64,000 nt of DNA from Actinomycetota bacterium (GTDB lineage: Bacteria > Actinomycetota > Acidimicrobiia > Acidimicrobiales > JACCXE01). Both the position numbers and the translations under genes were made by a program. The first letter of the stretch is position 1; each line of letters opens with the position of its first letter. This document shows positions 1 to 64,000 of this stretch, piece by piece. The stretch spans positions 490 to 64,489 of the forward strand of contig JBEHXL010000013.1 of NCBI GenBank assembly GCA_048498715.1, given 5' to 3'. The notes beneath the pieces are model-generated. The model was not told the DNA's origin. It did no database searches and was given only the letters and a program-made list of their open reading frames with translations.

Positions 1-1
1 C

Positions 2-181
2 GCGCTCGTGCGAGGCCAGCAGTGGCGCTCGATCGCCTACGAGTCGCTGGTACAACGGCCGCAGCTGGTCTTCGACCACCTCTGCGAGTGGCTCGGCATC
101 CCGAGCGTCGACGTCGGAGAGATCTTCGACGCCAACGAGCGCTACTTCGGGGTGCGACCGCCGAGTGCGATCAGTTCGTAG
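2..181 (+). CDS. C-terminal fragment of probable sulfotransferase-family protein (partial, runs in from window edge)
   Basis: Frame 2 reads ...IAYESLVQRPQLVFDHLCEWLGIP...*, matching the YExLVxxP...LCxWLG sulfotransferase C-terminal pattern; not in ORF track. Confidence 0.6.
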   Translation, partial: ALVRGQQWRSIAYESLVQRPQLVFDHLCEWLGIPSVDVGEIFDANERYFGVRPPSAISS

Positions 182-1512
182 AGCTCGTCGACGATCAGTT
201 CCTTCAGTTCGCCGGGGTTGTCGACCGCCGCGGGGTCGGTGACGAGGCCGAGGTCGAGCGAGTTCTCGTAGGACAGCACGGTGGCGTTGGCCGCCGTGCC
301 GCCCGTCGGGCCCATCGGGTGATTCGACAGCACCTTGGCGCCGGCGACATACAGCGGGAACGGCGCGCCGCGCACGTTGGAGCAGGCAAAGTCGACGGTC
401 TCGATCTGGGTGCGCGCCGCGGCAACGAACAGCGGCGAGGGCAAGCTCGTGAACAACCCGGCCAGCGCGAAGCCGAGGCCCACGCCGCCGGCCTTGGCCG
501 ACTTCACATCGTTGAGACGCTGCGAGATGGCGAGGAAGCGCTTGGCCGGATCACGTTCTGCGCTGAGCAGGACCCGCGCCGGAACGAAGTCGTTGCCACC
601 CACGGACTTGTCGGTGCGCGTGTTCAGCGGGATCGACACGCGGAATTCGTCGACGCTCGCGTCCCGCGCGTCGTGATAACGAGCGACGGCACCGACGATG
701 GCGGCGACGAACAAGTCGTTGACCGTGCCTCCGAGTTGCTTGGCGGCGGCCTTCACCGCGTCGAGCTCGACCCGGTGGGCTTCCAGCGTGCGAGCCGGGC
801 TGCGTTTGCCGACCCAGATCGGGGAGCGGCCCTTGTTCGTGACGGCCAGCTGCTCGACAGTGGCCCGGACGTTGCCCACCGGGTCGCTGCGCACGGTGTC
901 GAACACGGCGCGTCCCATTTCGACCGGGCGGCGCACGGTGTCGAGAATCGCCTCGGCGAGGCCACTCACGAAGCCCGCGATGCCGCCGTCGCCTGCCGCG
1001 GCGGCCTCGTCGATCGTCGGCGTCGGCGCGGCGCGCACCGGTTCTTCGTCGGGCGACAGGTCGAGGAACGACGCCGACAGACGCACGCCGCCCACACCGT
1101 CGGTTACGACGTGGTGGAACTTCGCCAGCAGGGCCGAACGGCCACCACTCAGGCCTTCGACGATCGACAACTTCCAGAGCGGGTGGGACGGATCGAACTG
1201 CTCGGCAAGAAACGCTCCGGCGTGATCGAGCACGGCACGGTCATCCGCATCCGGCATCGCCTCGCGCACGATGTGCCGGCTCAACTCGAAGTCAGGGTCT
1301 TCCTTCCACACCGACCTTTGTCCAAGGGGGCCGGGTTCGATGCGTTGACGCATGCGGTCCACGCCCGCCACCGCGTTCGCCATCCGGCGGCTGAACCGTT
1401 CGAGATCGACCGCACCGTCGAGGTAGGTGACCGTCATGAACGACGACGCGAGGGCCGGGTCGTTCTCGGCGGCCCACATCACCGCCTCGGAGTCGGAGAG
1501 TCGTTCAGCCAT
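142..1512 (-). CDS. Wax ester synthase/acyl-CoA:diacylglycerol acyltransferase (WS/DGAT)
   Basis: HHxxxDG motif (FHHVVTDG), PLW motif, SNVRG C-terminal motif. Confidence 0.9.
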   Translation of the reverse strand: MAERLSDSEAVMWAAENDPALASSFMTVTYLDGAVDLERFSRRMANAVAGVDRMRQRIEPGPLGQRSVWKEDPDFELSRHIVREAMPDADDRAVLDHAGAFLAEQFDPSHPLWKLSIVEGLSGGRSALLAKFHHVVTDGVGGVRLSASFLDLSPDEEPVRAAPTPTIDEAAAAGDGGIAGFVSGLAEAILDTVRRPVEMGRAVFDTVRSDPVGNVRATVEQLAVTNKGRSPIWVGKRSPARTLEAHRVELDAVKAAAKQLGGTVNDLFVAAIVGAVARYHDARDASVDEFRVSIPLNTRTDKSVGGNDFVPARVLLSAERDPAKRFLAISQRLNDVKSAKAGGVGLGFALAGLFTSLPSPLFVAAARTQIETVDFACSNVRGAPFPLYVAGAKVLSNHPMGPTGGTAANATVLSYENSLDLGLVTDPAAVDNPGELKELIVDELYELIALGGRTPK

Positions 1513-2121
1513 CTATTTCGGAATCGACGTCCACTTGAACTCGTTGAGTTCGGGCCAGTCCGTCATCGTCGACACGATCCGTTCGATGGTCGTGATCGCG
1601 CCGGCGCTGTCGCCGTTCGGGCGTTGCCGCAGGCGGACGAACGTCGCAGCGTCGCCCACGATGAAGGTGGGTACGCCGAAGACCTTGTGTTCGTTCACCG
1701 AACGCATGTGGATCTCTCGGAACTGCTCGTTGCGAGCCGGATCCCCGGCGGCTTCGAGGATCTTGGCGTCGTCGAGGCCCACGCTCTGCAGCGTCTCGGC
1801 GATGACCGACGCCTGTCGGGTGTCGAGTTGCTTGTCGTGGCGAGCGGCGAAGAGCGCCTCGTGGGCGTCGATGAACCTGTCGGGATACTCATCGCGGATC
1901 ACGAGCGAGACCAGACCGGCGAGGAGAGCGGGGCCGGCCTCGGGGTTGTCCCACACCGCAGTGCCGCCCTCTTCGACGTGCACCTGGTTCAGGGAGAACG
2001 GTTGGAACGTGACGTCCCAGTCGGCGCCACCGCGCAGGCCGGCTACGAGCATCTCGTGCATGTTGCGGGCCCAGGGGCAGCGGTAGTCGTACGTAACGGC
2101 AAACGACGGAAGCGAACTCAT
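1513..2121 (-). CDS. DsbA-family thioredoxin-fold protein (single-Cys CPW)
   Basis: DYRCPWA and GVPTF motifs; start refined to ATG 2121. Confidence 0.8.
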   Translation of the reverse strand: MSSLPSFAVTYDYRCPWARNMHEMLVAGLRGGADWDVTFQPFSLNQVHVEEGGTAVWDNPEAGPALLAGLVSLVIRDEYPDRFIDAHEALFAARHDKQLDTRQASVIAETLQSVGLDDAKILEAAGDPARNEQFREIHMRSVNEHKVFGVPTFIVGDAATFVRLRQRPNGDSAGAITTIERIVSTMTDWPELNEFKWTSIPK

Positions 2122-2134
2122 ACCGCCCAACAAC

Positions 2135-2677
2135 TTATGGCAGCGGGAAAACCTTCCTGATCGCCAAGCCGATGAGCAGGCCGATGATGGTGCCGCCGAG
2201 GACGTCGGAGGCGTGGTGAATGCGCACGTAGACCCGACTGAAGGCAATGAGGGCAGCCAGCGGGAACACGAACCAGGCCCACTGGGTGCCCTCGCTCAGC
2301 AACATCGCGCCGCAGAAGCTGGCGGTCGCGTGGCCACTTGGAAAGCTCGTCGTGCGCGGGATACGCAGGTGGTACGGCCGGTCGAATTCGGGCACGGGGC
2401 GCTTGCGTCGGAACAGCGACTTGATGCCGCCGTTCACGAACAGGGCCTGGCCCGCTTCGCTGAGAACGCTGCGGATACCGGCGTAGTGCGCCGCTTCGTC
2501 ACCACCAACGCTCGTGAAGTACCGCACCACGGCCAGCAGGATCCAGATCAGCCCGTGGTCGCCGAAGAACGACGCGGTGTAGCAGATGCGGTCGAGTCCG
2601 AGACGGCCCCGCAGCGGCGCGATCCGTGCCTCCGCGCGTTCGTCGAACGCGTCGACCTGTTCCCAAAAGCCCGGCAC
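2135..2677 (-). CDS. PAP2-family (undecaprenyl-diphosphatase-like) phosphatase
   Basis: KxxxxRxRP, SFPSGH and SRVYVRIHHASDV motifs. Confidence 0.9.
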   Translation of the reverse strand: MPGFWEQVDAFDERAEARIAPLRGRLGLDRICYTASFFGDHGLIWILLAVVRYFTSVGGDEAAHYAGIRSVLSEAGQALFVNGGIKSLFRRKRPVPEFDRPYHLRIPRTTSFPSGHATASFCGAMLLSEGTQWAWFVFPLAALIAFSRVYVRIHHASDVLGGTIIGLLIGLAIRKVFPLP

Positions 2678-2683
2678 GGGCGC

Positions 2684-3520
2684 TCAGGCTAAAGCGGCGG
2701 TGGGAAAGGCACCGAACTCGTCGCGCGTCTTGCGCGGGGCGGTGGCAGGGTCACCCCCGAAGGTGGGGCACCACTGCTGAAACGAGCACCACGAGCACAG
2801 CGGGCCGGGATTCGGGCGGAAGTTGTCCTTCTCGCACGCACTCTCGATGGCCTTCCACACCGCGCCGGCGCGGATCTTGAGGCCTCGCACCGATTGGTCC
2901 GACGGCACGGTGATGATCGCTTCTGGTTCGCGCAAATGCAGCAGTTGAATCCGATCAGGGCGCCGGCCGAGGGTGGCCTCGCACATAGCGGCGTAGAAGT
3001 GCACGCCGGCGAGACGCTTTCCTTCGTACTGGACTTTCGGGGCCGAGCCCGTCTTGTAGTCCGTCACCACGAGAGCGCCGTCGGGCGCCAACTCGAGGCG
3101 GTCGATGATCCCGCGGATCTTCACGCCGCCGATGTCGGCCTCGAGGCGCAGTTCGGTGCCGAGCACCTTGACTTCGTTGGGGTCTTCGAGCTTGAAGAGG
3201 TTCAGCGAGAGCACCTCGACGTCGTCCCAGAACACCGCGGCGTCCTCGTCGGACATTTCCAGCTCGACGTACTCCGGATGCTCGGCGTATTCGGCTTTCA
3301 CACGCGGGATCTGGTTGAGAACGGCGTCCTTGGTGCGGTAACCGGGCTCGTAGTCCCAGAAGAGGTGTTCGAGCACGCGGTGCACGATCGTGCCCTTCGT
3401 CGTGTGGATCGACGGGGGCTCGTAGATCTTGTCGATCGACGAAAAACGAAAAGCCAGCCCGCAGTGCGTGAAGCTCGCCACCTTGGAGGGGCTCAGTGCA
3501 CTGGGTAGTTCCAAACTCAC
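2684..3520 (-). CDS. RecB-family PD-(D/E)XK exonuclease with Fe-S cysteines
   Basis: LSPS...C, GTIVH, RGIIDRL, DYKTG, CSWC...WC; start GTG 3520 preceded by TACGGT -10 box. Confidence 0.85.
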   Translation of the reverse strand: MSLELPSALSPSKVASFTHCGLAFRFSSIDKIYEPPSIHTTKGTIVHRVLEHLFWDYEPGYRTKDAVLNQIPRVKAEYAEHPEYVELEMSDEDAAVFWDDVEVLSLNLFKLEDPNEVKVLGTELRLEADIGGVKIRGIIDRLELAPDGALVVTDYKTGSAPKVQYEGKRLAGVHFYAAMCEATLGRRPDRIQLLHLREPEAIITVPSDQSVRGLKIRAGAVWKAIESACEKDNFRPNPGPLCSWCSFQQWCPTFGGDPATAPRKTRDEFGAFPTAALA

Positions 3521-3580
3521 GGGAGTAACCGTACGCCTCGGGTGTGACGAGGTCGCGGAGCGCCACCTAGCCTGCGGCTC

Positions 3581-4789
3581 GTGCGCCTCGGCATCGTCAT
3601 TCCGGCCCTCAACGAGGAGCAGAGCATCGGCTCGACGGTCCAGCGCACGCTCGACGCGAGTACGGGCATCGTGGCCGACTCGCCGGTGACCTCGGTCTCG
3701 GTGACGGTGGTCAGCGACGGATCGACCGATCGGACCGTCGAGATTGCCGAGAGCTTCGGGGACCGGATCCAGCTGATCGTCTTCGAGAAGAACCGCGGCT
3801 ACGGCGCCGCCATCAAGGCGGGGTGGGCACAGATGCCCGACGCCGACCTGCTCGCCTTCCTCGACGCCGACGGAACCTGCGATCCGGCGTTCTTCACCGA
3901 ACTCGCCGCCGTGCTCGACGAGCAGCACGCCGACATTGCGCTCGGGTGTCGCCTCAACGCGGACAGCGAGATGCCGCGGATCCGTCGCCTCGGAAACCGA
4001 CTGTTCGCGGTGCTTCTGTCCGGCCTTGCGTCGACGTCGGTCCGCGACACGGCCAGTGGGATGCGGGTCGTGCGCCGCGAGGCGCTGCCTTTGATGATGC
4101 CGTTGCCCGACGGGCTGCACTTCACCCCGGCCATGTCGGCCCGCGCCTTGCTGAGTGGCGAGATCAAGGTCGTCGAGACCGACATGCCGTACAAGGAACG
4201 CGAGGGCCGTTCCAAGCTGAGTGTGTTGCGCGACGGACGCCGCTTCCTCGAGACGATCCTGCGGACTGCCGCGCTGTATCGCCCGTCGCGCATCCTCGGT
4301 GCCTTCGGGTTCGCGTCGCTGTTCGCCTCCGCGCTCCTCTTCCTCGGCCCCGCCGTCTACTACGCGCAGGAGAAACGACTGCAGGAGTGGATGATCTACC
4401 GCTTCGTCGTCGGCAACCTCGCGGGCGTCGTCGGCGCCTCGTTGCTCTGCGCCGGTTACATCGCCGGCACCACCGTCGACGCCTTGCTGTTCGAGGGGCG
4501 CGTGCGCAGCCGTACTCGCGCGTTCGCCACGCAGGCGCTGCGCGGTCCGATGTTCTGGGCCGCCGAAGCGTTGCTGCTCGTGGGCGGCGGTCTGTTGGTG
4601 CTCCCGAGCGCGATCGAGTTGGTGGAGACGGGCGCGACGCTCACGCACTGGTCGCGCTTCATCGTGATGTCGCTGTTCTACGAAGTCGCAGCGATCCTTG
4701 CGATCACCAAGGTTGCGGCGAGCTTCCTCGGCCTCGCGTCAGAACGCGCCGCGTATCAGCGCCACAACACCGCCCACGGCGGCGATTGA
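3581..4789 (+). CDS. Glycosyltransferase family 2 (polyprenol-phosphate glycosyltransferase-like) with C-terminal TM helices
   Basis: VIPALNEE, DGSTD, NRGYGAA, FLDADG, R..GRSK motifs. Confidence 0.85.
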   Translation: MRLGIVIPALNEEQSIGSTVQRTLDASTGIVADSPVTSVSVTVVSDGSTDRTVEIAESFGDRIQLIVFEKNRGYGAAIKAGWAQMPDADLLAFLDADGTCDPAFFTELAAVLDEQHADIALGCRLNADSEMPRIRRLGNRLFAVLLSGLASTSVRDTASGMRVVRREALPLMMPLPDGLHFTPAMSARALLSGEIKVVETDMPYKEREGRSKLSVLRDGRRFLETILRTAALYRPSRILGAFGFASLFASALLFLGPAVYYAQEKRLQEWMIYRFVVGNLAGVVGASLLCAGYIAGTTVDALLFEGRVRSRTRAFATQALRGPMFWAAEALLLVGGGLLVLPSAIELVETGATLTHWSRFIVMSLFYEVAAILAITKVAASFLGLASERAAYQRHNTAHGGD

Positions 4790-5464
4790 CAACAGCAGGT
4801 TCCGCACGAACCGGTCGTCGACACGCTTGGCGATCCGTTGACCGATCACCCAACCGACGCCGGTTGCCGCGAAGAGCTCCAACAGAAGTGACGGGTGGTC
4901 GAGTTGGGGCACACCACGCACGGCGAAGCTCAGCAAGTTGATGCCGAGGAAATAGGCCTGCAGGGTGGGGCGGTAACTCGCAGCGGGCCAGCCGGCATTG
5001 ACCGCGTACATCGCGGCGGGCGGACCGCCGACACTGGTCGCTACGTTGAGCGCTCCCGAGGTTGCGCCGGCGAGAACGGCCCCGCGCTTGCCCTTCAACG
5101 AATGCGCGCGAGCGCCGGTGGCGAGCAGCGCAGTTCCCGCCAGGATCGTGACGCCGTTGATGATCGACAGCGCATCGGTCGGCAGTTGGTTCACGACGAG
5201 CCCGACGATCGGGATCGCTACCGCCGCCGGAACAAAGAGGCGTACCGCGTCACGCCAGCGGATGCCGTCGCGTTCGTGCACGAGCATCACGATGTTGAGC
5301 GAGCCGGCGACGAGGTTCATCGTCGGCACCGCCGCCGCGGGACCCGTCGCCAGCGACACGAACGGCACGCCGATCAGCGAGAACCCGAGGGCGGCGATCG
5401 CCTGTCCCGCCGAAGCGATGACAACCGCGACGAGCGCGACGACGGTGGCGATGTCGATGGTCAG
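4739..5464 (-). CDS. Sulfite exporter TauE/SafE family membrane protein (probable CTG start)
   Basis: Hydrophobic, with GFSLIGVP and SVGGPP motifs; the conserved N-terminal helix lies upstream of the ORF-track GTG, and the only plausible start is CTG overlapping the upstream TGA. Confidence 0.75.
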   Translation of the reverse strand: MTIDIATVVALVAVVIASAGQAIAALGFSLIGVPFVSLATGPAAAVPTMNLVAGSLNIVMLVHERDGIRWRDAVRLFVPAAVAIPIVGLVVNQLPTDALSIINGVTILAGTALLATGARAHSLKGKRGAVLAGATSGALNVATSVGGPPAAMYAVNAGWPAASYRPTLQAYFLGINLLSFAVRGVPQLDHPSLLLELFAATGVGWVIGQRIAKRVDDRFVRNLLLSIAAVGGVVALIRGAF

Positions 5465-6300
5465 GTTCCGAACGCAGCGAGGATCGACGCGACGGTGCGC
5501 TCGGGATCAGCCAGGCATCCGAAGTGGCCGTGATCGGCCCACACGTCGGTAGTGGCTCGTGGAAGTCGCGCAGCCTGCAGGTCGAGCGTGGCGGGGCCGA
5601 TTGCGTCGCTCGTCTCACCGCACACGAGCGAGACCGGGCACTGCACCTGTGCGAGGCGCGAATACGCGCCGTGTTGGCCACCCATCTCGTAGGTACGTGC
5701 TTCGTGTTCCGGCTCGCACGCGAGCGTGACCGTGCCGTCGGGCAGGTCGCGGAAGCCGCATTCGACGTAGCCCTCGAGCACGCGAGGATCGAGCCACATG
5801 AGCGGGGGCTTGGAGGCGTAGTTCGTGCGGGCCTCCTCACGCGAGGCGAACACAGCCCGTCGACGACGGGCGCCGTCGGCCAGTCGGTTGCCGTTGGGGC
5901 TCGGCGCCTCCATGGGTTGGTCGACGGGGAACACGATGGGTTCGAAGGCCCAGATTGCGTTGAACAGGCCTGGCCGGCGCATCTCCGCCAGGAGCAACAG
6001 TGCGCCGCCGCAGGAATGGCCCACCCCGTAAGGGTTGTCCAGCCCGGCGGCGTCGACGACGGCGAGCGCGTCGGTGGCGAAGCCCTCCCACGCGTAGTGC
6101 CCGTTGGGTGCGGGCTCGCTCGCGCCGTGGCCGCGCTCGTCGAAGGACACGACACGGAACCGTTCGGTCAGCGCCGGAAGCATCGGCGACCACACGCACT
6201 GGTTGAATCCCGTCGCGTGAGCGAGCAGCAGGTCAGGGCCGGTGCCGCCGTGATCTGTGTATGCGATCGCATTGCCGTCTGGGGTCACCGTTGTTGCCAC
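5461..6300 (-). CDS. Alpha/beta fold hydrolase
   Basis: HATGF, DERGHGAS, GHSCGG nucleophile elbow, C-terminal GH. Confidence 0.85.
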   Translation of the reverse strand: MATTVTPDGNAIAYTDHGGTGPDLLLAHATGFNQCVWSPMLPALTERFRVVSFDERGHGASEPAPNGHYAWEGFATDALAVVDAAGLDNPYGVGHSCGGALLLLAEMRRPGLFNAIWAFEPIVFPVDQPMEAPSPNGNRLADGARRRRAVFASREEARTNYASKPPLMWLDPRVLEGYVECGFRDLPDGTVTLACEPEHEARTYEMGGQHGAYSRLAQVQCPVSLVCGETSDAIGPATLDLQAARLPRATTDVWADHGHFGCLADPERTVASILAAFGT

Positions 6301-6325
6301 GACGTCGAACGATAGGTTGCCTTCG

Positions 6326-6979
6326 ATGGCGCCAGCGAAGCCGCAACACGCGAACCAGCGCGACGACGCGCCCGTCGCCCTCGACGACAACGACGAGTGG
6401 ATCGGGCTGCTCGCCGCGGGCGATTACGTCGGCGCCCACGCCGAGGATGTCGAGTGGACCGACGTGATCGCGCGCGGTGGACGCTGGAGCGGCGCCACGA
6501 TCGTGAACTTCCGGGCCACCGACGTGCGGTTCGAGAACTGCGATCTCGCCGGGTTCGTGGTCCAAGAGGAAGTGTCACTGCGGCGGGTCGAGTTCGTCGG
6601 CTGCCGCATGACGGGCGCGGTCTTCGCCGGTGCGCACCTGCGCGACGTGACCTTCACGTCGTGCGTGCTCGACGACGCGAACTTGCGCATGATCGACGCG
6701 CAGGACGTCACGTTCGAAGACTGCAACCTCGTCGAGGCCGACGTGCACGCGGCGAAGCTGTCGAAGGTCGTCATCGCTCGTTGCGACCTGCGCGGCATCG
6801 AGGTTTCGAAATCGGTGATGAGCGAGGTCGACCTGCGCGCGTCACGCCTCGAAGACATCAAAGGGGCCGACGCGCTGCGCGGCGCGACGATCGACTCGGT
6901 CCAGGTGATCTCGCTCGCACGCAGCCTCGCCGGAGCGCTCGGCCTGACCGTCGTCGACGACGACGACTCCGTCAGCTAG
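6326..6979 (+). CDS. Pentapeptide repeat protein (MfpA/Qnr-like)
   Basis: Tandem A(D/N)Lxx-type repeats (CDLAG, AHLRD, ANLRM, CNLVE, CDLRG, VDLRA) and LRGATID tail. Confidence 0.85.
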   Translation: MAPAKPQHANQRDDAPVALDDNDEWIGLLAAGDYVGAHAEDVEWTDVIARGGRWSGATIVNFRATDVRFENCDLAGFVVQEEVSLRRVEFVGCRMTGAVFAGAHLRDVTFTSCVLDDANLRMIDAQDVTFEDCNLVEADVHAAKLSKVVIARCDLRGIEVSKSVMSEVDLRASRLEDIKGADALRGATIDSVQVISLARSLAGALGLTVVDDDDSVS

Positions 6980-7583
6980 CGAAGGCCCAGTCGACCATCA
7001 GCGGCAATTCCTCTCGCCAGAATGGATCGCCGTGATTGCCGTTGCGTTCGGTGATGACGACGTCGGCGCCGGCCGCAGAGAGGTGATCCGCCCAACGCTT
7101 CGCGTTCTCGTAGAACCAGGGTTCCTCGGTGCCGCCGGTGAAGTAGCAACGGGGGAGCGACGAGGGAAGCGGGGCGGCAGGTTGATGGCCGCCGCCGGGG
7201 GAGGCGCACAACACCGCACCGAACACGTCCGGGTGCGCCAAGCCGAGCGCGATCGCGAGTTCGCCGCTGGCGGACACGCCGAACATCGCCGTGCGTTCAG
7301 GCGGCAACGAAACGTCGAACGTCGACAGCACCCACGAGCGCACGTCGTTCATGAGGAACGACTCGTGGACCCCGAACCGCGCGGGTTCGAACGAGGCCGA
7401 GTACTCGTAGATGCGCGTCTCTTCGTCGTCGACGCGGTGCACGCCCACGATCATCACGCCGTCGAGGTCAGCACCCCACGGGGCGAGGATCTGGCCGTCG
7501 CCGCAGTAGAGCACCGCCGTCGGCGCGCCCTCGGGCACCCAGACGCTGACGTCGCGGAACGCGAACGACTCGGTGACCAGCAA
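6972..7583 (-). CDS. Putative esterase (alpha/beta hydrolase)
   Basis: YCGDGQ, GVSASG, HPDVFG, GNHG motifs. Confidence 0.7.
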   Translation of the reverse strand: MLVTESFAFRDVSVWVPEGAPTAVLYCGDGQILAPWGADLDGVMIVGVHRVDDEETRIYEYSASFEPARFGVHESFLMNDVRSWVLSTFDVSLPPERTAMFGVSASGELAIALGLAHPDVFGAVLCASPGGGHQPAAPLPSSLPRCYFTGGTEEPWFYENAKRWADHLSAAGADVVITERNGNHGDPFWREELPLMVDWAFAS

Positions 7584-7883
7584 CTAGTGCTCGTGCGGGA
7601 TGCCGTATTTGTGGGCGTGCTCGTGCGCCATCGCGCTACGGGCGGTGATGCGACGCAGCGGTGGCACGGTAGGCGGCGGGTTCTTTCGCGCCGGCAGCTC
7701 CCGGAGCAAGTCGGCGCTCGCCTGGGTGATCAGCGCCACGGCTTTCTCGAAGGCCGCCTCAGTCGCCTCTGACGTCTTCGCGACACCACTGATCTTGCGG
7801 ACGTACTGACGGGCCGCGGCCTCGATCTCGACGGGAGTCGCCTCCGGCTCGAGGCCCCGCAGGGTGGTGATGTTCCGGCACAT
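7584..7883 (-). CDS. DUF2277 family protein
   Basis: MCRNITTLRGLEPEAT...AAARQYVRKISG signature. Confidence 0.85.
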   Translation of the reverse strand: MCRNITTLRGLEPEATPVEIEAAARQYVRKISGVAKTSEATEAAFEKAVALITQASADLLRELPARKNPPPTVPPLRRITARSAMAHEHAHKYGIPHEH

Positions 7884-7893
7884 GCCCTTGAGG

Positions 7894-9537
7894 CTACGAC
7901 CGCGAGAAGGACTCCCGCAGCCGATCGAAGTTGGCGACGGACTCGTCGAGGCCACCGGGCCGGTTGCGCAACGACCAGATCCGGCGGTGCTCGGCGTCGA
8001 TTGCGTCCACGCGTTCGCGCAACGACGCGAGCGTCTCCTCGGATGCGAACGCCAGCGTTCCGTCCGCCTTCACCCGCTCGATGCCGACGTCGATCAGCAG
8101 CGCCAAGAGGGTCGCGGTCGCGCGGATCTCGTCTTGATCGAGTTCGGTGCCACCCTCGATGGCCGCTACTGCGGCCTGGACCTGCGCCGCGCACCGCTCC
8201 AGGTCTTCCACCGTGATGCCTTTCGTAACAGAGTTGTGCCCGAAGCGGCTTTGGGGGCGGTACATCGGGATGCACAAGACCGACGAGTTGAACAGCTGCG
8301 GGCCGACGAGCGTGTGTGCGTCGCCGAGGAGACGCAGTGACGGCGCGAGATCCACCACGTCGTCGAGCATCGATTCCTCGCAGGCCGACGGGTTCCAGCC
8401 GTTACCGGCGAGCCAGGCGAACATCGGTTCGCTGACGATGTGGTGCTGGACGTGGCCCTGGTCGCCCCAGTCGGTGACCATGATCCCGGCCGCGCCATTG
8501 GCCTCGCCGGCGGTGGCCGCCGACGCGATGTTCGTGATGGCGTTGGTCCAGCGGCCTGCGACCGTGTTCCACGCCGAGGTGCCCGGGCACAGCCAGAACG
8601 GAAGTCCCATCGCTTTCAGTTCGGCGGCGCGCTCGTCGAAGGGTTGCGCGGCCTCGTAGCCCCAGTCGCAGATCGTGACACCCGCAGGGATGCGCTCGAG
8701 CAACTCCGGGTTGTGGACCAGCACGTCATCCCACGCCAGGACGTCGTGGTCGGCGAGTTCGGGCGCGTCGCGCAGCGCTTGGAGATAGGTCACCCAGGCG
8801 TTGGCGCGATCGTCGGCCAGCTCCCACGGCTCGTCGAGGCCGACGTGGGCGCGACGGCTGCGGAAGTTCGGCAGTAACTCCCCGAACAGCTCACGCGCCA
8901 ACGCGAGCGTCGCAGGATTGGCTGGATCCGCGGTCATGGGCGGCATCGACTGCCCCCAGGGCGCGGTGAACCCATCGGGCGAGATCGCCAGCGGCTTGTA
9001 CCGGTCGTGCTTGAGCCAACGCTCCATGTGCCCGAGACAGTTCTGCTGACCGGTGAGTTCGATACCGAGGCCGTGCGCGTAGTCGTCGAGTTCGCGGATC
9101 TCCTCGGCGGTGTAGGCCGACGCGTCGCGCCACACCTCGCTGTGGTGGGTGTAGGCGAAGGTGTGCTCGAGATACAGCTCGACGTGGTTGATCTTCCACG
9201 CCGCGAGCCGATCGAACAGCGCCTTGAGCGTCTTGAGCGTCGGCACCCGACAGCGCGAGACGTCGAGCATCACGCCGCGGACGGCGATCGCCGGCCAGTC
9301 CTCGATGATGCCGACGGGTAGCGCGCCGCCGTGATCGTCGTGGAGCTGCTCGAGCGTCGTTGCGGCGTAGCGCGCGCCGGCCTCGTCGCTCGCTTCGATC
9401 GACACGTTCTTCTCGGTCAGCGTGATTCGGTAACCCTGCGGAGGCAGGTCGCACTCGCCGATGACCGGACGCGCCACATCAGCCGCAGTGACGAGATGAT
9501 CGGAAAGCTCGAGGCGTTGGGGAGGTGGCCAGATCAC
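7894..9537 (-). CDS. Glycoside hydrolase family 20 (beta-N-acetylhexosaminidase-like)
   Basis: IEDWP..RGVMLDVSR, LGHME, HVGLDE catalytic motif, TDWGD. Confidence 0.85.
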   Translation of the reverse strand: MIWPPPQRLELSDHLVTAADVARPVIGECDLPPQGYRITLTEKNVSIEASDEAGARYAATTLEQLHDDHGGALPVGIIEDWPAIAVRGVMLDVSRCRVPTLKTLKALFDRLAAWKINHVELYLEHTFAYTHHSEVWRDASAYTAEEIRELDDYAHGLGIELTGQQNCLGHMERWLKHDRYKPLAISPDGFTAPWGQSMPPMTADPANPATLALARELFGELLPNFRSRRAHVGLDEPWELADDRANAWVTYLQALRDAPELADHDVLAWDDVLVHNPELLERIPAGVTICDWGYEAAQPFDERAAELKAMGLPFWLCPGTSAWNTVAGRWTNAITNIASAATAGEANGAAGIMVTDWGDQGHVQHHIVSEPMFAWLAGNGWNPSACEESMLDDVVDLAPSLRLLGDAHTLVGPQLFNSSVLCIPMYRPQSRFGHNSVTKGITVEDLERCAAQVQAAVAAIEGGTELDQDEIRATATLLALLIDVGIERVKADGTLAFASEETLASLRERVDAIDAEHRRIWSLRNRPGGLDESVANFDRLRESFSRS

Positions 9538-9549
9538 CCCCGCACCATG

Positions 9550-10890
9550 TCACACGAGGTGCAGGCGGGTCGCGAGGTCGCTGCGAATGTTGGCGTCGGG
9601 ATCGAGGCGTCGTTGCACCGCGCGCCACTCGTCGAGTCGGGGATACATCGTCGACATGAGCTCGGGGCGCAGGCGTCCGTCCTTGGCCAGATAGATGCGG
9701 CCACCCGCCTCGGCGATCTGCTCGTCGAACCCGTCGAGCATCGGCGCCAGACCATCGAAGGTCGCGGGGATGTCGACCGACAGCGTCCACCCCGGCGCCG
9801 GAAACGAGAGGTGGCCCTCGCCTTGGGGGCCGAAGGTCTTGAGCACCGCAAGGAATGACGGGGTGCGTTCGCTCGCCATCGCTTCGACGACGCGACGCAA
9901 CACGTCCTCGGCGCCGAAAGGAATCTGGCACTGCCACTGGATGACGCCGGCGCTCCCGAAGACTCGGTTCCAGCTGCTGATCATGTCGAGCGGGTGAAAG
10001 AAAGCCGGGATCGTCTGGATCACGGTCTTGTCCTTCGGGTGATGGCGGAACCACACCTCGTTGAACACACCCGTGGTCAGCTTCGTGATGAGGTTCGGTG
10101 TCGGAGGAAAGGTGGCGAGTTGCGGGCGCTTGTACGCGAAAGGGTCGCGCCGTTGCTTGTCCGAGAGCTCGCCGAGTGACGCGAAATCTCCCTGGGTGAT
10201 GGCGCCGCGTCCCATGTGCTTCTTGGCCATGAGGTCGATCCACGCGACGGAGTAGCGATATCTCGTCTGCCCGTCGCGCAAGGCGGTGAGCATTGCGTCG
10301 AGGTCGGGGAGTCGTTCGATCGCGACTTTGATGCGACTCGACGGCACCTTCTTGAGCTGCAGCTCTACGCGTACGATCACGCCCGTCAGGCCCATTCCGC
10401 CACACGTCGCCCAAAACGCGTCGGCGTCGTCGGTGGGCGACACCCGTTTGATCGATCCGTCGGGCAGCGCCAGTTCGATCCAGTGCAACCAGCGGCTGAT
10501 CGTTCCGTCGCCGACGTGGTTCTTGCCGTGGATGTCCGAGGCGATGGCGCCGCCGATGGTCACGAAGCGCGTGCCGGGCGTGACCGGCACGAACCACCCA
10601 AGCGGTACGGCCAGCGCGATCAGATCGTCGAGGCTCGTCCCGCCTTCGACGACGGCCACACCGGTCTGTTCGTCGAGGTCGATCGTGACGAGATGCGTGG
10701 CGTCGACAACCGTGCCACCGCCGCGCTGGGCGGCGTCGCCGTAGGCGCGCCCCAGGCCGCGAGCGATGGTGCCGCGTGGGTCGCGGCGCGCAACGACCGC
10801 GACCGCGTCGTCGACGGAGTCAGGAGCTTCGACGTGCGCATAGGTCGGTGCGGTGTTGCCCCACCCTGTCAGCGCGCGGCGTTCGCTCAT
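9550..10890 (-). CDS. dprE1: Decaprenylphosphoryl-beta-D-ribose oxidase (FAD-linked)
   Basis: ARGLGRAYGDAAQ, VPVTPGT, GGAIASDIHGKNH, GGMGLTG, YSVAWID, GGRIYLAKD; operon with ubiA/dprE2. Confidence 0.9.
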   Translation of the reverse strand: MSERRALTGWGNTAPTYAHVEAPDSVDDAVAVVARRDPRGTIARGLGRAYGDAAQRGGGTVVDATHLVTIDLDEQTGVAVVEGGTSLDDLIALAVPLGWFVPVTPGTRFVTIGGAIASDIHGKNHVGDGTISRWLHWIELALPDGSIKRVSPTDDADAFWATCGGMGLTGVIVRVELQLKKVPSSRIKVAIERLPDLDAMLTALRDGQTRYRYSVAWIDLMAKKHMGRGAITQGDFASLGELSDKQRRDPFAYKRPQLATFPPTPNLITKLTTGVFNEVWFRHHPKDKTVIQTIPAFFHPLDMISSWNRVFGSAGVIQWQCQIPFGAEDVLRRVVEAMASERTPSFLAVLKTFGPQGEGHLSFPAPGWTLSVDIPATFDGLAPMLDGFDEQIAEAGGRIYLAKDGRLRPELMSTMYPRLDEWRAVQRRLDPDANIRSDLATRLHLV

Positions 10891-11756
10891 CGGCCCGCCA
10901 TGACGCCGAGGCCAAACGTCGCCGCCCAGATCGCGCCCATGATCAGCAGCGTCGCGTCGCCGGTGACGACATCCTCGGGCGCCTCACCTTCACCGTGTTC
11001 GAGGGCCAACGCATAGCGGAGGAACGCGATGGTGAACGGGAAGATCGAGATTTGGTACCACGGGAACGTGACGTGCTTGAAGTACGCACGTTCGAAAGCC
11101 CAGATGCAATAGGCCATCAGCGCGACACCCGCGCTGACCGCGCGCAGGAACGTCAGGAATTCCTTGGTGTAGCTGGAGAGCACACGTCGCGTCTCGCCCT
11201 CGGCGGCTTGGGCGCCGTCGAATTCCGCCGAACGCTTACCCGTCGCCATGAAGATCGAGGCGAACAGCGTGACGATGAAGAACCAGTTCGAGATCGGCAC
11301 GTCGACGGCGGCGGCGCCTGCCACTGCGCGCAGCACGAAGCCGCCGGCTATCGCGACGATGTCGAGCACGGCGATGTGCTTCAGGTAGTACGTGTAGGCA
11401 ACCTGCAACACCACGTACGCCACGACGGTGAGGCCGAGTTCGACTCGGATTCCGAAACCGAGAATGAGCGCGACGGCAATGAGCGTCGCCCCGATCAGGC
11501 GCGCCGACGTGACCGACACGGCGCCGGATGCAATCGGGCGATTGCGCTTCGTCGGATGACGACGGTCAGCCTCGACGTCGGACGCGTCGTTGAAGCAGTA
11601 GACCGCGCTCGCGGCGAAGCAGAACGCGACGAGCGCCCCGATCGTCTCGACGAAGGGCTTGGGGTGGAACAACACGTCGGCGGCGCCGGGCGCGGCGAAG
11701 ACCAACACGTTCTTGAGCCATTGCTTGGGTCGCAGCAGCTTGATGATCGGGCTCAA
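10887..11756 (-). CDS. ubiA: Decaprenyl-phosphate phosphoribosyltransferase (UbiA family, Rv3806c-like)
   Basis: LRPKQWLKN, NDASDVEADRRHPTKRNRPIASG, GFVLRA, KRSAE; TTG start overlaps dprE2 stop. Confidence 0.88.
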   Translation of the reverse strand: MSPIIKLLRPKQWLKNVLVFAAPGAADVLFHPKPFVETIGALVAFCFAASAVYCFNDASDVEADRRHPTKRNRPIASGAVSVTSARLIGATLIAVALILGFGIRVELGLTVVAYVVLQVAYTYYLKHIAVLDIVAIAGGFVLRAVAGAAAVDVPISNWFFIVTLFASIFMATGKRSAEFDGAQAAEGETRRVLSSYTKEFLTFLRAVSAGVALMAYCIWAFERAYFKHVTFPWYQISIFPFTIAFLRYALALEHGEGEAPEDVVTGDATLLIMGAIWAATFGLGVMAGR

Positions 11757-12511
11757 CGCGCGCTGACCTTTCGCCACACCGGACGCGGCAACGACTTCAA
11801 CACCGTGAACAGCAGCTTGAGGACCGGTGGCGACCAGACCACAGACGCTTCGGTCGCAAGGCCTCGCACGATGTCGTCGGCGACCTTGTCCGCTGTCGTC
11901 GAAAAAGGGGCGGCCTTGAGGCCCTCGGTCATCTTCGTGTGAACGAAGCCGGGTCGGACAATCATCACGTGCACGCCTGTACCAACGAAGCGGTCCTGCA
12001 AACCTTGCGCGAGCGCATCGAGTCCCGCCTTCGACGCGGCGTACACCGCGTTGTCGGCCCGGGCGCGCTGGCTGGCCACCGACGAGAAGATGACGATCGT
12101 GCCGTGGCCCTGCTGCTCCATTCGCCGGGCGACTTCGAGAGTTGCGCTGGTGGCTCCGCCGAGGTTCACGGCGATGAGACGGGCCGCGGCATCGGGATGC
12201 TCCGCCATATGTGGTTCGTCGCCGAGTTCGCCGAACGCAACCAACGCCACGTCGACGTCGGTAGCGGGCCACAACGCGTCGAGCGCGTGAGCATGCGAGT
12301 CCGGGTCTTCGGCGTGGAACGGAGCGGTCGTGACGGTGGCGCCCTTTTGGCGCAGGGGAGCGGCGGCGGCCTCGAGGCCATCGGGCCGTCGTCCGGCGAG
12401 GATCACCTCACGCGTGCCCTGGGTGACGAGTGCACTCGCCGTCGCTACCCCGAGATCTGAAGTGCCCCCCAGCACCAGCACCGAGTTGTAACGACCAGTT
12501 GCGTCGCGCAT
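11753..12511 (-). CDS. dprE2: Decaprenylphosphoryl-2-keto-ribose reductase (SDR)
   Basis: MRDATG..SVLVLGGTSDLG, YAASKAGLD, VRPGFVHTKMT. Confidence 0.85.
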   Translation of the reverse strand: MRDATGRYNSVLVLGGTSDLGVATASALVTQGTREVILAGRRPDGLEAAAAPLRQKGATVTTAPFHAEDPDSHAHALDALWPATDVDVALVAFGELGDEPHMAEHPDAAARLIAVNLGGATSATLEVARRMEQQGHGTIVIFSSVASQRARADNAVYAASKAGLDALAQGLQDRFVGTGVHVMIVRPGFVHTKMTEGLKAAPFSTTADKVADDIVRGLATEASVVWSPPVLKLLFTVLKSLPRPVWRKVSAR

Positions 12512-12530
12512 GACCTGAGAGGCTAGGTCG

Positions 12531-13181
12531 GTGCGCGATCTTTCCCGAACCTCGGTGTTCTTCGACTTCGACGGGACCATCTCCACGACCGACATCGGCG
12601 TGCATGTGTTGGATCGCCTGGCCGACCCGGGCTGGCGTGAGCTCGACCTCGCCTACGCCGCCGGAGAGATCGGTAGTCGGGAATGCATGGCCAAGCAGTG
12701 GGACTGCATCCCGTCTCACGTCAGCGAAGCCGAACGCCGCGCCGTCGCCGCGGAGGTGCCGCTCGATCCCGCGTTTGGGCCGCTCGTCGACGCGCTGCGC
12801 GCCGCCGGCGCCGAGGTGTCCGTCGTCAGCGACGGCTACGGCTTCTACGTGCGCACGTTGCTGGCGCCGTGGGATCTTCCGATCTTCACGAACGACGTGG
12901 ATTTCGCGACGAACCAGGTCGTGTTTCCGAACTCCATCGACGAGTGTGCGACGTGCGCGGCATGCGGCACGTGCAAACCGTCGTTCCTCCAAGCTGCGCA
13001 GGCACGCGGACGCTCGACGATGTTCGTGGGCGACGGGACGAGCGACCGCCACGCGGCGCGTGTTGCGGACGTCGTCTTCGCCACGGCATCGCTGGCGCAG
13101 TGGTGTGACGCAGAAGGAATCGCGTTCACGCCGTTCGCGTCGCTCGACGATGTGCGGGCACTGATCTTTTCGCAGCAGTAG
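12531..13181 (+). CDS. HAD-superfamily phosphatase (MtnX-like, subfamily IB)
   Basis: DFDGT, VVSDG, CGTCK, GDGTSD motifs. Confidence 0.85.
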   Translation: MRDLSRTSVFFDFDGTISTTDIGVHVLDRLADPGWRELDLAYAAGEIGSRECMAKQWDCIPSHVSEAERRAVAAEVPLDPAFGPLVDALRAAGAEVSVVSDGYGFYVRTLLAPWDLPIFTNDVDFATNQVVFPNSIDECATCAACGTCKPSFLQAAQARGRSTMFVGDGTSDRHAARVADVVFATASLAQWCDAEGIAFTPFASLDDVRALIFSQQ

Positions 13182-13192
13182 CGTCCGCCCCG

Positions 13193-14575
13193 ATGACATT
13201 GGGGCAAAGGCGTCATGGGGCTGCCGTTGTGCTGCTCGCACTCATGCTGGTTACTTCGGCTTGCGGAGCGCGCTTCGATCGTGAGACGGGCCGAGCTGCG
13301 GCCGCCCGCAGTGGACTGAACGGTTCCGGGCTGAGCGGCGGACTCGGGTCCACCGACGACACCACCCCTGGAGGCGACGCGCTGACGGGCGGTACCGACG
13401 AAACCATTCCGGGCACCAGCGACACTGTTGCCGGAAGTGGCACCGACGGCACCGGCCCACAGACCACTGAGGCGCCCAAAGCCGTCGAGCCCGGTCCGAC
13501 CACCGGCCTCACGGCGAGCACGATCAAGATCGGCTACCTGTTGCCGCTCACCGGAGCGGCGCCGGTTCCGTCGAACTTCGACAAGGGTGCCAACGTCTAC
13601 TGGAACTACGTCAACGGCAAGGGCGGCATCAACGGCCGCAAGGTGCAGGTCGTCATCCGCGACACGCAGTCCTCGGCGTCGGTCGGCAAGCAGGAAGCCC
13701 AGAAGCTGATCGAGGACGACAAGGTCTTCGCGGTCATCGTGCTCGACCGCCTGGAAAACCAGAAGGCGATCGGTGCGTACCTCGACTCGCGCAGCGTGCC
13801 GAACATCGAAATCCAGACGCCGGTCAACCTCGACAAGGGTCAGAAGTGGACCTTCGGCATCACGGTCGACCACGGCGTGCAGGGTGGTCTCATCGCCGAC
13901 TACCTCTACAAGGTTCTCGGCACCCGCAAGGCGGCCGTCGTCTACGAGAACACCTCGGAGCTCGTGCCCGGCAAGGACGCGTTCGCCAGCAAGTTCAAGG
14001 CGAATGGTGGTCAGGTCGTGTACACGAAGGCGATCGAGGGGCAGGACAACGACTTCCAGGGTGTTGCCCTCGACCTCAAGCAGTCCGGGGCGACCGCGGT
14101 GTGGCTCTACATGGCACCGACGGCGGCCGCGAAGCTCGCGAACCAATCCCAGGTCGCCGGCTATCACCCGACGTGGTTCGCCAATTCGATCTCGTGGAAC
14201 TTCGACCTCGTCTTCGCCGTCGCTCCGACTGCGCTGAAGGGTGCTCGTGCTTTCAGTCCGTGGCTACCCCTCACCGATCCGCGTACGAACACGTACCAGG
14301 CCGAGTACCGCAAGCAGACGAACTCGAACCCCGATGACCTCGGCATCGTGGGTTGGGGCGTCGGCCAGATCGTCGGCGAGGCGATCAAGCGCACCCCGGG
14401 GCAGCTTGGTCAGAACAGCTTCCGGAACACGTTCCAGAGCCTCGACTTCAAGCCCGACATCTGGGCACCGATTCATTTCGACGCCACCACTCGCGAGGGT
14501 GCGAACGTCGTCGCCGTCTTGAAAGAAGACGGTGGTCACTGGGCCCTCGATCGCGACTTCACCACGGGCTTCTAG
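13193..14575 (+). CDS. ABC transporter substrate-binding lipoprotein (LivK/Peripla_BP_6-like)
   Basis: Lipobox TSAC, Gly/Thr linker, IKIG...PLTG, GGINGRKV. Confidence 0.85.
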   Translation: MTLGQRRHGAAVVLLALMLVTSACGARFDRETGRAAAARSGLNGSGLSGGLGSTDDTTPGGDALTGGTDETIPGTSDTVAGSGTDGTGPQTTEAPKAVEPGPTTGLTASTIKIGYLLPLTGAAPVPSNFDKGANVYWNYVNGKGGINGRKVQVVIRDTQSSASVGKQEAQKLIEDDKVFAVIVLDRLENQKAIGAYLDSRSVPNIEIQTPVNLDKGQKWTFGITVDHGVQGGLIADYLYKVLGTRKAAVVYENTSELVPGKDAFASKFKANGGQVVYTKAIEGQDNDFQGVALDLKQSGATAVWLYMAPTAAAKLANQSQVAGYHPTWFANSISWNFDLVFAVAPTALKGARAFSPWLPLTDPRTNTYQAEYRKQTNSNPDDLGIVGWGVGQIVGEAIKRTPGQLGQNSFRNTFQSLDFKPDIWAPIHFDATTREGANVVAVLKEDGGHWALDRDFTTGF

Positions 14576-14584
14576 GACCCGTCG

Positions 14585-15460
14585 ATGGCGGAGCTCATCA
14601 CCGGGTTGTCCTCGGGCGCGGCGTACGCGCTCATGGCCGTCGGCGTCGTTCTCATCTTCCGATGCACGCGCATTCTCACGATCGCGCAGGGCGAGCTCGG
14701 GGCGTTCGGTTTCTTCTACGCGTTGCGCTGGGCTGATCGTGGCGTGCCCGTGCTGCACGTCCATCCTTCGCGCTTCGCCACGCTGCTGATCGCACTGGCG
14801 TTCGGTGCCTTGCTCGGATTGCTGGCCGAACTGATCATGCGACCGCTCGTGCAGCGTCCCCCGCTGGACGGGCTCATCGCGACGCTCGGCATCGCGCTGT
14901 TCCTCGCGCTGCTCGAGCTGCGCATCTTCGGCACCGCGTCGCAGCTCGCGCCGTCGACGGTCGGGGAGTGGAAGATCGAGCCGTTCGGTGCCACGCTGGC
15001 CGCGACACGCGTCGTCGGCGTGTTCGCCATCGCGGCCGTCGGCGTCGGTCTGTGGCTGTTCTTCACCCGCACCAAGTTCGGGCTCGCAGTGCAGGCAACC
15101 ACGAGCGATCCCGGCGTGGCGCGGTTGCTCGGGGTCCCGGTCAATCAGGTGTATCGCTTCGCATGGGTGTCGGCCGGGCTGTTATCGGGCCTTGCCGCCG
15201 CATTGCTCGGCCCCGCCTTCGGCAACATCGCTCCGTTCGACATGACGGGCTTCGCGTTGCGAGCGCTGGCCGGCGCGGTGATCGGTGGCCTCGATTCGGT
15301 CAGTGGCGCGATCGTGGGCTGCCTCGTGATCGGCGTCGTCGAGTCGCTCGCGCAGGCGCACGCGGGTGCCGGAGTCGACGCCGTCCTGGTACTCGTTCTC
15401 GTCCTCGCGACGCTCGTCGTCCGTCCGAAGGGCCTGCTCGGTGCAACCGCGGCTGCGTGA
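14585..15460 (+). CDS. Branched-chain amino acid-type ABC permease (LivH-like)
   Basis: GAAYALMAVG, AQGE, TKFGLAVQA, IGGLDS, RPKGLLG. Confidence 0.88.
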   Translation: MAELITGLSSGAAYALMAVGVVLIFRCTRILTIAQGELGAFGFFYALRWADRGVPVLHVHPSRFATLLIALAFGALLGLLAELIMRPLVQRPPLDGLIATLGIALFLALLELRIFGTASQLAPSTVGEWKIEPFGATLAATRVVGVFAIAAVGVGLWLFFTRTKFGLAVQATTSDPGVARLLGVPVNQVYRFAWVSAGLLSGLAAALLGPAFGNIAPFDMTGFALRALAGAVIGGLDSVSGAIVGCLVIGVVESLAQAHAGAGVDAVLVLVLVLATLVVRPKGLLGATAAA

Positions 15461-17297
15461 CCTCGGGGCGCGGCTGTCGCGACCGTCGGGTGCGCTGGCG
15501 GTGCTCGGCATCGTGCTTGCGCTGGCGGCGCCCGGCCTTCCCGGCATGCGCGCATCGACGCTCAACATCCTGGGTGGCGTCTGGGCCATCTCGATCGCTG
15601 CGCTCGGTCTCGACGTGCTGATCGGTCGCTGCGGCCAGCTTTCGCTGTCCCAGAGCGCGTTCGTCGGCATCGGCGCCTTCGCCACGATCCAGGCCGGTGG
15701 ACGCGGGGCGCCGTGGCCACTCGCGCTGTTGTGCGGCGTCGTCGCGACGTGCATTGCCTCGACCGTCGCCGGGCTGCCGTCACTGCGTATTCGTGGGCTG
15801 CAGGTCGCCATCGTCACTCTCGCCGTGCAGCTCGCCGCCCAGCGCTACGTGTTCCCGAATCACAAGCTGACCGGAGCGGACCTCACCCTCGATCGCCCGT
15901 CGATGCTCACGTCGGCGAACGACCTGTACTACTTCGGCTTCTTCTGCGTGATCGTCGTGTTGATCATCCGCCAGCGACTCGGCGTGACGAGATCGGGCCG
16001 CGCCCTGCTCGCCGTGCGTGACGTCGAGGCGCGAGCGATCGCGTTCGGCGTCGAGCCCGGTCCCATGAAGCTGTTCGCGTATTCGATCGCGGGCGCCATC
16101 ACGGGCCTCGCCGGCGCGATCCTCGCCTTCAAGGAGACGCCCGGCGCGATCAGCGACACGTCGCCGTTCGCGTTGCTGCAGTCACTACTGCTGGTGAGCA
16201 TCGTCGTGGTCGGTGGTGCCGGTTCCGGCGGCACCATCGTGGTGGCCGCGTTGGCGCTCAACGGCGCCCCGCAGATCTTCACGGGGCTCGGTCGCGATGC
16301 GCCGCTGTTCTCCGCGCTCCTTCTGGTCGTTGCGGTAGTCGTGCAGCCGACCGGTCTCGGTGGCCTGCTCAAGCAGCTCGACCGATACGTGCTGCGTCGC
16401 AACACCGAACGTCCCGACCCACGACCGCGACTCGAGCCGATCGAGCACGCCAGCCAAGCCGCGGACGACCTGCGGCAGGTCCAGCGCGGTCTCGCCTTGC
16501 GGATGCCGTCGCCGGCGTTGCTCGACGCGCACGACGTCACGGTCCAGTACGGCGGCGTCACCGCGCTGAACAAGGTCACGCTCGAAGTCAGGACCGGCGA
16601 GATCGTCGGTCTCATCGGAGCGAACGGCGCGGGCAAGTCGACGTTTTTCAATGCGTCGTCCGGCTTCGCTCCGACAACCGGTTCGATCAAGTGCCGCGGC
16701 GTCGAGCTTCTCAAGACGCCGGGCTCCAAGCGCACCTCGCTCGGCCTCGCGCGCACGTTCCAGGACATGGGCCTTGTGCGGGCCGAGACCGTGCGGGAGA
16801 ACGTCTTGCTCGCGCAGAGTTGGCTCGCGACATATCCGATGGCGCCGGGCATCCTCGCCCTCGGGTCGACCATCGGCACCGAACGCGAACTGCGTCGCCG
16901 CGCCGACGTCGCCCTCGAACTGTTCGGACTCGACCATCTCGCCGACGAGCGTCTGGGTGACCTGCCGTACGGCACCATGCGCATCGCCGAGATCGCCGCG
17001 GCGGTGGCGACGGGTCCCGACCTGTTGCTGCTCGACGAGGCCACCGCGGGTCTCGGCCCCGAAGAGAGCCAGGCGCTCGGCGATCGCTTCTTGACGTTGC
17101 GCGACGACCTCGGCCTCACGCTCGTCGTCATCGAGCACCACGTACCGCTCATCGCCCGCGTGTGTGACTACTGCTACTGCCTGGAGTCGGGCACGAAGAT
17201 CGCCGAGGGCACGCCGGAGCAGGTGACCGCCGAGCCGCGCGTCGTCGAGTCGTTCCTCGGGCGCTCCGCGGCGGCAACCGGTGGAGGCCGAAAGTGA
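15441..17297 (+). CDS. Fused ABC permease/ATP-binding protein (LivM-LivG)
   Basis: GQLSL, GRALLAVRD TM domain followed by Walker A GANGAGKST, ARTFQ, LLLDE; start approximate. Confidence 0.88.
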   Translation: MQPRLRDLGARLSRPSGALAVLGIVLALAAPGLPGMRASTLNILGGVWAISIAALGLDVLIGRCGQLSLSQSAFVGIGAFATIQAGGRGAPWPLALLCGVVATCIASTVAGLPSLRIRGLQVAIVTLAVQLAAQRYVFPNHKLTGADLTLDRPSMLTSANDLYYFGFFCVIVVLIIRQRLGVTRSGRALLAVRDVEARAIAFGVEPGPMKLFAYSIAGAITGLAGAILAFKETPGAISDTSPFALLQSLLLVSIVVVGGAGSGGTIVVAALALNGAPQIFTGLGRDAPLFSALLLVVAVVVQPTGLGGLLKQLDRYVLRRNTERPDPRPRLEPIEHASQAADDLRQVQRGLALRMPSPALLDAHDVTVQYGGVTALNKVTLEVRTGEIVGLIGANGAGKSTFFNASSGFAPTTGSIKCRGVELLKTPGSKRTSLGLARTFQDMGLVRAETVRENVLLAQSWLATYPMAPGILALGSTIGTERELRRRADVALELFGLDHLADERLGDLPYGTMRIAEIAAAVATGPDLLLLDEATAGLGPEESQALGDRFLTLRDDLGLTLVVIEHHVPLIARVCDYCYCLESGTKIAEGTPEQVTAEPRVVESFLGRSAAATGGGRK

Positions 17298-18019
17298 GCC
17301 CGCTGCTCGAAGTCACCGATCTCTGTTCCGGTTACGGCTCGCTGCCGGTGCTGTTCGACGTGTCGTTCACGGTTGAGCCGGGCGAGATCGTCGCGTTGAT
17401 GGGCTCCAACGGCGCCGGCAAGACCACGACGCTGCGGGCCATCACCAACCAGCTGAAGGTGACAGGTGGCTCCGTCGTGCTCGACGGCGAGTCGATCGTC
17501 GGCCACCGCACGGAGACGCTGATCCGCAAGGGCATGGCGCTCGTCCCCGAGGGCCGCGGCATGTTGCGTGACCTGAGCGTCGAGGAGAACCTCGAGCTCG
17601 GGGCGTACACGATCAAGGACAAGCAGATGATCGCAGACGGGTTCGCCCGCGCGTACGACGTCTTCCCGATCCTCGGCGAGCGCCGGACGCAGAAGGCGGG
17701 CAGCCTCTCGGGTGGGCAGCAGCAGATGCTCGCGATCGCCCGGGCGCTCATGAGCGGCCCCCGTCTGTTACTGGTCGACGAGGCCTCGCTCGGGTTGAGC
17801 CCGCTCGTGACCGAGACCGCCTTCGACTTCATCGCGTCCGCCAACAAGGACGCCGGCGTCGCCGTACTGATCGTGGAGCAGAACGTGCTCGCGCTCGACC
17901 TCGCCACGCGCGCCTATGTCCTCGAGAAGGGGCAGGTCGTCGACATCGCCGAGGGCAAAGCGGTGCGCGCGATGCAGGGCCGCCTGCGCGACGCCTATCT
18001 CGGAAAGACCCGAAAGTGA
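17294..18019 (+). CDS. ABC ATP-binding protein (LivF-like)
   Basis: GSNGAGKTT, VPEGR, LSGGQQQ, DEASLGL. Confidence 0.9.
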   Translation: MSPLLEVTDLCSGYGSLPVLFDVSFTVEPGEIVALMGSNGAGKTTTLRAITNQLKVTGGSVVLDGESIVGHRTETLIRKGMALVPEGRGMLRDLSVEENLELGAYTIKDKQMIADGFARAYDVFPILGERRTQKAGSLSGGQQQMLAIARALMSGPRLLLVDEASLGLSPLVTETAFDFIASANKDAGVAVLIVEQNVLALDLATRAYVLEKGQVVDIAEGKAVRAMQGRLRDAYLGKTRK

Positions 18020-18114
18020 TCGCAGGAGTTTTTGCTTTGACCGCCGGTGGACTCCTCATGGGAGCCATGGCGCTTGTAGTTCTCGCAACCGTGCAACGAC
18101 CGGGAGGGATCCCC

Positions 18115-18423
18115 ATGAACGTGTTCCGCCGCAACCGATTGATGGCCGGGCTCGGCTGCTTCGCCCTCGCGACGGTCGTCGCCATCGTCGGCTATCTCAA
18201 GATCAGCATCGAGCCCGACCTCAACCGCCAGATCCCCTATCTGGCCTCGGCGGGCATGGCACTGGTCATCCTCGTGGTCCTCGGCGGTGCGCTGATCGTG
18301 GGAGAACAGCTGCGCACCGATGCCCAGCGGATCGAGGAGCTCGAGCAGGCGGTTTCGACGCTGGCCTCCCAGGTGGCACCGAACGTCGAACGCCCCGCCC
18401 GACGGCGAACCAAAGCCAGTTAG
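18115..18423 (+). CDS. Small two-TM hypothetical membrane protein
   Basis: GGGAGG SD before ATG 18115; two hydrophobic helices flanking QIPYL, then coiled coil; alternative GTG start at 18016. Confidence 0.65.
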   Translation: MNVFRRNRLMAGLGCFALATVVAIVGYLKISIEPDLNRQIPYLASAGMALVILVVLGGALIVGEQLRTDAQRIEELEQAVSTLASQVAPNVERPARRRTKAS

Positions 18424-18468
18424 CTCAATGTCAGAGCGGCTCGGCCGCTCACCTAGCATGTACCTCCC

Positions 18469-19692
18469 GTGATCCCTGACTGGCTCTCCGCGCGACGCGC
18501 CACTGCTGCCCGCGAGGCAGAGCAGGCGGCCCTGCCGACAGCCGACCTCGAAGTGTGGCGTTACAGCCCGATCGACAAGCTCGACATCACGAAATACGCC
18601 CCGATCGAGGCCGCGAGTGCGGACGATCCGGCGGTGACGCACCCCCTTATCCCGACGAAGCGCGCCGCGCTGGTCGTCGTGCGCGACGACGCCATCGTGC
18701 ATCTCGACAACAACGCGACGGGTGTCTCGATCACGCCGTTCGATCAGCTCGCCGAGGCGCCGGCGTCGCTCGGCGGTGCGGTCAGCGAACCCGACGCGCT
18801 GACGTTGCGCAACGACGCACACGCCAACGGCGTGCTCATCTCGGTCGAGAAGAACGCGGTCGTCGAGGGCCCGGTCGTCGTGGTGCACGACGTGACCGTT
18901 GCCGGGAGCGTCAGCTACCCGCGGGTGCTCGTCGAAGCCGCGACGTCGTCGCAAGTAACCGTCATCGACGTCGCCACGTCGGCCGACGTCGACGCGTTGA
19001 TCATCCCGGTCATCGAACTGTGTGCGGCCGCGAATGCGACCGTTCGCTACCAGTCGGTGCAGGCGCTTGGCCCGCAGGTCTGGCAGGTCGGCTACACGGG
19101 CGCGCGCGTCGAGCGCGACGCCCACCTCACCGTGGCCGCCGTTGCCCTCGGTGGCGCCTATGGCCGCAACCGTCTCGACTCGAAGGTCCTCGGTCCGGGC
19201 GCCGAGGCCGACCTCGTCGCCGCGTACTTCGGTACGGGTACGCAGATCCACGATTTCCGCACGCTGCAGGATCACAAGGCGGGCAAGACGTCGAGTGATC
19301 TCTTGTTCAAGGGCGTGCTCACCGACACGTCGCGTTCGACGTACTCGGGCCTGATCCGTATTCGTCCGGGCGCAGCGGGTGCCGCCGCGTTCCAGACGAA
19401 CCGCAACCTGGTGCTCGGCGAAGGCGCCCACGCCGACTCCGTGCCGAACCTCGAGATCGAGGAGAACGACGTGAAGTGCTCGCACGCGTCGGCCGTCGGC
19501 CCCGTCGACGAGGAGCAGCTCTTCTACCTCGAGGCCCGCGGCGTGCCGACCGATGTCGCCGAGCGCCTCATCGTCATGGGATTCTTCGACGATGTGCTCG
19601 AACGCATGCCGGTCGACGAGCTTCGCGGCCCGTTGAAGGACGCCATCGCAGCGAAGTTCGCGGTAGCCGGCCTGGCAGGGGATAGATCGTGA
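18469..19692 (+). CDS. sufD: Fe-S cluster assembly protein SufD
   Basis: EVWRYS, SDLLFKG, QTNRNL, DSVPNLEIEENDVKCSHAS, FYLEARG. Confidence 0.92.
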   Translation: MIPDWLSARRATAAREAEQAALPTADLEVWRYSPIDKLDITKYAPIEAASADDPAVTHPLIPTKRAALVVVRDDAIVHLDNNATGVSITPFDQLAEAPASLGGAVSEPDALTLRNDAHANGVLISVEKNAVVEGPVVVVHDVTVAGSVSYPRVLVEAATSSQVTVIDVATSADVDALIIPVIELCAAANATVRYQSVQALGPQVWQVGYTGARVERDAHLTVAAVALGGAYGRNRLDSKVLGPGAEADLVAAYFGTGTQIHDFRTLQDHKAGKTSSDLLFKGVLTDTSRSTYSGLIRIRPGAAGAAAFQTNRNLVLGEGAHADSVPNLEIEENDVKCSHASAVGPVDEEQLFYLEARGVPTDVAERLIVMGFFDDVLERMPVDELRGPLKDAIAAKFAVAGLAGDRS

Positions 19693-20006
19693 GCAAGGTC
19701 CGTCTGGGCGCGTTCGAGGAGTTCGCCGACGAGAAGGCACAGCGCATCGACATCGAGGGTCATCGCCTCGCGCTCGTACGTATTGGCGAGAAGATCTACG
19801 TGATCGGCGACGAGTGCTCGCACGCCGACTACTCGCTCAGCGAGGGCGAGCTCTATGCGAGCGAGTGCGAGATCGAGTGCCCGAAGCACGGCTCCACGTT
19901 CGACCTGCGCAACGGCGAACCGCAGTGCCTGCCGGCGACGGGCCCCGTGCCGACCTACGAGGTCACGATCGAAGACGGCGACGTGTTCGTGGAGTTGGGC
20001 GCATGA
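19689..20006 (+). CDS. Rieske-type ferredoxin
   Basis: CSH...CPKHGSTFD Rieske ligands. Confidence 0.92.
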   Translation: MSKVRLGAFEEFADEKAQRIDIEGHRLALVRIGEKIYVIGDECSHADYSLSEGELYASECEIECPKHGSTFDLRNGEPQCLPATGPVPTYEVTIEDGDVFVELGA

Positions 20007-20788
20007 GTGTGTTGAAGATCGAAGGCCTCTGCGCGCGTGTGCAGGGCAAGGAGATCCTCAAGGGCATCGACCTCGAAGTCGAAAGCGGCCACGTCCACGC
20101 GGTCATGGGCCCGAACGGGTCCGGCAAATCGACGCTGAGTCATGTGATCGCCGGCCGTCCCGGCTACGAGGTGACCAGCGGCTCCGTGACGATCGACGGC
20201 GAAGACCTGCTCGGCATGCGGGCGTACGAACGGGCACAGAAGGGCCTGTTCCTCGCCATGCAGTATCCGATCGAGGTGCCCGGTGTGTCGGTGACCGACG
20301 CGCTGACCGAGGCTTTCCGCGCAAGTGGCCGCGACGTCTCGCAGGTGCCTGCCCTCATCGCCGCGGAGGCCGGTCGCATCAGCTTCGACGAGCGCTTCAT
20401 CGAGCGGCCGCTCAACGTCGACCTGTCCGGCGGCGAGAAGAAGCGCAATGAGACGATGCAGCTCAGCGTGCTGCGCCCGAAGTTCGCGATCCTCGACGAG
20501 ATCGACTCGGGCCTCGACGTCGACGCGCTGCGCGACGTCGCCCGTCGCATCGAAGCGGCCACGACGGAGGACAACCTCGGCGTGCTCGCCATCACCCACT
20601 ATCAGCGGTTGCTGACCGAGCTGCGCCCCGACGTCGTGCACGTCCTCGCCGGCGGTCGCATCGTCACCAGTGGTGGTCCCGATCTGGCCGAGCAACTCGA
20701 AGAGACGGGTTACGCGGGCTACATCGAAGAGCCGGCCACGCCGGCCGCCGTGGCGGAGGAAGATCCCTTCGCCGACCCGTTCGCCTAA
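20003..20788 (+). CDS. sufC: Fe-S cluster assembly ATPase SufC (copy 1)
   Basis: MGPNGSGKSTL, QYPIEVPG, SGGEKKRNE, LDEIDSGLDVDA, ITHYQR. Confidence 0.93.
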   Translation: MSVLKIEGLCARVQGKEILKGIDLEVESGHVHAVMGPNGSGKSTLSHVIAGRPGYEVTSGSVTIDGEDLLGMRAYERAQKGLFLAMQYPIEVPGVSVTDALTEAFRASGRDVSQVPALIAAEAGRISFDERFIERPLNVDLSGGEKKRNETMQLSVLRPKFAILDEIDSGLDVDALRDVARRIEAATTEDNLGVLAITHYQRLLTELRPDVVHVLAGGRIVTSGGPDLAEQLEETGYAGYIEEPATPAAVAEEDPFADPFA

Positions 20789-21747
20789 GGAACGGTCGTC
20801 GGTTCCGGCGTCGTCGTCGACGTCGTGGTGGTGGTGCTGGGCGGGTTGAAGATGCCGCCCTTCGTGGTGGTCGTCGTGGCCGGAACCGTCGTCACTGTCG
20901 TCGTCGGAGCACCACCGGTGCCCGCAGTTCCGTCCGGGGCCGTCTCGTTGAACGGTACGGCGGCCTTCGCCCCACCGATCACGTAGACCGGCATGCCGTT
21001 GGGGACGAGCGACGGGAAGTACGTCGACACGTACATCGGGATGCGAACGCAGCCGTGTGACGCCGGGTACGCCGGAACGCTCGGGGCGCCGTGGATCGCG
21101 ATGCCGCCGTTGAAGTACAGCGGGTTCCAGAGCTTGCCGAGCTTGCTGACCCGAATGCCGTTGCGGCGGAAGAACACCTTGAACGAACCGCCGGGCGTGA
21201 CCGCGGTGGCGCATTCGCCCTCGACGCAGTAGCGCTTGCCGCTACCCGTCGACACGTCGATGACCTTGGTCAGCGCGCCGCCCTTGTAGAGCTGCAGCAC
21301 CTGTTTGGGCAGGCTGACCTCGATGCGGTCTGCGCCACCGGCGGGCAGCATCGCCTCCGGCTGGCCGACCTGGCCGATCAGGTTCAACACGTTGTCCGTC
21401 GCCCGGCCGGTGCGGGGCAGGCCGTGCACCTTCTGGAACGCCATCACGGCGTGGTACGTCGAGGAGTCGAAGTACCCGTCGACCTTCCCCGGGTCGTACT
21501 TCTGCGCGGCGAGGCGCGTCTCGAGTTCTTGGACCTCGGGACCGTGCGAGCCGGTGCCGAGCCCCGCCGGTGCGGTGATCGGTGGCAGCGTCGTCGTGGT
21601 GCTCGTGGTCGTCGAAGTCGACGTCGTAGTGGTCTTGTGAACCGCCACCGGCGTCGCTGTCTTGTCTCCGCCGGAACTACAGGCAGTGGCGGAAACCATC
21701 ACTGCGAGCGCGGCAAGAGCTGTTTGGGGAAGTGCCCGGACCCTCAT
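20785..21747 (-). CDS. L,D-transpeptidase lipoprotein with peptidoglycan-binding domain
   Basis: Lipobox TAC, Thr linker, PG_binding_1 (AVMAFQKVHGL), GIAIHG...PASHGCVR catalytic motif. Confidence 0.9.
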   Translation of the reverse strand: MRVRALPQTALAALAVMVSATACSSGGDKTATPVAVHKTTTTSTSTTTSTTTTLPPITAPAGLGTGSHGPEVQELETRLAAQKYDPGKVDGYFDSSTYHAVMAFQKVHGLPRTGRATDNVLNLIGQVGQPEAMLPAGGADRIEVSLPKQVLQLYKGGALTKVIDVSTGSGKRYCVEGECATAVTPGGSFKVFFRRNGIRVSKLGKLWNPLYFNGGIAIHGAPSVPAYPASHGCVRIPMYVSTYFPSLVPNGMPVYVIGGAKAAVPFNETAPDGTAGTGGAPTTTVTTVPATTTTTKGGIFNPPSTTTTTSTTTPEPTTVP

Positions 21748-21775
21748 GGCGAGGCGAAGTTTGTCACACACAGGG

Positions 21776-21831
21776 TCATCCACAGGTATCACCCAGGGAT
21801 GACGGGCTTTCCGTCAACAGCCTGTGGAAAA
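21776..21831. promoter_or_regulatory. Inverted pair of DnaA-box-like 9-mers upstream of the L,D-transpeptidase
   Basis: TCATCCACA (21776-21784) and TGTGGAAAA (21823-21831), each 1 mismatch from TTATCCACA. Confidence 0.4.
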
Positions 21832-23093
21832 CCCAACTGCTCTGGATCGACGCCCAATTCGGCCGGATCGGCCAACGCGGAGAGTGACTGCGGGCGTCGA
21901 ATTCGCCAGATTCCGAGGGCGGCCAGCATCAACGAGGCGGTCCCGGAAACGGTCGCGGCGAAGCCGGCGCGGTCGATGATCCAGCCCTGGATGAGGCCGC
22001 CGATCGGATAGATCGAGCCGAGCGCGACGAGGTAGAGGCTGAGGATGCGGCCCCGGAATTGCTGCGGCGCCCACAGCTGCACGATGGTGTTCGCGCCCGA
22101 CAGGATGCCGATGTAGATCATCCCGACGAGGCCCAGTGCCCCGACCGCGGCCCACGTCGACGTGACGTTCGCGTAGAGCATCAGCACGAACGGCAGCCCC
22201 GTGAGGTTGATCATCAGCATGCGGTGACGGCCGAAGCGGTAGGCGAGCGGCGTGATCAGCAGCGCGCCGATCGTGGCGCCGACGCCCTGCGCGGTTGTGA
22301 GGTAGCCGGTGATCTGGCCGACGGCGCGCGTCGACCCGTCGCTCAGCAGATAGGCCCGGGCGGGGATCAGCGCGATGAACGGCGACAGCAGCAGGGCGAC
22401 GATGGCGATCATCGTGATCGCGGCCCGCGCGCCCGGGTTGTCACGCGCGGCGCGAGCCCCGATGCGGATGCGTTCGAACAGCGGCGTGTTGTCGGTCGAC
22501 GGCGTGTGCGTGACGCGGAGCAGAACCATCGCGGCGACGACCGCGAAGAAGCTGATCGCGTTCAGCGTGAAGGCCCACTGGTAGCCCCACAACGCGATGA
22601 CGGCTCCCGCGAGCGTGGGACCGAAGACGCGGCCGAGGTTGTATTGCGCGGATCCGAGGCCCGCGGCTGCGAGCAGTTCTTCCCGAGGGATCAGATCGAG
22701 GGTCATGGCCTGGAGACAAGGCAGCGAGATCGCGACGAGACAGCCGGAAAAGAACACGACGAGGGCGACGTTCCACGGCTCGGCCCGATGGGTGAACGCC
22801 AGCCACGCAAGGATGCTCGCCATCGTGGCGTCGCCGAGATTGGTGCACAGCACGAACTTGCGCCGATCGAGGCGGTCGGCGAGAGCGCCACCGATGGGCG
22901 ACAACAAGCCGATCGGCAGGAAGGCGGCCGCGGCGACGAGCCCGGCCCATCCCGCTTGCCCGGTCTTCGCGGTGACGAACGCGCCGACGGCAACGGTCTG
23001 CATCCAGCTGCCGGCGTTCGAGATCACGCCCCCGGACCAGACCAACGCGAAGTTGCGATACCGCAACGGTCGCAACGACGAGGGCAGCGGCAC
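21789..23093 (-). CDS. MFS transporter (MFS_3/EntS-like)
   Basis: GGALADRLDRR motif A, NLGRVFGP, RGRILSLY; multiple TM helices. Confidence 0.88.
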   Translation of the reverse strand: MPLPSSLRPLRYRNFALVWSGGVISNAGSWMQTVAVGAFVTAKTGQAGWAGLVAAAAFLPIGLLSPIGGALADRLDRRKFVLCTNLGDATMASILAWLAFTHRAEPWNVALVVFFSGCLVAISLPCLQAMTLDLIPREELLAAAGLGSAQYNLGRVFGPTLAGAVIALWGYQWAFTLNAISFFAVVAAMVLLRVTHTPSTDNTPLFERIRIGARAARDNPGARAAITMIAIVALLLSPFIALIPARAYLLSDGSTRAVGQITGYLTTAQGVGATIGALLITPLAYRFGRHRMLMINLTGLPFVLMLYANVTSTWAAVGALGLVGMIYIGILSGANTIVQLWAPQQFRGRILSLYLVALGSIYPIGGLIQGWIIDRAGFAATVSGTASLMLAALGIWRIRRPQSLSALADPAELGVDPEQLGFPQAVDGKPVIPG

Positions 23094-23193
23094 GACGGCG
23101 ATTCTACGAAGCAAGGTGCGCGTCAGAAGACAGTGACGAGCGCGCAACTGTCATGTACGCGACAGGAAATTTCGGGCGGCGACGCTGCTCGCT

Positions 23194-24735
23194 ATGGACT
23201 GGGGAAAACGAATTGGACTGGGTATCGCCGCGCTTGGGCTGTCGGCGGGAGTGGTGGTGCCGAGTGCCCACGCCGACACCGGCATGGCGCTCAAGCTCGG
23301 CCAGGCGGTGTTCTGGACGGGGCCGCACATCGCGAGCGCGTCAGTCAGCAACAGCGCCGCGTGCACGCCGGCGACGTGTCCGACATATCCGTTGACGCTC
23401 GCCGCGGGTGGGGCGCGGCTACGCGTCGCGATCGATCATCCGAGCCGCGAGAACTCCTTCACAGTCGAGGTGCTCGACCCGAAGGGCGAAGTCGCTGGTT
23501 CGCTGCAGACGAGCAACCAGTTCGCCGGTGAAGTGCTGATTCCGAAGCCGGCGGCGGGCGCCTGGTCGGTGCGCGTCGTGCCGACCGATGTGACCGATTC
23601 CGGCTTCCGGTTGCGGGCCAAGCTCGAGCGGGTCGTGCCGAAGATGCCGGCGGGCAAGGTGCCGATGCTGCCGAACCTGCGCACCGTGCCGCCCTACGAG
23701 TTCGGTTTCATCGCACCGGCGAACCCGCTCAATGCGGTGTACCCGCCCGACACCGTGAACCCACCGCTCGACGTCGCCGGCGTACACCCGCTGAGTTGCG
23801 CGGCCGACGAGATGGCGCCGGTCGCCGCCGGTGGCGGCGGTGCAACGAAGTGCCTGCGGCTGACGAGTGGTCCCATGAACATCGGTCACGGCGCGTTCGA
23901 GATCCTCCTCGACTTCGCGTCGGATACGGCGACCGGCAAGGTCGACCCGACTCTGCTGCAGGGTCCTGCGCGTCAGGTCATCCACTACTCCGACGGCAGC
24001 GTGAGCGAGCGTCCGGCGGGCACCTATTCGTTCCACAAGACCCACGCGCATTTCCACACGGATCAGATCCTCACGTACGAGCTGTTCTCGGTCGCCGACC
24101 CGAACACGGGCGGGCTCCAGCCCGCGGGGGTCGGCACGAAGTCCGGCTTTTGCCCCGCGGATCAGCTCTTCGGCGACTGGCACAGCTTCGGTCAGATGCT
24201 GCCAGGCAGCTTCGGCCAGGGTGACTCGGCGACGGGCGGCAGCTGCTTCTCGCCCGAAGGCGGCCGCATCGGTCTGAGCACGGGCTGGGGCGACGTGTAC
24301 CGCTGGCAGCGTCCGGGCCAGTACGTGGAGTTCGGCGGCCAGCCCGACGGCGTGTACGTGGTTCGTACCACCGCCGACATCTACGACCACGTCCTCGAGG
24401 AGAACGAAGACGACAACGCGTCCTACGCGCTCATCAAGGTGACCGGCGAGAAGGTCGAGATCCTGGAACGAGGCTGGGGTACGGATCCGTGGGACACGCA
24501 CAAGGTCGTCTTCCACGGCCTCGGGCCCTCGGCCCAGGAACTTGGTGGGCCGACTACCTACATCGACGAGGCGGCGGCCACGCCGGCGGTTCCCGTCGGC
24601 TCCAGGGTGGCGGACCTGACGATCGAGAACGGCACGCTGCCCCGTACCGGAGCGACGAACCAGACACTGGCCGGCGCGCTCGCCGCGCTCAGCCTGCTGG
24701 GACTGGCGCTGCGACGGCGGTTGCTCGCCCACTGA
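23194..24735 (+). CDS. Secreted lysyl-oxidase-like protein with LPXTG sortase anchor
   Basis: Signal peptide (AHA), FHKTHAHFH Cu motif, KSGFC, GWGDVY, EENEDDN; LPRTG at 24637-24651 plus TM helix and RRR. Confidence 0.75.
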   Translation: MDWGKRIGLGIAALGLSAGVVVPSAHADTGMALKLGQAVFWTGPHIASASVSNSAACTPATCPTYPLTLAAGGARLRVAIDHPSRENSFTVEVLDPKGEVAGSLQTSNQFAGEVLIPKPAAGAWSVRVVPTDVTDSGFRLRAKLERVVPKMPAGKVPMLPNLRTVPPYEFGFIAPANPLNAVYPPDTVNPPLDVAGVHPLSCAADEMAPVAAGGGGATKCLRLTSGPMNIGHGAFEILLDFASDTATGKVDPTLLQGPARQVIHYSDGSVSERPAGTYSFHKTHAHFHTDQILTYELFSVADPNTGGLQPAGVGTKSGFCPADQLFGDWHSFGQMLPGSFGQGDSATGGSCFSPEGGRIGLSTGWGDVYRWQRPGQYVEFGGQPDGVYVVRTTADIYDHVLEENEDDNASYALIKVTGEKVEILERGWGTDPWDTHKVVFHGLGPSAQELGGPTTYIDEAAATPAVPVGSRVADLTIENGTLPRTGATNQTLAGALAALSLLGLALRRRLLAH

Positions 24736-26074
24736 CCACGGCGCCGAACAAGGCGACGGCGATCATCAGGCCGAACGTGACGGTGAGCGCGCTATGGGGC
24801 GAATGCGCGCTCGCCGTCGCGACGGCCACGATCGCGCCGGCGACGCCGGTGCCGGTGGCCGTGCCAAGCGTGTCGAAGATCTGACGGGCCGCGACCGTGG
24901 ACCCTGCTGGCGCGCTCGCTTCGTCCTCGTCGGCGTCGCCACCGCCGATGACCACGAGGGCGAGACTTTGATAGCCGAGGCCCATGCCGAGGCCGGCGAC
25001 AATCCACGCGGCGGGAAAGATCACGATCGGCACGCTGCGGTCGAGGCCGATCAGCACGAGCGCGTTCGCCGCCGCCACCAGCAGAAAGCCGACGCGCACG
25101 CGCAGCGCGGCCGAAACCCGGCTGCTCAGACGGGCCGTGATCCACGCGCCGGCCGTCCACGACAACGCGCCCATCGTGAGGGCAAGTCCGGCAAAGCCAA
25201 CGGCGCGATGACGAACGCGCGTCACGGCGAGCGGCAAGAAGGCGTCCACCGAGAAGAACGCGAAGTTGATGACGGCGTTGAGTGCGATCGCGGCGGGTGC
25301 GCCGCGTTCGAGGCGCAGCGTGCGCGGTGGACTCAGCCGGATGAGCGGCGGTGCGGCGATCGCAAGACCGACGAGGGTGAACCCGAGTGGCCACACGTCG
25401 TGGGCGTTCGACAGTCCTCCGATCACGAACGCGAACCCGATGGCAACGAGCAACGCATCGCTGGTCCGTCGCCCCTTCGCGTGCTCGATGGACTCATCGG
25501 TCGGCCCGAACGGCTTCAGCGCGGGCAGCGTGAGGATGGCCGCAGCGCCGACGAGTGGGATGAGGCCGCCGAACACCCAGCGCCAACCCAGCGTTGTCGT
25601 CACCAGCGCTGAAAGTCCGGGTCCGACGAGGCCGGGCACGACCCACGAGCTCGACATCACCGCGAGCATCGCGGCGCGCAGCCGTGGGGGATAGGCCTTG
25701 CCGATCGCGACATTGGCGACCGACGACACCGCGCCCGCGCCGAGGCCCTGCACGATGCGGCCGCCGACGAGAACGTGCATCGACGGCGCGGAGCCGCAGA
25801 TGACGAGCCCCACGCAGAACAGCGGCGCGCCGGCCAGCAACACCGGATGGAGCCCACGTTGGTCGATCGCCCGACCCGAAACGGCGATCGAGGCGACCAT
25901 CGCCAGCATGAAGCCGGCGAACACCCATCCGTAGAGGCCGAGCCCGCCGAGTTCCTTCGCCGCTTCGGGCAATGCCGTGTTGACCGCAAGGGCCTCGAAC
26001 GCGACGAGCGTGACGAGCAGAACGAGGCCGATGGTCATCGCGCGGCGCGACGGACTCCAAAGCCCGTCGCTCAC
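24689..26074 (-). CDS. MFS transporter (drug:H+ antiporter-like)
   Basis: GRIVQGLGAG, PGLVGP, GWRWVF motifs. Confidence 0.88.
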   Translation of the reverse strand: MSDGLWSPSRRAMTIGLVLLVTLVAFEALAVNTALPEAAKELGGLGLYGWVFAGFMLAMVASIAVSGRAIDQRGLHPVLLAGAPLFCVGLVICGSAPSMHVLVGGRIVQGLGAGAVSSVANVAIGKAYPPRLRAAMLAVMSSSWVVPGLVGPGLSALVTTTLGWRWVFGGLIPLVGAAAILTLPALKPFGPTDESIEHAKGRRTSDALLVAIGFAFVIGGLSNAHDVWPLGFTLVGLAIAAPPLIRLSPPRTLRLERGAPAAIALNAVINFAFFSVDAFLPLAVTRVRHRAVGFAGLALTMGALSWTAGAWITARLSSRVSAALRVRVGFLLVAAANALVLIGLDRSVPIVIFPAAWIVAGLGMGLGYQSLALVVIGGGDADEDEASAPAGSTVAARQIFDTLGTATGTGVAGAIVAVATASAHSPHSALTVTFGLMIAVALFGAVVSGRATAVAAPVPAG

Positions 26075-26080
26075 GCGTTA

Positions 26081-26272
26081 CTAACCCTCGATGCTGATTG
26101 CGCCGGTCGGGCAGCGCTCGGCTGCCTCCTCGACCTCGGCGCGCTGTGCTTCAGAGGGATTCTCGTTCAGCACGTAGAGGTAGCCGTCATCGCGGACCTC
26201 GAAAACCTTGGGGGCCACTTCCATGCAGACCGCATTGGACTGGCAGATATCGAAATCAACAACGACCTTCAT
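26081..26272 (-). CDS. Ferredoxin (3Fe-4S type)
   Basis: CQSNAVC...CPTGAI. Confidence 0.9.
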   Translation of the reverse strand: MKVVVDFDICQSNAVCMEVAPKVFEVRDDGYLYVLNENPSEAQRAEVEEAAERCPTGAISIEG

Positions 26273-27012
26273 CGGGCCACCATCCCTCCGTCGACGACGA
26301 ACTCAGAACCCGTGGAGTATGCCGACTCATCCGACGCCAGATAGAGCGCGAGGTTGGCGACGGACTCGGGACCTGTCTCCTTGCCCATGGGAATCGAGTC
26401 ACGCAGCGACTCGCGCACGCCCCACTGGTCGAACTCCGCGAGCATCGGCGTGTCGATGATGCCCGGGTGGATCGAATTCACGCGCACCCCGAAAGCGGCG
26501 TACTCGTTCGCCGCGCACTTGGTCATGCCCCGCACGGCCCACTTCGACGCGCTGTAGGCAATCGTGCCCGCGGTGCCCTTGAGGCCGGCGACGGAGCTGA
26601 TGTTGATGATCGAGCCGCGCTGGTTCTCACACATCACGGGACCGACGGTCTTGATCCCGAGGAACACGCCGGTCGTGTTGATGTTCTGCACGCGCTCGAA
26701 CTCTTCGACCGAGGTCATCGCGATCGGGCGGATGATGAAGATGCCGGCGTTGTTGATCAACGTGTCCGGTGCCCCGAACTCGTCGATCGTGAACTGCAAC
26801 GCGTTCTGCCAGTCCTCTTCGACCGTGACGTCGAGGTGCACGTAGCGGCAGGCCTCGCCGAGACGCTCGGCCGTCGCCTTGCCCTCGTCGTCGAGCACGT
26901 CGCCGATCACGACGCGCGCACCTTCACTGATGAACAGTTCGGCCTCGGTTGCACCCTGGCCGCGGGCGCCGCCCGAGATCAGGGCAACCTTGCCCTCCAG
27001 CCGTCCCCCCAT
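26269..27012 (-). CDS. SDR oxidoreductase (3-alpha/20-beta-hydroxysteroid dehydrogenase-like)
   Basis: SGGARGQG, NNAG, YSASK, RVNSIHPG. Confidence 0.9.
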   Translation of the reverse strand: MGGRLEGKVALISGGARGQGATEAELFISEGARVVIGDVLDDEGKATAERLGEACRYVHLDVTVEEDWQNALQFTIDEFGAPDTLINNAGIFIIRPIAMTSVEEFERVQNINTTGVFLGIKTVGPVMCENQRGSIINISSVAGLKGTAGTIAYSASKWAVRGMTKCAANEYAAFGVRVNSIHPGIIDTPMLAEFDQWGVRESLRDSIPMGKETGPESVANLALYLASDESAYSTGSEFVVDGGMVAR

Positions 27013-27024
27013 AGGACTGTCTCC

Positions 27025-27252
27025 TTAAATCGAAGTGATGTGGCGGCCGTCGAGGTGGCCGAGTTCCTGGCCGTTCTCGAACAGGATGCGGTATCGGCGC
27101 CAGTTCATGCCGTTGGCGACCAGCACTTTGCCCTTGGTGCCCGACGGGACCCCCGGCAGATCGGTGATCGCCTCGACCTTGTCGTGCATCTTCAGCATCA
27201 GACCCGTGAGGTCCTCAGTCGCGTACTTGTGCGGTGCGTATTCCCGTGCCAC
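27025..27252 (-). CDS. Small hypothetical protein (possible SH3/KOW-like beta barrel)
   Basis: GTG 7 nt after TAGAGT -10; GC3-rich codons; DLPGVPSGTKGKV...WRRYRILFENG. Confidence 0.7.
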   Translation of the reverse strand: MAREYAPHKYATEDLTGLMLKMHDKVEAITDLPGVPSGTKGKVLVANGMNWRRYRILFENGQELGHLDGRHITSI

Positions 27253-27297
27253 AGACGTGACTCTACGGGATGACGCCCGAAGCGACGTAGCTCTGGC

Positions 27298-27817
27298 TCG
27301 TTTCACCGCGATTGGAGCGACAAGCGACAAGCGACAAGCGACAAGCGACAAGCCACAAGCGACAAGAGACAGAGACTGCCGCCGAATCCACCCTTCCTGC
27401 CGCGGATAGGACAGCTACCTGCGCTGGTGCGGCCGGTACCTCCGTTGGTGCCATCGGCGGGGGCCCTCCCTGTCCGCCGCGGTGAGAGCGACAAGCGACA
27501 TTCGCGTCGCCGTACTCCCTTGTCGCTTGTCGCTTGTCTCTTGTCGCTGAGAGCGCGCAATTGAACGTCGCTTTGGCACGTTGATCTCGGCAGATGGCAC
27601 TGAGCCGATAGCACTGAGCCGATAGCACTGAGCCGATAGCACTGAGCCGATAGCACTGCGCCGATAGCACTGAGCCGATAGCAGCTGGACCTTGCCGATG
27701 CCGGTGCGGTGGGATGGCGGACGGTCGATACGCCCGTTTGACTCGAGGAACGTCGCTTGTCGCTTGTCGCTTGTCGCTTGTCGCTTGTCGCTTGTCGCTT
27801 CAACCGCGGTGGAACGA
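27298..27817. repeat. Composite fold-back repeat element: terminal inverted arms made of AGCGACA/TGTCGCT heptamer arrays, an inner heptamer pair and a 14-bp tandem array
   Basis: AGCGACA x8 (27316-27371), x2 (27487-27500); TGTCGCT x4 (27521-27548), x7 (27751-27799); GCACTGAGCCGATA x6 (27597-27680); unique flanks also inverted. Confidence 0.9.
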
Positions 27818-27852
27818 CGGGTGCGGCTACAGGGGGCCAGGGCGGCGAACGG

Positions 27853-28326
27853 CTAAACCCCGGCCTCGTCGAGGGCCTGGGTCAGGGTGTTCCAGCTCAG
27901 CGTCGCGCACTTGATGCGGACGGGGAACTTCACGACGCCCTGCAGGGCCTCGAGGTCACCGAGCTTCACCGAAGGGTCGACTGCTTCGATCTCTTCCTCG
28001 ACCTCGCCGCCGAGCGACGTTTCGTGAATCGACATCATCGCCTTGAACGCCTTCACCAGCGTCCTGACTTCGTCGACGGTCTTGCCCTTGATCGCCGCCG
28101 ACATCATCGACGCCGACGACTGGCTGATCGAGCAGCCCTGACCGCCGATCTTCACGTCGGTGACGGTGTCGCCATCGACGAGCAAATACAGCACGATCTC
28201 GTCGCCGCACAGTGGGTTGTAGCCCTCGACTTTGGTCGCAGGCGGCGTTTCCAGTTCGCCCTTGTTACGCGGCGAGCGGTAGTGATCGAGGATGATCTCG
28301 CGGTAGAGGTCTTCAAGGCCGGCCAT
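27853..28326 (-). CDS. sufU: SUF system scaffold/sulfur-transfer protein SufU (NifU family)
   Basis: LYREIILDHY, NPLCGD, GCSISQ, RIKCA. Confidence 0.93.
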   Translation of the reverse strand: MAGLEDLYREIILDHYRSPRNKGELETPPATKVEGYNPLCGDEIVLYLLVDGDTVTDVKIGGQGCSISQSSASMMSAAIKGKTVDEVRTLVKAFKAMMSIHETSLGGEVEEEIEAVDPSVKLGDLEALQGVVKFPVRIKCATLSWNTLTQALDEAGV

Positions 28327-28338
28327 GGCGTTCTCTTC

Positions 28339-29543
28339 CTAACAGAACAGCGCGTCGGCGTCGGACAGCGCTGCGATGAATCGGTCGATATCGGTCGTGT
28401 CGTTGTAGACGTAGAACGACGCGCGGGCCGTCGCGGCCACACCGAGGCAGCGCATGAGCGGCTTGGCGCAGTGGTGGCCGGCCCGCACGCACACACCGTG
28501 CTGGTCGAGCACCTGGGCGAGGTCGTGCGGGTGGATGTCCTTGTAGGCGACGGAGAAGACGCCCGTACGGTCCTTCGTGTTCTGCGGACCGTGCACGGTC
28601 GCGGCATCACCGAAAGCGTCGCGGAAGGCGTCGAACGCGTACTGCGTGAGCTCGACTTCGTGGGCCCGAACGTTCTCCATACCGAGCTCGTTCAGGTAAT
28701 CGATCGCCGCGCCGAGCCCAACCGCTTCGGCGATCGGGGGCGTGCCGGCTTCGAACTTCCACGGCACGTCGTTGGTCTCGAAGCTGTCGAGGCGGACGTC
28801 GCGGATCATCTCGCCGCCCCCGAGGAACGGCGGCATCGCTTCGAGCAGGTCCTTGCGCGCCCACAGGCCGCCGATGCCGGTCGGGCCGAGCATCTTGTGA
28901 CCCGTCCACCCGAACGCGTCAGCGCCGAGATCCTTCACGTCGGTCGCGATGTGCGGAGCCGACTGGGCACCGTCGACGAAAACCACCGCGCCGACGGCGT
29001 GCGCTGCGTCGGTGATCTGGCGAATCGGATTAAGCGTGCCGAGGACGTTCGACGCTGCGGTGACGCCCACGAACTTCACGCCCTGCAACTTCGCGTCGAG
29101 GTCGGACAGGTCGAGGTAGCCGTCGGCGGTGACGTCGAGGTAGCGCAGTTCGACACCCAGCTGCGGCGCCAAGATCAGCCATGGCACCAACATCGCGTGG
29201 TGCTCCATCTGCGTGAGCAACACGACGTCGCCTGGCTTGAGGTTGGCGCGGCCCCAGCTCTGCACGAACAGGTTCGACGCCTCGGTGACGTTCTTGGTGA
29301 AGACGATCTCGTCGGTGCGTCCGCCGAGGAAGCGGGCGACCTTGCCCCGCGCGTCCTCGTACATCTGGGTCGCCTGCTCGGCGATGGCGTACACGCCGCG
29401 GTGCACGTTGGCGTGGGTCGTCTCGTAGTAGTTGGCCATCGCTTCGATGACCGCAGTGGGCTTCTGCGACGACGACGCCGAGTCGAGGTAGACGAGCTTG
29501 CCGTCGGCCAGGATGGGAAAGTCGCCGCTTTTAACGAGGCTGC

Positions 29544-29553
<10 letters not shown>
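28339..29553 (-). CDS. sufS: Cysteine desulfurase SufS
   Basis: YLDSASSSQKP, ANVHRG, GHKMLGPTGIG, FEAGTP, RAGHHCA. Confidence 0.94.
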
Positions 29554-30284
<731 letters not shown>

Positions 30285-30298
30285 GGGGCCTCGATTGT

Positions 30299-30324
30299 AT
30301 TACCACTACGCACGTAGTGGAAAT
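30299..30324. promoter_or_regulatory. Palindromic operator (SufR-like candidate) upstream of sufC-sufS-sufU
   Basis: ATTA-CCACTACG-CA-CGTAGTGG-AAAT abuts the TACAAT -10 box (minus strand 30294-30299). Confidence 0.55.
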
Positions 30325-30375
30325 CCCTGGAGGGCGTGACTTGGTCGTAACGCACGCCTGACAAACTCCTCGGCG

Positions 30376-32517
30376 ATGACGGACCCTTGGGCGTTCAATG
30401 ATGCACCGCCGGTCGTAGCCGGAGAAGGTGGCGTGCTCTCGCTGGTCGAGGGCTCCTCGTTCTGCATTTCGGCCGCGTCCGGCGACATCGTGGCCGGGTC
30501 GCCTCACGGTTTGTTCTTCCGCGACTCGCGCCTGCTCAGCCGGTTCGAGCTGCGAGTCAACGGCGCTCGTCCGGAGCTGCTCGCCAACGCAACGCCCGAG
30601 CCGTTCGCCGGCGCCTTCGTCGGACGGGGCGCGCCCAAGCCGGGCGTCGCGGACTCGACCCTGATGGTCTTTCGCCGTCGATGGATCGGTCGGGGGATGC
30701 GCGAGGACATCGAGTTGCGCAACGTCGGTCGCGAGCCGGCGTACTGCCTCGTCGAACTCGCGATCGAGAGTGACTTCGCCGACCTGTTCGAGGTCAAGGA
30801 ACAGCGCGTCGCTGCGGGTGACCCGACGACGGTGTCGATCGAAGGCAGTGTGCTGCGGTTCCGACACGCTCGTGGTGGCTCGACGCGCACGTTGCACCTC
30901 GGGTTCGACGAGACGGCGCGGCTCACCAATCACCGCGTCACGTGGGAGGTGATCGTCCCGGCCGACGGGTCGTGGTCGACGTCGATCGGGGCGTCGGTGT
31001 CGATCGACGACCACGCCATCGAGCCACGCTTCAAACCCGGCGTCGAACCGAAGAAAGCGGCGCCCGAGGAGTGGCTGAATCGTTGGCGCGCAACGGTGCC
31101 GCAGGTCGAGTCCGACCACCCGACGCTGGCCAACGTGATCGCCCGCGGCGCCGAGGACCTCGGCGCGTTGCGCATGTTCGACCCAGAGCACCCCGAACGT
31201 GCGGTCGTTGCCGCCGGAGCGCCGTGGTTCATGACGCTGTTCGGCCGCGACTCCCTGTTCACGAGTTGGATGGCGCTTCCCGTCGACCCCGATCTCGCGC
31301 TCGGCGTGCTGCAGACACTCGCCCGTTTTCAGGGAACCAAGCTCGACGCGAAGACGGAAGAAGAGCCGGGTCGGATTCTTCACGAAATGCGCTTCGGCGA
31401 GGCGGCGACGTTGTCGCTCGGCGGCGGCACGATCTACTACGGCACCGCCGACGCGACACCGCTGTTCGTCGTCGTGCTGGGCGAGCTCCGGCGGTGGGGC
31501 CTCGCGCCCGAGGTGGTCGACGCGCTGGCCCCCAACGCCGAGGCTGCCGTCAACTGGCTCGTCAACCACGGCGACCTCGACGGCGACGGCTACATCGAGT
31601 ACCAACGCAAGACCGATCACGGCCTCCAGAACCAGGGCTGGAAGGACTCCTGGGACGGGATCCAGTTCGCCAACGGCGAGATCGCGCGGGCGCCGATTGC
31701 GCTGGCCGAAGTGCAGGGATATGCGTACGCGGCCTACCTCGCGTGGGCGTACTTCCTCGACGAACTCGGCCGATCCGAGGAGTCCCAGCAGTGGCGCCAG
31801 CGCGCCGCGGAGTTGAAGCGAAAGTTCAACGAGGACTTCTGGATGGATGACAAGCAGTGTTTCGCCGTCGCGCTCGACGCCGACAAGAACAAGGTCGACG
31901 CCGTCGCATCGAACCAGGGTCACTGCTTGTGGACCGGCATCGTCGAGACCGACAAGGCCGCCGGTGTCGTCGCCGCGCTCATGTCACCCGAGATGTTCAG
32001 CGGCTGGGGCGTGCGCACCATGGCGACCGACAGCGCCGGCTACAACCCGATCGGCTACCACACGGGATCGGTCTGGCCCCACGACAACGCGATGATCGTC
32101 GCCGGCCTCGTCCGCTACGGCTTCGTCGACGAGGCGCACCTGATCGTCAACGGCATTCTCGATTCTGCCGCGATGGAAGGCGGACGGTTGCCCGAGTTGT
32201 TCGCGGGACTCGCCCGCGACGACTTTCCCGGCGTGGTGCCGTATCCCACGTCGTGCTCACCCCAGGCGTGGGCGGCCGCGACCCCCCTCGCGTTCCTGCG
32301 CAGCGTGTTGCGTCTCGACCCGTGGGTGCCCCACGGGCAGGTGTGGATTGCGCCACGGCTGCTGCCCGGGATGACGGAGCTACGCGTCGGCAACATCGCG
32401 CTCGGCGGCGGCCGCCTATCGGTCTCCGTCGACGAGAAGGGCGTGAAGGTCTCGGGCGTCCCCGACGGCATCGAAGTCGTCGACGAACCCCGGCAGCCAC
32501 TGACGGCGCAGACCTGA
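30376..32517 (+). CDS. Glycogen debranching enzyme-like amylo-alpha-1,6-glucosidase
   Basis: AGAPWFMTLFGRDS, EEPGRILHE, NQGWKDS, YHTGSVWPHDN, RLPELF, CSPQAWA. Confidence 0.9.
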   Translation: MTDPWAFNDAPPVVAGEGGVLSLVEGSSFCISAASGDIVAGSPHGLFFRDSRLLSRFELRVNGARPELLANATPEPFAGAFVGRGAPKPGVADSTLMVFRRRWIGRGMREDIELRNVGREPAYCLVELAIESDFADLFEVKEQRVAAGDPTTVSIEGSVLRFRHARGGSTRTLHLGFDETARLTNHRVTWEVIVPADGSWSTSIGASVSIDDHAIEPRFKPGVEPKKAAPEEWLNRWRATVPQVESDHPTLANVIARGAEDLGALRMFDPEHPERAVVAAGAPWFMTLFGRDSLFTSWMALPVDPDLALGVLQTLARFQGTKLDAKTEEEPGRILHEMRFGEAATLSLGGGTIYYGTADATPLFVVVLGELRRWGLAPEVVDALAPNAEAAVNWLVNHGDLDGDGYIEYQRKTDHGLQNQGWKDSWDGIQFANGEIARAPIALAEVQGYAYAAYLAWAYFLDELGRSEESQQWRQRAAELKRKFNEDFWMDDKQCFAVALDADKNKVDAVASNQGHCLWTGIVETDKAAGVVAALMSPEMFSGWGVRTMATDSAGYNPIGYHTGSVWPHDNAMIVAGLVRYGFVDEAHLIVNGILDSAAMEGGRLPELFAGLARDDFPGVVPYPTSCSPQAWAAATPLAFLRSVLRLDPWVPHGQVWIAPRLLPGMTELRVGNIALGGGRLSVSVDEKGVKVSGVPDGIEVVDEPRQPLTAQT

Positions 32518-32520
32518 CCA

Positions 32521-32573
32521 CCGCGTTCTTGTGCTGTTTCGGGGCGCTATGGCGCCCGAAACAGCACGAGAAC
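32521..32573. repeat. REP-like palindrome, copy 1 (between convergent genes)
   Basis: GTTCTTGTGCTGTTTCGGGGCGC-TATG-GCGCCCGAAACAGCACGAGAAC; 47 nt identical to 40738-40784. Confidence 0.85.
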
Positions 32574-32577
32574 CCAG

Positions 32578-33189
32578 CTACCAGCGGCGTGCTTCCCACT
32601 CGTCGAGGTGGGGGCGTTCGTTGCCGAGCATGGTCCAGTTGCCGTGGCCCGGGAGCACGACGGTGTCGTCGCCGTAGACGAACAGGCGTGAGCGCAACGA
32701 GGTCATGATCGTGTCGAAGTCGCTGTGCTCGAAGCTGGTGTTGCCCGGCCCTCCCGGGAACAAGGTGTCGCCGGTGAAGAGCAGGGGAGTGCCCTTGACC
32801 TGAAAGCAGATCGAGCCGGGCGTGTGGCCCGGCGTCGCGATCGCGTCGAGCCGGAGTCGGCCAACTTCGAGCACCGACTCGTCCTCGAGAATGTCGTCGT
32901 AGCTGGGCAACATCGCGGCGTCGGCCGCGGTCACCCCGACCCGGTAGCCCGCCTCGCGCACCGCCGGCACGGCCTGGATGTGGTCCCAGTGCCCGTGCGT
33001 TTCCACGACGCGCTTCACGTCGAGCGCCTTGCACAGGTCGAGCAACCGCTCGTGCTCGTTGGCGGCGTCGATGAGCAGGCCTTCGCCCGTCTCCTTGCAC
33101 CGCACCACGTAGACGTTGTTCTCGTAGTCACCGACGACGACCGCATGGATCGCGGCCAGCCCGTCCTCGTAGATCAGCGTCTGACTCAT
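32578..33189 (-). CDS. MBL-fold metallo-hydrolase (glyoxalase II-like)
   Basis: THGHWDH, TPGHTPG, FTGDTLF, LPGHG. Confidence 0.9.
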   Translation of the reverse strand: MSQTLIYEDGLAAIHAVVVGDYENNVYVVRCKETGEGLLIDAANEHERLLDLCKALDVKRVVETHGHWDHIQAVPAVREAGYRVGVTAADAAMLPSYDDILEDESVLEVGRLRLDAIATPGHTPGSICFQVKGTPLLFTGDTLFPGGPGNTSFEHSDFDTIMTSLRSRLFVYGDDTVVLPGHGNWTMLGNERPHLDEWEARRW

Positions 33190-33578
33190 CCGATCACCGT
33201 AGCGACGTCCGGATGCAGCGCGGCCAGGCCCTTGTCCAGCGTGACGAGCCGCGCGTCGTGCGCCCGGGCCAGCGCGGCGAGGTAGGAGTCCGCGATCTGG
33301 CGGTGACCGACTACGCCCGAGAAGGTGACGTGGCGCAGCTCGATGTCGTCGGCCCAGAACTCGTGGCGTTCGTTTGCGGCAAGCGTGGTGAGCACTGCAC
33401 TGGCCTCAGCCGCGGTGGCGCCGGCGCGCACGAGGAACCGCATCAACGCCGACTGGGTCGCCGGGCAGGTTGCGAACGGTGCCGTCTCCCGGGCGAACCA
33501 CTCTTCGGCGAGCGTGTGGTGAATGTGGTCCGACACGATCAGTGCGACAAGAAAGTTGCCGTCGAGCAAATCAGTCAT
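33186..33578 (-). CDS. vapC: VapC PIN-domain toxin
   Basis: LLDGN, HIHH, HRQIADSYL, LVTLD. Confidence 0.88.
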   Translation of the reverse strand: MTDLLDGNFLVALIVSDHIHHTLAEEWFARETAPFATCPATQSALMRFLVRAGATAAEASAVLTTLAANERHEFWADDIELRHVTFSGVVGHRQIADSYLAALARAHDARLVTLDKGLAALHPDVATVIG

Positions 33579-33792
33579 CGAGCGACCGCACGTCATCCAC
33601 GGTGACGATCCGGCCCACCCGCGCCAGCGGCAGCCCCGTACGCCGCGAGCGGCCGACCGTGACCGAGCCCGGCTCGCCCATGCCGCGGCGAATCAGCATC
33701 ACCACGGCTTCGCTCAGGGTCACTCCCTGATCCCGCGCGATGCCCTTCGCGGCGGTGTGCAGATCCTGCGGAAGGTCGATGGTCGTTCGCAT
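33571..33792 (-). CDS. vapB: VapB-type antitoxin (RHH)
   Basis: MRTTIDLP..., TGLP, overlaps vapC start. Confidence 0.85.
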   Translation of the reverse strand: MRTTIDLPQDLHTAAKGIARDQGVTLSEAVVMLIRRGMGEPGSVTVGRSRRTGLPLARVGRIVTVDDVRSLDD

Positions 33793-33817
33793 CAAGATGC
33801 ATTGTGCATCAAGATGT
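33789..33817. promoter_or_regulatory. Tandem palindromic operators for vapBC autoregulation
   Basis: GCATC-AA-GATGC (33789-33800) and GCATC-AA-GATGT (33806-33817) straddle the CACAAT -10 box and the ATG. Confidence 0.7.
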
Positions 33818-33833
33818 ATCCTCGGTACGAAAA

Positions 33834-33849
33834 TTGACTGGTCGGTCAA
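33834..33849. promoter_or_regulatory. TetR-type operator candidate upstream of acyl-CoA dehydrogenase
   Basis: TTGACTGGTCGGTCAA near-palindrome adjacent to the TAGAAA -10-like box. Confidence 0.55.
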
Positions 33850-33863
33850 CTAGAAAGCCCCGC

Positions 33864-34976
33864 ATGAATTTCGCCTTCACCGAAGAGCAGGACGAGCTGC
33901 GCAACTCCGTGCGCAAGTTCCTCGAGGCCAAGTCCGCGTCCGCGACGGTCCGCCAGCTGATGGAGACCACCGATGGTTACGACCCGGCGGTGTGGAACCA
34001 GATGGGCAGTGAGCTCGGCCTCCAGGGCCTCGCCATCCCCGAAGAGTTCGGTGGCTCGGGCTACGGCTTCATCGAGCTCGGCATCGTCCTCGAGGAGATG
34101 GGCCGCGCCCTGCTGTGCGCCCCGTTCTTCTCGGGCGTGCTCGCCTCGACCGCACTGCTGCAGTCCGGTGACGATGCGGCCAAGAAGGAATTCCTCCCCG
34201 GCATCGCGTCGGGCGAAACAATCGCCACGCTCGCCTTCACCGAGCAGAACGGCCGCTGGGACGAAGAGGGCATCACGCTTGCCGCCACCCAGTCGGGCGA
34301 CTCCTGGAGCCTCACCGGCAACAAGATGTACGTGCTCGACGGCCACGTCGCGAACCTGATCATCGTCGCCGCCCGCACCGCCGCCGGCGTGTCGCTGTTC
34401 GCCGTCGACGCCACCGACGCGTCGGTCACCCGCGAGGCGCTGTCCACCATGGACCAGACCCGCAAGCAGGCCAGCGTCACGTTCGACAACACGCCGGCCA
34501 AGCTCATCGGCACCGACGGCGCCGGCTGGGCCACGATGCAGACCACCCTCGACCTCGCTGCGATTGCGCTGGCGAACGAGCAGGTCGGCGGCGCGCAGAA
34601 GTGCCTCGAGATGTCGGTCGAGTACGCGAAGGTGCGCGTCCAGTTCGGTCGCCCGATCGGTTCGTTCCAGGCCATCAAGCACAAGTGCGCCGACATGCTC
34701 CTCGAGGTCGAGTCGGCGAAGTCCGCGGCCTACTACGCGGCTTGGTGCGCGGCCGAGATGAACGACGAGCTGCCCGTCACCGCGTCGCTGGCCAAGGCCT
34801 ACTGCTCGGATGCGTACTTCCACGCTGCGGCCGAGAACATCCAGATCCACGGTGGTATCGGCTTCACCTGGGAGCACGACGCTCACCTGTACTTCAAGCG
34901 GGCCAAGTCGATGGAGCTCTTCCTGGGCGACCCGACGTACCACCGCGAGCTGCTTGCGCAGCGCATCGGTATCTAA
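33864..34976 (+). CDS. Acyl-CoA dehydrogenase (FadE27/28-like subunit)
   Basis: MNFAFTEEQ, PEEFGGSG, QFGRPIGSFQAIKH, QIHGGIGFTWEH. Confidence 0.92.
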   Translation: MNFAFTEEQDELRNSVRKFLEAKSASATVRQLMETTDGYDPAVWNQMGSELGLQGLAIPEEFGGSGYGFIELGIVLEEMGRALLCAPFFSGVLASTALLQSGDDAAKKEFLPGIASGETIATLAFTEQNGRWDEEGITLAATQSGDSWSLTGNKMYVLDGHVANLIIVAARTAAGVSLFAVDATDASVTREALSTMDQTRKQASVTFDNTPAKLIGTDGAGWATMQTTLDLAAIALANEQVGGAQKCLEMSVEYAKVRVQFGRPIGSFQAIKHKCADMLLEVESAKSAAYYAAWCAAEMNDELPVTASLAKAYCSDAYFHAAAENIQIHGGIGFTWEHDAHLYFKRAKSMELFLGDPTYHRELLAQRIGI

Positions 34977-35456
34977 GTGATCCGACGCGTCGTTTCGACA
35001 ACGACGCTGCTCGTAGCAGTGGCCCTCGTCCTCGTGACGGGGGCCGCTGCGCGTGCGGAAACCGAAGTTACGGAGCCGCCGCCGACGACAGCTACTACGG
35101 AGCTTCCGACCACCACAACCGTCAAGGCCACGACGACCACGGCCAAGGCCACGACCACAACCGCCAAGCGAGTCACAACCACCACCTCCCTCGTGACCAC
35201 GTCGACCACCGAGGAGGAAATCCTCGACGTCGAGACGACGATCGACGAAGAAACGACGACGACGTTCCCCGAGACCACCACGACGACGGAGCCCGAGAAG
35301 AAGGACACCAGCGTCAACGGGGCGCTGGTCGGCTTGCTCGTCCTGCTCATCCTCGGGATCGGAGCGGGTGCGGTCGTGGTGTTCCTGCGGATGCGCCGCG
35401 ACTCGGGCTTCGACGACACCGACCCGTACGACGACGGGTACGACGAGAGGTTTTGA
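34977..35456 (+). CDS. Thr-rich secreted, membrane-anchored hypothetical protein
   Basis: Signal peptide (ARA), poly-Thr stalk, C-terminal TM helix plus acidic tail. Confidence 0.75.
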   Translation: MIRRVVSTTTLLVAVALVLVTGAAARAETEVTEPPPTTATTELPTTTTVKATTTTAKATTTTAKRVTTTTSLVTTSTTEEEILDVETTIDEETTTTFPETTTTTEPEKKDTSVNGALVGLLVLLILGIGAGAVVVFLRMRRDSGFDDTDPYDDGYDERF

Positions 35457-35869
35457 TGCTCATCGCCGCCGCCGTGCTCACGGCGATCATCGTGTTCGCG
35501 ATCGCCGCCGGCGCGGTCGGTCGTGAAGCGCACCTGCTCGACGCGGTGCCGGCGCGTCCCGTGTTCGATCCCGACGAGGCGACGACCTGGATCGCTGAGC
35601 ACCTGCCGCCCCAGACGACCGCAGCGTTGTCCTACGCCGAAGTCGGTCAGATCGTCAACGCAACGCTTGACTTGCTGCGCTCGCATGCGGGTGTCGCCAA
35701 GACCAGCGGCGAGGTTCCTGACGCCGGTGAAGAGGTCGTCGTCGACGAGGATTCCGCCGTTGCCCACGCCGCCGGATCGCTGCCGGTCGAGCATGTGCGG
35801 TTCGTCGTTCAGGCCGTCTTCTCGTATCTCGAAGTCATTGGTGCCGTCGGTCCTGTGAAGGACTCGTAA
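35456..35869 (+). CDS. Hypothetical protein with N-terminal TM helix
   Basis: ATG overlaps upstream TGA (TGATG); MLIAAAVL...YLEVIGAVGP. Confidence 0.7.
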   Translation: MLIAAAVLTAIIVFAIAAGAVGREAHLLDAVPARPVFDPDEATTWIAEHLPPQTTAALSYAEVGQIVNATLDLLRSHAGVAKTSGEVPDAGEEVVVDEDSAVAHAAGSLPVEHVRFVVQAVFSYLEVIGAVGPVKDS

Positions 35870-35947
35870 ACGCGTCGTAAATGACACCACCTCGGCCCGA
35901 AATCGTGATTCAATTTCGGCACCAGAGAAAGGAGGTGGTCCAAGACA

Positions 35948-35989
35948 ATGCACTTAGTTTTTAGGACTCTGGAGGTGGCTGGCCGCTAA
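35948..35989 (+). CDS. Candidate micropeptide MHLVFRTLEVAGR
   Basis: ATG 11 nt after AAAGGAGGT; uses rare codons TTA, GTT, TTT, AGG, ACT. Confidence 0.35.
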   Translation: MHLVFRTLEVAGR

Positions 35990-36104
35990 GGCGGCAAGTC
36001 GGACCACCCGGCGAATACTCGCCAGTCACCCTCGTTGAAGTCCCGGGCAGGATCTCGTCCTCCCTGCGCAGTCCGGTCAACGGGAACTTTCGACAAACAT
36101 TGTT

Positions 36105-36138
36105 CGGAGGGGTCGCATCGTTCGGTGCGGCCCCTCCG
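36105..36138 (+). terminator. Stem-loop (terminator-like, no U-tract)
   Basis: CGGAGGGGTCGCATC-GTTC-GGTGCGGCCCCTCCG. Confidence 0.6.
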
Positions 36139-36167
36139 GCGCGTCTGCGGATAAGTTGAAAAACGTC

Positions 36168-36383
36168 ATGAGTCGACCGCTTCGTTTCGAACATCACCGC
36201 TTTGTCGGCGACAAGCGCTCGCAGGTCGTCTACGACCTCGATGCTGCCGACGTCGACGCCGCCAAGATCGACGAGCTGATGAGCGCGCAGACCTACATCT
36301 GCTTCGGCCCCGACCGCCTCGCTGAAGCCCGTAACCGTGGCTACAAGCTGTGGAAGGGTCACGCGGATCGCAATCCTGAGTAA
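36168..36383 (+). CDS. Small hypothetical protein (distantly Ada metal-binding-domain-like pattern)
   Basis: RFVGDKRSQVVYD...CF...EARNRGY; TAAGTT -10 upstream. Confidence 0.7.
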   Translation: MSRPLRFEHHRFVGDKRSQVVYDLDAADVDAAKIDELMSAQTYICFGPDRLAEARNRGYKLWKGHADRNPE

Positions 36384-36391
36384 GCCGCTGT

Positions 36392-37171
36392 ATGGCTGAA
36401 CCGGTCGTGCTGCCAGGCGGGGCGGGCGATCTCGTCGGGCAACTCGCGTTGCCACCGGGTGCCGAGCGCGGCGCGGCGGCCGTCATCCTCTGCCACGGGT
36501 TTCCCGGCACACCCAAAGGAGCTCTGGCCAGCGGTGAGGGGTACGCCGAGCTCGCCGAGTTCATCGCAGACGAAACCGGCGCGGCGGTGCTGACCTTCAC
36601 GTTCCGGGGCTGTGGCCAGTCCAAGGGCGAGTTCTCGCTGCAGGGGTGGATCGACGACTTGGGCGTCGCGATCGACTGGTTGACGACGACCCGCGACGTG
36701 GACCACGTCGGGGTGGCCGGCTTCTCGGCCGGTGGTGGCGTCGCGCTGTGCCGGGCCGCCAAAGACAAGCGCGTCCGATCGATCGCCGGCTTCGCCGTGC
36801 CGGCGACGTTCGACACCTGGGCTCAGGAACCCCGCAAATTCCTCGACCGCTGTCGCGAGGTCGGCGTGGTGCGCACCAAGAACTTCCCCGAGGACATCAC
36901 TGCGTGGGCCGCGGAACTCGTGGACAACAGCCCGCGCAAGGCGATCTCGATGATGGGCCGTCGCCCGGTGCTGCTGGTGCACGGCAAGGACGACGAGACC
37001 GTGCCGGTCACCGCGGCGCGCGAGTTGATGGCGGCCGGCGGCGAGATGGGTGCGATCGACGTGCGCGTGTTGTTCGGCGCGGTGCATCGCCTGCGCCACG
37101 ATCCACGCGCAATCGCGATTTTGGTCGGGTGGGCCTCGCGGCTGGGGCCACATAGGAGCGACAGCGAATGA
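36392..37171 (+). CDS. Alpha/beta hydrolase
   Basis: CHGFP, RGCGQS, GFSAGG, VHGKDDETVP. Confidence 0.85.
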   Translation: MAEPVVLPGGAGDLVGQLALPPGAERGAAAVILCHGFPGTPKGALASGEGYAELAEFIADETGAAVLTFTFRGCGQSKGEFSLQGWIDDLGVAIDWLTTTRDVDHVGVAGFSAGGGVALCRAAKDKRVRSIAGFAVPATFDTWAQEPRKFLDRCREVGVVRTKNFPEDITAWAAELVDNSPRKAISMMGRRPVLLVHGKDDETVPVTAARELMAAGGEMGAIDVRVLFGAVHRLRHDPRAIAILVGWASRLGPHRSDSE

Positions 37172-38268
37172 ACGAGTGGATTCTCCGTCTCGACGAAGGC
37201 CCGGCGGACGGTCCTCGGCTGGCGGTCAAGGACGCGATCGACGTGGCCGGCACGGTGACAACCGTGGGCTGCAAGGCGCTGGCGGATCGCGGCGAGGTTG
37301 CTACCGAAGACGCAGACGTGGTCAAGAACGCACGGGCGTTCGGCGCCCGCATCGTCGGCAAGACCAACCTGCACGAGCTGTGCTTCGGCACGACGGGCGC
37401 CAACCCGACCTTCGGTGATCCGGTGAATCCGAAGTGGCCGGAGCTGATTCCCGGGGGATCGTCGAGCGGGTCGGCGGTCGCGGTCGCCAACGGCGAGGCG
37501 GACGTCGCGCTCGGCACTGATACAGGTGGCTCGGTGCGTCTGCCGGCAACGTGCTGCGGTGTCACCGGGCTCAAGACCACCCTCGGCCGCATTTCGACCA
37601 AGGGCCTGTGGCCGCTCGCTCCCTCGCTCGACACCGTGGGGCCGATCGCGCGCGACGTCGCCGGTCTGGTGCTCGGCATGCAGATGCTCGAGCCGGGCTT
37701 CTCCGTCGAAGGTGCGCAGGCCGCCATGGTCATCGGCCGCGTCGCCTCGCCGGTACCGGTCGATCCACAACTCGAGGCCGTCGTCGATCGCGCCTTGCGC
37801 GACGCCGAGCGCAACGTCGAACCCGTCACACTCGACGGATGGGACCGCGGCAGTCGTGCGTTCGCGTCCGTGATCGGGTTCGAGGCGTGGCAGTCCGACG
37901 GTGCGTTGATGGGCATTCCGGGCGGCGTGCACGACTACGTGGGTGACCGGCTCCGTGGGTGCTCGTTCGTGACCGCGGAGGCGTACGACGAAGCCCGCAA
38001 CGAGCAGAAGGTCTGGGCCGACGAGGTCGACCGGCTGCTCCAGCGGGTACCGCTGCTCGCGATGCCCATGCTCGAGTCGGCGCCGCCGCCCGTCGGTGCG
38101 GCGTATCTGCAGAACGCGCTGGCCTTTCCCTGGAACATGGCGGGTCTGCCTTCGTTGGCGCTGTCACTCCCGGGTATGCCGGGTTCCGCCATCCAGCTCA
38201 TCGGGCCTCGCGGAGGAGAGGAACTTCTTCTCGCGACCGCCGCGCTCATCGAGGCATCGATCAACTAG
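37168..38268 (+). CDS. Amidase (amidase signature family)
   Basis: AVKD, GKTNLHE, PGGSSSGSA, GTDTGGSVRLPA. Confidence 0.92.
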   Translation: MNEWILRLDEGPADGPRLAVKDAIDVAGTVTTVGCKALADRGEVATEDADVVKNARAFGARIVGKTNLHELCFGTTGANPTFGDPVNPKWPELIPGGSSSGSAVAVANGEADVALGTDTGGSVRLPATCCGVTGLKTTLGRISTKGLWPLAPSLDTVGPIARDVAGLVLGMQMLEPGFSVEGAQAAMVIGRVASPVPVDPQLEAVVDRALRDAERNVEPVTLDGWDRGSRAFASVIGFEAWQSDGALMGIPGGVHDYVGDRLRGCSFVTAEAYDEARNEQKVWADEVDRLLQRVPLLAMPMLESAPPPVGAAYLQNALAFPWNMAGLPSLALSLPGMPGSAIQLIGPRGGEELLLATAALIEASIN

Positions 38269-38277
38269 TAATTCCGT

Positions 38278-39036
38278 ATGCAGGTGCACCACGGTGACAT
38301 CGAGATCGACACGAAGGACTGGGGCGGCGACGGGATACCGCTGCTGCTGACCCACGGGGCGTTCTTCTTCAAGGAGACGCTCGACGGTCTCGTCCCGTTG
38401 TTGCAGGAACAGTTCCGGGTCATCACCTTCGACCTGCGCAACCACGGCAAGTCGGGCGAAGGGCCGTGGGAGTGGCCACTGGTCGCGGGCGACGTCGAGG
38501 CGGTGCGCGCCGCCTACGGCCTCGAGAACCCGGTCGTCGCCGGGCACTCTCTCGGCGGCATGGTCGCGGCGATCTACGCCGGCTCGTATCCGTGCCGTGG
38601 CGCAATCAACATCGACGGCCAGGGCCGGGGTCGTCCGGAGAACTACGTCGACATGACCGAACCCGAGGTGCACGAGGCGTGGGAAGCAATGGACGCCATG
38701 CAACTCCCCATGCTCGAGGCGATGAACAAGCCGCGCCTCGTGGCGATGCTCGACGACATCAACGACCTCGACATGTTCGCGACGTGGCGCGCGGTCGACT
38801 GTCCGTTCCTGATGTTCAACTGCGTGGCCGACGATCCGCAGTACGCGGCGATGGGGGAGAACGGTGCGCAGATGTTCCGGGCCTACCGTCAGGGACTCAC
38901 GCGTGACTTCGACGCGCTCGCGGCTGAGCGGCCGTCGTTCCACGTCGACCACATCGAAAAGACCCATTTGACGGTCGTGATGGAGCCCCAGGAGCTCGCA
39001 GAAAAGATGGCAACGTTCGTTACCAACTATTGTTGA
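38278..39036 (+). CDS. Alpha/beta hydrolase
   Basis: LLTHG, DLRNHGKS, GHSLGG. Confidence 0.85.
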   Translation: MQVHHGDIEIDTKDWGGDGIPLLLTHGAFFFKETLDGLVPLLQEQFRVITFDLRNHGKSGEGPWEWPLVAGDVEAVRAAYGLENPVVAGHSLGGMVAAIYAGSYPCRGAINIDGQGRGRPENYVDMTEPEVHEAWEAMDAMQLPMLEAMNKPRLVAMLDDINDLDMFATWRAVDCPFLMFNCVADDPQYAAMGENGAQMFRAYRQGLTRDFDALAAERPSFHVDHIEKTHLTVVMEPQELAEKMATFVTNYC

Positions 39037-39039
39037 GGC

Positions 39040-40734
39040 GTGGCTGACCTCGTAATTCGCAACGCGAACATCGTCGACGGGACTGGGGCTCCTGCGTATG
39101 CAGGCGACATCGTCATCGACGGCCAAACCATCACATCCATCGAAGCGCCGGGCACCGCTGCTGCGGGCGATCGCGAGATCGACGCCGCGGGCAAGCTCGT
39201 GGCGCCGGGCTGGGTCGACGTGCACACGCACTACGACGGCCAAGTCACCTGGGACCCGGAAGTCACCCCGTCGTCGTGGCACGGTGCGACCACGATCGTG
39301 ATGGGCAACTGCGGCGTCGGTTTCGCGCCGGCGCGCACGTCGCCCGAGGAGCAGGCGCTGCTGATCGAACTCATGGAGTCGGTCGAAGACATCCCGGGCA
39401 CCGCGCTGCACGAGGGCATCGACTGGCAGTGGGAGTCGTTCCCCGAATACATGGACGCGCTCGACTCGATGCCCCGCGTGCTCGACATCGCCGCGCAGGT
39501 GCCGCACTCGGCGCTGCGCGCCTACGTCATGGGCACGCGTGCGCACGACGACGACGCCACCGAAGAAGACGTTGCGCTGATGGCCAAGTTGTCGGCCGAG
39601 GCGATCGAGGCGGGTGCCGTTGGTTTCTCCACGTCGCGCACCGTGCTGCACCGTTCGAAGTACGGACTCGTACCCGGCACGACGGCGCCGGGTGAGGAAG
39701 TCGTCGCCATCGCCGAGGCGATCGGTGAAGTCGGCAAGGGCGTCATCCAGATCATCAGCGACCGCTCCGGCCACGACGGCCCCGAGCGCCAGTGGATGGT
39801 CGACATCGCGCGGAACACGGGCCGCCCCGTCACGTTCCTGACCGCGCAGTCGCCGTTCTCGCCCGAGGGTTACCGCGACGTGCTCGACCACGCGCAGGCC
39901 CTGCAGGAAGAAGGCGTGATGTTCGTGCCGCAGGTCGGTAACCGCCCGACGGGCATGCTCTTCGGCCTCCAGTCCTCGTTCCACCCGTTCATCACGCACC
40001 CGACCTACCGAGCCATCGCTGACCTCCCGCTGGCTGAGCGCGTGGCGGAACTGCGCAAGCCCGAAGTGCAGGAGCAGCTGCTCAGCGAGGAAGGCAAGAT
40101 CACCTCGCCGCTCATGTCCCGCTGGGAGCAGATGTTCCCGCTCGGCGAGAACCCCGACTACGAGCCCACGCAAGATTCGTCGGTTGCCGCCGAAGCCGAG
40201 CGCCGCGGCTGCCGTCCACAAGAAGTCGCTCTCGAATGGCTCCTCGAGCGCGACGGCAAGGCGCTGTTCTTCGCGCCGCTCGCGTCGTACGTGCACTACA
40301 ACTTCGACGCGATCCGCGAGATGGTCTCTCACCCGGCCACCGTGCTCGGCCTCTCCGACGGCGGCGCCCACTGCGGCCTCATCTGCGACGCGTCGATGAC
40401 CACGTTCAACCTCACGCACTGGGCCCGCGACCGCAAGCGGGGCGAAAAGCTCCCGCTCGAATACGTCGTGCAGCAGCAGACGCAGCGCACCGCGCAGCTC
40501 TACGGCTTCGACGACCGCGGCGAGATCAAGCCCGGCAAGCGCGCCGATCTCAACGTGATCGATTTCGAGAACCTGCACATCAAGGCACCCGAGATGATCT
40601 TCGACCTGCCCGCCGGCGGTCGCCGCCTCGTGCAGTACGTCGACGGCTACGACTACACGATCTGCGCCGGCAAGGTCACCTTCGAGAGCGGCAAGCCCAC
40701 CGGGGAGCGCCCCGGCCGCCTCGTCCGCGCCTAA
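39040..40734 (+). CDS. N-acyl-D-amino-acid deacylase family amidohydrolase
   Basis: PGWVDVHTHYD, GNCGVGFAP, SDGGAH, DRG..PGKRADLNVID. Confidence 0.9.
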   Translation: MADLVIRNANIVDGTGAPAYAGDIVIDGQTITSIEAPGTAAAGDREIDAAGKLVAPGWVDVHTHYDGQVTWDPEVTPSSWHGATTIVMGNCGVGFAPARTSPEEQALLIELMESVEDIPGTALHEGIDWQWESFPEYMDALDSMPRVLDIAAQVPHSALRAYVMGTRAHDDDATEEDVALMAKLSAEAIEAGAVGFSTSRTVLHRSKYGLVPGTTAPGEEVVAIAEAIGEVGKGVIQIISDRSGHDGPERQWMVDIARNTGRPVTFLTAQSPFSPEGYRDVLDHAQALQEEGVMFVPQVGNRPTGMLFGLQSSFHPFITHPTYRAIADLPLAERVAELRKPEVQEQLLSEEGKITSPLMSRWEQMFPLGENPDYEPTQDSSVAAEAERRGCRPQEVALEWLLERDGKALFFAPLASYVHYNFDAIREMVSHPATVLGLSDGGAHCGLICDASMTTFNLTHWARDRKRGEKLPLEYVVQQQTQRTAQLYGFDDRGEIKPGKRADLNVIDFENLHIKAPEMIFDLPAGGRRLVQYVDGYDYTICAGKVTFESGKPTGERPGRLVRA

Positions 40735-40737
40735 CTG

Positions 40738-40789
40738 CCGCGTTCTTGTGCTGTTTCGGGGCGCTATGGCGCCCGAAACAGCACAAGAA
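40738..40789. repeat. REP-like palindrome, copy 2 (between convergent genes)
   Basis: Near-identical to 32521-32573. Confidence 0.85.
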
Positions 40790-40791
40790 AC

Positions 40792-41448
40792 CTAAGAACG
40801 CTTGAGCGGGCGGCCGGTGTCGATCGCTTGACGGAGTTGGCGCGCCGCGATGTACGCGTCGTCGGCGTCGACCAGCCAGCGCACGGCGACGAAGCGTGTC
40901 GCGCCTGACGTCAGCAGGTCCTTGATCGACACCGGGTTCACGCCGCCGGTCACGTAGAACGGCACGTTGGCGTTGTCGACGGCGAAGCGGAGGTACCCGA
41001 GGCCAGTGCCGGGCCGGCCCGGTTTGGTCGGCGTGGGGTTCACCGGCCCGACCGAGATGTAGTCGATCGGTTCGCGTTCGGCCCCGATGAGGTCGTCTTG
41101 GGAGTGCGTCGACAGCCCGATGATCGCGTTCGGTCCGAGGATGCGACGCGCCGTCGACGGCGGGCAGTCGTCCTGGCCCACGTGCACGCCGTCGGCCCCG
41201 AGCTCGAACGCAAGGTCGGGGCGATCGTTGAGGATGAAGGGCACCCCGTGCGAGCGACAGACGTCGCGTACGAGCGCGGCGCGCTTGAGAACGGTGCGGG
41301 CGTCGCCCTCCTTGTCGCGGTACTGCACGATGTCCACGCCGCCTTTGATGCAGGCGTCGACGAACTGCGGCAGGTCACGCCGGTTGGGCGTGCACAAGTA
41401 GAAGCGCCGGCCGGCGAGATGGCCGCTCAGAGGATCGACGCTGGTCAT
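40792..41448 (-). CDS. thiE: Thiamine-phosphate synthase
   Basis: QYRDK, ILNDR, ADGVHVGQDD, GLSTH, TPTKP. Confidence 0.92.
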   Translation of the reverse strand: MTSVDPLSGHLAGRRFYLCTPNRRDLPQFVDACIKGGVDIVQYRDKEGDARTVLKRAALVRDVCRSHGVPFILNDRPDLAFELGADGVHVGQDDCPPSTARRILGPNAIIGLSTHSQDDLIGAEREPIDYISVGPVNPTPTKPGRPGTGLGYLRFAVDNANVPFYVTGGVNPVSIKDLLTSGATRFVAVRWLVDADDAYIAARQLRQAIDTGRPLKRS

Positions 41449-42044
41449 GCGGGGTCCCGTTGCATCGGGCGCAACGTAATTGCGCCGTCGGGTGACTGCA
41501 CTTCAGCGAGCACCCGAAACCCGTGACGCTCGTAGAACGTGACGTTCCGCGGATTGCTCGACACCAGAAGGCACGGCAACTCGTCGCGATCGCAGAGCGC
41601 GAGGCCCGGACCCACGAGCGCTTCACCGAGTCCGCCGCCGCGTCGATCGGCGCGCACTCCGATCCATTGCAGCGTCCAGTGCGAATCCCCGGAGAGGTGC
41701 GGGCGCACCATGCCCATGGTGGCGAAACAGTCTGCGGCCCGGTCCTCGCCAGACGCCTCGACGATGAGCCCGCGGGCGTGGTCGGCCCCCGCGCCATCGA
41801 GAAACCCGAGGTCCGGCGGGATCCAGCCGACGGCCGCGCCGCCGTCGCGTGCGAGAAACAGGTGGCCGCACTCGATCAGCCGACTGGCGACCATGTGCAT
41901 CCACGCCGCGCCGAACGCCGGCCACGCGGCGTCGTCGGGGGCCATGTAGCGCAACCAAGGATCGGCGCTGAACGCGTCGACCCAGATGTCGGCGATCAGG
42001 TCGAGGTCATCGCGCCGCGCTCGACGGAGGCGTGGTTCAGCCAC
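41445..42044 (-). CDS. GNAT N-acetyltransferase
   Basis: AFSADP, IGV...RRGGGLG, NVTFYERHGF. Confidence 0.85.
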   Translation of the reverse strand: MAEPRLRRARRDDLDLIADIWVDAFSADPWLRYMAPDDAAWPAFGAAWMHMVASRLIECGHLFLARDGGAAVGWIPPDLGFLDGAGADHARGLIVEASGEDRAADCFATMGMVRPHLSGDSHWTLQWIGVRADRRGGGLGEALVGPGLALCDRDELPCLLVSSNPRNVTFYERHGFRVLAEVQSPDGAITLRPMQRDPA

Positions 42045-42243
42045 CCGCCACTGCCTTCACGATCTCCAGGGCGTCGCCTTCCCTCAAAACGACCGCCCCA
42101 TGCTCGCTGCGCAGCAAGGCCTCGCCGTTGTGTTCGACGGCAACCGTGCGCTTACCCCAGCCCAGTTGGTCCAACAGATCGCGAACAGTCGCTCCATCGG
42201 CGAGCGTGGTGGGCTCCCCGTTGGCGACGACGGTGATGCTCAG
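42037..42243 (-). CDS. thiS: Sulfur carrier protein ThiS (CTG start; missed by ORF track)
   Basis: (L/M)SITVVANGEPTTL...VAVEHNGE...LREGDALEIVKAVAGG*, C-terminal GG, thiE downstream. Confidence 0.88.
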   Translation of the reverse strand: MSITVVANGEPTTLADGATVRDLLDQLGWGKRTVAVEHNGEALLRSEHGAVVLREGDALEIVKAVAGG

Positions 42244-42833
42244 GACCGCATGGCCGCAGCCGCTTTGGCTGCCGCCTTCTTCTCGGCTTTGCCGGCGCGC
42301 ACCTTGCCGAGCGAGGCGCTATCGACGATGTCGGCCACCGACAGGAACGTGCCGGGCCGACCGTAATCCCTGGCGACGTCCTCCCAGCCTGACGGCGTCA
42401 CACCGAATTGCTTGGCGAGCAATGCCACGAAGATGCGCGCCTTCATCTCGCCGAAGCCCGGCAGCGCTTTCACGCGTTTGTACAGGTCCTTGCCGTCGGC
42501 GGCCGTCGTCCAGATCGTGGCCGGCTTCGCGTCGTACTCGTTGACGATGATGTTGCAGAGTTCGTGCACGCGGCGGGCCATGGCGGCGGGGTAGCGGTGC
42601 AGCGCCGGCCGGTCGCAGAACACGGTGACGAGTGTGTCCTCGTCCATCGCCGCGAGCTTCGTGACATCGAGCTTCATGCCGAGGCGCTGGGTCAACGTGA
42701 ACGGACCGAGGAATGCCCACTCGAGCGGTACCTGCTGGTCGAGCACCATGCCGATCAGCAGCGCGAGCGGGTCGGTTGCGAGCAGCTTGTCGGCTTCGTC
42801 GTTCTGCGCGAGGGCGAGTTGCTTGGGCGCCAT
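42240..42833 (-). CDS. HhH-GPD-type base excision repair protein (actinobacterial)
   Basis: LLIGMVLDQQVPLEWAF, PALHRYP, LPGFGEMKARIF. Confidence 0.88.
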   Translation of the reverse strand: MAPKQLALAQNDEADKLLATDPLALLIGMVLDQQVPLEWAFLGPFTLTQRLGMKLDVTKLAAMDEDTLVTVFCDRPALHRYPAAMARRVHELCNIIVNEYDAKPATIWTTAADGKDLYKRVKALPGFGEMKARIFVALLAKQFGVTPSGWEDVARDYGRPGTFLSVADIVDSASLGKVRAGKAEKKAAAKAAAAMRS

Positions 42834-42854
42834 GCGCAGAGACTACCGAGGCTT

Positions 42855-43298
42855 CTACGACCGTACGACGGTGACGCCGTGCCTCGCCTGCACCGCCATC
42901 AACGCCGCGAAGTCGGGCGGACCGTCGGTGGCGGCGTTGAGAATTTCGGCGATGCCGAGGAAGTAGTCCTCTTCGAACAATCCCGGTGTCGAGACGACGA
43001 GCATCCACGCGTCCTCGGTGGTGTGGTTGTCGAACTTGTGGGTCTGGCCGCGTCGCACACACAGGGCTTGGCCTTGTTCGAGCTCGGTCTTGTCGCCATC
43101 CACGAGGTAGGTGATCGTGCCTTGCGTGCAGTAGATGGTCTCGTCCCAGTCGTCGTGCTTGTGGGCCGGTGGCGTCTGGGCGCCAGGCGCCAAGCGAGCG
43201 ACGAAGGCGGTCGTGGTGCCGCCGGAGTCTTCAGCATCGATGAGGAACTGCACGTCGATGCCCGGTGTCTTGATGAGTTGCTTCGTTGCCTTCGTCAC
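42855..43298 (-). CDS. Cupin domain protein
   Basis: PPAHKHDDWDE...G...RGQTHKFDN. Confidence 0.85.
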   Translation of the reverse strand: MTKATKQLIKTPGIDVQFLIDAEDSGGTTTAFVARLAPGAQTPPAHKHDDWDETIYCTQGTITYLVDGDKTELEQGQALCVRRGQTHKFDNHTTEDAWMLVVSTPGLFEEDYFLGIAEILNAATDGPPDFAALMAVQARHGVTVVRS

Positions 43299-43350
43299 GG
43301 TCGGTTCCCTTCGAGGTCGTAAAGGCACTGTACCAATCTCGGTGACGGTA

Positions 43351-43365
43351 GTAAAGTGGCTTTAT
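43351..43365. promoter_or_regulatory. MarR-type operator overlapping the regulator's -10 box
   Basis: GTAAAG-TGG-CTTTAT palindrome between divergent cupin and marR genes. Confidence 0.55.
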
Positions 43366-43366
43366 C

Positions 43367-43834
43367 ATGGACGGTGTGGGACCCACTACTGCGCCACCCC
43401 TCATCGGAGCTCTCGTTCGGCGACCAACCGAGGCTGTGCACCTGCGAATCATGCGGGAGGCGCACGACGCAGGGTTCACCGATCTGGTGCCGGCGCACCT
43501 GGCGGTGCTGCGGTATCCCGGGCCGAACGGGCGACGACCTTCCGATCTTGCCGCCGAAGTCGGCACGACGAAACAGGCGATGAACTATCTGCTCGGCCAA
43601 CTCGAACAACTGGGTTACGTCGCGCGGATCGACGACGCTGAGGACCAACGCTCCAAGCGCGTACAACTCACCGAACGCGGCGAGGCCCTCCGGCGAGTGA
43701 TCCGCCGAACCGTCACCCGCATCGAAGACGAACTGGCGGCCGAGCTGGGGTCGGCGGCCTACGAACAGCTTCGGAAGCTCCTCGTTCGTCTCAACGACAC
43801 CGACACCATCAAGGCGGAACGCAACACGGCCTGA
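43367..43834 (+). CDS. MarR family transcriptional regulator
   Basis: SDLAA...TKQAM...LEQLGYV...DQRSKRVQLTERG. Confidence 0.92.
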   Translation: MDGVGPTTAPPLIGALVRRPTEAVHLRIMREAHDAGFTDLVPAHLAVLRYPGPNGRRPSDLAAEVGTTKQAMNYLLGQLEQLGYVARIDDAEDQRSKRVQLTERGEALRRVIRRTVTRIEDELAAELGSAAYEQLRKLLVRLNDTDTIKAERNTA

Positions 43835-43868
43835 TCCACGAAGTGGATCGCCGGGGCCAGGGAAAGCA

Positions 43869-43894
43869 AAGAGCCGCCCCGGAGGGCGGCTCTT
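43869..43894. terminator. Intrinsic terminator hairpin between convergent genes
   Basis: AAGAGCCGCCC-CGGA-GGGCGGCTCTT; T-rich tail on minus strand. Confidence 0.8.
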
Positions 43895-43915
43895 GCGAGA
43901 TCGTATTACGAACGC

Positions 43916-44581
43916 TTACGCGGTCTGTGGGCGCCGCTTCCGGCTCACCAGCAGCAGCATGTAGCCGACCGCCACGAGACCAGCGCCGAGCGGCGACCAC
44001 TTGAGGATCGTCGAACCGGTGCGGGCGAGCAGGCCGCCGCTGCCGTTGACCTGGCTGGCGCGCAACACGGTGAAGGTGACGGTGACGGTGCGCTTGGCGC
44101 CATTGGCGGCAACGCCGGTGGCCACTGAGGTGACCTTGGAACCGAGCGGGCCGATCGTGACGGCCTGGCCGTTGGCGACCACGACGACGTTGCCGCTCGT
44201 CGCGGCGAGACCGGTGACGGCGAGCATGCGCCCGACGCGCTGGATACCGAGCGCCTGGGCGAGCGCACCCTGGATCTCGAAGGTCTCCTGGACGCAGCCG
44301 CTGTCGTCAGCGGTCTTCGACGGCACTGTCACGCTGTTCACCACGAACGTGACGACCGTGCCCGGCTTGAAGCCGCACTCGGAGACCGTGAACTTGGCAC
44401 CGAGACCGCGGAAGCCGAGGTCGACGGTCGTGTTCTGATCCGCGGGAGTGGTGGTGGACGGAGTCGGCCCCGGGTACGGCGAAACCGTCGTGGTGGTCTG
44501 CGCGTATGCGGCGCCTCCACCCATCACGAGCGCTCCGGCCGTCAGAAGAAGCGCTACGCCGCGGCGAAATCGCTTTGTCAT
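43916..44581 (-). CDS. Secreted protein with LAXTG (class E sortase-type) anchor
   Basis: Signal peptide (AYA), Thr/Pro-rich N-terminus, LARTG at 44015-44029, TM helix, RKRR. Confidence 0.75.
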   Translation of the reverse strand: MTKRFRRGVALLLTAGALVMGGGAAYAQTTTTVSPYPGPTPSTTTPADQNTTVDLGFRGLGAKFTVSECGFKPGTVVTFVVNSVTVPSKTADDSGCVQETFEIQGALAQALGIQRVGRMLAVTGLAATSGNVVVVANGQAVTIGPLGSKVTSVATGVAANGAKRTVTVTFTVLRASQVNGSGGLLARTGSTILKWSPLGAGLVAVGYMLLLVSRKRRPQTA

Positions 44582-44646
44582 GCTCACGTGCATCTCGACA
44601 GCGTAGCGAGGAGCGTTTCGTCGGAAAAGAACTAGTGCGTGCCGTG

Positions 44647-46560
44647 CTACCTGTGGAGGCTCCACCGAAGGTCCAGCGTGCGGTCCCATTGGAGTCCTTC
44701 GGTACCCGAAGAACTGACTTTCCAGCCCAATCCGGACACTTTCACGCGCAATTTCATCGGTCGGGCGCGGGGTTGGGGGACGAACCGGAGCCGAAGAGAA
44801 TTTTTCGCGACGACGTTCGTGAGAATGGTCGTGAACGACACCGATGTCGACTTTCCGGGCATCACTTCGACACCGCCGATGGTCAGCTTGAGGCCGGACT
44901 CGTCGATGCCGCCGACCTGATCGCCGTTCGCCGGTCCCCAGAAATGCACCCGGGATCGGTAGAGGCCGGCCACGTTCGTGACGATGCCGTCGGGCCCGAA
45001 CTGCTCACCGGATGGGGTCGGAATCGGCGCCTTGTTCGTGATCGTCACCTTGGTGTTCACGACGGCGGTGCCGTCTTGGGTGAGGTGCACGTCCACGTCC
45101 ACAGTCGGGTCGACGTAGTAATCCAACTTGGTCGCCGTTGCGTTCTGCACCGCGACATGAATGGTGTTGTTGGGCGCAACGCGTCCGGGGCGACCGCTGA
45201 GGCCGGCGTGTTCGAGAGCGAGTTGATCATTCGCGTCCAGCGATGTCACCCAGGCGTGTCCGCCGGCGGCCGCCGTGCCGAGGGCTCGCACGATTGCACT
45301 CGTATTGAGGGTGCCGGTCTGGATGCGGGCGAGCACGACGTCGGCGACACTGGCCAGTTGTTGTTGCCGGAACGCTCGTCCCGCGACCGAGTCGGCGCCC
45401 TGGTCGGCATAGAGGTCGTTCAAAAGGACCTGCTCTGCGTTCTCGGCGCTGATCGGCGTGGCGATGCCTGGGACCTGCACCGGTCCGGTGATGGAGATCA
45501 ACGAGGCCAGCGCCGGAACATCGAGAGCGACGACGCCGTCGACCGCTTGTCCCGTTTTCGCTTTGTACATGGCCGCGATCGTCTGCCCGCTGACGCTCGT
45601 GTCGGCCGTCGCATTCACCGACTGCCAGTACTGCAGCGGCACGAGATAGCTGAATGCTTCCGCGGTGCCCTTCGGCAACGTGTAACCGGTGGCCGGTGCG
45701 TTCAGCTGCAGGTCAGCGACGCTGCCCTGCCGAGTCAGTTGCAGGCGGCCGCGCTCCGCCTGCGCGACGGCGTAGCTCAGGACCATCCCCTGGTCCCGCA
45801 TTTCGGCGTTGTTCTGGAACGCCAGAAAGAGGCGTGTCGGACGGTCGCCGCCGAGCAGGCGACGGGCAACGTGCATGGTGTTGGCGGCGGTGCTGAGTCG
45901 TCGGGCGGTGTTGCCGATTGTCGCGTCGAGATCTCTGGTTGCACTCGCCAGCATCGGTAGCTGCCCGCCTCGGTGCGTCTTCGGCAGACGGCTGAGTTCG
46001 CTCCCGGCCGTCGCCGCCGCGTCAGCGAGCTCGTTGAAGGCGTCGAGGTCGACCGATGCGTTGCGCACGCTCAGTGCGTCGCGGACGGTCTCGACCCGGG
46101 CCGAGAGCGCGTCGCCGGCCACGGCCGCGTCGTGGGCCACCTCGACCGCGCGCAGCAGGTCGCGCCGCTGATTGCTCACCAGCGGCACGACGCTCACCAA
46201 ACGCAAGACGGGTGAACGGTGCAGCCGCCGCTCGGCGCGCGCGGTGCGGTCGACGGCGTCGGTTGTCGCAGCGCGCAGGTTGGCCGATGCGGCTTTGTCG
46301 GTGGCGGTACCGATGTTGCCGGCCGCGCTCGTGAGATCGTTCCGGGCATTGAGCAGATCCCGGCGGGCGCTCATCAGGTCGAAGGCGCCCCACAGCACCA
46401 AGAGGCCGGCGACGAGCGCCAGTCCGATCAGCGCTTGCGCCCGTCGGCTTCGGGGGAGACCGAGGCGACGGCGAAGACGCCGCAGTGTGCGTCTCCAGTT
46501 GAGGCGCCGCCCGGTGAGGCGGCGCATGCGGCGATCAGTTGTGTCGCGCTGAGGCGTCAT
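44647..46560 (-). CDS. DUF4012 domain membrane-anchored protein
   Basis: N-terminal TM, helical region, FQNNAEMR..G, VDGVVALD, KLDYY; start may be 46527. Confidence 0.8.
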   Translation of the reverse strand: MTPQRDTTDRRMRRLTGRRLNWRRTLRRLRRRLGLPRSRRAQALIGLALVAGLLVLWGAFDLMSARRDLLNARNDLTSAAGNIGTATDKAASANLRAATTDAVDRTARAERRLHRSPVLRLVSVVPLVSNQRRDLLRAVEVAHDAAVAGDALSARVETVRDALSVRNASVDLDAFNELADAAATAGSELSRLPKTHRGGQLPMLASATRDLDATIGNTARRLSTAANTMHVARRLLGGDRPTRLFLAFQNNAEMRDQGMVLSYAVAQAERGRLQLTRQGSVADLQLNAPATGYTLPKGTAEAFSYLVPLQYWQSVNATADTSVSGQTIAAMYKAKTGQAVDGVVALDVPALASLISITGPVQVPGIATPISAENAEQVLLNDLYADQGADSVAGRAFRQQQLASVADVVLARIQTGTLNTSAIVRALGTAAAGGHAWVTSLDANDQLALEHAGLSGRPGRVAPNNTIHVAVQNATATKLDYYVDPTVDVDVHLTQDGTAVVNTKVTITNKAPIPTPSGEQFGPDGIVTNVAGLYRSRVHFWGPANGDQVGGIDESGLKLTIGGVEVMPGKSTSVSFTTILTNVVAKNSLRLRFVPQPRARPMKLRVKVSGLGWKVSSSGTEGLQWDRTLDLRWSLHR

Positions 46561-47560
46561 GGGCTGGGCTCGCGGCGGGCTCGGCGGGCAATCGGAGGAG
46601 CGTGGCGAGAAGCACTACTCCGACGATGCCAACCGGAACGGCGATCGGTAACGCGGGAAGGGTGCCGCGGCCGACGAGTACGCCGAGGGTGGCCGCCGCG
46701 CCGGCGACGGCCGTGATCAGCCCCGCCACGACGTGGGTCGACCAACCGAGCCGCAGGAGACGGTGTGACGTGTGGTCGGTGCCGCCCTGGTAGACGGGCT
46801 TGTGCCGCTTGGTGCGGGAGATCACGACAAGGGTCGTGTCGAACAGCGCGGGCGCCGTGAACAACACGACGGCAGTGATGCTCGACGTGTGGGTCACCGG
46901 GAAGCGCAGCTTCAACGCGATCGCTGCGAGGAGATACCCGAGCGGCAGCGTTCCGGCGTCGCCCATGAAGATCTTGGCCGGGTACCAGTTGTGGACCAGG
47001 AACCCGCCGCACGCTCCGGCCACGACCGCGGCCATGCCTCCGACGAGGATCTGGTGCTCCAAGCCGGCGGCCACGGCAAGACCGACCGCCGTCGCCGTGG
47101 CGATGCCGGCGGCGGCGCCGTCCATGTTGTCGACGATGTTGAACGCGTTCGTGACACCGACCAGCCACACGACCGTGATCGCGATGTCGAGCGCCCCGCC
47201 GAACAATTCGACGTGCGCGCCAGCCGACGCGGCCATCAGCGCAGCGAGCACCTCAGCGGCAAGCCGGGGAACGGGCGACAGGTTCCGCATGTCGTCGAGC
47301 AGTCCGACGATGGCGAGCAGTAGCGCGCCCGCGAGGATCACGAGGGCTTCGCTCTTCCACTCCTCGAGGAACGGCGAGACACACAACGCGGCGACAACGA
47401 TGGCGACACCGCCGAGGTACGGCGTCGGACGGGTATGCAAGCGGTCGTCGCGCGGGGTGGCCGTGATGTCGGTCACCTTGGCCACTCTCGTCACGAGCGG
47501 GACCAGCGCCAGCGTGGCGACGAAAGCGACCCCGCCGAGTACCAATTGACTAGCTGACAA
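46535..47560 (-). CDS. Glycosyltransferase family 4 (WecA/TagO-like polyprenyl-phosphate GlcNAc-1-P transferase)
   Basis: PTPYLGG, GLLDD, NAFNIVDNMDG, KIFMGDAG, DHTSHRL; TTG after GGAGG. Confidence 0.9.
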   Translation of the reverse strand: MSASQLVLGGVAFVATLALVPLVTRVAKVTDITATPRDDRLHTRPTPYLGGVAIVVAALCVSPFLEEWKSEALVILAGALLLAIVGLLDDMRNLSPVPRLAAEVLAALMAASAGAHVELFGGALDIAITVVWLVGVTNAFNIVDNMDGAAAGIATATAVGLAVAAGLEHQILVGGMAAVVAGACGGFLVHNWYPAKIFMGDAGTLPLGYLLAAIALKLRFPVTHTSSITAVVLFTAPALFDTTLVVISRTKRHKPVYQGGTDHTSHRLLRLGWSTHVVAGLITAVAGAAATLGVLVGRGTLPALPIAVPVGIVGVVLLATLLRLPAEPAASPAHDASARHN

Positions 47561-47606
47561 CCTCGATCCTCCGGGGGCGAGGCTATTCCGCCAATACAGT
47601 CGTGCC

Positions 47607-48680
47607 GTGGACACGCCCGTGCAGCCCCCGGTCGCTCCGATGCTCGCCAAGTCGATGCCGACGATCCCGGAGGGCGACGAGTGGCGCTACGAGCCGAAGT
47701 GGGACGGCTTTCGCTCCGTCGTCTTTCGCCACGGCGACGACGTCGAGCTCGGCAGCCGCAACAGCAAGCCGCTCACCCGCTATTTCCCGGAGGTCGTCGA
47801 GAACGTCAAGGCATCGTTCCCAAACGACGCCGTCGTGGACGGCGAGATCATCGTGATCGACGCCAGCGGCAAGCTCGAGTTCGACCTGCTCAGCCAGCGC
47901 GTGCACCCGGCGGCGAGCCGCGTGAAGAAGCTGAGTGAAGAAATGCCGGCGATGTTCGTTGCCTTCGACCTGCTCGCCATCGACGGTGAGGACATCTCGC
48001 AACAGCCCTTCGACACCCGACGAGCGAGGTTGGTCGAGGCGCTCGGGAACGCAGGCAAAGGCATCTACGTGACGCCGATGACGACCGATGCCCAGGAAGC
48101 CGACCATTGGTTCAACGCCTGGGAAGGCGCCGGTCTCGACGGTGTGATGGCGAAGAAGGCCGACGGGGTCTACGAACAGAACAAGCGGACGATGGTGAAG
48201 GTGAAGCACGAGCGCACCATCGACTGCGTCGTCGCGGGCTTCCGCTGGCACAAGGACGGCAATGGCGTCGGCTCGTTGCTGCTCGGCCTTTACGACGACC
48301 AGGGTGATCTGCACCACATCGGCGTGACCGCCAGTTTCACTGCTGCCAAGCGGGCTGAGCTCGTCGAGATGTTGAAGCCGTATCAAGAGAATGCGCTCGA
48401 CAACCATCCGTGGGCGGGCTGGGTCGAGATGATGTCGGCGTCGGGGCAGGCGGACGCGCCGCAGGGCAACCGCTGGAACGCGAAGAAGGACATGTCCTGG
48501 AACCCCGTGCGCATCGAGCTCGTGGTCGAGGTCGCTTACGGGCATTTCCAAGGTGACCGCATCCGTCACGCGGCGTCGTTCCGTCGCTTCCGTCCCGATC
48601 GCGAACCGTCGAGCTGCACCTACGACCAAGTCGGTCGTCCCGAGCCGGCGTCGATCGTGGACGTGTTGTCCGAGGCTTAA
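47607..48680 (+). CDS. ligC: ATP-dependent DNA ligase LigC
   Basis: PMLAK, EPKWDGFR, DGEI, AFDLL, DGVMAK, KVKHERT. Confidence 0.9.
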   Translation: MDTPVQPPVAPMLAKSMPTIPEGDEWRYEPKWDGFRSVVFRHGDDVELGSRNSKPLTRYFPEVVENVKASFPNDAVVDGEIIVIDASGKLEFDLLSQRVHPAASRVKKLSEEMPAMFVAFDLLAIDGEDISQQPFDTRRARLVEALGNAGKGIYVTPMTTDAQEADHWFNAWEGAGLDGVMAKKADGVYEQNKRTMVKVKHERTIDCVVAGFRWHKDGNGVGSLLLGLYDDQGDLHHIGVTASFTAAKRAELVEMLKPYQENALDNHPWAGWVEMMSASGQADAPQGNRWNAKKDMSWNPVRIELVVEVAYGHFQGDRIRHAASFRRFRPDREPSSCTYDQVGRPEPASIVDVLSEA

Positions 48681-49654
48681 GCCTTTTTTGCGCGGAACGG
48701 CGCGACCCGAGGCGGCTCGTTCGGCTGCTTCGGATAAACGGGCGGCCACGGCGCGTCGAGCATGCCGTTCGCCGTGTCCGTCGCGTTCATCTCCAGTAGC
48801 GGCGTGACGTCCTGCGGGGCGTCGTACATCGCGGCCCACGGGTCGCCTTGATCCTTCAGTCGTTGGGGGACCGTTGCGAGGTTGAGCGCCATGATGTCGA
48901 CGGTCGGCAATTCGTCCCACGTAAAGGGCGCGCTGACGCGGGCGTCGTCGTTGGCGCGTACGCCCCACGCGCCGAAGATCGTCTTGTGCGGGCAGTTCTG
49001 GTTGTAGTCGATGAAGACCCGTTCGCCGCGTTCCTCTTTCCACCACTGCCACGTCATGAGGTCGGGGCGCCGGCGTTCCAGTTCCCGAGCGAGGGCGACC
49101 GCGCAACTGCGCACTTCGTAGCTGTCGCGACCGCCGCCGACATTGGCGTAGATGTGGATGCCGCGCGAGCCCGTCGTCTTCGGGAAGGCCTCGATGCCGA
49201 GTTCGTCGAGCAGCACCTTCACCTCGTGAGCGCCCTCGCGCAGCATCTCGAAGTCGACACCCGGGGACGGGTCGAGGTCGATGCGCAGTTCGTCGGCGAT
49301 GTCGGGCGTCGTCGCGTGATACGGCCACACGTGGAAGCCGAGGGAGCCGAGGTTCACGGCCCACAGCACATGCTCTATGTCGGCGATGACGAGTGCGTCG
49401 CTCGTTGTTCCGTTCGGCGTCGAGACGACCGTCGTCTGCAACCAGTCCGGGCGCTTGTCCGGCACCCGCTTCTGGAAGAACGACTGGCCGTGCGCGCCGT
49501 TCGGATAACGCTGCAGCAGGACGGGGCGTCCGCCTACGGCTTTGAGCAGGGGTTCGGCGACGGCTCGGTAGTAGTCAGCGAGATCGGCCTTGGTCTCGTT
49601 GCGTTCGAGGAACATGACCTTGTCAGGGCTGGTGATCTCTACGTGCTCACTCAC
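48677..49654 (-). CDS. Prim-PolC / LigD-type primase-polymerase domain protein
   Basis: FFQKR, LRIDLDP, KTTGSRGIH, WWKEERGERVFIDYNQN. Confidence 0.88.
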   Translation of the reverse strand: MSEHVEITSPDKVMFLERNETKADLADYYRAVAEPLLKAVGGRPVLLQRYPNGAHGQSFFQKRVPDKRPDWLQTTVVSTPNGTTSDALVIADIEHVLWAVNLGSLGFHVWPYHATTPDIADELRIDLDPSPGVDFEMLREGAHEVKVLLDELGIEAFPKTTGSRGIHIYANVGGGRDSYEVRSCAVALARELERRRPDLMTWQWWKEERGERVFIDYNQNCPHKTIFGAWGVRANDDARVSAPFTWDELPTVDIMALNLATVPQRLKDQGDPWAAMYDAPQDVTPLLEMNATDTANGMLDAPWPPVYPKQPNEPPRVAPFRAKKA

Positions 49655-51108
49655 GCCTTGAGTTTTGCCGCCCACGCCGCTTCTTCGCGGCCAAGGTCGG
49701 TCGAGGGCGGCCCGTCGACGAACGGCCAGATCTCTCCGGTGATGGATCGCCAGTTCAGACGCGCTTCGAGTTGGGCGAGAATCGCCCACAATCCCAAATT
49801 GATGCGCTGCAGGATGACGAAGTCGGGCTGCAGGTTCGCGTGCTTCACAACCGGCGACTGGTTCGGGTTGAAGAACTGGTTGACCATCCCCGCCGCGTAT
49901 TCGTGGGTGACGAGCTGCGGACCGGGATTCCGCACGAGTTCGTAGAAGTACGCGAAGTAGTGCTCGACGTCCGCGTCGCTGATCGAGGCGTTCCGCTGGA
50001 GGATGCCTTCGTCCTCGACGACGGCACGAAACTTCGGCGTGTCGTTCTCGATGACGATCGACTCGATCATGCGTCGGGCCTGGTTCATGTCTCGCTCGGC
50101 GAAGCGCTTCACGAGACCGAAGTCGAGGAACGTGACCCGGCCGTCGGGACGGAACAGGTAGTTGCCGGGATGCGGGTCACCGTTGAACGCATGGAACGAC
50201 CAGAGACTGCGAAACACGAAACGGTAGATCGACTCCGCCGCGAGGTTCTTCTGCGCCTGGCTCCAGGTATTCGACACCTCGGCGAAACGCACGCCATCGG
50301 CGAGCTCTGTCGTGAGCACGCGTTCCGACGAATGAGCGCTGACCACACCGGGAACGTGGATGAACGGATGGTCGGCGTACCAGCGGTGGAAGTCCTCTTG
50401 GTTCTTCGCTTCGATCCGGTAGTCGACTTCCTCTCCGAGGCGCTCCCGCAACTCCTCGACGATCGGCTTCGGGTCGAGGCCCGGGAACACCATGCCCAGC
50501 ACCGTGAAGAGGATGTTGGAGTTGTCGAGGTCGCTCATGATCGCCTTGGCCACGCCCGGGTACTGCACCTTCACGGCGACAGGAACTCCGTCCTTCGTGA
50601 CGGCGCGATGTACTTGGCCGATCGAGGCGGCGGACAGGGGAGTCTCGTCCCACTCGGCGAAAATCGTGTCGGGCGCGCCGCCGAGTTCTTGCTCGATCAC
50701 GTCGGCGGCGAGCGCGGCGCTCATCGGTGGTGCGTCGGCCTGCAGGGTTGCGAGCGCCTCGCGAATCGGCTCGGGTAGGCCGTCGTCGAGGAAGCTCGCC
50801 ATTTGGCCGATCTTCATCAGTGCGCCCTTCATGTTGCCGAGCACGCTGACGACCTCCTCGGCCGTCTTCATCTCGAACTGGGCGTCGAGCTCGGCCTGCT
50901 TCTCCGGGCTGGCCGTTGCGCGCTTCGCCTGATGGGCGGCGTACTGGGCGCCGACTCGCGCGCCGGTCTTCGCGATCGCAGCGTTGCGGGCCATGGCGCC
51001 GGTCACGGTCACGCCGGCGTCGGTCTCGTGCCGGTGCTCGCGCAGGAGCCGAGCGAGCGCGACGCCTCCGGAAACGAAGGCGACCAAATACAACAGGCGT
51101 TTACGCAT
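49651..51108 (-). CDS. AarF/ABC1/UbiB family atypical kinase
   Basis: MKIGQ, AASIGQVH, VAVKVQYPG, GDPHPGN, LDFG. Confidence 0.92.
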   Translation of the reverse strand: MRKRLLYLVAFVSGGVALARLLREHRHETDAGVTVTGAMARNAAIAKTGARVGAQYAAHQAKRATASPEKQAELDAQFEMKTAEEVVSVLGNMKGALMKIGQMASFLDDGLPEPIREALATLQADAPPMSAALAADVIEQELGGAPDTIFAEWDETPLSAASIGQVHRAVTKDGVPVAVKVQYPGVAKAIMSDLDNSNILFTVLGMVFPGLDPKPIVEELRERLGEEVDYRIEAKNQEDFHRWYADHPFIHVPGVVSAHSSERVLTTELADGVRFAEVSNTWSQAQKNLAAESIYRFVFRSLWSFHAFNGDPHPGNYLFRPDGRVTFLDFGLVKRFAERDMNQARRMIESIVIENDTPKFRAVVEDEGILQRNASISDADVEHYFAYFYELVRNPGPQLVTHEYAAGMVNQFFNPNQSPVVKHANLQPDFVILQRINLGLWAILAQLEARLNWRSITGEIWPFVDGPPSTDLGREEAAWAAKLKA

Positions 51109-51127
51109 GACTCCTCCGAAAACCCCC

Positions 51128-51145
51128 TCGTGAAGCCTTTCACAA
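51128..51145. promoter_or_regulatory. Rex operator candidate upstream of ABC1 kinase
   Basis: Minus strand TTGTGAA-AGGC-TTCACGA, 1 mismatch to TTGTGAA-N4-TTCACAA. Confidence 0.6.
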
Positions 51146-51167
51146 AGGGTTCACGGCACCCGAACTG

Positions 51168-52268
51168 CTATTTCGGTTCGCGCGGAAGCCCCAAGAGACG
51201 TTCGCCGATGATGTTGCGCTGGACCTCGGAGGTCCCCCCGCCCAGACGAGCCCCCGGCGAACCGATGACGGCGGCGCTGGCGGAGCCTTCGAGCATGGCA
51301 TCGGCACCGGTCGCGCGGACCGCCGCCATTTCCATGGCGAGCTCGGCGAGACCGAGCTTGGCCAGGCTCGACGCCACCGAGGCAGTGGCTCCTTGCCGCT
51401 GCGCGAGCAGGTCGAGCGTGCGACCCGTCGAGTACGCCTGCATACGACGGTCCTGTTCGGCCGGCGAGCCGGCGGGCATTCTGGCGAGCGCTTCGAGGCG
51501 AGCCTGCATCGCCTTGGCCCCGCCGCCGATGAAACCGCGCTCGCGCGTGAGCGCGCCCATGGCGACACCCCATCCGCCGTGCTCGGGGCCGAGCAGGGCG
51601 TCGGCCGGAAGAATGACGTTGTCGAGGAACACCTCGTCGAACTCGGTGCTGCCCGTCATCTGCTTGAGAGGCCGCATCTCGATGCCCGGCGTCGAGCAGT
51701 CCACGACGAAGAACGAGATGCCCTCGTGCTTGGGCGCCTCGGTCAGGGATTTGGTGCGGGCCATGAGGATCGCCCAGTCCGCCGCGTGCCCCGCCGAGGT
51801 CCACACCTTGCGTCCGTTGACGCGCCAGACGTCGCCGTCGCGCTCGGCCTTGGTCGTGAGCGATGCGAGGTCGGAGCCGGCGTCGGGCTCGGAGAACATC
51901 TGGCACCACACGCGCTCACCGGTCGCAATGAAGGGCAGGTGCGCAGCCTGCTGCTCTGGTGTTCCGAACGTGAGCAGGGCGCCCGCCGTCAGCACACAAC
52001 CGACCATGTTGAGCACGGACGGGCATTCGAACTCGGCGGCGGCTTCGCGCCACGCCACCGAGTGCTCGGGCGTCAGTCCCTGCCCGCCGTACTCGACGGG
52101 CCAGTCGATCGCGGCAAAGCCGTTGTCGTAGAGCCTCCGCTGCCAATCGCGACCGACCGGAGTCATCTCGGCGGGCAGGATCGCGCCCCAGTCCGGGGGC
52201 AGTCCGCCGTTTGCCTTCTGCTCGCCCAGCCATGCGCGTGCGTGCGCCCCGTATTCGGCAACGTCCAT
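51168..52268 (-). CDS. Acyl-CoA dehydrogenase (FadE17/FadE34-like)
   Basis: WCQMFSEPDAGSDLASL, FDEVF, GGTSEVQRNIIGER. Confidence 0.9.
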   Translation of the reverse strand: MDVAEYGAHARAWLGEQKANGGLPPDWGAILPAEMTPVGRDWQRRLYDNGFAAIDWPVEYGGQGLTPEHSVAWREAAAEFECPSVLNMVGCVLTAGALLTFGTPEQQAAHLPFIATGERVWCQMFSEPDAGSDLASLTTKAERDGDVWRVNGRKVWTSAGHAADWAILMARTKSLTEAPKHEGISFFVVDCSTPGIEMRPLKQMTGSTEFDEVFLDNVILPADALLGPEHGGWGVAMGALTRERGFIGGGAKAMQARLEALARMPAGSPAEQDRRMQAYSTGRTLDLLAQRQGATASVASSLAKLGLAELAMEMAAVRATGADAMLEGSASAAVIGSPGARLGGGTSEVQRNIIGERLLGLPREPK

Positions 52269-52330
52269 GCCCGCAACCTAGAGGGTCGACGTGGGAAACT
52301 GCCGAAATGAACTGGTCGTTTTTCGCGCGC

Positions 52331-55093
52331 ATGGGGCACCGCCAACGGACGTTGGTGGTGTGCGCCGCAGTAACCGCACTTCTCGCTTCCGGAATCGCGT
52401 TCGGTCCGAAGAACTCAGCCAAGGCCAACGTCCTCGGCGGCGTGAGTGTCGCTGACGTCTCGACGACCGAGGGCAACGCGGGCGGCGCGCAGTTGGTGTT
52501 CAAGATCCAGGCCAACGGTCTCGTCCTCTCCGGCGAGACGGTTCACTACAAGACGGTTGACGGCACCGCGAAAGCGGGCGATGACTACGTCGCAAAAGAA
52601 GGCGACGTGCAGATCACGTCGCAGTCGACGTCAGCCAACGTCACGATTCAGCTCGTCGGAGACACCGTCGCCGAGTCGGACGAGACGTTCACGCTGCAGT
52701 TGTCCGGTGGTTCGTCGAACAACGACACCGCGACCGGCACGATCCTCAACGACGACTTCCAGGTCAGCGTGGCCGACGTGCAGGTCACCGAGGGCGACTC
52801 GGGTACGAAGAACGCGGCGGTTGTGATCTCGCTCGACGGCGGCACCCGTCAGGCGTCGACGAGCGTGCAGTACACAACGGTGAACGGCACTGCCGTCGCC
52901 CCCGGCGACTACACGGCTGCGAGTGCGCAGACTGCAACGATTCCTGCGGGTCAGCCGTCGGTAACGGTGAACATTCCGGTCGTCGGCGATCTGCTGTTCG
53001 AGGACGACGAGGTCTTCCATGTGATCCTGCAGAACCCGACCACGGGCGTGACGGTCGGCGATGGTGATGCGACCGTCACGATCAAGAACAACGACCCGCT
53101 GCCCGATCCGTCGCAGCAGCCCAAGATCTCCATCGGGGACGCAACCTTCGCTGAAGGTGGTTCGGGAACCTTTGCGTTGTCGCTCTCGAGCCAGGTGCCT
53201 TACACGGTGACGGTCAAGGCGAGCACGAGCGACGGCACCGCGGCTGCGGCCTCGGACTACACGGCCATCTCGAACGCGACGGTGACGTTCGCTCCGGGAC
53301 AGACCAGCGCCACGCTGCCCGCCACCATGCTCGATGACGCCAAGGACGAGTTCCCCGAGACATTCACGGTGACGCTGTCCAACGCGAGCCCCGGATCCGT
53401 GATCGACGACGGCACCGGCACGGGCACCATCACCGACAATGACCCGACGCCCACTCTGTCAGTGGACGACGCGACCGGCACGGAGGGCGGCAAGGTCAGC
53501 TTCACCGTCAAGCTCTCCGCCGCGTCGGGCCGTGACACCATCCTGGCCATCGGCACCAACGACGACACCGCCAAGGCCGGGTCGGACTACACGGCGCTGC
53601 CGAACACGACGCGTCGCACGATCCCGGCCGGGCAGACATCGATCACGGTGGACGTCGACGCACTGACCGACAACGTCGACGAAACCGACGAGACCTTCAA
53701 GTTCGGTGTTGCGCAACAAGCCAATCAGGAGGCCACGGCCTTCGCCGACATCGTGGTTGCGGTCGGCACCATCAAGGACGCCACGACCACGCCGACCCTC
53801 AGCATCGGCGATGTTTCCAAGGACGAGGGCAACAGCGGCACTACGAACTTCGCGTTCCCGGTCACGCTGTCGGCTGCGTCAAGTCAGTCGGTCACGGTGA
53901 ACTGCACCGTCGCCGGCGAGACGGCGACGGCACCGAGCGACTTCGCACCCCTCGTCGGTTGCAACCTCACGTTCGCTCCGGGCGAGACCAGCAAGACGAT
54001 CACGGTGGCGGTCGTCGGCGACACGGTCGCCGAAGACAACGAGACGTTCAAGGTGTCGCTGTCCGGGGCGACCAACGCGACGCTGGCCGACGGCATCGGC
54101 CTCGGCACGATCAAGAACGACGACGGTACGTTCATCCGCTCCGGCGTGATCACGACGGGCGCCGGAGCCGGCGGCGGTTCCCACGTCCGGCAGTTCGATG
54201 CCGCGGGCACCGAAGTGGGCGAGGGATTCTTCGGCACGGTCAACGGTCCCGGCGTTCGGGTTGCCCGCGGTGACCTCGACGGCGACGGCCACGACGAGAT
54301 CATCGTCTCGTCCGGCCAGGGTGGTCCGTCGAACGTGCGGGTCTGGACGCCCGACGGCAAGGGTCTCGTCGCCGAAGTCGAGGCCTATCCGGGCTTCAAC
54401 GGCGGCGTGTCGATCGCCGCGGCCGACCTCGACGGTGACGGCAAGGACGAAATCATCACCGGTGCCGGCATCGGTGGTGGCCCGCACGTCCGCACCTTCA
54501 AGCTCACCGGCGAACCGGCGAACCGCCAACTCGTCGGCTCAGCGGGCTTCTACGGCATCGACAACCGTCAGGGCTTCACCGGTGGCGTCAATGTCGCCGG
54601 TGCTGACATCGACGGTGACGGCAAGGCTGAAATCATCACAGCGCCGATGAGCCAAGTCGCTCCGATCGTGTCGGAGTTCAAGTACAACCCGGCGACCGAA
54701 CAGGTGGCGCTGGTGCGCTTCTTCCTCGCCTTCGATCAGGGGTTCCGCGGCGGCGTGAACATCGCGGCGGGTGACCTCGACGGCGACGACAAGGCGGAGA
54801 TCGTGGTGGGTGCCGGTCCGGGTGGCGCGCCGCACGTTCGTGTCCTCAGCGGCGAGGGTGGTGGCCTGCCCGGTTCGGCCTACGCGTACGGCGCCGATTT
54901 CCCCGGCGGCGTGCAGGTGGCCGTCGGTGACATCGACGGTGACGGCAACAACGACATCGTCACCGGTGTCGGCGCGGGCGGAGGCCCGCACGTGCGTGCC
55001 TTCGACCTCGACATGAACCCGCTGCCCACGTCGTTCTACGCGTACGGCGCGGAGTTCGGTGGCGGCGTCAACGTGGCGGTCGGTACGCCGTAA
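52331..55093 (+). CDS. Large secreted Calx-beta repeat + FG-GAP repeat protein
   Basis: Signal peptide; about 5 Calx-beta units (T.DGTA.AG.DY...DETF.V.L); C-terminal GD.DGDG..EI...GGGPHVR repeats. Confidence 0.85.
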   Translation: MGHRQRTLVVCAAVTALLASGIAFGPKNSAKANVLGGVSVADVSTTEGNAGGAQLVFKIQANGLVLSGETVHYKTVDGTAKAGDDYVAKEGDVQITSQSTSANVTIQLVGDTVAESDETFTLQLSGGSSNNDTATGTILNDDFQVSVADVQVTEGDSGTKNAAVVISLDGGTRQASTSVQYTTVNGTAVAPGDYTAASAQTATIPAGQPSVTVNIPVVGDLLFEDDEVFHVILQNPTTGVTVGDGDATVTIKNNDPLPDPSQQPKISIGDATFAEGGSGTFALSLSSQVPYTVTVKASTSDGTAAAASDYTAISNATVTFAPGQTSATLPATMLDDAKDEFPETFTVTLSNASPGSVIDDGTGTGTITDNDPTPTLSVDDATGTEGGKVSFTVKLSAASGRDTILAIGTNDDTAKAGSDYTALPNTTRRTIPAGQTSITVDVDALTDNVDETDETFKFGVAQQANQEATAFADIVVAVGTIKDATTTPTLSIGDVSKDEGNSGTTNFAFPVTLSAASSQSVTVNCTVAGETATAPSDFAPLVGCNLTFAPGETSKTITVAVVGDTVAEDNETFKVSLSGATNATLADGIGLGTIKNDDGTFIRSGVITTGAGAGGGSHVRQFDAAGTEVGEGFFGTVNGPGVRVARGDLDGDGHDEIIVSSGQGGPSNVRVWTPDGKGLVAEVEAYPGFNGGVSIAAADLDGDGKDEIITGAGIGGGPHVRTFKLTGEPANRQLVGSAGFYGIDNRQGFTGGVNVAGADIDGDGKAEIITAPMSQVAPIVSEFKYNPATEQVALVRFFLAFDQGFRGGVNIAAGDLDGDDKAEIVVGAGPGGAPHVRVLSGEGGGLPGSAYAYGADFPGGVQVAVGDIDGDGNNDIVTGVGAGGGPHVRAFDLDMNPLPTSFYAYGAEFGGGVNVAVGTP

Positions 55094-55099
55094 CAACGC

Positions 55100-55141
55100 A
55101 AAAGGCCCGGGTCCCGTTCGCGCGGGACCCGGGCCTTTTTT
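55100..55141. terminator. Bidirectional intrinsic terminator
   Basis: AAAAGGCCCGGGTCCCG-loop-CGGGACCCGGGCCTTTTTT. Confidence 0.9.
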
Positions 55142-55147
55142 CGTTCG

Positions 55148-56758
55148 CTACGACAGAACGCGCTCTTCGGCTTCTGAGGTGAGGCGCTTGTAGTCGACCT
55201 TGCCGTTGGCGGCGCGGCCGATCGACGGGACCTGCAGCACGCGCTTGGGCGCCTTGAAGGCGGCGAGCTTGCCCTTGACGTGGGCGATGATCTCGCCCTC
55301 GTTCAACTCGGCGTCGGGGGCGAGCTCGACCATGGCGACGATGGCCTGGCCGAACTTCTCGTCGGGCACGCCGACCGCCACCGCGTCGCGAACACCGTTC
55401 GCCGTCTTGAGCGCTTCCTCGACCTCTTCGGGGAAGACCTTCTCGCCGCCCGTGTTGATGCACACCGAGCCGCGGCCGAGCAGTTCGAGCGTGCCGTCGG
55501 CTGCCACCGTCGCGAAGTCGCCGGGAACCGAGTAGCGCGCGCCGTTGATGATCTTGAACGTCGCCGCCGACTTGGCCTCGTCCTTGTAGTAGCCCATCGG
55601 CGTGCGGCCCTTGACCGCCACCATGCCGACCTCGCCCGAACCGGGCTCGACCGGCGTGCCGTCCTCACGGATCACCATGGCGTTGTCGCCGAGGGTGAAC
55701 TTCGCCGTGTGCGACGCGCCGGCGGCGCTGGAGACAGAACTGCCCATGCCGAGCGCCTCGGACGACGAGAACGCATCCATCAACAACATGCCGGCGTGGT
55801 GGGAGAGCAGGCCCTGCTTGGTTTCCTCGGCCCACATGACGCCCGAACTGACCATCGCGATGAGCGACGACAGGTTCCACTTGCCCGGCTGGTCGTTGAG
55901 CGCCCGCAGCATGGGCTTGGCGAAGGCGTCGCCGACGATGGCGATGATGTTGACGCCCTCGCGCTCGATCGTGTCGAGCAATTCGGTCGGGTCGTAGGTC
56001 CGATTTTCGAGAGTGACGACGCAGCCGCCGGTGTTGAGCGTGGTGAAGCTCGTGAAGCAGCCCGTGCCGTGCATGAGCGGGGCAGCGGGGATGGCGTTGC
56101 CGCCGGGCGCGGTCAGCAACGTCCGAATGTCGTCGAGCGTGCCGATCTCGGGGTAGCGGGCCGTCGGGCCGGTGCAGCTGAGCGCGGCGAACACGTCGTC
56201 CTGACGCCACATGACGCCCTTCGGCATGCCCGTGGTGCCGCCCGTGTAGAGCATGTAGAGGTCGTCACCCGAGCGGCCCCACGGCGGAGTGCAGCGGCCG
56301 GCGCTCTTGGTCGCCGCGTCCTCGTAGGCGTCGGCCCAATCGGGGCACGGCCCCGAGCCGTCGTCGACCCAGAGGTAGCCCTTGACCTTGGGGAGCTTTT
56401 CGCGGAGAGCTGCGATGCGATCCGAGAACGTGCCGTGGAAGATGACGGCGACGGCGTCCGCGTTGTCCCACAGGTAGAGCAGTTCCTCGTCGGCGTAGCG
56501 GTAGTTCGTGTTCACCGGCGCAGTGCCGGCCTTGAAGATGCCGAACATCGACTCGAGGTACTCGGGGCAGTTGTACATGTACTGCGCGACCTTGTCCTGC
56601 TGCTCGGCGCCGATGCCGAGCAACCAGTGGCCGATGCCGTCGGCCCGCTCGTCGAACTGCTTCCAGGTGAAGCGGCGGTTGCCCTGAATTTGGGCGGGGG
56701 CATCGGGGAAGAGATCGGCGATCGTCTCCCACACATCGGCAAAGTTCCATCCGGACAT
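55148..56758 (-). CDS. Acyl-CoA synthetase (FadD19-like)
   Basis: YTGGTTGMPKGVMW, LLGRGSVCINTGGEKVFPEEVE. Confidence 0.92.
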   Translation of the reverse strand: MSGWNFADVWETIADLFPDAPAQIQGNRRFTWKQFDERADGIGHWLLGIGAEQQDKVAQYMYNCPEYLESMFGIFKAGTAPVNTNYRYADEELLYLWDNADAVAVIFHGTFSDRIAALREKLPKVKGYLWVDDGSGPCPDWADAYEDAATKSAGRCTPPWGRSGDDLYMLYTGGTTGMPKGVMWRQDDVFAALSCTGPTARYPEIGTLDDIRTLLTAPGGNAIPAAPLMHGTGCFTSFTTLNTGGCVVTLENRTYDPTELLDTIEREGVNIIAIVGDAFAKPMLRALNDQPGKWNLSSLIAMVSSGVMWAEETKQGLLSHHAGMLLMDAFSSSEALGMGSSVSSAAGASHTAKFTLGDNAMVIREDGTPVEPGSGEVGMVAVKGRTPMGYYKDEAKSAATFKIINGARYSVPGDFATVAADGTLELLGRGSVCINTGGEKVFPEEVEEALKTANGVRDAVAVGVPDEKFGQAIVAMVELAPDAELNEGEIIAHVKGKLAAFKAPKRVLQVPSIGRAANGKVDYKRLTSEAEERVLS

Positions 56759-56778
56759 GGCCGGACATACTACGGAGT
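56759..56778. promoter_or_regulatory. Bidirectional leaderless promoter
   Basis: 20 bp between divergent ATGs; overlapping CATACT (+) and TAGTAT (-) -10 boxes. Confidence 0.65.
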
Positions 56779-57771
56779 ATGGAGCTGCTCGTTATAGGTG
56801 GAACGATCTTCCTCGGCCGCCACATCGTCGACGCCGCCTTGGCGGCGGGGCACACCGTGACCTTGGCCAACCGGGGCAAGACCAACGCCGACCTGTACCC
56901 GGAGGTGAACAAATTCGTCGTCGATCGCGACGGCGACATCTCGGCGCTGTCGACCGGCTCGTGGGACGCCGTGATCGACACGTGCGGCTACGTCGCAAAG
57001 CACACCCGGTCGGTCGCCGAGGCGCTGCAGGACCGCGTCGGTCACTACGCCTTCATCTCGACCGTGTCGGTGTACGCCGACATGTCGCAGCCCGGCACCG
57101 ACGTCGACGCGCCCGTCGCGACGACCGACACGCCCGAGGCCGAGCAGGTCACCAACGAGCTCTACGGCCCGTTGAAAGCGGTGTGCGAGGACATCGTGCG
57201 CGACGTGTACGGCGAGCGCGCCTGCATCGTGCGGCCCGGCCTCATCGTCGGCCCGCATGACCCGTCGGACCGCTTCACCTATTGGCCGCGTCGGTTCGAT
57301 CTCGGCGGCGAGGCGATCGTGCCGAACGCCAAGGACATGCCAGTGCAGCTTGCCGACGTGCGCGACCTCGCCGAGTGGTGCGTCCACCTGGCCGAGAACA
57401 AGACGGCCGGCACATTCAACGGGTGTGGCCCCGCGACGCCCTGGACCTTCGGCGAGATGATCGACGCGTGCGTTCGTGCCGCGGGCGACAACGCGGCGAC
57501 CCCCGTCTACGTCGACGAGGCCTTCCTCCTCGAGCGCGAGGTGATGGGCTGGGGGCACTTGCCGGTCTGGCTTCCCGCCGCGTTCGAGATGGGCGGGATG
57601 ATGGCGTGCGACGTGTCGAAGTCAGTCGAAGCCGGTCTGACGTTCCGCTCGATCGACGACGTCGTCGAAGCGACCCTCGAGTGGGACCGCACGCGGCGCA
57701 ACACGCCGCTGCGCGGCCCGCTCGATCCCGCGAAAGAGGCGGAACTGCTGCAGGAATGGAAGAGTCGATAG
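56779..57771 (+). CDS. NAD-dependent epimerase/dehydratase (isoflavone reductase-like)
   Basis: GGTIFLG, YGPLK, RPGLIVGPHD..DRFTYW. Confidence 0.88.
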   Translation: MELLVIGGTIFLGRHIVDAALAAGHTVTLANRGKTNADLYPEVNKFVVDRDGDISALSTGSWDAVIDTCGYVAKHTRSVAEALQDRVGHYAFISTVSVYADMSQPGTDVDAPVATTDTPEAEQVTNELYGPLKAVCEDIVRDVYGERACIVRPGLIVGPHDPSDRFTYWPRRFDLGGEAIVPNAKDMPVQLADVRDLAEWCVHLAENKTAGTFNGCGPATPWTFGEMIDACVRAAGDNAATPVYVDEAFLLEREVMGWGHLPVWLPAAFEMGGMMACDVSKSVEAGLTFRSIDDVVEATLEWDRTRRNTPLRGPLDPAKEAELLQEWKSR

Positions 57772-58905
57772 ATGGACTTCGATCTTCCGGCTGAGGACGA
57801 TCCGCGCCGCCTCAAGGTGCGGCAGTGGCTCGCGGACAACCCGTCGCCTGATGGCAAGACGCTCGCCGAGGCGGGCTACGTCGTGCCGCACTGGCCCGAG
57901 CCCTGGGGCCTCGACGCCGATCCGATCGAGCAGATCATCATCGACGACGAGCTCAGGCGGGCCGGCGTGAACCGGCCGATGAACCCGATCGGCATCGGTT
58001 GGGCGGCGCCGACGATCGCCTACGCGGGCACCGAGGAGCAAAAGGCGAAGTACCTGCCCGGGATCCTGTCGGGCCGCGACATCTGGTGTCAGTTGTTCTC
58101 CGAGCCCGGCGCCGGTTCGGACCTTGCGGCGCTCGGCACGCGTGCGATCGAAGACGGCGACGAATGGGTCGTGAACGGTTCGAAGATCTGGACGTCGCTC
58201 GGCCACATGGCGAAGTTCGGCATCCTCATCGCGCGCACCGATCCCGATCAGCCCAAGCACCAGGGCGTGTCGTACTTCGTGTGCCCGATGGACTTGCCCG
58301 GCATCGAAGTGCGCCCCATCGTCGAGATGACGGGCGCGCACATGTTCAACGAGGTGTTCTTCACCGACGTGCGCATCCCGAAGGAGAACCTCATCGGGCC
58401 GAAGCACGGTGGCTGGGCGCTGGCCAAGGTCACGCTCGGCAACGAGCGCGTCTCCCTGTCGGGTGAAGGCGCCCTCTGGGGGCGCGGCCCGACGGCGAAT
58501 GATCTCGTCGAGTACGCAAAGACGCTGAACGTGACCGACCCGCTGATGCGTCAGCGCATTGCCTCCGTGTATACCGAGGCCGAAGTCCTTCGACTCATCC
58601 GTCTACGCACGGTGTCGGCCGCGATCGCCGGTCGGCCGCCGGGCCCCGAGGCGTCGATCCGCAAAGCCCTCGCCGACGAGCATGGCCAGCACATCATGAG
58701 CGTGGCCAAGGACCTCTCGGGGGCGAAGGGCATGCTCGTGGAACAGAACGAGTGGCACTACGGCTTCCTGTTCGCTCCGGCGTTGACCGTCGGCGGCGGC
58801 ACCTCCGAAGTCCAGCGCAACATCATCGGCGAACGCGTCCTCGGCCTCCCCCACGACATCGACGTCGAAGTCGGCAAAACCTGGCGCGAATCGCGGACTT
58901 CTTAG
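57772..58905 (+). CDS. Acyl-CoA dehydrogenase (FadE17/FadE34-like)
   Basis: WCQLFSEPGAGSDLA, FNEVFF, GGTSEVQRNIIGER. Confidence 0.92.
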   Translation: MDFDLPAEDDPRRLKVRQWLADNPSPDGKTLAEAGYVVPHWPEPWGLDADPIEQIIIDDELRRAGVNRPMNPIGIGWAAPTIAYAGTEEQKAKYLPGILSGRDIWCQLFSEPGAGSDLAALGTRAIEDGDEWVVNGSKIWTSLGHMAKFGILIARTDPDQPKHQGVSYFVCPMDLPGIEVRPIVEMTGAHMFNEVFFTDVRIPKENLIGPKHGGWALAKVTLGNERVSLSGEGALWGRGPTANDLVEYAKTLNVTDPLMRQRIASVYTEAEVLRLIRLRTVSAAIAGRPPGPEASIRKALADEHGQHIMSVAKDLSGAKGMLVEQNEWHYGFLFAPALTVGGGTSEVQRNIIGERVLGLPHDIDVEVGKTWRESRTS

Positions 58906-58906
58906 T

Positions 58907-58955
58907 CAGCCTGTGATTTCTAGGGGCAAAGACCGCCCCGAAAAATCACAGGCTG
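58907..58955. repeat. Long palindromic hairpin between convergent genes (REP-like/terminator)
   Basis: CAGCCTGTGATTT...GGGGC..GCCCC...AAATCACAGGCTG. Confidence 0.7.
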
Positions 58956-60151
58956 CGTTTGAAGGCGCCGTCGCGGTTGAGGAAGTGGCGGTGCCAGCGT
59001 TTGGGGGTGGCGATGATGGCTCTTGGCTCGTCTTCGAAGAGCCATCTCGCGAAGTTGCGACGGGTCCAGCCGGTCGAGCCGGCGACGCGTAGCGCGACGC
59101 GGATGCCTTTGCGGTGGGCGAGGCCGTTGCGAGACAGCCAGCCGGCGAGACGGTTGTCGACGGCCATCGTCTTGGAGATGACGCGCTTGTACTCGGCGGC
59201 GGGCGTCGGGGAGTGCAGGATCGCTTCGGCGGAGACCATGCCCGTTTCGATCGCCTGACCGATGCCTTCGCCCGTCATCGGGTCGGTGGCCCGAGCCGCG
59301 TCGCCGACGAACAGCACGCGGCCGTCGAGCGCGTCGAGTGCGGTCTTTTCGACCCGGGCCGGGATCGGCCACGCCTTGGCCGGCGCCTCTTCGACTGAGT
59401 CGGTGCCGATCACATCGGTGAACTGTTCGCGCTCGAGAACGTCGCGGAACTTTCGGCCGAGTTCCTTGGTCGGCTCGCCGGGCTGACGCAGGATGCCGAT
59501 GCCCACGTTCACGGTGCCGTCGGCGAGCGGGAACGACCACGCGTAGCCGGGACGCAGATCGGTCTCGAACAGCACCCACAGGTCGCGCGAGGCCTCAGCC
59601 GTCGACTTCCGGTACTGACGGAACGCGTGCCACTCACCGAGGTAGCCGTCCTCGTCGGTCGCCCCCGTCAGCTTGCGCACGTTGGACCAGACGCCGTCGG
59701 CGCCGATCACGTAGTCAGCGTCGATGCGCTCGCCGCCGGCAACGGTCACCACGACCGTGCCGCCGACGCCGGGCTCGATGTTCTCGAGAGCGACGCCCTC
59801 GCGTACCTCCGCACCGGCGGCGCGGGCGAGCGACACGAGCGACGCGTCCAGTTCCGTGCGACGCACCACCGCCGCGTAAGTGCCGCGACCTCGCGGCATG
59901 GGAAACGTCACCACACGACCCGACACGCTGCGCACGACCACGTCGTCGACCTTCTGCCAGCTCGGCAGCGTCGACGGATCCAGTCCGAGCGTTTCGAGGC
60001 GACGGAGTGCGCCCGTTGTGAGCCCGTCGCCGCAGCACTTGTCGCGTGGGAACGTGGCCTTGTCGATCACGACGACGTCCGCCCCGCCGCGCGCGAGCAT
60101 GATGGCCGCGGACGAGCCAGCCGGTCCGGCTCCAACGATGACGACGCGCAC
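58946..60151 (-). CDS. Geranylgeranyl reductase family (MenJ-like) FAD oxidoreductase
   Basis: VGAGPAG, FPRDKCCGDG, GYAWSFP, GDAA...PMTGEGI. Confidence 0.88.
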   Translation of the reverse strand: MRVVIVGAGPAGSSAAIMLARGGADVVVIDKATFPRDKCCGDGLTTGALRRLETLGLDPSTLPSWQKVDDVVVRSVSGRVVTFPMPRGRGTYAAVVRRTELDASLVSLARAAGAEVREGVALENIEPGVGGTVVVTVAGGERIDADYVIGADGVWSNVRKLTGATDEDGYLGEWHAFRQYRKSTAEASRDLWVLFETDLRPGYAWSFPLADGTVNVGIGILRQPGEPTKELGRKFRDVLEREQFTDVIGTDSVEEAPAKAWPIPARVEKTALDALDGRVLFVGDAARATDPMTGEGIGQAIETGMVSAEAILHSPTPAAEYKRVISKTMAVDNRLAGWLSRNGLAHRKGIRVALRVAGSTGWTRRNFARWLFEDEPRAIIATPKRWHRHFLNRDGAFKRSL

Positions 60152-61533
60152 TACGCCAGCTTCAGGATCTCGTCGAAGCCCTCCTGCAGGCATTCGACGA
60201 GCACTTCGGGATCGGGTACGGCGGCGGGATCGGAGTTGATGCCGATGAAAACGTCGTTCGGGCCCGACATCAACGTGATGTTCAGCGCCGCGCCGGAAAG
60301 CGGGCCGAACGGGAACGACGACTCCACGAGCGCACCCGCGAGATACACGTCCATCGGCGGGCCGGGCACGTTCGACGTCGTGAAGTCGACGCCCTTGAGC
60401 ATCGATCCGAACAGCTGCGTCGTGAGGCGTGACGGGATGCGGGTGAGGATCCCGGCCATCGGCTCCACGAACCCGAGCGCCGGCTCGTCGCGCTGGGCGA
60501 CGACGAGTTCGCGAATCGTCGCCATGCGTTCGACGGGATCCGAGATGTTGGTCGGCACCGCGAACCGGGCGGGCACGAACTGGTTGCCGCCGGCGGCCGC
60601 CGACGCGTCGCGAATGCTGATCGGCATGCCCATCCGCAACGCCTCGACATCGACACCGTGGCGAGCGTGGTACGCCGCCAGGCCACCGGCCACGCCGCCG
60701 ACGAACGCGTCATTGAGCTTGCCCCCGGCCACCTTGGCGGCGGTCTTGAGGTCCGTGAGGTTGATCGTCATGAGGTCGTAGCGCGCCGACAACGAGCGCT
60801 TGGCCATGAGGGGGGAGAGCGGCTCGAACGCGGGCGCCAGCATGCGGGCGAGCGAACCGGCCATGTCGGCAGCCACCGTGGCGGTCTCCCGAGGATTGGC
60901 GACGGCCTTCACCACCTCGCCGGCGAGGCGCGACAGGATGCCGCCCTGGCGACGCGCCTCGTGCGCAAAGCCGTCCTGAAGTAGTTCGAGAGCGCTGAAC
61001 ACCTGGGGTTCGGGCGTCTCGGGCATCGGGCCGAGGTCGTACGTGGGGTTGCGTTCGAGGTCGAGCATCGTCAGCGCGATCTCGACGCCGCCGACGCCGT
61101 CGGTCACCGAGTGGTGCACCTTCTGGATCAACGCGGCCTTGCCGCCTTCGAGGCCCTCGATGACGTAGAACTCCCACAGCGGACGGGCCCGGTCGAAGCC
61201 CTGCATGCCGATCGGGGCGATCATGTCGAGCAGGTCACGCATGGTGCCTTCGCCCGGTGCGCTGAGGAACCGCAGGTGGTAGTTGAGGTCGAAGTTCGGA
61301 TCGAAGACCCACTTGGGCGGCGCAACGCCAAGCGACGATTGCACCGCGTGCTGACGCAGGCGCGGGATCATGCGCGTCGACCGCTCGATGCGGTCCATCA
61401 GCCGCTGACGATCCGGGGCCTGGTCGAGGATCGCCACGGCGACGATCGTCGAACGAAGCAATGGATCCTTCTCGATGCCCCACATGAGGGCATCGGAGTC
61501 GCTCATGCGGTCGGTGAATTCGAGGTCGGCCAT
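60151..61533 (-). CDS. WS/DGAT acyltransferase
   Basis: RPLWE, VHHSVTDG, SNVPG. Confidence 0.9.
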   Translation of the reverse strand: MADLEFTDRMSDSDALMWGIEKDPLLRSTIVAVAILDQAPDRQRLMDRIERSTRMIPRLRQHAVQSSLGVAPPKWVFDPNFDLNYHLRFLSAPGEGTMRDLLDMIAPIGMQGFDRARPLWEFYVIEGLEGGKAALIQKVHHSVTDGVGGVEIALTMLDLERNPTYDLGPMPETPEPQVFSALELLQDGFAHEARRQGGILSRLAGEVVKAVANPRETATVAADMAGSLARMLAPAFEPLSPLMAKRSLSARYDLMTINLTDLKTAAKVAGGKLNDAFVGGVAGGLAAYHARHGVDVEALRMGMPISIRDASAAAGGNQFVPARFAVPTNISDPVERMATIRELVVAQRDEPALGFVEPMAGILTRIPSRLTTQLFGSMLKGVDFTTSNVPGPPMDVYLAGALVESSFPFGPLSGAALNITLMSGPNDVFIGINSDPAAVPDPEVLVECLQEGFDEILKLA

Positions 61534-61565
61534 GACGCAAAGAGTACGCCGTGGCCTTCTCGGAT

Positions 61566-62903
61566 CTACTGGGCGAGCGAGAGCACCTCGTCGAAGCCGT
61601 CGTTGAGGCATTCCACCAACACGTCGGGATCGGGGATCGCCGCAGGATCGGAGTTCACGCCGATGCCGATCTCGTCGGGCCCGGACAGCAACACCGAGGT
61701 GACCGCGCCGCCCGCTAGCGGACCGAAGGGGTACTGCTGCTCGATCTTGGCGCCGGCGAAGTAGAGGTACATGGGCGGACCGGGAACGTTCGACGCCGTG
61801 AAGTCGGCGCCTTTGAGCATGTCGCCGAACAGCTTCGCCGTCACGGCGGTCGGCATGCGGTTCAGCGCGCTCGCGGTTGCGTCTGCGAGTCGCATGGCCG
61901 GCTCGGCCAGTTCCCGCGCGACGAGTGCTCGCACGGCGAGCATTCGTTCGACGGGATCGTCGATCGTCATAGGCACAGCGAAGCGCGCCGGGGAGAACTG
62001 GTTGTTGCTCTCGGGATCCACCGCGCCGCTGTCGCGCATCGACACGGGCATCGTTAGGCGCAACGACTCCGCTTCGGCGCCGTGCTTGGCGTGGTAGGTC
62101 CGCAGACCGCCGAGCAACGCACTGATGTACGCCTCGTTCATCGTGGCATCGACCGCTTTCGACGCAGCTTTGAACCGACGCCGGTCGAGCGTGATCGTGT
62201 CGTACCGCACCGACATCGAGCGGCCCTTGGTCAGCGGGCTCAGCGGGTCGCCCGCAGCGGCCATGGACCGCTTCAGTGAGGCGACCATCTCGCTCGTGCG
62301 CATCGCCGCGTCACGCGGCGACTTCGCCGCGCGCGCCAGCGTGTCGACCAGACGACGGGTATTGCTTCGGCTCACCCGTGTCGGCTCCGCCGGAAGGTCG
62401 TCGAGTGAGATCTCCTCCTCGGGATCGCGCTCGATGTCGAGGGTGGACAGCACCATCTGCATGCCGCCGATGCCGTCGGTCAGCGCGTGGTGCACCTTCT
62501 GTACCAGCGCGGCCTTGCCGCCTTCGAGCCCTTCGACGACGGTGGTCTCCCACAACGGCCGAGTCGGATCGAAGCCGGCCATGCCGATCGGCGTTGCGAA
62601 ATCGAGCACATCGCGGAACGTGCCTGCGCCGGGGGCGTTGATGATGCGGAAGTGGTAGCTCAGGTCGAAATACGGGTCCTCGGCCCACCGCGGCGGACTC
62701 GCGGTCATCGACGACTGCACCACGCGCTCGCGCAGTCGCGGGATCATGTGGGTCGACCGCTCGACGCGGTCCATCATGCGAGCACGATCCGGCGCGCGGT
62801 CCAGCAGCGAGACCATCACGACCGTGGATCGCAGCAGCGGATCCCGTTCGATGCGCCAGAGAAGAGCGTCGACATCGCTGAGTCGACGAGTGGGGGACGG
62901 CAT
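61566..62903 (-). CDS. WS/DGAT acyltransferase
   Basis: RPLWE, VHHALTDG, SNVPG. Confidence 0.9.
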   Translation of the reverse strand: MPSPTRRLSDVDALLWRIERDPLLRSTVVMVSLLDRAPDRARMMDRVERSTHMIPRLRERVVQSSMTASPPRWAEDPYFDLSYHFRIINAPGAGTFRDVLDFATPIGMAGFDPTRPLWETTVVEGLEGGKAALVQKVHHALTDGIGGMQMVLSTLDIERDPEEEISLDDLPAEPTRVSRSNTRRLVDTLARAAKSPRDAAMRTSEMVASLKRSMAAAGDPLSPLTKGRSMSVRYDTITLDRRRFKAASKAVDATMNEAYISALLGGLRTYHAKHGAEAESLRLTMPVSMRDSGAVDPESNNQFSPARFAVPMTIDDPVERMLAVRALVARELAEPAMRLADATASALNRMPTAVTAKLFGDMLKGADFTASNVPGPPMYLYFAGAKIEQQYPFGPLAGGAVTSVLLSGPDEIGIGVNSDPAAIPDPDVLVECLNDGFDEVLSLAQ

Positions 62904-62912
62904 CGAAAGAGG

Positions 62913-63782
62913 TTACGAGACGACGGCCGCCTTCATCCCGTCGTCGATCGTCGGATGCGAGAAGACGAACCCGGCGTCCAGCAAACGCTTCGGCACCACG
63001 CGCTGGCTCGTCAAAAGCGTGTCGACCAGTTCGGGGCCGAGCAGCACCTTCAGCGCCGCCTTCGGGATCGGCACGATCGTCGGGCGGCGCAAGGCCGCTC
63101 CGAGGGCCTTCGTGTAGTCGGCGTTCGTGACGGGCTCGGGGGCGGTGAGATTGACCGGGCCACTGATGTCGTGATCGAGGGCGAAGCGCAGGGCGCGCAC
63201 TTCGTCCTCCAACGTGATCCAGCTCAGCCAGAACCGGCCGTCGCCGATCTTGCCGCCGAGGCCCAGCTTGAAGGGCAGCAACTGCCGGCCCAGCATGCCG
63301 CCACTCGCCGTCTGCACGATCCCCGTGCGGGCGTGGACCACGCGGACGCCCGCAGCTTCGGCGGGCGCAGTTGCGGCTTCCCACTGCCGCACGACCTCGG
63401 CGAGGAAGTCGTCGCCGGTCGGACCCGATTCGTCGACAACCTTCCCGTGCGTGTCGCCGTAGTAACCGATGGCGGATCCGGACACGAGCACCTTGGGGCC
63501 GTTGGTCGCGCCGAGGATCCCGCGCACGACCGCCTCGGTGGTGTCCACGCGCGAGTCGAGGACCTTGCGCTTCTGCTCGGGGTTCCAGCGCTTCTCGACG
63601 GGTTCGCCGGCGAGATTGACCACGGCGTCGACGCCTTCGAGCGGCTCTCCGAGACGGATCTCGTCGCTTCCCTTCGCGTCACCGCGCACGATGCGCACGG
63701 CTTGGTGGCCGTCGGAGATGAGCGAACGGATGAGGGCGGACCCGATGGTCCCATGGCTTCCGGTGACGGCGACTCGCATCAT
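62913..63782 (-). CDS. TIGR01777 family oxidoreductase (YfcH/SDR39U1-like)
   Basis: TGSHGTIG, VNLAGE, SAIGYYG, FKLGLGG..G. Confidence 0.88.
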   Translation of the reverse strand: MMRVAVTGSHGTIGSALIRSLISDGHQAVRIVRGDAKGSDEIRLGEPLEGVDAVVNLAGEPVEKRWNPEQKRKVLDSRVDTTEAVVRGILGATNGPKVLVSGSAIGYYGDTHGKVVDESGPTGDDFLAEVVRQWEAATAPAEAAGVRVVHARTGIVQTASGGMLGRQLLPFKLGLGGKIGDGRFWLSWITLEDEVRALRFALDHDISGPVNLTAPEPVTNADYTKALGAALRRPTIVPIPKAALKVLLGPELVDTLLTSQRVVPKRLLDAGFVFSHPTIDDGMKAAVVS

Positions 63783-63792
63783 GCGAGTCTTA

Positions 63793-63999
63793 CTACGGGT
63801 TGGTCGGCTCGGTGGATGGCGGCGCGGTGGTCGGCGCGTGCGTGGTGGTGGTGCTCTTCGGTCGCGTCGTCGTGGTGACGGCCGTGCCCGACCCGTCGCA
63901 GTTGATGCCCTCCTGGGGGCGGTAGGTCGCGCGGAACTTGTCTGTCTTCTTCGTGCCGTCCGGGTAGGTGCGGGTCCGTTCGGTGATGACCTGCTTGCA
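63793..63999 (-). CDS. C-terminal fragment of a secreted protein with Thr/Pro tail (possibly VanW family; partial)
   Basis: CKQVITERTRTYPDGTKKTDKFRATYRPQEG...TTTT...*; different frame from the ORF-track call. Confidence 0.55.
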   Translation of the reverse strand, partial: CKQVITERTRTYPDGTKKTDKFRATYRPQEGINCDGSGTAVTTTTRPKSTTTTHAPTTAPPSTEPTNP

Positions 64000-64000
64000 C

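Follow-up and report, generated by a model that had tools for sequence, protein, structure and literature searches.

A putative Ms_IGR-5 orthologue in Acidimicrobiales with a 17-nt complement of the 16S rRNA tail and a conserved micro-ORF

Described families and analogues of the locus

In alpha-proteobacteria, rreB is a 165-nt mRNA that combines a 17-nt perfect complement to the 16S rRNA tail with a 14-codon ORF starting at GTG (Hahn et al. 2017, PMC5711450). According to excerpts of that report, the RNA co-sediments with the 30S subunit and binds it strongly, is translated only weakly, and is stabilized when its start codon is replaced. Overproduction of rreB leaves growth unchanged, the RreB and RreR peptides are conserved within clades, and the function of the RNA is described as "elusive" in the same excerpts (PMC5711450).

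A second relevant group is the family that Rfam lists as "Actinobacteria sRNA Ms_IGR-5" (RF02471), the consensus of which opens with a long Shine-Dalgarno (SD)-like stretch and includes GAGGUGgCugCccGCua. Ms_IGR-5 was reportedly first found by Li et al. in 2013 as an sRNA bound by heterologous Hfq. Excerpts of later papers state that the transcript was validated by RNA-seq in S. lividans (PMC8079986), that two sRNA units of S. avermitilis match Rfam, one of them being Ms_IGR-5, and that the Streptomyces homologues of Ms_IGR-5 were mapped as separate sRNA transcription units (PMC8780764), that homologues in M. abscessus and M. smegmatis carry significant ribosome footprints (PMC4974804), and that M. 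smegmatis IGR-5 corresponds to ncMSMEG15794c (PMC10454040). In the literature searched, we found no description of a 17-nt complement or an ORF in Ms_IGR-5, for which Rfam gives the type sRNA, and no paper linking Ms_IGR-5 with rreB/rreR; PMC5711450 makes no mention of Actinobacteria, Mycobacterium, Streptomyces, Rfam or CC2171.

The DNA analysed here, referred to as the window, is a 64,000-nt stretch from an Actinomycetota bacterium (GCA_048498715.1; JACCXE01, Acidimicrobiales), and all positions are window coordinates. Searching the whole window against Rfam at gathering thresholds returned no match. Under E-value thresholds, positions 35921-36090 matched RF02471 with 42.7 bits (E 2.4e-8) over model positions 1-184 of 184, which is 2.3 bits short of the gathering score of 45 bits and therefore below the cut-off, an operational and not a biological feature. 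Congeners at the same syntenic place score 45.6-50.5 bits. Other weak Rfam matches (RAGATH-5, Prion_pknot, sX14 and CC2171) were taken as chance or as due to the SD only; RAGATH-5, for example, falls on the minus strand of the terminator with 20.7 bits against a cut-off of 50.

The original prediction for this locus could not match the RNA to a named family and proposed a search for homologues in related genomes. Of 41 genomes searched in the order, 28 have a single RF02471 orthologue each, 9 of which pass the cut-off, and none of the ten other genomes of the same taxonomic family lacks one. In a sample of 151 genomes from the whole phylum, 44 have an orthologue and 19 pass the cut-off; four of the 44 (G041, G058, G088 and G159) are unpublished. 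There is one copy in the genome of the window itself. Recovery is also reciprocal, in that a model (R1) trained on the 5' domain of 26 order-level sequences recovers 55 of the 55 loci searched, including those that score 165-186 bits with the Rfam model; two unpublished loci (L047 and L057) were left out of this search. The window element shares with Ms_IGR-5 the 17-nt complement, GAGGUGGCUG, the GAAUCC block (GAAUAC at 36013-36018 in the window, against the family consensus GAAUCC) and the GUCC in the loop of the 3' hairpin, and it is likewise single-copy and intergenic. It differs in that its insert between the stop hairpin and helix P3 is shorter than elsewhere in the family, and in that its lineage adds an internal anti-SD mimic and a separate terminator hairpin. 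Judged from its sequence, the window element is the Acidimicrobiia orthologue of Ms_IGR-5 and one more member of a known family. A hit to an already described Rfam family was what the original prediction had named as removing any novelty, and for the window itself the result is an ordinary one: a further family member and not a new kind of element. The features of the locus are as follows.

35906-35914, plus strand: predicted promoter -10 region TGnTTCAAT (extended -10 type), at a position conserved in the family
35921-36142, plus strand: small RNA of about 220 nt with a predicted 5' end and with the terminator hairpin as its 3' limit (RF02471 match, -10 position, terminator)
35922-35925 with 35969-35972, plus strand: helix P1 (RNAalifold; covariation)
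35926-35942, plus strand: extended Shine-Dalgarno or "17c region"; 35926-35936 single-stranded in the consensus fold, 35937-35941 in helix P2
35937-35941 with 35964-35968, plus strand: helix P2 (RNAalifold; nearly invariant)
ATG 35948 to TAA 35987-35989, plus strand: micro-ORF MHLVFRTLEVAGR (ATG, 12 codons and TAA)
35974-35982 with 36022-36030, plus strand: helix P3, GGUGGCUGG with CCAGUCACC (covariation; pairs verified on the window sequence)
35982-35995, plus strand: hairpin P4, with the stop codon in its loop, inside the junction closed by P3
35998-36002 with 36008-36012 (loop ACCAC), or 36010-36014 with 36019-36023, plus strand: mutually exclusive alternative hairpins Hx and H6
36033-36038/36077-36082, 36043-36046/36073-36076 and 36047-36051/36063-36067, plus strand: predicted 3' domain hairpin P5 (Rfam structure line aligned to the window)
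36104-36139, plus strand: terminator-like GC-rich hairpin, 16-bp stem and loop GUUC, followed by GCGCGTC
36168-36383, plus strand: gene encoding a 71-aa protein that matches nothing in Pfam or NCBIfam

The 16S complement and the micro-ORF

Positions 35926-35942 on the plus strand read AGAAAGGAGGTGGTCCA, which differs by a single A>G from a perfect reverse complement of the organism's own 16S 3' end; the changed base still gives a G-U pair. A single 16S gene was detected in the genome, with the 3' end ...GCGGCTGGATCACCTCCTTTCT (the tail is also given as ...TGGATCACCTCCTTTCT). Both strands of the whole assembly (4,257,600 bp in 131 contigs) were searched for sites that could pair contiguously and in register with this tail. 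Only two sites genome-wide reach at least 15 contiguous pairs, namely the antisense of the 16S gene and 35926-35942. The next-best site has 14 pairs, and the cumulative counts are 3 sites with at least 14, 11 with at least 13 and 37 with at least 12 pairs. The 17-nt match is far above chance, and the core of the complement is invariant in 54 aligned sequences. A 17-nt complement of the 16S tail with a single G-U pair had been predicted from the window sequence, and both the organism's own 16S gene and the genome-wide scan bear it out.

The predicted ORF MHLVFRTLEVAGR is present downstream of the complement, as is the second GGAGGTGG, located at 35971-35978. All 57 sequences place the stop exactly 5 codons downstream of a conserved GAG, with TAA, TAG and TGA each in use; two of the 57 are unpublished, and leaving them out gives the set of 55 used for the remaining counts. 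Within 10 nt after ..GGTCC, an ATG, GTG or TTG is found in the frame of the ORF in 30 of the 55, compared with 0 and 2 in the other two frames. When CTG and ATH starts are included, all 55 have a start-like codon in frame, compared with 5 and 10 in the other frames; the 25 sequences without ATG, GTG or TTG have CTG (20) or ATT, ATC or ATA (5) at this place. The frame is open in all 55, and its terminal stop always falls within a hairpin loop. Spacer lengths range from 25 to 38 nt and represent all three modulo-3 classes (38, 12 and 5 sequences), and the start-like codon tracks the frame throughout.

An independent set came from a pattern scan of species-representative genomes (at least 120 stretches; 80 loci listed, 68 of them Actinomycetota-titled). 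Among these listed matches, the stop position is kept in 66 of the 68, and 63 of the 68 have both a start and an open frame. Three of the five exceptions are Solirubrobacterales loci in which an ACG start is followed by an open frame; the other two (L098 and L134), inspected by eye, use a different frame for an ORF of 13 codons, which stops in the same hairpin. Stop position and open frame are thus kept across the phylum, which is the outcome of the micro-ORF conservation test that had been proposed for this element. Together with the ACG loci, the lineages that have only near-cognate starts indicate that translation there may be very weak or absent.

These counts bear on whether the frame is read at all. 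The RNA could be a pure decoy that binds the anti-SD of the 30S subunit as a sponge or sensor and is never decoded, the open frame being a by-product of structure. Such a role would suit an RNA that is conserved most strongly in its complement to the 16S tail and many members of which have near-cognate starts only, and rreB is itself strongly bound by 30S and weakly translated, according to the excerpts of its description (PMC5711450). However, the start follows the frame across spacer lengths, in-frame stops are absent from all 55 sequences, and the stop position is fixed even as the stop codons interchange. Structure alone does not predict conservation of an ORF with a frame-tracking start and a fixed stop. 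Two properties of rreB in the same excerpts also sit poorly with a decoy: removal of its start codon altered RNA stability, and its overexpression had no effect on growth (PMC5711450). We therefore regard an RNA that is never decoded as unlikely.

The peptide tells a different story from the frame. It is conserved only at its C-terminal residues, which are encoded by helix strands, and its N-terminal half is free; the codons that overlap P1 switch amino acid (L, R, C, P, S, E) as the helix covaries. Since the peptide is unconserved outside the helix-strand codons, selection appears to act on an ORF of fixed geometry and not on the peptide. A functional micropeptide gene would account for the conservation of the ORF and would parallel the RreB and RreR peptides, which are conserved in clades in the excerpts of PMC5711450, yet the only residues kept here are those dictated by the helix, and they change as P1 covaries.

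Type I toxins are hydrophobic toxic peptides, usually of more than 20 aa, with an overlapping or adjacent antisense RNA. Across the family the peptides have 12-17 residues, are not hydrophobic and have no antisense partner that we could see; MHLVFRTLEVAGR itself has 13 residues, no hydrophobic stretch and no conservation, and no antisense element was found for it. The type I toxin that had been one of the original options does not fit such a peptide, and a micropeptide or toxin function is hardly plausible for this RNA.

Three codons of the micro-ORF had been singled out as rare, and rare they are: TTA makes up 0.3% of Leu codons, AGG 2% of Arg codons and TTT 6.5% of Phe codons in 1175 long high-GC3 ORFs, a filter on GC3 that somewhat exaggerates the rarity. 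A functional role for these codons is not supported: they differ between genera, and their presence is explained by the A/U-rich P2 loop and the 3' strand of P2.

Helices, transcript boundaries and neighbouring genes

Using RNAalifold on 28 order-level sequences, we obtained three helices, P1 (CCAG/CUGG), P2 (GGUCC/GGAC(C/U)) and P3 (GGUGGCUGG/CCAGnCACC), of which P1 and P2 enclose the SD bulge and an A/U-rich loop that carries the start codon. Two-sided changes affect three of the four pairs of P1 (26, 28 and 14 of 54 sequences), five of the nine pairs of P3 and 12 of the 23 pairs overall. In the model-fitted alignment of 54 distinct rows, 96.1% of the paired cells can pair, compared with 31-43% when partners are slid, and the covariation score is 0.316, compared with 0.03-0.06 for slid partners; none of 500 shuffles reaches the observed value. 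An unfitted MAFFT alignment of the order gives 96.8% paired, compared with 28-52% for slid partners. The Ms_IGR-5 helices are thus kept through compensatory changes, and covariation, the kind of evidence suggested for the locus, favours P1 and P3.

The complement is divided in the consensus fold: its first 11 nt bulge out unpaired between P1 and P2, and its last 5-6 nt contribute the 5' strand of P2. The G responsible for the G-U pair with 16S is in a G-C pair within P2, and the one row with an A there has a compensating U. Of the two alternative hairpins in the P3 junction, Hx is paired in 94.6% and H6 in 78.5%. The apical loop of P5 contains a near-invariant GUCC (36057-36060). Folding of the minus strand is less significant, with z -2.73 compared with -3.52 for the plus-strand RNA. 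All the hairpins listed in the original reading of the sequence are present: two at 35982-35995 and 36010-36023, a third at about 36033-36082 (given there as 36037-36091) and the terminal stem, with 16 bp, at 36104-36139 (given there as 36105-36138).

Two copies of GGAGGUGG are exposed or half-exposed in the consensus fold, a feature that could serve a trans-acting sRNA whose G-rich SD-like stretches pair with C-rich mRNAs or with sRNAs such as 6C; the reported first recovery of Ms_IGR-5 with heterologous Hfq would agree with this. We nevertheless consider such a role very improbable. The complement fits the 16S tail over its whole single-stranded length and not only in a G-rich seed, and pairing in trans would leave the conserved ORF unexplained.

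When 35921-36142 is folded alone, the minimum free energy structure (-98.6 kcal/mol, z -3.52) pairs the SD tail GGUGGUCC with GGACCACC (36001-36008). Enforcing the covariation-supported P1, P2 and P3 gives -93.7 kcal/mol, and two conformers of similar energy are therefore predicted. The mimic GGACCACC has a 7-10 nt Watson-Crick complement in about 20 of 27 order-level sequences and an 8-11 nt complement in four rows of other families, and it is at chance level in the highest Rfam scorers and several other families. The anti-SD mimic is a lineage-level accessory and not a feature of the family. Of the switch that had been proposed between two mutually exclusive anti-SD pairings, the downstream partner is found in the minimum free energy fold, restricted to this lineage, and the upstream partner is unsupported.

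The case against the upstream partner comes from the promoter. In 24 of the 55 family members, the distance between the end of a TANNNT hexamer and GGAGG is 16-17 nt, and just 4 further TANNNT occur in the upstream stretches; in the window and its congeners TTCAAT or TTTACT occupies the same place. Upstream of this lie an A-rich stretch and ATGACA (35881-35886). The conserved -10 position predicts a 5' end at about 35921, the first base of both the Rfam match and P1, and with this 5' end ACCACCTC (35886-35893) and the CCGAAAT/ATTTCGG stem would be promoter DNA. Both lie between a -35-like element and the conserved -10, and neither is conserved outside the genus. An RNA beginning at 35886, as first proposed, is accordingly not borne out, and we reject the pairing of 35886-35893 with the SD as a family feature.

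Transcripts of the region are present in RNA libraries. A 208-nt metatranscriptome contig matches 35871-36076 with 0 differences and starts 50 nt upstream of the predicted 5' end, and a contig from a second study matches 35934-36079 with 2 differences and is compatible with a 5' end at 35921. Further contigs cover 36181-36422, and none was found over the gene upstream of the RNA. Such contigs show neither strand, ends nor level, so that, with one of them starting at 35871, a longer transcript may exist. At the other end of the RNA, a hairpin of differing sequence occupies the terminator position in 23 of 28 order-level loci, as counted by a plain stem search that undercounts bulged hairpins; a U tract follows it in lower-GC relatives, whereas the hairpin in the window genome has none. 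A simple promoter and terminator scan returned nothing, but promoters of this type and terminators that lack a U tract are outside its scope. We think it reasonably likely that the RNA is a single-copy, independently transcribed unit with a housekeeping-type promoter and a hairpin terminator.

Upstream of the RNA, a gene for a 137-aa protein is found in 22 of 28 order-level loci. Pfam and NCBIfam searches with the flanking 71-aa, 137-aa and 159-aa proteins gave no match, save for two sub-threshold Pfam matches for the 159-aa protein. By tblastn, 21 of 28 order-level loci have the 71-aa gene immediately after the RNA and none of 27 other loci of the phylum does; in several other lineages the next gene is convergent. 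The RNA could be a cis-acting leader of the 71-aa gene (36168-36383), with translation of the micro-ORF deciding read-through of the 36104-36139 hairpin. Within the order the gene does follow on the same strand in those 21 loci, the hairpin here lacks a U tract, and contigs cover both units. However, the absence of the gene from other classes and the convergent neighbours make a cis-leader role unlikely as the function of the family. A -10-like box also lies between the hairpin and the gene, the Streptomyces homologues are separate sRNA units in the excerpts of PMC8780764, and no RNA-library contig bridges 36080-36180, although this last point is a weak one. We judge a cis-acting leader to be quite unlikely, and the 71-aa gene is probably a separate unit.

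Proposed ribosome engagement and comparison with known systems

The explanation that we favour, and hold to be probable, is an independent Ms_IGR-5 RNA of about 220 nt that engages the ribosome and has a decoded micro-ORF. The 17-base match to 16S and the conserved 13-codon frame make it most likely that the ribosome acts directly on the RNA, and we infer 30S binding, translation and refolding of the window RNA from its sequence and by analogy with rreB. A free 30S subunit would dock on the single-stranded part of the complement (35926-35936), and the duplex with 16S would lengthen by displacing helix P2, which would place AUG 35948 in the P site. Decoding of the 13 codons would then carry the ribosome across the 3' strand of P1 and the 5' strands of P3 and P4 to the stop codon in the hairpin loop, where it would terminate. 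Selection would be for ribosome engagement and the refolding or decay that results from it and not for the peptide, in the sense of the "ribosome-regulated expression" described for rreB. In this lineage, the anti-SD copy GGACCACC could sequester the SD tail and create a closed conformer of nearly equal energy. The options of a 30S-binding RNA and of a dual-function small RNA with a micro-ORF, both raised originally, fit this account through the conservation of the complement and the ORF, the mycobacterial footprints and the analogy with rreB.

The family is kept across the phylum and beyond as a single-copy RNA with the longest possible match to the mRNA-binding tail of the ribosome. What is conserved can now be defined as a half-exposed and half-buried complement, the length and stop of an ORF without its peptide, and two covarying helices that a ribosome must open. 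The analysis turns the Ms_IGR-5 sRNA into hypotheses that can be tested in M. smegmatis and Streptomyces and links an Rfam "sRNA" to the rreB class.

Leader-peptide attenuators and translated uORF leaders resemble Ms_IGR-5 in having a short ORF whose translation would unzip helices that pair downstream. Unlike them, Ms_IGR-5 has no regulatory codons, no family-wide gene in cis, its own terminator and, in several lineages, convergent neighbours. With a downstream gene kept in 21 of 28 loci of the order and 0 of 27 elsewhere, and with variable codons that differ between genera, the classical leader-peptide attenuator considered at the outset is not supported: there is no conserved regulatory codon, and the gene that would be controlled is confined to the order.

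Putative members of a wider class were seen in Actinomycetota, Acidobacteriota, Desulfobacterota, alpha-proteobacteria, Planctomycetota and SAR86. Among the matches listed, the Acidobacteriota and Syntrophobacter loci have the full Ms_IGR-5 architecture, two of them exceeding the Rfam cut-off with 51.6 and 49.6 bits; loci from Planctomycetota and SAR86 resemble this layout but use another frame; and Rhodobacterales loci are of the rreR type, with an 18-codon GTG ORF and weak matches to CC2171 but not to Ms_IGR-5. CC2171 (RF01867) appears to belong to the rreB/rreR group.

By analogy, rreB and rreR of the alpha-proteobacteria would be the closest functional counterpart of Ms_IGR-5. Both groups have their own transcription, a 16-17 nt complement of 16S and an ORF of 14-18 codons; both include many members with a weak or non-AUG start; and in both the SD lies partly in a conserved hairpin with a single-stranded 5' seed. 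At the window locus, a 17-nt complement of the organism's own 16S tail, where at least 16 nt would be expected of an rre-type RNA, precedes a small ORF that begins 6 nt after it. The start arrangement differs, however. In rre RNAs the GTG start shares its first base with the end of the complement, whereas in Ms_IGR-5 the start follows ..GGTCC by 1-7 nt and in the window the complement ends at 35942 and the ATG is at 35948. The peptides differ as well, those of rre being conserved within clades and that of Ms_IGR-5 being dictated by helices. At the sequence level the two groups are weakly related (18.6 bits for CC2171 on the window, E 0.098), and binding to 30S has been demonstrated for rreB, compared with the ribosome footprints stated for Ms_IGR-5 in the excerpts of PMC4974804. 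We tentatively raise the possibility, a doubtful one for now, that a single ancient class of "ribosome-docking" RNAs, spread across phyla, unites Ms_IGR-5 with the rre RNAs. If so, its members would hold a ribosome on a 17-bp SD duplex and on a second SD inside the ORF, fixed 15 nt before the stop; they would report or set the free 30S pool or the availability of the anti-SD, and in Actinobacteria this could shift the balance of SD-led and leaderless translation.

Genes flanking the small RNA

On the forward strand, the Ms_IGR-5 RNA of the window is flanked by the following reading frames:

34977-35869, + strand: two ORFs of 159 aa and 137 aa, family unknown, overlapping as TGATG
36168-36383, + strand: gene for a 71-aa protein (MSRPLRFEHHRF...), directly 3' of the RNA

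The TGATG overlap of the two upstream ORFs, at 35454-35458, suggests from sequence that they are translationally coupled. Among the 28 loci from genomes of the same order, the 137-aa ORF precedes the RNA in 22, and the 71-aa gene is located immediately downstream in 21. The 71-aa protein has no Pfam or NCBIfam family match, and its gene region is covered from 36181 to 36422 by RNA-library contigs (one study, two runs).

A GCGCGTC-like heptamer (36140-36146) lies directly 3' of the terminator-like hairpin of the RNA. It is present at the equivalent site in L004, L006, L008, L011, L017-L021 and L024, and is conserved in many of the order-level loci despite differing hairpin sequences.

Copy number and other 16S-tail complements

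Two Ms_IGR-5 matches, located on separate contigs, were detected in one surveyed genome (G061), with a single match in every other genome that has one. Within the window's own genome, the next-longest complements of the 16S tail are 14 nt at C8:52001 (+) and 13 nt (GGAAAGGAGGTGA) at C14:60406 (-) and C14:65397 (-), the latter two sites being 5 kb apart.

Variants and look-alikes of the family

Among the matches listed, the full layout, consisting of P1, an ..EV.. ORF with its stop at +5, GAATCC and P3, occurs in three Acidobacteriota loci (L106, L118, L080) and in Syntrophobacter (L105). All four lie outside Actinomycetota. Given that L106 and L118 exceed the Rfam RF02471 cut-off, the name 'Actinobacteria sRNA' does not cover the full range of the family.

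The micro-ORF itself varies among the matches listed: ACG occupies the start-codon place in three Solirubrobacterales loci (L096, L102, L107), and in two loci (L098, and L134 from Gaiellaceae) the micro-ORF is in another frame relative to GAGGTG, yet its end lies within the same hairpin.

Also among the matches listed, loci from Rhodobacterales (L083, L086, L087, L110), Planctomycetota (L064) and SAR86 (L120, L123) carry a long SD complement whose wobble position is a G. The ORF behind it spans 13-18 codons and runs in a different frame. The four Rhodobacterales loci give weak matches to Rfam CC2171 and look like the published rreR, one of the alpha-proteobacterial small mRNAs.
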